A DNA stretch of 35,219 bases from an uncultured Bacilli bacterium (lineage in GTDB: Bacteria; Bacillota_I; Bacilli_A; RF39; UBA660). The stretch lies in the NCBI GenBank assembly GCA_947631135.1, contig CANRKE010000003.1, forward strand, positions 1 to 35,219, in the 5' to 3' direction. Below, one piece after another: positions 1 to 35,219 of this stretch. A program made the position numbers and the translations under genes. Under the pieces are notes generated by a model. It worked only from the letters and a program-made list of their open reading frames with translations, did not search any database and was not told the DNA's origin. Position 1 is the first letter of the stretch, and each line of letters begins with the position of its first letter.

Positions 1-1
1 T

Positions 2-1330
2 GAAGATGAGGTACTTAAGTATGCTCCTAAACATGAATTTAGTGTAAGAAATAATAATAACAAAGAAATATATTTAAGTTTTAAATTAACCAATTTAAAT
101 ATTGATAAAGAAATATATAATGATAGTAATTTAAGATATAGTTTGTATCATAATGATGAAAAAATTGGAGTTGGATCATTTGAAGCATATGATGAAAAAA
201 CAAAAGAATTAACACTTTTAACAAACATAAAACAAAATGCGTCATCAGAAGAAAGTTACCAATTATATATTTGGATAAGAGATAATGGAGGAAATCAAAA
301 TCATTTTCTAAATATAAATTTAGATGGAAAAATAAAAGTAGAAGGATATGATAAAGAATTACCAACATTAGCTAGTGCGATATTAGGTAAGAATAATAAA
401 AACGTAATAACTGAAACACCAGATTTCAGTAAAGTTGCAGTATCACAAGAATATTATGATACATTAACAGAAAGTACTAATCCAAAACAATCACAAGCAA
501 TTGTTGAAAATGGATTATACCAAGATGAAGACGCAGATGGAAAAACATATTACTATAGAGGAAATGTAGAGAATAACTATGTAAAGGTACCTGGACTTAA
601 ATGGACTAATGACGATGGTGAATATCACAAAAAAGGAGAGGATATGTTATTTAGAATAGTAAGAATAAATGGAGATGGAACAATAAGAATAATAGCGAAT
701 GGTTCTATTGGAAAAAGTAAATTTAATGAACAAATAGATGTTGAAAAAGCTGTTGGATATACATACGACAACAATAAAACGTGTACAAAAAATAGTATAT
801 GTAATGGAAGTGAAGGAACACCATCAACCATAAAATCATTCTTAGATGATTGGTATCAAAATAATTTATTAGAATATGACTTATTATTTGCTAGTACAAG
901 GTATTGTAATGATACAACAACTAGCGATATAAGTAGTAATAGATTATATTATGGATCATACGGGAGAATAGTTTCAAACAAAACACCAAGTTATATATGT
1001 CCAAATACAGATAAATTATATGGAGGAGAATATAATTTAAAGATAGGATTATTATCTGCAGATGAAGCAGTATTTGCTGGTGGGAAATATGTAACAAATA
1101 ACCACAATTATTATTTATTTGGAAATTCTTATTGGAAGTTGCTGGGATCACCTAGCCAGTATATCAAAGGTAATCATGCATATGAATTAGTCATGGATGA
1201 AAATGGTATGCTCAATGGCTACAGTGTTTACAATGTTTCCGGTTCAGCAGTACCTGTTTTAAATTTAAAGGCTCAAACACTATATGTAAGCGGGAATGGA
1301 ACGAAGGACGATCCATACATTTTAAAATAA
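2..1330 (+). CDS. 5'-truncated predicted surface/exported protein with a C-terminal DUF6273-like (possibly C-type-lectin-like) domain
   Basis: The frame is open from base 2 (EDEVLKYAPKHEF...), in frame with the 143..1330 ORF, so the true start lies outside the window. Motifs YYYRGNVENNYV, FRIVRINGDGTIRII, IGLLSADE and PVLNLK...SGNGTKDDPY are shared in degenerate form with 15544..16872. Confidence 0.6.
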   Translation, partial: EDEVLKYAPKHEFSVRNNNNKEIYLSFKLTNLNIDKEIYNDSNLRYSLYHNDEKIGVGSFEAYDEKTKELTLLTNIKQNASSEESYQLYIWIRDNGGNQNHFLNINLDGKIKVEGYDKELPTLASAILGKNNKNVITETPDFSKVAVSQEYYDTLTESTNPKQSQAIVENGLYQDEDADGKTYYYRGNVENNYVKVPGLKWTNDDGEYHKKGEDMLFRIVRINGDGTIRIIANGSIGKSKFNEQIDVEKAVGYTYDNNKTCTKNSICNGSEGTPSTIKSFLDDWYQNNLLEYDLLFASTRYCNDTTTSDISSNRLYYGSYGRIVSNKTPSYICPNTDKLYGGEYNLKIGLLSADEAVFAGGKYVTNNHNYYLFGNSYWKLLGSPSQYIKGNHAYELVMDENGMLNGYSVYNVSGSAVPVLNLKAQTLYVSGNGTKDDPYILK

Positions 1331-1337
1331 AATTTAT

Positions 1338-1372
1338 AAAAATATCATAATATTAAATGTTGTGGTATTTTT
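1338..1372 (+). terminator. Intrinsic terminator-like hairpin; near-identical copy at 35104..35138
   Basis: aaaaatatcataata-ttaaa-tgttgtggtattttt, 7 nt after the stop codon; the stem contains G-U pairs. Confidence 0.6.
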
Positions 1373-1524
1373 GCGCTTATTAAGAAATAAAAAATTGTAA
1401 AATAAGCCAATATAGATTATCATCAAAATAATATTTATTGAATATAATTAAAAAATAAATTAAAAATGTTAACATTTTAATATATTTTTGGTAAAATATA
1501 GATATTGAAAAAGGACGTGAAGTT

Positions 1525-4500
1525 ATGAAAAAGTTTGAAAGTTTAGAAAATCAAAATATTTCTTTGAATGAAGATAAAATATCTGAATATTGGGATAAGA
1601 TAAATATTTTAGATGAAAGTATTAAATTGCGTAAAGATAGTAAAAATTTTGTATTCTATGATGGACCTGCAACAGCAAATAATATGCCTAAAATTCATCA
1701 TATGCTTGCTAAAATATTAAAGGATACATTCTGTAAATATAAAACTATGAAAGGGTATAAAGTTCTTAGAAAAGCTGGTTGGGATACACAAGGATTGCCA
1801 GTTGAACTAGAAGTAGAAAAGGAATTAGGTTTTACAAATAAAGGTCAAATAGAAGAATATGGAATAGAAGCTTTTAATAAAAAATGTAGAGAAAGTGTTT
1901 GGAAAAATGAAAAAGCATTTTCAGATTTTACAAAGAAGATGGGACAATTTATAGATTTAGATCATCCATATGTTACATATGATAATGATTATTTGGAAAC
2001 AATATGGTGGATATTAGATCAATTTAATAAAAAAGGATTAATATATGAAGGACATAAAATATTACCTTATTGTACTCGTTGTGGAACAGGACTTGCTAGT
2101 CATGAAGTAGCTCAAGGTTATAAAGAAATAACTGCTAATACTGTAATAGTGCCTATGAAATTAAAAGATAAAGATGAATATTTCTTAGTATGGACAACAA
2201 CACCTTGGACACTTATATCTAATGTTGCACTTGCAGTTAATCCAAAAATGACTTATATAAAAGTTGAAAGTAAAGGATATAAATTTATACTTGCTTCATC
2301 TTTAGCTGATAAAGTATTAGGAGAAGGATATAAAGTTCTTGAAACTATGGAAGGTAAAGATTTAGAGTATGTTGAATATGAACAATTGATGCCATTTTTG
2401 TGTGTTGATAAAAAAGGATTTTATGTAACACTTGCTGATTATGTTAGTGATTCAGATGGAACTGGTATAGTTCATATTGCTCCAGCATTTGGTGCGGATG
2501 ACTACGAAGTTGGTAAGAATTATGATTTACCATTTTTAAATCCAGTATTAGAAAATGGGTGCTATTCTACTGGACCATGGGAAGGTATGAAAGTATTTGA
2601 TGCAGATTTAGAAGTAATTAAATGGCTTAAAGAAAATGATAAGTTATTTAAGAAAGAAAAAATAAAACATAATTATCCACATTGTTGGAGATGTAAAACA
2701 CCACTTTTATATTATGCTAAACCATCATATTATATAAAAGTAACTGATTATAAAGATAAAATGATAGAAGAAAATAAAAAAGTAAATTGGTATCCTGATT
2801 TTGTTGGAGAAAAAAGATTTGATAACTGGTTAGAGAATTTACAAGATTGGGCAATATCAAGGAACAGATATTGGGGTACACCACTTAATATTTGGAAGTG
2901 TTCTTGTGGAAATTCTATTTCAGTAGCCTCACGTAAAGAGTTAGCGCAATTAGCAATCGAAGATATAGATGAAAATATCGAATTGCATAGACCATATGTA
3001 GATCAAATTCATATCAAATGTAGTAAATGTGGTAAAGAAATGTCAAGAGTTAGTGATGTAGTAGATGTATGGTTTGATAGTGGTGCGATGCCATTTGCTC
3101 AATATCATTATCCATTTGAAAACAAAGAATTATTTGAAAGTCAATTTCCTGCAGACTTCATATCGGAAGGAGTAGACCAAACACGTGGTTGGTTCTATAG
3201 TCTACTTGCAATATCAACATTTGTCAAAGGTAAATCACCATATAAAAACGTATTAGTTAATGATATGCTTTTAGATAAATATGGATATAAGATGAGTAAG
3301 TCAAGAGGAAATGGTATAGATCCATTTGAATTAATCGATAAATATGGAGCTGATAATATAAGATGGTATTTACTTTATGTATCACCAGTTTGGACACCAA
3401 CTAAGTTTGATGAAGAAGGATTAAAAGAAGTCTATTCAAAATTTTATAGTACACTTAAAAATACATATAACTTCTTTGCATTATATGCTAATACAGATAA
3501 AGTAGATCCGAAAGAATTCTATTGTGAAATAAAAGATCGTGATATGATAGATAAATGGTTATTATCAAAATATAATACACTTGTATTAAATGTAACAAAT
3601 GCGTTTGAGGAATATGATTTAACTAAAGCTGTTAGAATGATAACTGACTTTGTAAGTGATGATTTATCTAACTGGTATATAAGAAGAACAAGAAGAAGAT
3701 TCTGGGCAAGTGAACTTGATAACAGTAAAAAATCAGTTTACAATACAACTTATGAAGTATTAGAATCATTATCTAGGTTAATTGCTCCAATAGTACCATT
3801 TATTTCTGAAGAAATGTATAGAAAGCTAACTAATGAAAAATCAGTTCATTTAGCAGATTATCCAGTATGTAATAAGAAACTTATCAATGAAGAAATTACA
3901 GAAAAAATGGATTTAGTTAGAGATTTAATAAGCCTTGGAAGATTTGCAAGAGAAGATGCTAAAGTAAAAGTAAGACAACCAATTAAAGAGATATTAATAG
4001 ATGCTAAATACAAAAATATAATTGGAGATTTAGAAGACTTAATCAAAGAAGAATTAAATGTCAAAGAAATAGTATATAAAACTGATTTAACAGAATATAT
4101 TGACTTTAATATTAAACCAAATTTCAAAGTATGTGGCAAAATGTTTGGTAAAAATATTGGTGAATATAGCAAAGTATTAAATGAATTAACAATAGATCAA
4201 ATAAATGATTTAAATAATGATAAAGAAATAACTGTCAAATTTATGAATGAAGATTTAACTATAACTAAAGATATGACAGATATTAGGATATCTTCTAAAG
4301 AAGGATTTAATATAAAACAAGAAAATAATAAATTTATAATACTCAATGCTAAATTAGATAATGAACTTATAATGGAAGGTATTGCACGTGAAATAATATC
4401 TAAAATACAAAATATGAGAAAAGCTCATGATTTTGAAGTAATGGATAAAATAAATATTAAATATAATACTAAAGATAAATTAGTAATAGATTCAGTAAAT

Positions 4501-4620
4501 AAATATGCTAAATTTATAAATAAAGAAACAGTATCTAATAGTATTGAACTTGTTAGTGATAATCTTGATGCAAATGATATTAATGGTTATGAAGTTATGT
4601 TAGATGTTGAAAAAATGTAA
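1525..4620 (+). CDS. ileS: Isoleucine--tRNA ligase, long type 2-like form
   Basis: 1031 aa; FYDGPATAN, GWDTQGLPVE, WTTTPWTL, GTGIVHIAPAFG, DWAISRNRYWGTP, EGVDQTRGWFYSL, KMSKS (3289..3303), WYIRRTRRRFW. The HIGH-equivalent motif reads KIHH. Confidence 0.97.
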   Translation: MKKFESLENQNISLNEDKISEYWDKINILDESIKLRKDSKNFVFYDGPATANNMPKIHHMLAKILKDTFCKYKTMKGYKVLRKAGWDTQGLPVELEVEKELGFTNKGQIEEYGIEAFNKKCRESVWKNEKAFSDFTKKMGQFIDLDHPYVTYDNDYLETIWWILDQFNKKGLIYEGHKILPYCTRCGTGLASHEVAQGYKEITANTVIVPMKLKDKDEYFLVWTTTPWTLISNVALAVNPKMTYIKVESKGYKFILASSLADKVLGEGYKVLETMEGKDLEYVEYEQLMPFLCVDKKGFYVTLADYVSDSDGTGIVHIAPAFGADDYEVGKNYDLPFLNPVLENGCYSTGPWEGMKVFDADLEVIKWLKENDKLFKKEKIKHNYPHCWRCKTPLLYYAKPSYYIKVTDYKDKMIEENKKVNWYPDFVGEKRFDNWLENLQDWAISRNRYWGTPLNIWKCSCGNSISVASRKELAQLAIEDIDENIELHRPYVDQIHIKCSKCGKEMSRVSDVVDVWFDSGAMPFAQYHYPFENKELFESQFPADFISEGVDQTRGWFYSLLAISTFVKGKSPYKNVLVNDMLLDKYGYKMSKSRGNGIDPFELIDKYGADNIRWYLLYVSPVWTPTKFDEEGLKEVYSKFYSTLKNTYNFFALYANTDKVDPKEFYCEIKDRDMIDKWLLSKYNTLVLNVTNAFEEYDLTKAVRMITDFVSDDLSNWYIRRTRRRFWASELDNSKKSVYNTTYEVLESLSRLIAPIVPFISEEMYRKLTNEKSVHLADYPVCNKKLINEEITEKMDLVRDLISLGRFAREDAKVKVRQPIKEILIDAKYKNIIGDLEDLIKEELNVKEIVYKTDLTEYIDFNIKPNFKVCGKMFGKNIGEYSKVLNELTIDQINDLNNDKEITVKFMNEDLTITKDMTDIRISSKEGFNIKQENNKFIILNAKLDNELIMEGIAREIISKIQNMRKAHDFEVMDKINIKYNTKDKLVIDSVNKYAKFINKETVSNSIELVSDNLDANDINGYEVMLDVEKM

Positions 4621-4647
4621 AAAGAGTTGATTTATTCAACTTTTTTT
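4619..4647. terminator. Bidirectional terminator between convergent ileS and sortase
   Basis: aaaagagttga-tttat-tcaactttttt inverted repeat flanked by A and T tracts. Confidence 0.75.
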
Positions 4648-6223
4648 ATATTTGTTTTGCATGTATTGCAATTCTTTCTTTACCATGGTTATAACAAGTA
4701 CTTATTGTAAGAATTTTATCGTTAATACTTACATCAGTATTAAAATCATATATACTTTTTTGTTTTACTTCAGAAATAAATTCATTAAATCTATCTTCAT
4801 TATTGTAAAAGTTTGTCCAAATATAATAGTATTCTGGATTAGTTACATATATTGCAAATATTTGAAATTGCATAGAAGAATATAAACTATTAAATTTTAT
4901 TATTTGATTATTTTTATTTGTATACCAACTTTTATTTAAAACTTTATATAAAGAACCAAACATAGTATCATTAATAGTATTAGAATGCCCATATATTATT
5001 GTATTTTGATCCATATTATCGATTTCATTTCTATAATCCATAAATACCCAACCAGCATTATTAACTTTATTATAAAAATTATGTTTTAAATAATAATTAT
5101 TATCTTCATGTTTAACAACAGGATAATTTACATTAGTATTATTTATTTTCAACCAACCAACAAATTCTGGATTAATACTTAATAATGTATCAAAATCTTC
5201 TGTTAGAACATTACTTGTAGTTGTAGTAGTTGTATTATTTTCCTGGACATTATCTGTTACCTCAACTTGTTCATCATTACTATTAATCAATATATCATCA
5301 CTATTATCTAACATATCAAGTATACCTGATATATTTTGAACATCATCTATTGCTTTATTAGTTTTATATTCATAATAACCGATTATTCCAAATGATATAA
5401 TTATAGTTATAAATATAATTATCATAGAAGTTTTAAGATATACATTATTTAATTCTTTCATAAAATATTTTTCTTTATAATCATTAGAATAATTAGAATT
5501 TATATCAATTTTATATTTATCACATTTTTCTTTCTGTAATCTTCTTAAAAATTTAATACTTTTTCTAAGTAACCATGAATTACCTTCATCAATATTTAGA
5601 TTTATTATAATATCATGTTTATTATTTTTAATTAACAGATTAATAATTTTTTTAATAATTTTATTATCATAATATAATATATTAATAGATGTTAAATAAT
5701 TATTAATATTTAAAAAATATTCAATATCAGATATACTACATTTATTATCAATTAATAATTCTGTTTTATAATATATTAAAGAACTTGTCTTAATATTATT
5801 TATTTGGTATATATGACTATTATATACTTCATTAGTAGTAATAAATAATCTATCATTACTATCTATTATATTAAATAATGAACTATTTATTTCGTAACAC
5901 TTTATTATTTTTATATTATTTGATTCTAATAATTTATATATATAATTATTATCTAATAATATTTTAATATCTATAATAATAACTGTTATATATTTAATAC
6001 TTTGAATAATACTAATAATATCATCTAATAGTAATTTATTAGATATAACTAATGTATATACATTATCTTTATTTGTTATTCTATTTATATAATTTATTAA
6101 TAAACTTTTATTATTTTTAAAATCATTCAAATTTATTAATGTTTCATTATTATTAGTTTTAGTTTTTTGAGTTATTTTAATACTAATTATATTGTTATCC
6201 TTTCTTATAATAATAGATTTCAT
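4646..6223 (-). CDS. srtB: Class B sortase with ~265-aa N-terminal extension
   Basis: The C-terminal domain has GWLKINNTNVNYPVV, YYLKHNF, GWVFMDYRN, NTIIYGHS, MFGSL and catalytic ILTISTC...R. A single TM (IIIFITIIISFGIIGYY) lies mid-protein. Start at 6223 (ggtggt RBS) or 6235. Confidence 0.85.
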   Translation of the reverse strand: MKSIIIRKDNNIISIKITQKTKTNNNETLINLNDFKNNKSLLINYINRITNKDNVYTLVISNKLLLDDIISIIQSIKYITVIIIDIKILLDNNYIYKLLESNNIKIIKCYEINSSLFNIIDSNDRLFITTNEVYNSHIYQINNIKTSSLIYYKTELLIDNKCSISDIEYFLNINNYLTSINILYYDNKIIKKIINLLIKNNKHDIIINLNIDEGNSWLLRKSIKFLRRLQKEKCDKYKIDINSNYSNDYKEKYFMKELNNVYLKTSMIIIFITIIISFGIIGYYEYKTNKAIDDVQNISGILDMLDNSDDILINSNDEQVEVTDNVQENNTTTTTTSNVLTEDFDTLLSINPEFVGWLKINNTNVNYPVVKHEDNNYYLKHNFYNKVNNAGWVFMDYRNEIDNMDQNTIIYGHSNTINDTMFGSLYKVLNKSWYTNKNNQIIKFNSLYSSMQFQIFAIYVTNPEYYYIWTNFYNNEDRFNEFISEVKQKSIYDFNTDVSINDKILTISTCYNHGKERIAIHAKQI

Positions 6224-6435
6224 ATATACCACCATTATTAGTTTATTTAAATATTATTAAATAATACATTTTTAAATATAGTTTAATGAACTATCATTAT
6301 TTATAATATTTATTGTTGTAATATCAATTTATATATACTAAAAATAATAATAAATTATTAAAATTAATTTTATTTGTTATTATTAATAATTTATAGTATA
6401 ATATGATATGTTATATGGGAGGAATGAATATAATT

Positions 6436-6732
6436 ATGAAAATAACATATTTAGAAGATAGTAAAAAATTTGAAGAATTAACTAAAAAAAGGGTATTAGT
6501 AGATTTTTATGCAGATTGGTGTGGACCATGTAAAATGATGAGTGGTGTATTAGAGAAAGTAGAATCTAATATGGAATGTTTAAAAGTTAATGTGGATAAA
6601 TTTAATGATTTAGCACTCAAATATGGAATAATGAGTATACCTACAGTTATAATATTTCAAGATGGTAAAGAAATCAAAAAAAATATTGGATTTATGGATT
6701 TAGAAGAATTAAATAATTTCATTAATAAGTAA
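6436..6732 (+). CDS. trxA: Thioredoxin
   Basis: VLVDFYADWCGPCK and SIPT motifs; the ggagga RBS favours ATG 6436 over 6403. Confidence 0.93.
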   Translation: MKITYLEDSKKFEELTKKRVLVDFYADWCGPCKMMSGVLEKVESNMECLKVNVDKFNDLALKYGIMSIPTVIIFQDGKEIKKNIGFMDLEELNNFINK

Positions 6733-6828
6733 TATTTTATTAACATTTTTTATATTTTTATATAAATTTATTTGATTTTATTTAATAATATAGTATAATT
6801 AATTTATATAATATAGGAGATGTTAAAA

Positions 6829-7311
6829 ATGAATATGAAAAAAATAAAGAAAATATGGAATGATAATAGAATACCTTGTTTATTTTGTTTAGTTTTAATT
6901 ACAGTAGTTGTTGTGTTTTTATCAATGATATTACCAATGTATGCTAAAAATGGAGATAAATATGGTAATAGATTAGTAGGAATAGAAGATGTAAAAATAG
7001 ACAAAGATACAGAAAAAGATATACAAGATATGTTTACATCAAACGAAAATGTTTCTGATGTTATAGCATTTACTAAAGGGAAGATTCTTAATGTATTAAT
7101 AAATTTAAATGATAATGTTGATGTTAATACATTAGTTGATCCATCAGCAAGTGTTGTTGATGCACTAACTAGTGATCAATTAAAGTTTTATGATATACAA
7201 ATATTTATAACATCAAAAATTAGTAATGAAGATGAAGGAGATATAGAAAAGACAATTGTTGGATATAAGAATAGTGAAGCTGATAGTTTTTCTTGGACCA
7301 ACAATAGATAG
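6829..7311 (+). CDS. Hypothetical membrane-anchored protein
   Basis: Basic N-terminus, one TM and an acidic domain; aggag RBS upstream of ATG 6829; first gene of an apparent 3-gene operon. Confidence 0.7.
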   Translation: MNMKKIKKIWNDNRIPCLFCLVLITVVVVFLSMILPMYAKNGDKYGNRLVGIEDVKIDKDTEKDIQDMFTSNENVSDVIAFTKGKILNVLINLNDNVDVNTLVDPSASVVDALTSDQLKFYDIQIFITSKISNEDEGDIEKTIVGYKNSEADSFSWTNNR

Positions 7312-7323
7312 GAGTAACTATAA

Positions 7324-9366
7324 ATGAAAAAAAATAAAAAGATATTGTTAATAAGTGGTATATCGATTGTTGTAATCGCACTTTTATCAACTATATATGT
7401 CATTTTAACAACACCAGATAAAGATACAACATTAACAGCTATAGAAAAAAGATATGTAACAAGAAATAAAAGTAAAGTGTTAAATATTGCAATACCAAAT
7501 GATATACCTGTATTTAGTTTAAATGGTGAAGGTGTATTTTTCGATTTTGTAAAAGATTTTAGTGATGATATAGAATTAAAATTAAATGAAGTACCATACA
7601 ACATTGGAGAAGAACCATCATTATATGATTATAAATTTGAGATTACAAGAGATGTAGATAAAAATCAAATCTTATTATACCAAGATTATTATGTTGCATT
7701 GTCACAACAAAATGAAAAATTATCAAGTATAAATGATTTAAATAAGATGAGTATAGGTACAATCAATAATAATATGGAGAATATAACATATTATTTAAAT
7801 GATATAGATGCATCATTTATACAAAAGAAAAGCATAGATGATTTATTTACTGGGCTTGAAAAAGAAGAATATGATATAGTAATAGTTCCATATATGACAT
7901 ATTTAAATGAGATATTATCTAAAAAATTTAATATAGTATATAATTTTAATGATATAAAAGATAATTATGTACTTACATTATCAGATAATAATGATACAGT
8001 AAATACGATACTAAAAAAATATTATGAACTATGGAACCAAAATGATTATATAAAATCATATAATGAAGCATATAAAACAATTTATTATTCAGTAAAAGGT
8101 ATAAAGTCTAAAGATCAAGCACAATTAGTTGGAAAAGTTTATAACTACGGATATGTAGATAATCTACCATTTGAAAAAGTTGTAAATAAAAATTTAATAG
8201 GTATTAATGGAGAGTATATAAATTCATTTGCTAATTTAACAGATTCAGAATTTAAATTTAAAAAATATAATTCAATAAGCGATCTAATTGAAGCATTTAA
8301 TAATAATGAAGTAGATATAATTTTTAATAATTTTAATACAAGTAATGCGTTATCTGATGCATATCAAACAATATCTACATATAAAGAAAAATTTGTAGTA
8401 CTTGCAAATATAAAAAATAATTTTATAATAGATACATCTAGAGGTTTAAAAGATGAAACGGTATATGCACTTGAAGATAGTGACCTTGCAACATATATAA
8501 AATCTAATACAGAAGCTAAATTAAAGACATTTAAAAATTATGGGGTATTATTGAATAATTTAAAAGATGATATGTTAGTCATAATGGATTATGATGTATA
8601 CAATTATTATAAAAATGATGAATTAAAAGATTATTATATTGCATATACATCAACATTTGATAATTCGTATAATTTTATAATTAAGAATAATAATAGTAAT
8701 AATATATTATTACAAATGTTCAATGATTTTATATCAAGTAGAAGTTTTGAACATATAAAAGTTAATGCATACAAAAATATAACAATCAATCCTAAAAATG
8801 AAACACTTGCACAAACTATATTTAATTATTTACTGTTTATAGTGTTCCCACTAATAATAATAATTTTGATATTATCAGTTATATTTAAAAAGAGAAAAGA
8901 GAAAAAAGTAATTAAAAAAGATGAAAAATTAAGATATATAGATATGCTTACATCACTTAAAAATAGAAATTATTTGAACGCAAATATAGAAACATGGGAT
9001 GAAGCAAAAGTATATCCACAAACTGTAATAATAATAGATTTAAATAATTTAAAATATATAAATGATAATTTTGGACATGAAGAAGGAGATAATGTTATTA
9101 AAGCAGCTGCTAATATACTTATAAAAACACAATTAGAAAGTAGTGAAATAATAAGGACAGATGGTAATGAATTTCTTATATATTTAATAGGATATAAAGA
9201 AGAACAAATAGTTAGTTATATGAGAAAATTATATAAAGCTATGAAAGATTTACCACATGGATATGGTGCAGCATTTGGTTATAGTATGATAGATGATGAT
9301 ATTAAACTTTTAGATGACGCTATTAACGAAGCTACATTAGATATGAGAAGTAATAAAGAATCATAG
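7324..9366 (+). CDS. Membrane protein with tandem solute-binding-like extracellular domains and a degenerate GGDEF domain
   Basis: N-terminal TM, two similar PBP-like segments (IPVFS/LPFEK), a second TM, then DMLTSLKNR, IIIDLNNLKYINDNFGHEEGD and RTDGNEF in place of R.GGDEF. Confidence 0.8.
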   Translation: MKKNKKILLISGISIVVIALLSTIYVILTTPDKDTTLTAIEKRYVTRNKSKVLNIAIPNDIPVFSLNGEGVFFDFVKDFSDDIELKLNEVPYNIGEEPSLYDYKFEITRDVDKNQILLYQDYYVALSQQNEKLSSINDLNKMSIGTINNNMENITYYLNDIDASFIQKKSIDDLFTGLEKEEYDIVIVPYMTYLNEILSKKFNIVYNFNDIKDNYVLTLSDNNDTVNTILKKYYELWNQNDYIKSYNEAYKTIYYSVKGIKSKDQAQLVGKVYNYGYVDNLPFEKVVNKNLIGINGEYINSFANLTDSEFKFKKYNSISDLIEAFNNNEVDIIFNNFNTSNALSDAYQTISTYKEKFVVLANIKNNFIIDTSRGLKDETVYALEDSDLATYIKSNTEAKLKTFKNYGVLLNNLKDDMLVIMDYDVYNYYKNDELKDYYIAYTSTFDNSYNFIIKNNNSNNILLQMFNDFISSRSFEHIKVNAYKNITINPKNETLAQTIFNYLLFIVFPLIIIILILSVIFKKRKEKKVIKKDEKLRYIDMLTSLKNRNYLNANIETWDEAKVYPQTVIIIDLNNLKYINDNFGHEEGDNVIKAAANILIKTQLESSEIIRTDGNEFLIYLIGYKEEQIVSYMRKLYKAMKDLPHGYGAAFGYSMIDDDIKLLDDAINEATLDMRSNKES

Positions 9367-9374
9367 GTGAAAAT

Positions 9375-10235
9375 ATGAAGACAAAAATTGCTGATATTTT
9401 AAGTAAGATAATATTAATATTAAGAAGACCTGATATGAATATATTACCAGGTCATCTTGCTTTCTTTTTTGTACTTGCTTTAATACCACTTCTTACACTT
9501 GTAACTTTTTTTGCAACTATCTTTAATATTCCCATACATGAAATATCAAATACAGTTGGGAATTTACCTAATGGTATAGTTGAAATACTTAAACCAGCTT
9601 TTACAGCTACTAGTATTACTTTTGGAAATATTATAATTTTATTAATATCTTTCTTTGTTGCATCTAATGGTGCAGATGCAGTAATACTTACATCAAATAA
9701 ACTATATAATATTAATAAATCTTCTATAGTTGAAAGAAGAATAAAAGCTATCATAGTAACTATTATATTTATATGTTTATTCCTATTTATGTTACTTATT
9801 CCTGTATTTGGAAATATAATAATTGAATTAATATCTAATTTTGTTAATGATACAGTTTATAAGAGTATAAAGACTATATATAATATACTTCAATTTCCTC
9901 TTTCTTTATTATTTGTATACTTTAATATAAAAGTAATTTATACTATTGCTCCAGATAAGAAAATAAAGAGTAAAGATGTATCAAATGGTGCAGTATTTAC
10001 TACTATTAGTTGGGTAGTAATAAGTCAAATATATGCATTTTATATTAATAATTTAGCAAATTATAGTAGAATATATGGTAATTTTACTAATATAATAATA
10101 CTTATGTTATTCATATATTTATTATCTACAATATTTGTTATAGGAATGGCTTTAAATGCATATAAAAATGAATTAAATGATGAAATAAGTAAAACTGGAC
10201 GTATGAATATAATAAAATCAATACATAATATTTAA
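9375..10235 (+). CDS. YihY/virulence factor BrkB family membrane protein
   Basis: ~6 TMs; LAFFFVLALIP, YTIAPD, GAVFTT..W and YSRIYGNF motifs. Confidence 0.88.
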   Translation: MKTKIADILSKIILILRRPDMNILPGHLAFFFVLALIPLLTLVTFFATIFNIPIHEISNTVGNLPNGIVEILKPAFTATSITFGNIIILLISFFVASNGADAVILTSNKLYNINKSSIVERRIKAIIVTIIFICLFLFMLLIPVFGNIIIELISNFVNDTVYKSIKTIYNILQFPLSLLFVYFNIKVIYTIAPDKKIKSKDVSNGAVFTTISWVVISQIYAFYINNLANYSRIYGNFTNIIILMLFIYLLSTIFVIGMALNAYKNELNDEISKTGRMNIIKSIHNI

Positions 10236-10341
10236 TGGGAGAAATCCCATATTTGTGGACTTTAAAGTACAAAAACGTTTTACTGTGAACTTAATCATGT
10301 ATTTGTTATTTTTGTTCTCCTTGTTGAGCTTTAAAGTTAGG

Positions 10342-10370
10342 AAAGTAGATCATTTTTTTGGTCTACTTTT
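10342..10370 (+). terminator. Intrinsic terminator
   Basis: aaagtagatca-ttttt-tggtctacttt followed by a T-rich tract. Confidence 0.65.
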
Positions 10371-10379
10371 AATTTTTAC

Positions 10380-10420
10380 TTGACATATTGTATATACACT
10401 GTATATAATAGATATATACA
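10380..10420 (+). promoter_or_regulatory. SigA promoter overlapped by a YtrA-type operator
   Basis: TTGACA 10380..10385 and TATAAT 10404..10409. Inverted repeat TGTATATA-ataga-TATATACA (10400..10420, TGTA-N13-TACA, the YtrA-family architecture) plus palindrome TGTATATACA 10389..10398. Confidence 0.8.
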
Positions 10421-10432
10421 TCGAGGTGTGTT

Positions 10433-10831
10433 ATGGAAATAATAATAAGTAATTCTAGTGGTGTTCCAATATATGAACAAATTAAAGAGCAAATTAAAGT
10501 TAAAATAATTTCTAATGAATTAAAAGCAAATGAATTATTACCTTCTATAAGAACACTAGCTAAAGATTTAAAGTGTAGTGTAATAACTACTAAAAATGCA
10601 TATGAGGAATTAGTTAATGAAGGATATGTTAAAACTATACCATCAAAAGGATTTTATGTTGCCAAGATAAATAAAGATCTTGCACATGAAGAACAATTAA
10701 ATAAAATAGAAAACTTGTTAGATAAAGCAATTAGTATAGCAAAGGTTAATGATATTTCAAGAAAAACAATAAATGAAATAATAGATATTTTATATGAGGA
10801 GAATGAAAATGGAAAATATTTTGGAAATTAA
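10433..10831 (+). CDS. GntR family regulator, YtrA subfamily
   Basis: PIYEQI, LPSIRTLAKDL, SVITTKNAYEEL and KGFYV wHTH motifs; short C-terminus; upstream of ABC genes. Confidence 0.92.
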   Translation: MEIIISNSSGVPIYEQIKEQIKVKIISNELKANELLPSIRTLAKDLKCSVITTKNAYEELVNEGYVKTIPSKGFYVAKINKDLAHEEQLNKIENLLDKAISIAKVNDISRKTINEIIDILYEENENGKYFGN

Positions 10832-11666
10832 TAATTTATGTAAAAAGTATGATAATTTTGAATTAAAAAATATATCTTTTAAATTACCTAAGGGAATGAT
10901 TATGGGATTTATTGGTGAAAATGGCGCTGGTAAAACTACTACTATAAAAGCAATATTAAATATAATTAAAAATTATAGTGGTGATATTAAAATATTTGGA
11001 TTAGATAATAATAATTATGATAGTAAAATAAAAGAGGATATTGGAGTAGTTTTAGATGATATGTTCTTTCCAGAGATACTTACACCAAAAGATATAAATA
11101 ATACTATGAAAAGTATTTATAAAAATTGGGATTCAAAAATGTTTAATAATTATTTAAATGATTTTAAGTTGAATAATAATAAACAAATAAAGACTTTTTC
11201 TAAGGGTATGAGAAAAAAATTAGAAATAATAACTGCTATATCTCATCATCCTAAATTATTGATATTGGATGAGCCAACATCTGGTTTAGATCCTGTCGCA
11301 CGTGCTGAGGTTATTGATATATTTCAAAAATTTATTCAAAATGATGATTGTTCTATTTTATTATCGAGTCATATTACTACTGATTTAGAACATATTGCTG
11401 ATTATATAACTTTTATAAATGATGGTGAAATAGTACTATCAAAAACTTGTGATGAGTTACTGAATAGGTATGGTATAGTAAAATGTACTGATATAGAATT
11501 TAAAAAAATAAGTAAGAAAGATTATATTAAATATAAGAAAAATAAATATAACTATGAAGTATTAGTAGATGATAAAAAAAGTTTTAAAAATAAATATAAT
11601 GTAGATGTTATAGATAGAATAACTTTAGATGATTTAATGGTTTTAATGATTAAGGGGATGAAATAA
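10809..11666 (+). CDS. ABC transporter ATP-binding protein (YtrB-like)
   Basis: GENGAGKTT, FSKGM, LILDEPTSGLDP, LSSH; the gaggag RBS favours ATG 10809. Confidence 0.93.
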   Translation: MENILEINNLCKKYDNFELKNISFKLPKGMIMGFIGENGAGKTTTIKAILNIIKNYSGDIKIFGLDNNNYDSKIKEDIGVVLDDMFFPEILTPKDINNTMKSIYKNWDSKMFNNYLNDFKLNNNKQIKTFSKGMRKKLEIITAISHHPKLLILDEPTSGLDPVARAEVIDIFQKFIQNDDCSILLSSHITTDLEHIADYITFINDGEIVLSKTCDELLNRYGIVKCTDIEFKKISKKDYIKYKKNKYNYEVLVDDKKSFKNKYNVDVIDRITLDDLMVLMIKGMK

Positions 11667-11668
11667 TA

Positions 11669-12304
11669 ATGATAGGTTTTATTAAAAAAGATGTTGCAAT
11701 GATTAAAAGCAATTTTAAACTATTAGGAATATTAATTGTTGTGTATACTATAATGGGATTATATGGTAAGATGGATATATCATTTATATTGCCATTTATG
11801 AGTGTAGTTATAATGATTTCAACATTTAGTTATGATAATTTCAATAAATGGGAAGAATATGCATCAACTCTACCTGATGGAAGAAGATGTTGTGTTAAAT
11901 CTAAATATATAACAACTCTTTTAATGATTTTAATTACTTCTATTATTGTTATTATTTTATCATTTATTATATCTTATATTAATACTAAAACAATTAATTA
12001 TGAACAGACTTTTGTATCTATGTTAGGTACAGTATTTGGTACTTTATTAGTATTATCATTTATGTATCCAGTAATATATAAATTTGGTGTTGAAAAAGCA
12101 AGAATTGGAATATTTATAACTGTATTTGGTATTGTAATAATTGGTGATTTATTAGTAAAATATATAAATTTTACTAATATAATGAAAATTCTTAATAATA
12201 TGAATGAATATATTTTGATATTACTTTTAATTCTATCATGTATAATATTTATATATGTATCATATAGAATATCTTTGAAAATACATTTGCATAAAGAATT
12301 ATAA
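11669..12304 (+). CDS. ABC-2 type transporter permease
   Basis: ~6 TMs, STFSYD..KW..Y..TLP motif; 2 nt after the ATPase stop. Confidence 0.85.
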   Translation: MIGFIKKDVAMIKSNFKLLGILIVVYTIMGLYGKMDISFILPFMSVVIMISTFSYDNFNKWEEYASTLPDGRRCCVKSKYITTLLMILITSIIVIILSFIISYINTKTINYEQTFVSMLGTVFGTLLVLSFMYPVIYKFGVEKARIGIFITVFGIVIIGDLLVKYINFTNIMKILNNMNEYILILLLILSCIIFIYVSYRISLKIHLHKEL

Positions 12305-12360
12305 ATATAATTTTAAGTAGTGTAGATAATATTGATGATTTTACTAATTATATATAGAAA

Positions 12361-12521
12361 GAAGTAATAGAATCAATAATAGGTCAAATGAATTATTAAA
12401 TAATACATTAAATTTAAATAGTGATAAAGTATCACAACTAATAGATGAAATACACATTGATACTACATCAATATTAAAATATAATGGTGAGGATAGTTTA
12501 GCATGTGTAATAACAAATTGA
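12361..12521 (+). pseudogene. Frameshifted fragment resembling the C-terminal half of AAA-ATPase-like/PD-(D/E)XK nuclease proteins
   Basis: Hand translation gives EVIESI / (frameshift) / RSNELLNNTLNLNSDKVSQLIDEIHIDTTSILKYNGEDSLACVITN*. The SILxYNxExSL motif is recalled from that family; there is no start codon. Confidence 0.5.
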
Positions 12522-12677
12522 TACTATATCTGAGTTAACTGATTTAGAAAAAGAAAAATATTGAAAAAATTACTGTTTTTTCATAATATCAATTGTAAAA
12601 TTATTAAAATTATGTTATTGTTTGCATGTGCAATAATATAATTTTTTATTTAGCATATATATAATGGGAGATGATTT

Positions 12678-15017
12678 TTGTTGTTAGAACTTAAAAATAT
12701 TAAAAAAACTTATAATACATCTGGAAATGCTGTTCGTGCTTTAAAAAATATCAATATTAAATTTAGGAAAAACGAATTTGTTGCAATCCTAGGTGCTAGC
12801 GGTTGTGGTAAAACTACATTATTAAATATAATTGGTGGTTTAGATAAGTATACATCAGGTGATTTAATAATTAATGGTATATCAACAAAAAAATTTAAGG
12901 ATAGTAATTGGGATGCATATAGAAATCATAGAGTAGGGTTTGTATTTCAAAATTATAATCTAATACCACATCAAACAATCTTAGAAAATGTTGAACTAGC
13001 TCTTAAATTAAATGGTAGTTCAAGTTCCAAAAAAAATAAAAGGAAGGCTAAAAAAGCTCTTGTAAGTGTTGGCTTAGGTGATAAACTTAATTATAAACCT
13101 AATCAATTATCTGGTGGACAATGTCAAAGAGTTGCTATTGCACGTGCCCTAGTTAATGATCCAGATATAATACTTGCAGATGAACCAACAGGAGCACTAG
13201 ATTCAAAGACAAGTGTAAATGTAATGAATTTATTGAAAGAAATATCAAAAGATAAATTAGTAATAATGGTAACACATAATCCTAATTTAGCTAATGAGTA
13301 TGCAACTAGAATTATAAATATAAAAGATGGCGTAATTGAAGGGGATTCAAATCCAGTTGATACTTTAAATAACGAAGAATATAAAGAAGATTTAAAAAAG
13401 AATAAATCATATATGCCAAGAAAAGTATCATTTATGCTTAGTTTAAAAAATTTATTATCTAAAAAGAAAAGAACTTTCATAACTTGTTTAGCTGGATCTA
13501 TTGGTATTATTGGAATAGCTACAATTTTGTCTGTATCATCAGGTATGAGTGATTATGTTAATAAAATAGAAAAAGATAGTACATCATTTAACTATGTTAT
13601 TATACAAGATAATTATCATGATATGAACTCTCTTATGAATATGACAAAAATAGATGATGAATTAGAGGAATATACAAATAAAAAAATATTATACTCTTAT
13701 GATGATAATATAAGTAATACTATAACTAAACAAAACTTAAATAGTGATTATATAGATTATATAGATAAAAAAACTAAAGATTTAGTTGTTGATGTTAGTT
13801 ATCAATATGATGCTGAAATGAATTTAATATCTAAAAAAGATGATACGTATAAAAATGTTAGCACAACTAATTTTACAGAAATATTGGATAATGATAGTCA
13901 AATATTAGATTGTTATGATGTTTTAGCAAGTACAATAGATAATAAAATACCAAATGAATATAATGAAATAGCAGTTGTTGTTGATAAATATAATAGAATA
14001 TCTAAAAGTACATTAGATATTCTAGGAATAGATGATACTGAAGAATTAAGTTATGATGATATATTAGATAAAGAAATAAGACTTATAAATAATAATGATT
14101 ATTATATAAATAAGAATGGATTATTTATAAAAGCAACTTCTAATGATGAATTAAAAAATGCATATGATAAAGGAATACCATTAAAAGTTGTAAGTATTTT
14201 AAGGGCAAAGGAAGATGCTTCTAATGAATGGTTATTATCTGGTATATCTTATACTAAGAAATTAACTGATTATATATTAGAAAATAATAAAGATAGTGAT
14301 GTTGTAAAAGCACAATTAAACAATCCAAATATTGATGTTACAACTGGACTTAACTTTATGAATAGTGATAATTTAAGTGGAGATCCATCAATGTATATGA
14401 TGACTAATGTAATTACATCATATGATGAAAGACTTGCGAAATTAGGAGCAACTAAAATACCAAGTTCTATAATAATATATCCTAAAGATTATGATTCAAA
14501 AGATAAAATAATAGAAATACTTGATGATTGGAATAATAAACATAAAGATAATGAAATTAAATATACAGATATATCAAGTATCATGATAACTATGTTAGAT
14601 TCTATGATAAATATAGTAAGTTATGTACTTATTGCATTTTCATCTATTTCTCTTGTAGTATCATCTATAATGATAGCTATAGTAATATATAATTCAGTAA
14701 TAGAAAGAACTAAAGAAATAGGTATATTAAGGGCAATTGGTGCTCGAAAAAAAGATGTATCACGTGTATTTAAATCTGAAGCAATTATAATGGGATTAAT
14801 ATCTGGTATTGTTGCATTAATAATTACATTTATTATATGTTTAATTATTAATAGAATACTTGATAATCTGATAAATGTATCTACTATAGCAAATCTAACA
14901 ATAAATATATGTATAAGCATGATATTACTAAGTGTTATACTTACATTTATAGCAAGCCTAATACCATCTAGTATGGCTGCTAAGAAAGAAGCAGTGGATG
15001 CATTAAGGAGTGAATAA
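12678..15017 (+). CDS. MacB-like fused ABC ATPase/FtsX permease
   Basis: GASGCGKTT, LSGGQCQRVAIARA, ILADEPTGALD; one TM, a large extracellular loop, then three TMs with ERTKEIGILRAIGA; TTG start after gggaga. Confidence 0.92.
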   Translation: MLLELKNIKKTYNTSGNAVRALKNINIKFRKNEFVAILGASGCGKTTLLNIIGGLDKYTSGDLIINGISTKKFKDSNWDAYRNHRVGFVFQNYNLIPHQTILENVELALKLNGSSSSKKNKRKAKKALVSVGLGDKLNYKPNQLSGGQCQRVAIARALVNDPDIILADEPTGALDSKTSVNVMNLLKEISKDKLVIMVTHNPNLANEYATRIINIKDGVIEGDSNPVDTLNNEEYKEDLKKNKSYMPRKVSFMLSLKNLLSKKKRTFITCLAGSIGIIGIATILSVSSGMSDYVNKIEKDSTSFNYVIIQDNYHDMNSLMNMTKIDDELEEYTNKKILYSYDDNISNTITKQNLNSDYIDYIDKKTKDLVVDVSYQYDAEMNLISKKDDTYKNVSTTNFTEILDNDSQILDCYDVLASTIDNKIPNEYNEIAVVVDKYNRISKSTLDILGIDDTEELSYDDILDKEIRLINNNDYYINKNGLFIKATSNDELKNAYDKGIPLKVVSILRAKEDASNEWLLSGISYTKKLTDYILENNKDSDVVKAQLNNPNIDVTTGLNFMNSDNLSGDPSMYMMTNVITSYDERLAKLGATKIPSSIIIYPKDYDSKDKIIEILDDWNNKHKDNEIKYTDISSIMITMLDSMINIVSYVLIAFSSISLVVSSIMIAIVIYNSVIERTKEIGILRAIGARKKDVSRVFKSEAIIMGLISGIVALIITFIICLIINRILDNLINVSTIANLTINICISMILLSVILTFIASLIPSSMAAKKEAVDALRSE

Positions 15018-15043
15018 TAAGCTATCAATTATTTTTAAAATTT

Positions 15044-15088
15044 AAAACTCATCAATCTGAACATTATTAATCAGACTAATGAGTTTTT
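15044..15088. terminator. Bidirectional terminator between convergent genes
   Basis: aaaactcat...tctga...tcaga...atgagtttt imperfect hairpin. Confidence 0.6.
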
Positions 15089-15091
15089 ATT

Positions 15092-15400
15092 TTATAAATT
15101 GTTAATATTTGATATTTTAATTATTTCATTCATATCATCATCTTTAGCTATAATATTTTTAATATTACTACCACATTTAGAACACTTATACAGTATTTTA
15201 TAAGTATCTTTATACTTTTCTATCCCACAAGGTATAAGCAATCCTAAACAATCATTTTTTCTATCTCCAGGAGTTACATCTATATGTATAGAGTATAAGC
15301 AATATGGACAGTGATCTCTCGATGTATATCCTAAAGATTTTACATGTTTTCCACAATTTATACATATAAAATCATTATCATTTTTAACAAAAGTTTTCAT
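15092..15400 (-). CDS. RNHCP domain protein
   Basis: FICINCG, SRDHCPYCLYSIHID, PGDR..DC.G and CSKCG motifs; aaagga RBS upstream of ATG 15400. Confidence 0.88.
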   Translation of the reverse strand: MKTFVKNDNDFICINCGKHVKSLGYTSRDHCPYCLYSIHIDVTPGDRKNDCLGLLIPCGIEKYKDTYKILYKCSKCGSNIKNIIAKDDDMNEIIKISNINNL

Positions 15401-15491
15401 GCTAATCAATTCCTTTCAGTAATTTATTTAATTATAGCACATTTTAATAATATACATGTAACAATATTTATTAAAACTTCATATTTTATAA

Positions 15492-15520
15492 TTGACACAT
15501 ATACGGTTATATTGTATACT
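15492..15520 (+). promoter_or_regulatory. SigA-type promoter
   Basis: TTGACA-17 nt-TATACT, 23 nt upstream of ATG 15544. Confidence 0.75.
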
Positions 15521-15543
15521 TTAAATAGAAAGTAGGGGATAAA

Positions 15544-16872
15544 ATGAGGAAGGTAGTGAAAATAAGTTTATATTTAATATTTTTAGTAAGCATTATATAT
15601 ATAAATTGTGATATAGTTTTTGCATCAGAATCAAATACTATACTTAAAGATACTATACTTAAAAATGATGTAGTAGAATATAATGATGAATCAAAAATAG
15701 ATCAATTATATTATTTAGAAAAAGAAAATGATAAAATATATTTTTATGCTGGAAATATAAAAAATAATAATGTTGTTTTTAATAGTTTAAAATTTAATAT
15801 TATTGGTATAGATTTAAATGGTAATATAAAAATTATGTATAACCAAGATGATATAAAAGCAACTTCTTCTAATTATAGAGAAGTATTAAATAATTGGTAT
15901 AAAGAAAAATTTGATAAAAGTGATACAAAAAATATAATAACTAAAACTCAAACTTGTGATACTCTTAATAATAATTTATTTTGTGATAATATAGTTGAAG
16001 AAGATGTAGCACTTATATCACTTCAAGAATATAAACATTCAAAAATAAATAACGAAACATTTTTAAATAAAGAATACAATTATTATTTTTGGACAACATA
16101 CTATAATCATAAATATTATTTTGACGCTATTAATGATGAAATACACACTACTAAATTAAAAGAATTTAACATATATCCCGTAATAACACTAAGTTCTAAA
16201 ACAATGATTGGTTCTGGTGATGGTACAGAAACTAGTCCATTTGTAATAGCAAATACAATTTATGGAAATAGTGAAAATACTATAAAAGAAGATAGAAAAG
16301 TAAAACTTGATAATCCAAAAATAATAAAGAAAGATGATATTGATCTATTAATAAAGGATAATAATTTAAATTCTATAACATATGAAATATATAATAATAA
16401 TGAGATGGTATACAGTATTAAATTTTTAAAAGAAGAGTTAAAGAGTGTCTCTGAATTTAATTTAAATATTATATTTAATGAATTAGATGATAGTATAAGT
16501 AAAAACGTTAGAAAAATCTTAAAGGATAAAAAATATAAATATTTTACAATTGAAAATACTAAAGAATTTCCATCTACTGCAATAACAAGTATTAATACTA
16601 AGGATATGTTTAATGAAGAAGATACATTATGGTTGTATTATTACAATGAAGAAGAAAATAAATTAGAATATGTTGATAATAATTTATTAGTTGAAGATGA
16701 TTTAGTTACACTAAATATTAATAAAGGTGGAAAGTATATTCTTTCACTAGATGAAATAGTAAATCTTAAGGATACAGTAAATACTAAAAAATATATATTA
16801 TTTAGTATATCAATATTATCAGTTATAGGTATTTTTAGCATCATTTTAATAAAAAAATATAAAAAAAATTAG
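15544..16872 (+). CDS. Surface protein: signal peptide, degenerate paralogue of the domain in 2..1330, C-terminal TM anchor
   Basis: Signal ending VFA; YFYAGNIKNNNV, IIGIDLNGNIKIMY, YPVITL...GSGDGTETSPF; hydrophobic C-terminus followed by KKYKKN. Confidence 0.7.
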   Translation: MRKVVKISLYLIFLVSIIYINCDIVFASESNTILKDTILKNDVVEYNDESKIDQLYYLEKENDKIYFYAGNIKNNNVVFNSLKFNIIGIDLNGNIKIMYNQDDIKATSSNYREVLNNWYKEKFDKSDTKNIITKTQTCDTLNNNLFCDNIVEEDVALISLQEYKHSKINNETFLNKEYNYYFWTTYYNHKYYFDAINDEIHTTKLKEFNIYPVITLSSKTMIGSGDGTETSPFVIANTIYGNSENTIKEDRKVKLDNPKIIKKDDIDLLIKDNNLNSITYEIYNNNEMVYSIKFLKEELKSVSEFNLNIIFNELDDSISKNVRKILKDKKYKYFTIENTKEFPSTAITSINTKDMFNEEDTLWLYYYNEEENKLEYVDNNLLVEDDLVTLNINKGGKYILSLDEIVNLKDTVNTKKYILFSISILSVIGIFSIILIKKYKKN

Positions 16873-16931
16873 AAAAAACTATATTTATTATTAAATTTAT
16901 TTTATAATAAATTTAAGTGTGGTGATATTTT

Positions 16932-17594
16932 ATGATAGGAAATAAATGGGATGAAGTATTAAAAGAAGAATTTAATAAAGATTATTTTCTAAAACTTATG
17001 GATTTTATTCAAAATGAATATAAAGAAAAGATAGTATATCCATATTATCCTAATATTTTTAATGCCCTTAAATATACTGATTATGATAAAGTAAAAGTAG
17101 TAATTATTGGTCAAGATCCATATCATGGATTAGGTGAAGCACATGGGTTATCGTTTTCTGTTTTAGAAGGTGTAAAAAAACCTCCTTCACTTAAAAATAT
17201 ATTTAAAGAATTACATGATGATTTAAATATACCTGAACCATTATATGGTAATTTAAAAAAATGGACTGATGAAGGTGTAATGCTTCTTAATACAGTTTTA
17301 ACTGTTGAAAAAGATAAACCTGCCTCTTACCAAAATATAGGGTGGGAAACTTTTACTGATGCTGTTATAAGTAAAATAAATGAAAAAGATACTCCTGTTG
17401 TATTTATACTTTGGGGTAACTTTGCTAAAGGTAAACAATCACTTATAACTAATCCTAAACATTATGTAATTACTTCTGCACATCCATCACCATTTTCAGC
17501 AAACAAAGGATTCTTTGGTACAAAACCATTTTCTAAAACAAATGAGTTTTTAAAGAAAAATGGAATAGATCCTATTAATTGGGATTTAAATTAA
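16932..17594 (+). CDS. ung: Uracil-DNA glycosylase family 1
   Basis: GQDPYH, AHGLSFSV, PPSLKNI, LLNTVLTV, VFILWG and HPSP motifs. Confidence 0.97.
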   Translation: MIGNKWDEVLKEEFNKDYFLKLMDFIQNEYKEKIVYPYYPNIFNALKYTDYDKVKVVIIGQDPYHGLGEAHGLSFSVLEGVKKPPSLKNIFKELHDDLNIPEPLYGNLKKWTDEGVMLLNTVLTVEKDKPASYQNIGWETFTDAVISKINEKDTPVVFILWGNFAKGKQSLITNPKHYVITSAHPSPFSANKGFFGTKPFSKTNEFLKKNGIDPINWDLN

Positions 17595-17598
17595 AACC

Positions 17599-17635
17599 GA
17601 GTAGAGGAAAATAATTAAATTATTTACCTCTACTT
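17599..17635 (+). terminator. Terminator-like hairpin after ung
   Basis: gagtagagg-aaaataatt...aattattta-cctctactt. Confidence 0.65.
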
Positions 17636-17846
17636 GCTTCATATATAATAAAGTTATATTACAAATTTAAGAAATTAATACTGGTGGTGTAAGATAAAAT
17701 AATTTATTGATATGTATATCTATAACATTAAATAGTGTAAAGTAGTACATTAAATATTTTTAATTTTAATTTTTTGTGATATACTGATAATACATTGAAA
17801 ACTAATTAAAAAAAATAAACAAGTAAATATGATTGTAGGAGATAGA

Positions 17847-18803
17847 ATGAAAAAGAAAATAGTAGTATATTTAATTTTAATATTTAGTTTAGGTTTAGTA
17901 CTTGCTCCAATAAAAACTGTTAAATCTGATTCTGGATGGGACAGTGACTATGATTCTGGCTGGGATTCAGATTCAAGTTGGGATTCAGATTTTGGATGGG
18001 ATAATGATTATGATTCTGGAGGCTGGGATTCAGACTCACGTTGGGATGATGATGATAATTATTCAAATAATTACAATTATAGTTATAGTTCTAGTATTCC
18101 TGACAATGCTTTAATTTATATATTTATTATATTTGGTATAGTACTTATAATAATTATTTATGCAAGTAATAAAAATAATAGGAATAATAGAAATAACAGA
18201 AACGGTGGAAATGGTTCATCTAGTAGCTCATCTAATAATTATCAAGATATTAATATTCAAAAGATAAAAACTATTGATCCTAGTATTGATGTTTCTGAAT
18301 TTCAAGCAAAAGCATTCCAAATATATAAGGATATTCAAGAAGCTTGGATGAATTTTGATACTGATACAATAAGAAAATTAACTACTGATGAAATATATAA
18401 TATGTACAGTAGCCAATTAGAAACACTTAAATTAAAGAAACAAAAAAATATTATGAAAGATATTTCACTTATGGATATTAAAATAATTAACATTAAAAAA
18501 GAAAATGATGTTATAACATTAAGTGTATATCTAAAAGTTAAATGTTATGATTATGTTATTAAAGAGGAAACTGGAGAAACAGTAAGAGGAAATGATAAAC
18601 GTAAAATAATAATTGAATATGTTATATCATTTGTAAAATCAGCATCAAATAACAAAAGTATAGAAAAATGTCCTAACTGCGGTGCTCCTGTAGATATCGT
18701 AAGTTCTGCAACATGTCCATATTGTGATAGTGTTTTAGTAAAAAATTCTAGTGATTATGTTATGAGTAAGAAGACTACTGTTGGACAATCATTAGATAGA
18801 TAG
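17847..18803 (+). CDS. Tim44-like domain membrane protein with acidic Trp-Asp repeats and C-terminal Zn ribbon
   Basis: Signal/TM, (DSGWD)-like repeats, a second TM, then DPSIDVSEF..KA..IY..IQEAW...D (Tim44-like) and CPNCGA...CPYC. ATG 17847 follows aggaga (17829 is the alternative start). Confidence 0.8.
   Translation: MKKKIVVYLILIFSLGLVLAPIKTVKSDSGWDSDYDSGWDSDSSWDSDFGWDNDYDSGGWDSDSRWDDDDNYSNNYNYSYSSSIPDNALIYIFIIFGIVLIIIIYASNKNNRNNRNNRNGGNGSSSSSSNNYQDINIQKIKTIDPSIDVSEFQAKAFQIYKDIQEAWMNFDTDTIRKLTTDEIYNMYSSQLETLKLKKQKNIMKDISLMDIKIINIKKENDVITLSVYLKVKCYDYVIKEETGETVRGNDKRKIIIEYVISFVKSASNNKSIEKCPNCGAPVDIVSSATCPYCDSVLVKNSSDYVMSKKTTVGQSLDR
17928..18056 (+). repeat. Imperfect in-frame tandem repeats encoding DSGWDSDY / DSSWDS-like units
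   Basis: Six tggga(t/c) Trp-Asp cores spaced 18-27 nt apart. Confidence 0.8.
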
Positions 18804-18812
18804 GAGAATATA

Positions 18813-19328
18813 ATGAATGAATTTAATGAAGCAATGTTTAAAACAAAAGTTGATAATATATTTGTAAAATTGTATACATCTATTATGAAAGGAAATTTAG
18901 ATGATGTTGCTCACTTCATAAATAGTGATGTTTACGAAAAATATAATAATTATATTTTAGAATTAGATAGTAAAAATCAAAGACAGATATATGATGAATT
19001 AAATGTTAAAAATACTATTGTTCTAAAAAGAGAAATATATAATGATAAAGAAGTTGTTGAAGTTCAGTTAATATCAAGATATATGGATTATATAATCAAT
19101 AAAGATACAGGTGATTTAATATCTGGAGATGACACTAGAAGAATAGAAAAAATAAATAATTTAATATTTGAAAAAAAAGTAAACACCAAAGATAGTACTC
19201 TAGTTCATAAATGTCCTAGTTGTGGTGCTAATATAAGTGTTAATACATCTGGAAAATGTGAATATTGTGGTAGCATTTACAATTTAGAAGATTATGATTA
19301 TATTTTAGTGTCAATTACTACAAAATGA
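18813..19328 (+). CDS. Soluble Tim44-like domain protein with Zn ribbon
   Basis: Paralogous to the C-terminal half of 17847..18803 (YMDYII...TG..I.GDD vs CYDYVI...TG..V.GND); CPSCGA...CEYCG. Confidence 0.78.
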   Translation: MNEFNEAMFKTKVDNIFVKLYTSIMKGNLDDVAHFINSDVYEKYNNYILELDSKNQRQIYDELNVKNTIVLKREIYNDKEVVEVQLISRYMDYIINKDTGDLISGDDTRRIEKINNLIFEKKVNTKDSTLVHKCPSCGANISVNTSGKCEYCGSIYNLEDYDYILVSITTK

Positions 19329-19396
19329 GTTTAAAAAAAATAAAAACTATGATAAAATAAAACTACAAATAATTAACGATTAAGGAGGAAATAAAT

Positions 19397-20623
19397 ATGG
19401 GTTTAATTAAAGCACTAACATCTAGTACTTCATCAGTTTTAGGAGATCAATTTAAAGAGTTTATAACATGTCCTACAATTGATAAAAATGTACTAGTACA
19501 AAGGGGAGAAATACATCACGGAGATGGAAACAAAAATCCTTCCGAAGGAGTAATATCAAACGGAAGTGGCATTGTTGTACCAGAAAGTACAGCAATGATG
19601 ATAATTGAAAACGGAAAAATTTTAGATTTTTCTGCAGAAGCTGGAACATACACTTTTGATAATAGTTCAGAACCAAGTATTTTTACTGGAGGATTTGGAA
19701 ATGGATTAAAAGAAAGTATCAAAAATATTGGAAGTCGTATTACTTTTGGTGGTGGTACTGCTAAAGACCAAAGGGTTTACTATATAAACTTACTTTCATT
19801 GACTGGAAATAAATTTGGTTCACCACAACCAAAAAAAATAACAGATGATAAATACGGAATGTTAGAAGTTACATTCTTTGGAGAATATGCAATAAAAGTT
19901 GATAATCCTGCTGTATTAATAGAAAATGTCATAGGATCAAATGCAAAAGATACAATATTGTTTTCTGATATTTTAGAGGATCAATTCAAGACTAAATTTG
20001 TTGAAAAATTAACTCAAGCAATAACAACAGTTATGAGAAAGCACAAAATTCCATTTGGTGATATAGGAATGTATGGAACTGATATTTCTAATGAGATGAA
20101 TAATCTTTTAGATAGTGACTTAGTTTCTAAGTATGGTATTAAGATTTCTGATGTTGCAATAGCAGATATAAATTTGACTGATGAATCTATGAAAAGAGTA
20201 TCAAAAATTGATGATGCAACTATATTCTCAGATGCAAAATTACAAAGTGGTTTAATGGCTAATGCAAGTGCTGAAGCTTTACAAAATGCTGCTTCCAATG
20301 GAAATGGAGCAATGATGGGATTTATGGGAATGAATATGGCAAATAATGCAGGAACAACTATGATGGGAGCAGTTAATCAAAATCCATATTCTGATAATTC
20401 TGTAAAGGAAGAAAAAGAAATAATAGAACCAGGAACTCTTTTCCAAAATAATACAGACACAAAAGAAAATAGTATAGAGTCAAAAAATGAAAATGATATT
20501 AATCAAGAATCTAAAGAAGAAACAATAGCAAATTCTAGTGCTAGTCCAAAGTTTTGTCCTGAATGTGGAACTAAAACAAATGGTGGAAACTTCTGCACTA
20601 ATTGTGGTCACAAATTACAATAA
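19397..20623 (+). CDS. SPFH/band 7 domain protein (YdjI-like) with C-terminal Zn ribbon
   Basis: MGLIKA..., VISNGS.IVVPE, GTYTFD.SSEPSIF, QRVYYIN, GNKFGSP, Ala/Met/Gly-rich segment, FCPECG...FCTNCG; strong aaggagg RBS. Confidence 0.87.
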   Translation: MGLIKALTSSTSSVLGDQFKEFITCPTIDKNVLVQRGEIHHGDGNKNPSEGVISNGSGIVVPESTAMMIIENGKILDFSAEAGTYTFDNSSEPSIFTGGFGNGLKESIKNIGSRITFGGGTAKDQRVYYINLLSLTGNKFGSPQPKKITDDKYGMLEVTFFGEYAIKVDNPAVLIENVIGSNAKDTILFSDILEDQFKTKFVEKLTQAITTVMRKHKIPFGDIGMYGTDISNEMNNLLDSDLVSKYGIKISDVAIADINLTDESMKRVSKIDDATIFSDAKLQSGLMANASAEALQNAASNGNGAMMGFMGMNMANNAGTTMMGAVNQNPYSDNSVKEEKEIIEPGTLFQNNTDTKENSIESKNENDINQESKEETIANSSASPKFCPECGTKTNGGNFCTNCGHKLQ

Positions 20624-20653
20624 TTGATACAAAATTATTTTGTAATTTAAATT

Positions 20654-20703
20654 AAATCACGGTACTTATTCTAAATGAATAAGACTGTGATTTTTATTTT
20701 TTT
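20654..20703. terminator. Terminator after the SPFH operon (probably bidirectional)
   Basis: aaatcacggt-a-cttattc-taaat-gaataag-actgtgattt followed by a T tract. Confidence 0.75.
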
Positions 20704-20706
20704 AAC

Positions 20707-20891
20707 TAATTTATTTTCATCAACATATTATAATTAAGTGAATTTTCTTTTGAAATAGCAGATCTTTTTGTTTCTTTTTCATAAGATAGTCTTACACTAT
20801 TTGCAACTTTTCCAAAACGAATGACAATTTCAGGATCAAATATTTCATCAATTCTTTCACACATAATTTTGCTAGTTAAAGCTTAAATGGC
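20707..20891 (-). pseudogene. Decayed, internally deleted copy of the Bro-N-like gene at 22096..22956
   Basis: 20707..20820 matches 22114..22228 (110/115 by hand: four substitutions and a 1-bp deletion). 20821..20891 matches 22571..22642 more loosely. The intervening ~342 bp are missing. Confidence 0.9.
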
Positions 20892-20914
20892 ACTCTCTTC
20901 AAATTAATATGATT

Positions 20915-21934
20915 TTATTTATTTTCTAAATCAATATGTAAATTTAATTCTTCTTCAGTCGGTAATTCTTTTAAAATTTCAGGTGGTAAATATTCCGATA
21001 ATTCATACGAACTAACTCCAATTGGTTTATTTATATCTCTTAACGCATATTCAACATTTAATTTATTTTTATTTCTAACAAGTATAATCCCAATAGATGG
21101 ATTATCTAATTCTGTTTTTAATGTATCATCTAATGCAGATAAATAATAATTCATTTTTCCTGCGTATTCTGGTATAAATTTTTTATTTTTAAGTTCAATT
21201 GCAACATAACAATGTAACTTAGTATGGTAAAATAATAAGTCAATAAAATTTTCTTCGTCATTAACTGTAACTCTATATTTATTAGCAATAAAACTAAATC
21301 CATTTCCTAATTCTAACAAAGTCATTTTAATTCTATCTATCATTGCTTTTTCGATATCTTTTTCTACAAAATTCTCACGTAGTGCACCAACATCAAATAT
21401 ATAAGGATCTTTCATAATTTCTTTTGCTAAAGAACTTTGTGGTTGTAGAAGTGTTAGTTTAAAATTATTAGGTTTATCCCCAAGAATTTGCCTACTATAT
21501 GCATTTCTTCTTATTTGAGTTTCTAAATAATCATAACTCCAACCATTATTATAAGTTTCTTTTATATACCATATTTTTTGATTATTATCCTTAACTCGAT
21601 GCATTATTAATGTATTGTGTGACCACGGTATTTTATATGAATATTCTTTCAATTGTTCATTGTCTTTTACTGATAAATAATACTTCTTCATATCACGAAG
21701 ATTTCTAGGAGAATAACCTTTTGCATTAGGAAATTCAAGTTTCAATTCAATTGACATTTCATTTATAAAATTGTTACCATATTCACTATTCTCATATATA
21801 ATTTTACCAATATAAAAATATAAATCCATTACATTAATATTAGCATTTTCAAATATTTCTAATTGAGTATTTTTGATTTTAGTTACTATTTTATCTATAG
21901 CAATCTTAAAGTCATTTAATTTAATTTCTATCAT
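20915..21934 (-). CDS. YhcG/DUF1016 family PD-(D/E)XK nuclease domain protein
   Basis: GYSPRNLRDM, IPWSH, NGWS...L..QI, KDPYIFD, LLELGNGFSF, IDLLFYH..L.CYVAIELK, GKMNYY, SIGIIL; ggagg RBS. Confidence 0.92.
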   Translation of the reverse strand: MIEIKLNDFKIAIDKIVTKIKNTQLEIFENANINVMDLYFYIGKIIYENSEYGNNFINEMSIELKLEFPNAKGYSPRNLRDMKKYYLSVKDNEQLKEYSYKIPWSHNTLIMHRVKDNNQKIWYIKETYNNGWSYDYLETQIRRNAYSRQILGDKPNNFKLTLLQPQSSLAKEIMKDPYIFDVGALRENFVEKDIEKAMIDRIKMTLLELGNGFSFIANKYRVTVNDEENFIDLLFYHTKLHCYVAIELKNKKFIPEYAGKMNYYLSALDDTLKTELDNPSIGIILVRNKNKLNVEYALRDINKPIGVSSYELSEYLPPEILKELPTEEELNLHIDLENK

Positions 21935-21950
21935 ATTTAAACCTCCTCGT

Positions 21951-21980
21951 ACAATTTGGCAGACGTGTCTGCAAAATTGT
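21951..21980. repeat. 30-bp near-perfect palindrome immediately 5' of the YhcG RBS
   Basis: acaatttggcagac-gt-gtctgcaaaattgt: 14-bp arms with one mismatch. Confidence 0.9.
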
Positions 21981-22095
21981 TATTTATTTTAATTTATTTT
22001 TTAAAATTACGTTTAATTTTATCTACAAGTAAAATCATCTTATCATGAATTGCATGTTTTTCTCTATAAAATCCACAGTATCAGATTCAATAGAT

Positions 22096-22956
22096 TTAAA
22101 TTTTTTGTTCAATTAATTTATTTTCATCAACATATTGATAATTAAGTGAATTTTCTTTTGAAATAGCAGATCTTTTTGTTTCTTTTTCATAAGATAGTCT
22201 CGCACTATTTGCAACTTTTCCACCACGAGCAGCAACTTTCATATTTTCATTTAAACCTTTTGGGTGTTCAGAGGTTGCTATATCACGAGCAGCAATTTCA
22301 CCAATATTAGTTAGTGCAATTTCAATATCTGTCATATTATCCCTTAAGCTTTCTTTTCTTAAACCTTTATATACTTTGTATTCTTTCGCTTTCATTCCAG
22401 ACCAACCTTTATATATTTCATTTGTAAGCATTGCATATTCTACTGGCTTTTCGATTCCACCAGATTTCCATATATCAGTTAATTTAAATCTATCGACAAT
22501 TTCAATTAATCTTTTTTTAATCCACTCATCACTATAACCTAATCTTCTATAATAATTAACAGCTCTATTAATAGCAATTTCAGGATCAAATACTTCATCA
22601 ATTCTTTCACTACCCAATTTTGCTAGCCAATGTTTAAATGGCTCTGCTTTAGGTGAAGGAACAGATTCAATTAATCTTAATATTCCTTTAGTATCAAGTG
22701 TATCTGTTAAATAACTTTTTCCATCTTTTTTAGATTTCATTTTTAGTTGCACGATATTTTCGTGCAACTCACTACCTTCTTGTTTCAACTTTCTTTTTAA
22801 ATCACTCCAATAATTTCTAGGAATATTAGCATCAGTTAAAATACCAATAACATCAACTACACTAAAATAATAATCTTCTTTCTCACTATCCCATATACTT
22901 CTAATTTCACTACCCTCAAATAGATTAGTAATTGTTTCTAATTTGTTTTGTTTCAT
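22096..22956 (-). CDS. Bro-N-like / phage antirepressor-type DNA-binding protein
   Basis: IRSIWD...YYFSVVDVI, RNYWSDLKRKL, DGK.Y.TD, RLIESVPSPKAEPFK.WLA, LRDNMTD.E motifs. Confidence 0.8.
   Translation of the reverse strand: MKQNKLETITNLFEGSEIRSIWDSEKEDYYFSVVDVIGILTDANIPRNYWSDLKRKLKQEGSELHENIVQLKMKSKKDGKSYLTDTLDTKGILRLIESVPSPKAEPFKHWLAKLGSERIDEVFDPEIAINRAVNYYRRLGYSDEWIKKRLIEIVDRFKLTDIWKSGGIEKPVEYAMLTNEIYKGWSGMKAKEYKVYKGLRKESLRDNMTDIEIALTNIGEIAARDIATSEHPKGLNENMKVAARGGKVANSARLSYEKETKRSAISKENSLNYQYVDENKLIEQKI
22745..22769. repeat. Perfect intragenic palindrome in the Bro-N-like gene
   Basis: agttgcacga-tattt-tcgtgcaact: 10-bp arms; encodes (E)LHENIVQ(L) on the minus strand. Confidence 0.9.
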
Positions 22957-23002
22957 TTTTATAATATCCTTTCGTTTATATATACTTCATAAATGTAATC
23001 AC

Positions 23003-23031
23003 AGTATAATATAATCTACATTAACAGTCAA
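23003..23031 (-). promoter_or_regulatory. SigA-type promoter for the Bro-N-like gene
   Basis: Minus strand TTGACT-17 nt-TATACT. Confidence 0.65.
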
Positions 23032-23146
23032 TACTTTTATTTAAATTAGCAAGTAAAATATTCTTGCATATTATTTATACTAATCTACAAATGAACTATA
23101 TGAATAAAATATTTCATATTACCATAAATTTAAATAGGTGATATTA

Positions 23147-24067
23147 ATGAAGAATGCATGCATATTTTATTATAATTTAAATCCAGAAGTAATACATCAA
23201 AAAGATGGAGTATATTATTTTAAAATAAATGAAGAAAGATATTATTTATTTCCATGTTATAGATCTAGAGAAGAATTAAATTCAATATATAAAATATCAT
23301 CTGAATTAATAAATAAAAATATATATGTACATCAAATAGTATTAAATAAAGATAATAATATTATTACTATAATAGATAACATTATGTATGTATTACTTAA
23401 AATATATATTAAAGAAAATGAATTTATAAATGTTGATAATATTTCTTATTTAACTAATAATACACTTATTAAAAAAGAAAAAGATATATTAATACAAAAA
23501 GATTGGGCAAGTTTATGGGAAGTTAAAAATGATTATTTAGAATATCAAATTAGTCAATTTGGAGTTAAATATAAAAGTGTAGCAGCCTCTTTTAGTTATT
23601 ATATTGGTATAGCTGAAAATGCAATCAGTTATGCTAGAAATACATTAATAGAAAATAAAGATAGAATAAATCTATCTATTGCTCATAGAAGAATAACATC
23701 AACAAACACCAATTTAGATTTATATAATCCACTTGAATTTATAATAGATTATAGAGTACGTGATATTGCTGAATATGTTAAATCATGTTTCTTTGATAAT
23801 AAAAAAGAATTATTAGAAATAATTATTAAATTTTTTAATAATGTTAGACCTAATAATTTTGAAGCTAGAATGTTTTATGCAAGATTATTATATCCTACAT
23901 ATTATTTTGATATATTTGAGAATATAGTTGATGAAGAAATAGAAGAATCTGAACTTGATAAGATTGTAAGTATGTCACATGAATATGAATTATTTTTAAA
24001 GAGTGTATTTATATATTTATCAAATAATTATTATATGCCTGAAATTACATGGTTAATTAAATCTTAA
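23147..24067 (+). CDS. YutH/CotS-like spore-coat kinase-fold protein
   Basis: WASLWEVKNDYLEYQ, SFSYYIGIAENAISY, IAHRR, NPLEFIIDYRVRDIAEYVK and FYARLLYPTYYFD resemble Bacillus YutH; ATG 23147 after aggtga (GTG 23138 is the alternative). Confidence 0.7.
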   Translation: MKNACIFYYNLNPEVIHQKDGVYYFKINEERYYLFPCYRSREELNSIYKISSELINKNIYVHQIVLNKDNNIITIIDNIMYVLLKIYIKENEFINVDNISYLTNNTLIKKEKDILIQKDWASLWEVKNDYLEYQISQFGVKYKSVAASFSYYIGIAENAISYARNTLIENKDRINLSIAHRRITSTNTNLDLYNPLEFIIDYRVRDIAEYVKSCFFDNKKELLEIIIKFFNNVRPNNFEARMFYARLLYPTYYFDIFENIVDEEIEESELDKIVSMSHEYELFLKSVFIYLSNNYYMPEITWLIKS

Positions 24068-24169
24068 TTTCAATAATTGAAAAAATAAGGCAATAATTTT
24101 AATTATATTCTGTATTATTTATATTTTACTTCAAAAAAAACAAAAAAAATGTATTTTTTTGAATTTTTG

Positions 24170-24178
24170 TGGTATAAT
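24170..24178 (+). promoter_or_regulatory. Extended -10 promoter
   Basis: TGgTATAAT followed by a gaggagg RBS and ATG 24201. Confidence 0.6.
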
Positions 24179-24200
24179 TAAGTTATGAGGAGGGATATTA

Positions 24201-25337
24201 ATGAAAATTTTAAAAGTTGTCGCTAATAATTTTAAATTATGTGAAAACAATATGACTATTTCATTTATTCCAGAAGCAAATAAAACTTTAGATGATAAAG
24301 AATTTGAACTACATGAAATTGATGAAAACTTATTTGTATTTAATACGTTATGCATTATAGGAAAAAATGCATCTGGTAAAACAACAGTTATAGATTTGTT
24401 ATCCTTAGTTTATGAAATTTTCTCATTTTTTAGAGTTAAAAATACAACTAACTTATTTTTAAATTGGAACAAGCTTGTTAATTTAGATATAACATTTTAT
24501 AATGAAGGAAAATTATATAGATATATTACTGATTTATGTTTGGATGATAGTCCAGTAAATAAAACTGTTATTTTTAAAAATGAAAAATTATTTAGTAGAA
24601 CATATTATAAAACAATATCAAAAAAAATTTTTGATTATAGTAAATATGTTGAAATAATAACTGATTCTAAATTACCAGATGATACATCAATATTATATGA
24701 AGTTTTGAAAAAAATAAATATCAAAGGTATTTATTCTCCAAGTAATGACTTAAGTTATAGATATTATTATGAAACATTTAATATATATAAAATGATTGAT
24801 AATAATCATAAAATTATTGAGACAATATTAAAAATGTTTGATGAACATTTAGATAATATTGAAATGGTACATGATGATAAATTTGTTGTATATTATACAG
24901 ACAAGAGTAAAATCGAAGTAAATAGTAAAGAACTTTATGATATGTTGTCAAGTGGAACAACAAAAGGTCTTAATTTGTTTACTTACGTTGTTTATTCATT
25001 AAAATATGGAACAGATTTATTAATAGATGAAATTGAAAATCATTTTCATAAAACATTAGTTGAAAATCTTGTAAATTTATATAAAGATAAAAGTGTTAAT
25101 AAGAATAATGCCACATTAATTTTTACAACACATTATTGTGAATTACTTGATTTATTTAATAGATCTGATAATATTTATATTACTAAATATGATAAACAAA
25201 TAAAATTAGAAAACGTTTATATAAATTATGATTTTAGACCAGAATTATCAAAGAGTAAAAAATTTTATAGCAATGCGTTTAATACAGATGTTAATTATGA
25301 ATCACTTATGAACTTTAAAAAGGAATTAATGAAATAG
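24201..25337 (+). CDS. AAA_21-like (AbiEii/RloA-type) ABC-family ATPase
   Basis: NNFK near the N-terminus, Walker A GKNASGKT, signature LSSGT, Walker B LLIDEIENHFH, H-loop FTTH; no TM. Confidence 0.85.
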   Translation: MKILKVVANNFKLCENNMTISFIPEANKTLDDKEFELHEIDENLFVFNTLCIIGKNASGKTTVIDLLSLVYEIFSFFRVKNTTNLFLNWNKLVNLDITFYNEGKLYRYITDLCLDDSPVNKTVIFKNEKLFSRTYYKTISKKIFDYSKYVEIITDSKLPDDTSILYEVLKKINIKGIYSPSNDLSYRYYYETFNIYKMIDNNHKIIETILKMFDEHLDNIEMVHDDKFVVYYTDKSKIEVNSKELYDMLSSGTTKGLNLFTYVVYSLKYGTDLLIDEIENHFHKTLVENLVNLYKDKSVNKNNATLIFTTHYCELLDLFNRSDNIYITKYDKQIKLENVYINYDFRPELSKSKKFYSNAFNTDVNYESLMNFKKELMK

Positions 25338-25852
25338 TGAAATATTTAATTCTATGTGAAGGATCAAATGAAGTTTGCATTATTAATTTATTATTAAAAT
25401 ATAATAAATTAAAATTTAAAATAGATGATCTAATTTCTTTGAAACCATTTAATGCCAGACAACTATCAAATCCAACAATAAAATCAGAACTTAGAATATA
25501 TAATAAACCAGTACAAGTTTTAAGAATAGGTGATACGCAACGTGATAAATTTTTAATACCACATGATATAAATGATATTGTTTCAAAAGATAGAATATTT
25601 AAATATTGTACTTTACCAGAACTAGAAATCCTTATAATTATTAATGAAGGATTATATAAAAAGTATCTTAAATCTAAAGAAACTCCAAAAGTATTTGCAA
25701 AACGAAATGTTGTTTACAATAATTATAGATATGATCAATCCAATGAATTTTTAGAAATGTATTATGGAGGAAAAAGGATTAGTATGCTTATACAAAATTT
25801 AAAAAAATATAAACAGGGAGAACTATATTTAGCTGATTTATTAAAACAATAA
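25337..25852 (+). CDS. Hypothetical protein with TOPRIM/RloB-like acidic motifs
   Basis: The GTG start overlaps the ATPase TAG (TAGTG); YLILCEGSNE, LRIGDTQRD, CTLPELEILII. Confidence 0.6.
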   Translation: MKYLILCEGSNEVCIINLLLKYNKLKFKIDDLISLKPFNARQLSNPTIKSELRIYNKPVQVLRIGDTQRDKFLIPHDINDIVSKDRIFKYCTLPELEILIIINEGLYKKYLKSKETPKVFAKRNVVYNNYRYDQSNEFLEMYYGGKRISMLIQNLKKYKQGELYLADLLKQ

Positions 25853-25898
25853 AATATAATATAGAATATGTGATATTGTTAAATACATTTATTATATT

Positions 25899-26306
25899 CT
25901 AATCAATATATTCAGCATTTCTAAATATTTCTATCATTCTATCTACACTTATATTACCAGTTATTCTATTATTAGAATTATCCTCAATACCTTCTTTTAT
26001 AAATGCTAATGTTGGTGTTTTATCATAATTTACTATTTTCTTTATTTCTTTAATTTCTTTATTATCTAATTTATTAATATTTATATATGTAACATTTATA
26101 TTATAATCTTTAACTATCTTATTTAAATTATTATTAAATTCTTTATATTCTTTATCTTTATCATTTATAATAGCAAGTACAAATGATTCATCTTTAGTTA
26201 TTTTATTCATTAATTCATTATAGTTAGTGTTGTCAATACTAGCTTTTTTTGTACATCCAATTATTAAAAAACTAAATATTATTAATATTATTATAATTCT
26301 TTTCAT
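25899..26306 (-). CDS. Predicted lipoprotein with thioredoxin-like fold lacking CxxC
   Basis: Lipobox LIIG-C; FVLAI, YINI and KTPTLAFIKEG...RITG thioredoxin-like pattern; the only Cys is the lipobox Cys. Confidence 0.6.
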   Translation of the reverse strand: MKRIIIILIIFSFLIIGCTKKASIDNTNYNELMNKITKDESFVLAIINDKDKEYKEFNNNLNKIVKDYNINVTYININKLDNKEIKEIKKIVNYDKTPTLAFIKEGIEDNSNNRITGNISVDRMIEIFRNAEYID

Positions 26307-26450
26307 AACCCATCACCAATTTTAATTTATATTAATTAGATTAAATTGTCAATATAATTTTTTTTATATTATTAATTTTTTTTATTGAAATATATTTATG
26401 TTTTTGATAAAATAAATGTATATGATGATTATAGAAAAGAGTGTGAACAC

Positions 26451-27110
26451 ATGACTATAAAAAAAATTATATTTATATTTATCTTAACATTATGTATTAT
26501 ACCTAATTGTGTATTTGCGTTTTGTCCGTCATCAACTCTACAAGAATATAAAGAATATGCAAGAAATACAAATATAAAGTATTCATTAATTAATAAAGAT
26601 GTTTTAGAAGGAAATTATAGATTAACATTTAGAAATTTAAATTATAATATATATGCAAAAATTAAAAATACAGATATTACATATAAAAATGAAGATGAAG
26701 AAAATGAAAATGCAATAGCTACAAATGATGCAATATATAAAGGTGGTTCATCAATAACAATTGATTATTATACTATTGATGGTTTATGTCCTAATGATGT
26801 AATATATACTGTAAAATTAAATATTCCAAAATATAATATATATTATGATACTGATACTTGTAGTGGTATAACAAATTATGAATATTGTAATGAATATGTA
26901 TTTACAGATATGAATTATGATGAATTAAAAAATAGGATAGATGAATATAGAGAGAGTCATGAGATAGAAAAAGTTATTGAAGAAGAAGATAATTTAAAAG
27001 ATATGCTACCTATAATAATTGGTGGTAGTATAGCTTTAGTTATAATTATAGTTATTATATGTATAATAATAAATAAAAGAAAAAAGAAATATGATGATTG
27101 GAGTGTGTAG
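26451..27110 (+). CDS. Exported Cys-containing protein with C-terminal TM anchor
   Basis: Signal ending VFA, four Cys in the extracellular part, TM followed by KRKKK; ATG 26451 preferred to TTG 26385. Confidence 0.7.
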   Translation: MTIKKIIFIFILTLCIIPNCVFAFCPSSTLQEYKEYARNTNIKYSLINKDVLEGNYRLTFRNLNYNIYAKIKNTDITYKNEDEENENAIATNDAIYKGGSSITIDYYTIDGLCPNDVIYTVKLNIPKYNIYYDTDTCSGITNYEYCNEYVFTDMNYDELKNRIDEYRESHEIEKVIEEEDNLKDMLPIIIGGSIALVIIIVIICIIINKRKKKYDDWSV

Positions 27111-27111
27111 T

Positions 27112-30100
27112 ATGAAAAGAAATAAGTATTTAATATTTATATTTGTAATAATGACATTTATGTTTGTGCCAAAACATGTGTTTGCTAAGCCTGGGTGGGT
27201 AGGTCCCATAGGAACATATAATCAAAGATGGAACGGGAATGAAAATGAATTTAAAGATAATGATGGAATAAATAATATACCAATAGCAAGTTATAGCGAT
27301 GGGACAACGTTAAATGAAAATTCCGGTGGAACATATAATCTTAGATATGATATAACGCATGTAGGTATTGATTCTAGTAGAGGTAATAATTTGCTTCAAA
27401 TATATGGATGGGGAATTATTAAAGATTATAATAATGGTGAAGCTGGTATTTATGCACCTACATATTATTTGAAATTATATGATATTAACAATCCATCTGA
27501 ATATAATATATATAAATATGAGGGAAATAAAAAATCTGGATTTAATGCAAATGAATTAAATGTTAAAACTGGCAAGACATATTATCCTTATGTTAATTAT
27601 GATAATCAGTGTGGTAACATAGATACATCTGGTACAAGTATATATAGTGAGCATTATGATAATGCAGAATTTGTATTTAATGAAATGAATTTGGATAATT
27701 TTCCTGATAATGATAATGATGGATTAGTAAATATAGGAATTCAATTAATGATAGTTATTCCAGAAATAGTTAATAATGGTAATAAAATTCCTTGTACTAA
27801 ATATAGGACAGATTGGTTCAATGTGGGATTATATGATGTAAATAATGGAAACGAGAGTAAATTAGACAATGATACTAATGGTAGAGTATCTGTATACAAA
27901 ACAAATGAAGTAAAATTTGTTGCCACATTAGTAGGAGGGTTTTCTCCTAATGAAACTTATACTATTACTAAAATGAAGGATCCAATACGATATCAATGGG
28001 CTACAAAATATAATTATACTATTGCAGAGAATGGAAAGAATGCATCTTCAAGATGGGTTCAAAATAATCCTGAAAATAAAATAACAATAACAGTTAAGAA
28101 AAATAATGATTGTATTAATTTAGATAATTTAACTGAAGATGAGAAAACAAAATGTTGTGAAAATGTTACAATAGCTGATGCAAACAGGGAATATTGTTGT
28201 GATAAAAATTATATAAATAATGAAAATAAGAAAAAAGAAGTATGTTGTGCTGGAGATTATGGATATAAATATGCATATTACCATAAAGGTGCTTGTTGTG
28301 AATATTTACCAGAAACATGTTGCGATGATGATGAATTTATTAATAATAATTGGGGAAAATATTGGAGATTAAGTTCTGGGCAAGTATGTTGTTATAACGT
28401 AAAATTTAAAGGGACTTATTATGGGATTAAGGAACCAGAAACATATGAATTTCCATCATTTTATACAAGTGGGAAAACTGGTCAATATTCTAAATGTAGC
28501 GATAATAATACGAATCCACAAAAATGTTCTAAAGGTAGTACTACTAATACAAAAAGTAAACAAATAGCAATAGATATTGAATATAAAAATAATAAAATAA
28601 AGAAAAGTGATACATATAAAATAGAAACTAATAAAAATAATCTTTCAGATATAACAAAAGAAAATATTGGATGGGATATTAATTATATATCACCTAATTT
28701 AAATACTTCAAAATTAGGAATAAAAATTATGGACGCTAGTTATGATCGAAATGGTGTAGTTACTTTTAAAGTTGAATATACATATGATCTTGATGATACA
28801 TTACTTGCTGGAAATTACAGAATAACATTAAATTTCTATGTATGCTTGTCTGATGATGATTCTACGGTTCATAAAAATAATTGTTCTAAACCTTCGTATT
28901 TTAATAATAATAAAGCAATATGTTGTTCTTATAATGAATATAAAAGTAACCCAGAATGCCAAGATTCGAATATACCAGATAATAAACCCGATATATCAAA
29001 TTTGACATGTAACTCAGAAAATGATGCATATATAATAAAAAGAAATATTAAAAATACATCGGATACTTATGGTTCATCAATAATTTGTGATGAGAAATTA
29101 GAATTTAAAAATTTTAAAACAAGTGAGTATATGCTAGAACATCCTGTATACTCCGGCACAGGATTTAAATACGATATTACTATAGATGATACAATAACGT
29201 GTCAATATAATTTCAATACTTCATATACGTCAAATGATCACGATGATTTAATAAAATATAAGCATACAAGTGAAACTACCCTACAAAATACAATGAATAA
29301 ATATTTTAATGGTTCAAATATTGGTGAGATACAATTTAATAGTGATTCCTCATATAAATATAAATTAAATGGTAATATTAATAAAAATAATAATATTGAA
29401 TTTACTCCTAGTTATGTAACACTTTATTATTGGAATATTGGAGCTTATAATAATGTAACAACTGAGAGTGATACTGCCTACTTAAATACAAGTGCAAAAA
29501 AAACAGCAACATATACGATAACATTACCAGAACAATATATAGATAGGCTTACTGGAGAACTTAAAAATAGTAATTCTGATAGTAGTAATAATTTAATAAA
29601 TGCCGGTAATAAATATTATACTGATATCGATGATGATACAGGATTTTATAATTTTTATGTTGATTTTAAAAATGCAGGATTATCAAAGATGGTTGCTGGT
29701 CAATTTAGCTGTATATATGCTGCTAAAAATATATTAACAACAGGTGGTAATATAACACCGGAAAGTGTAGAAGAAAATTCAATTGGTAATCAAAATTATC
29801 TAACAAGACCAATATCATTATCACAACCATTTAATACTGTTCCAAGTGGAAATGGACGTGCAACTAATTGGTATAGTACCGATCGTGATGGAAGCAGATA
29901 TATTAAAAACACTGCAACTGAAATATATACAAAACCAATGTATGAATTTACATTAGAACCTGGTAATATATCTACAATAAATAACTACAATAAAAATAAC
30001 AAATATAATACATGGAATTTTGATAGTAATTATTTTAATAAAGAAAACAACAATAATAAAAATGATCCAATAACAAACAGAACAAGTAAATTCATTTCAT

Positions 30101-30231
30101 GTTTAATAAATGATAGCAGTTGTAGTGATTCTTCATTATCTTCACTTAAAGGCAAAGGTAGTTATAATATTAATAATGCACAAGGAAATAATATTTTAAG
30201 ATCCACTAAAATAGGTGAATGGCAAAATTAA
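27112..30231 (+). CDS. Large secreted Cys/Asn-rich protein (candidate adhesin)
   Basis: Signal ending VFA, ~1040 aa, seven Cys-Cys doublets, no C-terminal anchor; ATG 1 nt after the upstream stop. Confidence 0.7.
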   Translation: MKRNKYLIFIFVIMTFMFVPKHVFAKPGWVGPIGTYNQRWNGNENEFKDNDGINNIPIASYSDGTTLNENSGGTYNLRYDITHVGIDSSRGNNLLQIYGWGIIKDYNNGEAGIYAPTYYLKLYDINNPSEYNIYKYEGNKKSGFNANELNVKTGKTYYPYVNYDNQCGNIDTSGTSIYSEHYDNAEFVFNEMNLDNFPDNDNDGLVNIGIQLMIVIPEIVNNGNKIPCTKYRTDWFNVGLYDVNNGNESKLDNDTNGRVSVYKTNEVKFVATLVGGFSPNETYTITKMKDPIRYQWATKYNYTIAENGKNASSRWVQNNPENKITITVKKNNDCINLDNLTEDEKTKCCENVTIADANREYCCDKNYINNENKKKEVCCAGDYGYKYAYYHKGACCEYLPETCCDDDEFINNNWGKYWRLSSGQVCCYNVKFKGTYYGIKEPETYEFPSFYTSGKTGQYSKCSDNNTNPQKCSKGSTTNTKSKQIAIDIEYKNNKIKKSDTYKIETNKNNLSDITKENIGWDINYISPNLNTSKLGIKIMDASYDRNGVVTFKVEYTYDLDDTLLAGNYRITLNFYVCLSDDDSTVHKNNCSKPSYFNNNKAICCSYNEYKSNPECQDSNIPDNKPDISNLTCNSENDAYIIKRNIKNTSDTYGSSIICDEKLEFKNFKTSEYMLEHPVYSGTGFKYDITIDDTITCQYNFNTSYTSNDHDDLIKYKHTSETTLQNTMNKYFNGSNIGEIQFNSDSSYKYKLNGNINKNNNIEFTPSYVTLYYWNIGAYNNVTTESDTAYLNTSAKKTATYTITLPEQYIDRLTGELKNSNSDSSNNLINAGNKYYTDIDDDTGFYNFYVDFKNAGLSKMVAGQFSCIYAAKNILTTGGNITPESVEENSIGNQNYLTRPISLSQPFNTVPSGNGRATNWYSTDRDGSRYIKNTATEIYTKPMYEFTLEPGNISTINNYNKNNKYNTWNFDSNYFNKENNNNKNDPITNRTSKFISCLINDSSCSDSSLSSLKGKGSYNINNAQGNNILRSTKIGEWQN

Positions 30232-30234
30232 AAT

Positions 30235-30270
30235 AAGTAGGCAATTAGTTTTGTCTACTTTTTTTATTTT
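30235..30270 (+). terminator. Intrinsic terminator
   Basis: aagtaggcaa-ttagtt-ttgtctactt followed by a long T tract. Confidence 0.75.
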
Positions 30271-30342
30271 TTTTAATAAAAGTATTTATTAATTTTTATA
30301 TTAATGGTAAAATTAGATATATGATATAGGAGAGTGGTAAGT

Positions 30343-30759
30343 ATGAAAGAAGCTTTCTGGGGTTACTTTCTTATAATGTGTGGGATAGTAGGTATTGCGA
30401 TACTTATGCTTTTTCAAGATGTAACAACTACAAATGATCAAGACTATTATCTAACTAAAGAAATAACTGAAGCTGCACTTGTTGATTCTTTTGATATACC
30501 TTACTATAGAGTAACTGGTAAGATAGCTATAGATAAAGAAGCATTTGCTGAAAGCTTTGTAAGGAGATTTTCTCAAAGTGTTAGTCCAACAAGAACTTAT
30601 AACATAAAAATAAATGATGTTGTAGAGTATCCACCTAAAGTAAGTGTTACTGTTACAAGTGAATCACAAGCATTTTCTTTTACTGGAGATCAATTTGCTA
30701 TAACTAATAGACTTGATGAAATACTAGAAACTAATTATGTAGAAGGTACTGTTGATTAA
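30343..30759 (+). CDS. DUF5411-like / TadE-like minor pilin candidate
   Basis: Short N-terminus plus one hydrophobic helix, KEITEAALVDSFD, F.ESFVRRF and PPKVSV motifs; first gene of the Tad cluster. Confidence 0.6.
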   Translation: MKEAFWGYFLIMCGIVGIAILMLFQDVTTTNDQDYYLTKEITEAALVDSFDIPYYRVTGKIAIDKEAFAESFVRRFSQSVSPTRTYNIKINDVVEYPPKVSVTVTSESQAFSFTGDQFAITNRLDEILETNYVEGTVD

Positions 30760-30805
30760 TTATTTATAATAATTTAAAAAATATATTTTAATTAAAATAA
30801 AATTA

Positions 30806-30814
30806 TGATATAAT
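30806..30814 (+). promoter_or_regulatory. Extended -10 promoter upstream of the cpaB-like gene
   Basis: TGaTATAAT followed by a gaggagg RBS. Confidence 0.5.
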
Positions 30815-30843
30815 CAATTTATAATAAAGAGGAGGATTTTAAA

Positions 30844-31767
30844 ATGAATAAAAGTGGGAATGCGTTAAAAAGATTTTTAACTAATAAGAACACAGTTACA
30901 ATTCTAGGGGTTTTAGTAGGAGCTGCTGTGCTTATTTTTGGTTATCAATATAGAGTTAATAGCCAAATTGAGCAAGTAACAATATTAGTTGCAAAACAAG
31001 ATATACAACCAAAGACAAAGATAACTGAATCAATGGTTGAACAAGTAAGTGTTGCTCGTGCACTATATGATAAAATGATAGGTAATTATGGTGAAGGAGT
31101 AAGTGTTTTAAGAAGTGTAAGTGAATTAGATACATTTGCTAATGGAGCATATGCTAATGTAAATGCACTAATTCCTAAAGGTACAGCTTTGATTAGGAAT
31201 ACTAATGTAGTAGAAGAATCAGCTATACCATCAAGTGTACTTAAAAAAGTAAATAAAGGAGAAGTACCATATGGTTTTGCTATCAATTACAATGATACAT
31301 ATGGTAATGCAATAATGCCTGATATGTATGTTGATATATACATGAAATATACTAATGATGAAGGTAAAGTAGTAATAGGAAAATTGCTTGAAAATGTTAA
31401 AGTTTTAGCTGCACTAGATTCAAGTTATAGAGATGTATTTGAAAATACTGCAGAACAAAGAACAACATCAATATTCTTCTTCAGCTTAACAGAAGAATAC
31501 CATTTACTACTTAGAAAAGCAAGATACTTATCAGTAGAGTTAATTCCTGTTCCAGTAACAGCATCAGTTACAAATGAAGATTATGAAGGAACATTGAGAA
31601 TAAGTAGTTCAGAATTAAGACAATACATAGAAGATAGAACAGTTAATGTAACATTGGATCAATTACCACAAGATGATACCCCAAATGTAGAAATTGAGAA
31701 TAATAATGGATCAGACTCAAAATCAAATTCAAAATCAGACACAAGCGCAAAATCCAGCACAAGATAA
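30844..31767 (+). CDS. cpaB: CpaB/RcpC-like Flp pilus assembly protein (SAF domain)
   Basis: N-terminal TM, VAKQDIQPKTKITESMV (SAF), GNAIMPDMYVDIY, LLENVKVLA; adjacent to a CpaF-like ATPase. Confidence 0.78.
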   Translation: MNKSGNALKRFLTNKNTVTILGVLVGAAVLIFGYQYRVNSQIEQVTILVAKQDIQPKTKITESMVEQVSVARALYDKMIGNYGEGVSVLRSVSELDTFANGAYANVNALIPKGTALIRNTNVVEESAIPSSVLKKVNKGEVPYGFAINYNDTYGNAIMPDMYVDIYMKYTNDEGKVVIGKLLENVKVLAALDSSYRDVFENTAEQRTTSIFFFSLTEEYHLLLRKARYLSVELIPVPVTASVTNEDYEGTLRISSSELRQYIEDRTVNVTLDQLPQDDTPNVEIENNNGSDSKSNSKSDTSAKSSTR

Positions 31768-33388
31768 TCAAGTTCAAAATACTAATCAACAACAAGTTTC
31801 TAAGCCAGAAGCAAAATCTGAAAATAGTGAAGATGCTATATTTTCACATATAGATTTTGGACCATTACAAAAATATTTAGATAATGATGATATTACCGAT
31901 ATTTCATATTCAAATGGTGGACAAGTTTGGCTTAAATCTCTAGAAAAAGGGGTATATAGAATAGATGAACCTGCAATTAACAATGCTTTAATGGAAAAAA
32001 TAGCGTTCCAATGTTCAAATGCAATGGGGAAGACCTTCAATATGGCTCAACCATTTTTGGATGCTGAAGGTACAGAATTACGTTTAAACTTCGTTCATGA
32101 GTCAATAGCTCGTAATGGTATTGCTGCAGTTCTAAGAAAGACTCCAGCAAAAGTAAGATTAAATAAAGATAAATTAATTAATGAACATTATGTAACAGAA
32201 AATATACATGACTTTTTAATAGAGTGTGTATTAGGTCACTGTAATATAATAGTTAGTGGGGAAACTGGTAGTGGTAAAACAGAGTTCGTTAAATATTTAG
32301 CAGCTCATACAAGAGAAAATGAAAAAATAATAACAATAGAAGATACTTTGGAATTACACTTAGATAGAATATTTCCACATAGAGATATAGTTGCAATGAA
32401 AACAAATAACATTGCATCATATACAGAAGTACTTGTTACATGTATGAGACAGAACCCAATATGGATATTATTATCAGAAGTTCGTAGTGCTGAAGCTGTT
32501 ATGGCAGTTCGTAACTCTATTTCATCAGGACATAAAATTTTATCTACAATACATGCTGATAAAGCTACATCTATTCCAACCAGATTATACAGTTTACTTG
32601 AATCAAACATAGATATTGAACAATTCTTATCAACTATACATAGATATATTCAATTAGGAGTACATATAAGAGGTTATTTTTCTAAACAATATGGAAGATT
32701 TCAAAGGGAAATTGTTGAAATTGCAGAATTCTTTGTTGATGAGAATAATAAACCTGGAAGCAATGTAATATATCAAAAGACTGTTGATGGAAGAATCACA
32801 AGAAGAAATCCATCTAAGTACTTAATAGATTATCTTGATATTCAAGGTGTACAATTATCTAAAAAAGTAATGGTTGAAAAAGAAGGAGAACAAGAAGATG
32901 ATAGTCTTGATAAAGCAAATCAAGAAATGGATAGAATGCAACAAATAACAGGACAAGTAAGTGTTGAGGATAATAAAGATAATAATCAAGTAGAACAACC
33001 AGTTAATGTTCAAACTCCTCAAAATCAAATTCAAAATAATCAAAATATGAATAATAATATGGTAAACAATAACTTTAACAATATGCAAAATTTAAATAAT
33101 ACAATGTTTACAAATAATAACAATAATTTCAATACAAATAATATGATGAATCAACAAATGTATAAACAACCAATGAATAATCAATTTATGAATAATAACA
33201 TTATGAACAACAATATGAATATGCAAATGCCTAGTATACAACCACAAACAAATAATACAACTAATCAAATAGTACAAGGTATGCAATCAAATAATATGAA
33301 TAATATGCAAAATAATAATGTTAATTTACAACAAGATATGAATAACTTCCAAGATAGTAATGATGATGCTGAAGAAATATTAATGTAA
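31706..33388 (+). CDS. cpaF: CpaF/TadA pilus assembly ATPase with Q/N/M-rich extensions
   Basis: GPLQKYLDNDDITDI, NIIVSGETGSGKT, ITIEDTLEL, MRQNP..ILLSEVRS.EA, SGHKILSTIHA. The start is uncertain (ATG 31706 or TTG 31694) and overlaps the end of cpaB. Confidence 0.9.
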   Translation: MDQTQNQIQNQTQAQNPAQDNQVQNTNQQQVSKPEAKSENSEDAIFSHIDFGPLQKYLDNDDITDISYSNGGQVWLKSLEKGVYRIDEPAINNALMEKIAFQCSNAMGKTFNMAQPFLDAEGTELRLNFVHESIARNGIAAVLRKTPAKVRLNKDKLINEHYVTENIHDFLIECVLGHCNIIVSGETGSGKTEFVKYLAAHTRENEKIITIEDTLELHLDRIFPHRDIVAMKTNNIASYTEVLVTCMRQNPIWILLSEVRSAEAVMAVRNSISSGHKILSTIHADKATSIPTRLYSLLESNIDIEQFLSTIHRYIQLGVHIRGYFSKQYGRFQREIVEIAEFFVDENNKPGSNVIYQKTVDGRITRRNPSKYLIDYLDIQGVQLSKKVMVEKEGEQEDDSLDKANQEMDRMQQITGQVSVEDNKDNNQVEQPVNVQTPQNQIQNNQNMNNNMVNNNFNNMQNLNNTMFTNNNNNFNTNNMMNQQMYKQPMNNQFMNNNIMNNNMNMQMPSIQPQTNNTTNQIVQGMQSNNMNNMQNNNVNLQQDMNNFQDSNDDAEEILM

Positions 33389-33400
33389 GGTGGTGTCGAT

Positions 33401-34303
33401 ATGACGGTTTTATTATTTCTAATTTTAGTATTTATTGGTATATTTATAGTAGCTTATAGAAATAAGAAAAATGATAGTGTATATAAATATTTATCACAAG
33501 AAGGTAAATTATTATATGATAGATTAGCTCCATATTCTTATAAAGTAATACGTGAAAAAGTAAAAGAAATGAAGCAAGATTTCACAATACGTGAATATAT
33601 TAAACAAATAATTATATTTGCTGGATTTGCAGCAGTTATAACATACTTATATTTCTATAGTATAATTTGGTCTATAATTTATGCATTAGTTGCTGTATCT
33701 GTTATACCATACCTTACATATTTAAGATATAAAAGATTATATTCAGAGTTTATATTTGAACAAATTCAAGTATATACTACAAATGTAATTATGGAATATC
33801 AAACAACAAAGTCATTTGTTAAGGCTTTAGAAGGTGTTGCTGCATCAGGTGTATTAGAAGATCCAGTTTTAACGGATGTTAAGATAATGCTTGATTTAGC
33901 ATATCAAAAAGGACAAATAGATGATTCGATAGAATTTATGAATAAAAAGTATCCATACCATATAGTTAAAAATATGCATCAATTATTCTTACAAGTTACT
34001 AAAGAAGGTGCTCGTGATATATCTGGATCATTAGATAACATGTCACTGGATATAGATACACTTGTTGAAGGAGTATACCGTGATAGATTAGATAGACAAC
34101 AATTCCATAAACAATTTTTAATGTATGGTGTTATGCTATTCTTCCTTGTTGCTATAATTCAATTATTACTTGGTAATGACCAATATTTAAAAATGATTGA
34201 ACTATGGTATATAAAGTTAGTATTACATGCAGTATTATTGTTTAATAGTTTCTTCCTACTTAATGGAGAAAAATATTATAATGAGAATGTAGGTGGAGAA
34301 TAA
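33401..34303 (+). CDS. TadB-like inner membrane platform protein
   Basis: TM, TM pair, helical cytoplasmic domain and a C-terminal TM pair; follows cpaF. Called mainly from topology and synteny. Confidence 0.65.
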   Translation: MTVLLFLILVFIGIFIVAYRNKKNDSVYKYLSQEGKLLYDRLAPYSYKVIREKVKEMKQDFTIREYIKQIIIFAGFAAVITYLYFYSIIWSIIYALVAVSVIPYLTYLRYKRLYSEFIFEQIQVYTTNVIMEYQTTKSFVKALEGVAASGVLEDPVLTDVKIMLDLAYQKGQIDDSIEFMNKKYPYHIVKNMHQLFLQVTKEGARDISGSLDNMSLDIDTLVEGVYRDRLDRQQFHKQFLMYGVMLFFLVAIIQLLLGNDQYLKMIELWYIKLVLHAVLLFNSFFLLNGEKYYNENVGGE

Positions 34304-35091
34304 TGTGGGAATTATTTATAGTTATAGCAATCGCACTAATTGTATGTGTAGTTAATGGTGTTATTGACAGTAAGAAATTTTTTGATGACAATAGCATATA
34401 TATTAGATCTCTTAAAGAAAATGATTATGATTTCTTAGTTCATGTTAGATATGGTGAGGCAGTTGATCCAAATGTTTTATTTAATAAAAGACTTAAAAAT
34501 GCAGTACTAATATTTGGAGTTGCATTAATATTCTTTATATCAAATATAAGCTTCTTAAATATACTTATATGTGCAGGTATTGCAGTATTTATATTTAAAA
34601 GTGGTTATTCAAATTTAAAGGCTTATTATAAAAAAAGATTACATGATATTGACTTATTACTTCCATATTATCTTAAGATGCTTGAAGTTTTGATTCAATA
34701 TTATACAGTTCCAGTTGCAATATCAAGATCAATTGATGATGCACCAGAAATATTTAGACCTGGACTTAGAAAATTGATAACTAAGATTGAAAATGGGGAT
34801 TCTAGTATTGATCCATATATGGATTTTGCTAAGGAGTATCCCGTTAGAGATTCAATGAGAATGATGCGTTTACTATACAGATTAGGTCTTGGTATCCAAG
34901 AAAATAAAGAAGAACAATTATTGTTATTATCTAAAACAATATCTTCACTTCAAAATAAAGCAAGAGAACAAAAATACAAAGAAAGACTTGAAAAGATGCA
35001 AGGAAAGACAATGATAATGCTTGGTGGTACAGGAGCAGGAGTTATAGTTTTACTATTAGTAGCTATGATGATGCTTATGAATACAATGTAA
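34303..35091 (+). CDS. TadC-like inner membrane platform protein
   Basis: LLPYYLKMLEVL (cf. LP..LD.L of the T2SSF domain), VPVAI and a C-terminal TM; TAATG coupling with the TadB-like gene. Confidence 0.7.
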   Translation: MWELFIVIAIALIVCVVNGVIDSKKFFDDNSIYIRSLKENDYDFLVHVRYGEAVDPNVLFNKRLKNAVLIFGVALIFFISNISFLNILICAGIAVFIFKSGYSNLKAYYKKRLHDIDLLLPYYLKMLEVLIQYYTVPVAISRSIDDAPEIFRPGLRKLITKIENGDSSIDPYMDFAKEYPVRDSMRMMRLLYRLGLGIQENKEEQLLLLSKTISSLQNKAREQKYKERLEKMQGKTMIMLGGTGAGVIVLLLVAMMMLMNTM

Positions 35092-35103
35092 AATAAATTT
35101 ATT

Positions 35104-35138
35104 AAAATATCATAATATTAAATGTTATGATGTTTTTT
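35104..35138 (+). terminator. Terminator-like hairpin ending the Tad operon; copy of 1338..1372
   Basis: aaaatatcataata-ttaaa-tgttatgatgtttttt. Confidence 0.65.
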
Positions 35139-35219
35139 ACTTGTATGTCAAGAAAATTAAAAAAATTAAAAAAAATTTAATTTTTCAAAAATCAGAGTTT
35201 TGTGTTCAAAAATTAACGA

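Follow-up and report, generated by a model that had tools for sequence, protein, structure and literature searches.

The window, by which we mean the whole stretch of 35,219 nucleotides analysed here from an uncultured Bacilli bacterium, is chromosomal (it carries IleRS, sortase, thioredoxin, GGDEF, ABC transporter and UDG genes) and contains a small defence-type islet composed of yhcG (PDC-S02), a Bro-N gene (PDC-S13) and a gene for an AbiLi-like ATPase. The nuclease YhcG/DUF1016 (COG4804), which also occurs in E. coli K-12, is commonly encoded in defence islands, in prophages and at type I restriction loci. The features of the yhcG locus are collected in Table 1. Since the remnant of a Bro gene lies directly downstream, the yhcG module sits between Bro-derived repeats.

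Table 1. Features of the yhcG locus in the window
Feature	Position	Strand	Remarks
Bro gene 3' remnant	20694..20894	-	directly downstream of yhcG; repeats D1, D5, D9, D12
yhcG/DUF1016 gene, 339 aa	20915..21934	-	ParB-like helix-turn-helix N-domain and PD-(D/E)XK nuclease domain; PDC-S02 match
Codons for residues 93-103 (EQLKEYSYKIP), ancestral palindrome position	21626..21658	-	not palindromic here
Ribosome-binding site GAGGAGG	21942..21948	-	2 nt 3' of palindrome, 7 nt 5' of ATG; direct reading
Palindrome, 5' leader of yhcG	21951..21980	.	30 bp; read directly; covariation in relatives
Possible -10 box TAAAAT (tentative)	21986..21991	-	5 nt upstream of palindrome; by eye
Bro-N gene (PADLOC PDC-S13)	22096..22956	-	upstream of yhcG; context, outside the conserved module

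The palindrome in the yhcG leader reads directly as ACAATTTGGCAGACGTGTCTGCAAAATTGT on the + strand. Its arms, 21951-21964 and 21967-21980, flank a 2-nt centre and are complementary at 13 of 14 positions, the sole mismatch being G/A at 21958/21973. A preliminary description of this DNA had placed the palindrome beside the ribosome-binding site, as is indeed the case, and the ATG of yhcG (21934, - strand) lies 16 nt downstream of its end. The two peptide readings reported there after the addition of one central base also follow from the letters (by eye): T-I-L-Q-T-x-S-A-K-L on the - strand and I-W-Q-T-x-S-A-K-L on the + strand. The G+C content of the palindrome is 40%, compared to 23.9% for the genome; 0 of 100 shuffles of the window matched it, and it occurs once in the 1.18-Mb genome. 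When at least 11 pairs, at most one mismatch, a spacer of at most 3 nt and at least 4 G/C per arm were demanded, 32 palindromes were found in this genome, two of which belong to its two DUF1016 genes. The second of these genes (contig C12) carries its palindrome within the coding sequence, and this palindrome is also unique in the genome. Boxes resembling a -10 element were seen by eye 5-20 nt upstream of the palindrome in the homologues L005, L022, L039 and L006 as well, and a consensus scan called no promoter upstream of the window palindrome. Among the contigs of four DNA runs, a single one had a loose end at 21980, from which we draw no conclusion.

The preliminary description had proposed that homologues encode a variable peptide, just before the WSH motif, by means of such a palindrome. 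To define this family-wide, 111 DUF1016 genes were collected from 101 related genomes (36 with a match), 80 viral or prophage contigs and E. coli K-12; the aligned W is present in 110 of them, and 75 were left after removal of near-duplicates. A palindrome of at least 8 pairs, centred at most 40 nt before the W codon, is present in 90/110 genes and is the best or joint best of the whole gene in 82/110. In most of the 90 the centre lies exactly 17.5 nt before the W codon, on the first base of codon -6. Note that a threshold of at least 8 pairs is by itself loose in A+T-rich DNA, where 114 of 362 control windows pass, and for this reason the family claim rests on three stricter results. First, under one fixed rule with a G/C-filtered count, 71 of the 75 non-redundant homologues have the intragenic palindrome just before WSH, as proposed. 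Second, at the fixed centre at least 8 of the 9 inner pairs are complementary in 45/75 genes, compared to about 0.02% of 19,526 control centres (other positions in the same genes). Third, a tolerant search found at least 10 pairs in 55/75 genes and in 18/362 control windows. At the fixed centre of the 75 genes, the innermost pair has a complementarity of 0.59 and pairs 2-8 reach 0.76-0.88, with controls at about 0.27; pairs involving third codon positions are complementary in 76-88% of cases, compared to about 27% at control centres.

The palindromes are 17-31 bp long, with a central spacer of 0, 1, 2 or 3 nt, and the outer conserved AATT boxes stand 17 to 19 bp apart, varying among palindromes. 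Their sequences are diverse from gene to gene (for example GTTCAGACACTGTCTGAAC, GGTCGCCACTGGCGACC, TGTCCACAATGTGGACA and AATTTTTGCAAGGAGTCCTTGCAAAAATT), and the peptides that they encode vary along with them (QTLS, SPLA, STMW, QGVL). Even among the paralogues of a single genome (G044), all 8 of the 8 scored palindromes are different. Since both sequence and encoded peptide vary so widely, the pairing is kept at the cost of protein sequence. A palindrome that is private to each gene and held at fixed codons shows selection at the DNA level overriding the protein sequence, which is rare. Almost every YhcG/DUF1016 gene, that of E. coli K-12 among them, has a unique palindrome of its own at these codons, and the window gene has one immediately upstream instead; together this suggests a built-in recognition site.

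In the window gene, the pre-WSH codons, EQLKEYSYKIPWSH, are not palindromic, as had been noted: the best palindrome there has 5/6 pairs, and 3/9 inner pairs are complementary at the fixed centre. The preliminary description had predicted that intragenic and upstream palindromes exclude each other. Scored by one fixed rule, 63 of the 75 genes have the intragenic palindrome alone, 8 have both, 4 have the upstream one alone and none lacks both (Fisher p 4e-4, with the reservation that kin are not independent). As predicted, all 4 genes without an intragenic site have an upstream one. These are the window gene, L005 (a 77% relative), L022 (33% identity, same genus) and L039 (41%, on a viral contig), and they represent three lineages. 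Their relocated palindromes are all of the family type and end 14-18 nt before the ATG, and the window's arrangement of palindrome, ribosome-binding site and ATG recurs in L005, L022, L039 and the close relatives. With 4/4 such genes relocated and 0/75 lacking both copies, the proposal that the palindrome is a cis-acting element that stays with the gene, and need not be translated, is well supported. None of the three conditions under which the preliminary description would have given it up (homologues without intragenic palindromes, close relatives without the upstream one, action only as the Bro-N terminator) was borne out.

Among the 8 genes with both copies, only in L006 (51% identity) does the upstream copy repeat the gene's own site, the two being nearly identical in sequence; having both, L006 looks like an intermediate. 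Sister genes at 60-70% identity have kept the intragenic site and have no upstream one. L171, L175, L179 and L181, as well as L177 and L152, keep the intragenic palindrome and show none upstream. This distribution of sites points to a single relocation event at the base of the window's clade. The natural relocation in three lineages separates the DNA element from its usual peptide and is thus a ready-made control.

Next, the close relatives of the window gene were analysed. When species genomes were scanned with the protein of the window, 35 loci were obtained, from uncultured gut Bacilli, to which a metagenome scan added 6; scoring used the 28 loci that include the gene start, with L176 among them left unscored because the script set its start codon at a wrong place. 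The suggestion that close relatives might lack the upstream palindrome is contradicted by these loci, 23 of 28 of which carry one 12-22 nt before the ATG (the other five being L176 and the above-mentioned L171, L175, L179 and L181). All 23 encode proteins 76-97% identical to that of the window, with a non-palindromic pre-WSH peptide. In the window and 22 relatives, 96.2% of the pair cells are complementary, compared to 30-44% when the partners are slid, and 0 of 500 shuffles reached 96.2%. Compensatory changes (T-A/G-C and C-G/T-A) occur at two to three pairs: at pair 12/27, 13 distinct sequences have U-A and 6 have G-C, while pair 18/21 is C-G in 13 and U-A in 1, with intermediates in the remainder. 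U:G and C:A intermediates are about equally frequent in this close clade. The window copy is the one sequence mismatched at 12/27, since its distal arm belongs to one variant and its proximal arm to the other.

The nucleotide identity of the closest relatives to the window is 91-95% over the first 300 nt of the gene and 80-91% from -46 to -1, which comprises the palindrome and the ribosome-binding site, and it is 55-68%, the background level, from -120 to -47. Since identity falls to background immediately 5' of the palindrome, the conserved module begins at the distal edge of the palindrome. The upstream genes vary among the relatives, and Bro-N is the upstream gene in only 4 of 30 loci.

The protein encoded by the window gene matches two Pfam families, DUF1016_N (PF17761; 1.5e-32, 113 bits, cut-off 32.8) and YhcG_C (PF06250; 6e-59, 198.8 bits, cut-off 32.5). 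It also matches the PADLOC candidate PDC-S02 (E 2.5e-116, residues 6-335), which is a profile match and not proof of phage protection. Of the nuclease residues, D232 and K249 are invariant in our alignment A1 and position 247 is E or D (by eye); the model of the C-terminal domain matches NucS/EndoMS (2vld and 5gke), which are of the PD-(D/E)XK type. PMC1189080 had long ago predicted a PD-(D/E)XK nuclease fold for the C-terminal domain, and reported no fold for the N-terminal one. No solved structure matches the family profile by sequence.

The three best VIA matches to the model of the N-terminal domain (pLDDT 91.9), all from the ParB family, are the ParB DNA-binding domain with parS (6s6h, Z 8.1), Spo0J (1vz0, Z 7.6) and KorB with its operator (1r71, Z 7.2), with SopB, P1 ParB and VirB lower in the list. 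Foldseek gave weak matches to Spo0J-parS and Noc-NBS (E about 1, probability 0.66-0.72). Since VIA Z values of 7-8 are common among helical domains and may reflect only a shared arrangement, evidence for ParB kinship was looked for in the sequences. In support of this kinship, hhalign aligned DUF1016_N with 14 ParB helix-turn-helix domains from related genomes over 67 columns, with a probability of 94.7% and an E-value of 6.2e-8. The Pfam HTH_ParB family (PF17762) matched 7 of 23 N-terminal domains weakly (best 20.6 bits, below the 22.6 cut-off) and gave no match in the window protein. Pfam found no ParB/Srx CTPase domain in the window protein, only DUF1016_N and YhcG_C, and no ParA partner is seen among the neighbours (Bro-N, a gene of no known type and the AbiLi-like gene), so this is not a ParB proper.

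In the hhalign alignment, the conserved S-x-R-N-L-x-x-M-x-x-F-Y helix falls on the ParB recognition helix, the H of WSH on the H of ParB G-H-A-R and G-x-S on G-K-S. The S of WSH, which the palindrome-coded segment adjoins, aligns with G201, a residue that is among the four of ParB specificity. According to the accessible part of PMC7383237, two DNA-binding domains bind the palindrome symmetrically in the ParB-parS co-crystal, through helices a4, a6 and a8. The palindrome-coded peptide aligns between a4 and a6, outside the DNA-contacting elements listed in that part of the paper. The coded segment is thus a tolerant part of the putative binding domain, which explains why a palindrome can sit there. 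W-S-H is kept in all three relocated lineages, which have lost the Q-T-x-S peptide, and in 11/11 genes with intragenic CAGAC-type sites, and CAACA-type sites go with W-G-H in 6/6 genes, with kinship as a confounder in both cases. This pattern fits the possibility that the site-reading residues lie outside the coded peptide. A mutual-information scan placed positions 108, 77, 105 and 81 on top of the non-coded positions, and these include equivalents of ParB contact residues; kinship confounds this result too, and we do not rely on it.

In view of the ParB-like N-terminal domain, we favour the interpretation that the palindrome is the cognate duplex site of its own gene's product, probably an autoregulatory operator. 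Judged from sequences and models, we assign this reading a probability of roughly 0.45. The ParB-like domain of YhcG would bind the neighbouring palindrome as a two-fold symmetric pair, each yhcG gene keeping one private palindrome in cis, usually in the codons for the tolerant segment that links the recognition helix with the WSH helix. The palindrome of the window's clade would have moved to a place between the likely promoter and the ribosome-binding site. There, bound YhcG would block the RNA polymerase by occlusion or as a roadblock, while in most homologues the roadblock would stand about 290 nt into the open reading frame. Such autorepression would hold down a potentially toxic nuclease, and private sequences would insulate paralogues from cross-talk. 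The analysis shows that the element exists, that it is tied to the gene, covaries and was relocated, and that the domain has ParB-like homology; that YhcG binds the site, does so as a dimer and thereby represses is our inference.

Several observations weigh against this interpretation. The putative recognition helix is strongly conserved and the sites are very diverse, and the variable spacing and weak innermost pair would be tolerated more easily by a hairpin than by a rigid dimer. A simple operator does not need the copies that some genes carry after the stop codon, and the scan called no promoter upstream of the palindrome. As to ParB kinship, the window protein itself has no HTH_ParB match and the Z values of 7-8 may represent a common helical arrangement.

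The copies outside the coding sequence and its leader bear on a second possibility, namely that the palindrome is a substrate: a site nicked or cut by YhcG or, once extruded as a cruciform, by a host enzyme, or a recombination junction that moves or reshuffles the module. We consider this unlikely. Copies after the stop codon are found in L037, L039, L070, L011 and E. coli, and copies flank the gene on both sides in L039 (-39 and +1014) and L011 (-145 and +1156, within direct repeats of about 120 bp). The yhcG gene of E. coli K-12 contains three repeats of the peptide motif, with palindromes at +337 (15/16 pairs) and +374 (17/18 pairs) and a third (12/12 pairs) beyond the stop codon, at a distance of 15 nt; the +374 palindrome has a core that is almost the same as the window palindrome and that encodes KIWQTLSAKS. 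In two E. coli strains, IS elements interrupt yhcG within the palindrome. The model of the nuclease domain resembles NucS/EndoMS and junction-resolvase-type PD-(D/E)XK enzymes (in line with the available part of PMC1189080). The exact end of homology among close relatives at the palindrome, the hybrid of two arm variants in the window, the position of the module between Bro-derived repeats and the presence of up to 12-15 family matches per 1.2-2.1-Mb genome are also consistent with a substrate.

Conversely, if YhcG cut a site within its own gene, it would destroy that gene unless the reaction were under control. Each site is single-copy in its genome, which provides no dispersed targets: the E. 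coli yhcG palindrome stretch, present in 3551 of 5426 genomes, occurs at one place in each (at most two) and in every case in the chromosome, so that dispersal of the REP or RPE kind was not found in E. coli or in the window's own genome, which has one copy. A perfect palindrome would give recombination no direction, and the contigs of the four DNA runs, which are fragmentary pieces, include no clear excised or empty form. Note that a substrate is compatible with binding by the ParB-like domain, and this possibility partly overlaps with that of a self-recognition site.

Rather improbable, in our judgement, is that the element works at the RNA level, as a hairpin of the yhcG transcript that is recognised by its shape and not its sequence, the latter drifting by compensatory change. 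The roles suggested for it, in which we place equally little confidence, are those of a 5' stabiliser, a block beside the ribosome-binding site, a brake on translation or a target for RNase within the open reading frame. The folds are stable, at -11.9 kcal/mol (z = -4.4) in the window and -12.9 to -16.6 kcal/mol in the relatives. The covariation is of the classic compensatory kind, with turnover of sequence across the family; as for a loop, the spacer at the centre varies and the innermost pair is less conserved (0.59); and the element adjoins the ribosome-binding site, probably in the transcribed leader. Against the hairpin, mismatches compatible with G:U are in no excess on the sense strand of the family palindromes (G:T 10, A:C 20, other 59), and the close relatives have U:G and C:A intermediates in about equal numbers. 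Moreover, pairing is kept to one pair from the dyad (i=2: 0.77), where spacers of 0-1 nt would force the opening of several selected pairs. Shape alone leaves unexplained why the second copies in L006, L011 and L070 repeat the gene's own sequence, and the neighbouring protein has a domain predicted to bind DNA. A known RNA family is rejected, since the Rfam 15 covariance models gave only sub-threshold noise (CRISPR-DR40, E 0.55; mir-266, E 0.5; a tRNA elsewhere).

More speculative by far is a self-coded lock and key, in which the palindrome would be the protein's target and at the same time the code for part of its own DNA-binding domain; this strikes us as very improbable. If it were true, one mutation would alter site and reader together, which would allow a quick split into orthogonal nuclease-site pairs. 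Against it, genes whose CAGAC-type site has moved upstream no longer encode Q-T-x-S, and the coded segment aligns outside the DNA-contacting helices of ParB, as listed in the accessible part of PMC7383237.

Finally, we give almost no weight to an ordinary feature (the intrinsic terminator of Bro-N, which the preliminary description had considered, a chance palindrome, or the relic of a DUF1016 coding fragment): the palindrome does lie 115 nt downstream of the Bro-N stop codon, with T-rich sequence after it on the + strand, and its reading with one base added does resemble the family peptide, but L005, L022, L039 and most close relatives keep it under other upstream genes, its distance to the ATG is conserved (12-22 nt) and it covaries, and DUF1016 homology does not extend beyond it. 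The terminator is rejected on the grounds that 20600-23200 holds 0 terminator-like sites, that ACGAGGAGG, which has no T-run, comes after the stem on the gene strand, and that homology ends at the distal edge; the relic of a second, upstream DUF1016 gene is rejected because the contig has one DUF1016_N match and no family peptide beyond the palindrome.

The closest known kinds of system are ParB- and KorB-type proteins with palindromic sites, and cis sites located in the gene of their binder. In B. subtilis, one parS is located within the spo0J gene, and KorB is a repressor of the operon that encodes it. The N-terminal domain of DUF1016 aligns with ParB helix-turn-helix domains (hhalign 94.7%), and the best matches to its model, at scores that helical domains often reach, are structures of ParB-parS, Spo0J, KorB-operator, SopB, VirB and Noc-NBS. 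ParB-type proteins bind palindromes of 13-16 bp symmetrically (PMC7383237, in the part available). Unlike ParB, YhcG has no N-terminal CTPase domain detected by Pfam and is fused to a PD-(D/E)XK nuclease; unlike ParB sites, its palindrome is private, single-copy, longer (17-31 bp) and placed at fixed codons of its own DNA-binding domain. A direct analogy with parS inside ParB genes is rejected, since the 14 ParB loci of the relatives contain no parS-like site except one with 2 mismatches, far from the gene.

The lambda ori in gene O and the pac sites in small-terminase genes are cis sites inside the gene of their binder. YhcG may be compared with them, by analogy, in that a specificity-matched site lies in or beside the binder's gene and would be co-inherited when modules are exchanged; in contrast to them, nothing at yhcG points to replication or packaging, the setting is a chromosomal defence islet, and there is one palindrome rather than an iteron array. 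The operators of the controller (C) proteins of restriction-modification systems and of autoregulated toxin-antitoxin systems are palindromes 5' of a nuclease or toxin gene, are system-specific and restrain a dangerous enzyme. In those systems a separate small regulator binds, whereas YhcG unites the DNA-binding domain and the nuclease in a single polypeptide, and its site is in most cases part of the translated sequence.

Rickettsia palindromic elements, as cited in the accessible part of PMC4316617, are selfish repeats of 100-150 nt found across many unrelated genes. They are alike in being palindromic DNA read through in frame as protein, and differ in that the YhcG palindrome is 17-31 bp long, single-copy, confined to one family and one codon position, and different in each gene. 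A target of programmed inversion is rejected, since in the part of Milman et al. (PMC9881135) available to us DUF1016 is listed only as a neighbour of inversion targets. In the literature covered on DUF1016, YhcG, COG4804, PDC-S02 and palindromes in nuclease coding sequence, which comprised articles outside subscription journals and supplements, the element is not described; the accessible portions of papers combining DUF1016 and 'palindrome' use the word for unrelated repeats. What is new here is a site translated at fixed codons family-wide, private to each gene, fused in its gene with a nuclease and naturally relocated to the leader.

These results give the family a concrete candidate ligand, its own site, which the ParB-like domain would read. 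Should YhcG indeed bind this site, many orthogonal pairs of protein and site would be available ready-made in the family, along with a clean system for the co-evolution of DNA-binding specificity and target. Annotators and protein modellers should bear in mind that it is nucleotide pairing, and not the function of the protein, that shapes the variable pre-WSH peptide. In the 101 related genomes, 9 sites match the core pattern GCAGAC-N0-3-GTCTGC; three of these sites are terminator-like or unrelated, and the other 6 are in or beside DUF1016 genes, being within or directly 5' of such genes or their N-terminal fragments.

At locus L011 (contig C53 of the related genome G004), direct repeats of ~120 bp are present on both sides of the DUF1016 gene. 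In each of them the palindrome that lies inside this gene recurs unchanged after a terminator-like hairpin, making three identical copies in total. Some family members found in viral contigs (L051, L063 and L072) carry two tandem palindromes inside the ORF. One palindrome of the pair is perfect and the other decayed, except in L072, where both are alike and lie 18 nt apart. Additional residues separate the palindrome from the W of the WSH motif. The unit evidently undergoes local duplication.

The E. coli K-12 yhcG gene encodes the motif peptide three times in tandem, and contains two long palindromes inside the ORF and a third one 15 nt past the stop codon. IS elements have broken yhcG in the E. 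coli strains D217-5 and E1624 (L195 and L196), with the breakpoints located within the intragenic +374 palindrome. Note that coverage of the 111-nt query taken from the E. coli palindrome stretch was below 80% in 852 of the 3551 genomes.

DUF1016 matches were very numerous in the small genomes G044 and G069 (12 in a genome of 1.2 Mb and 15 in one of 2.1 Mb), several of them being fragments or carrying stop codons. The family is undergoing expansion and decay in the manner of a mobile or quickly turning-over defence gene.

The sequence that immediately follows yhcG in the window repeats the 3' portion of Bro-N, less an internal deletion (repeats of 91 nt at 96% identity, of 41 nt and of 36 nt). 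The yhcG module therefore lies between Bro-derived direct repeats, and looks as if it had been inserted into Bro genes or recombined between them. The Bro-N gene is also part of a small defence-type islet, in which the 309-aa ORF had no Pfam or PADLOC match.

Features of the window, of its genome and of the compared loci
Feature	Position	Remark
Small defence-type islet	22096-25849	
Bro-N gene	22096-22956	PADLOC PDC-S13 match, 6e-110
Bro-N 3' part	22101-22645	
Recurring Bro-N 3' part	20694-20894	
309-aa ORF	23138-24067	
AbiLi match	24201-25337	7e-36
171-aa ORF without match	25337-25849	directly after AbiLi-matching ORF
Uracil-DNA glycosylase family gene	16932-17591	
Palindrome, 17-bp arms	17600-17634	
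Dispersed palindrome family	C1, C19, C21, C26, C37, C39, C43, C45, C58	contigs
L011 direct repeats	about -220 to -100 and +1080 to +1200	relative to gene start
E. coli K-12 yhcG	L114 7828-8955	

A second conserved inverted repeat, TGATATTGG-TAAA-CCAATATCA, precedes the yhcG palindrome by about 25-45 nt in the loci L005, L164, L165, L168, L170, L171 and L174, and is absent from the window. This repeat, which overlaps a -35-like TTGGTA box, may act as an operator for a different regulator.

Other palindromes were also observed. That with 17-bp arms, AGTAGAGGAAAATAATTAAATTATTTACCTCTACT, immediately follows the uracil-DNA glycosylase family gene and is probably its terminator. Outside the window, at least nine copies of another palindrome, AAGCTTACCTAAA(0-2 nt)TTTAGGTAAGCTT, are dispersed over contigs of the same genome; this family may be REP-like or serve as a shared terminator.
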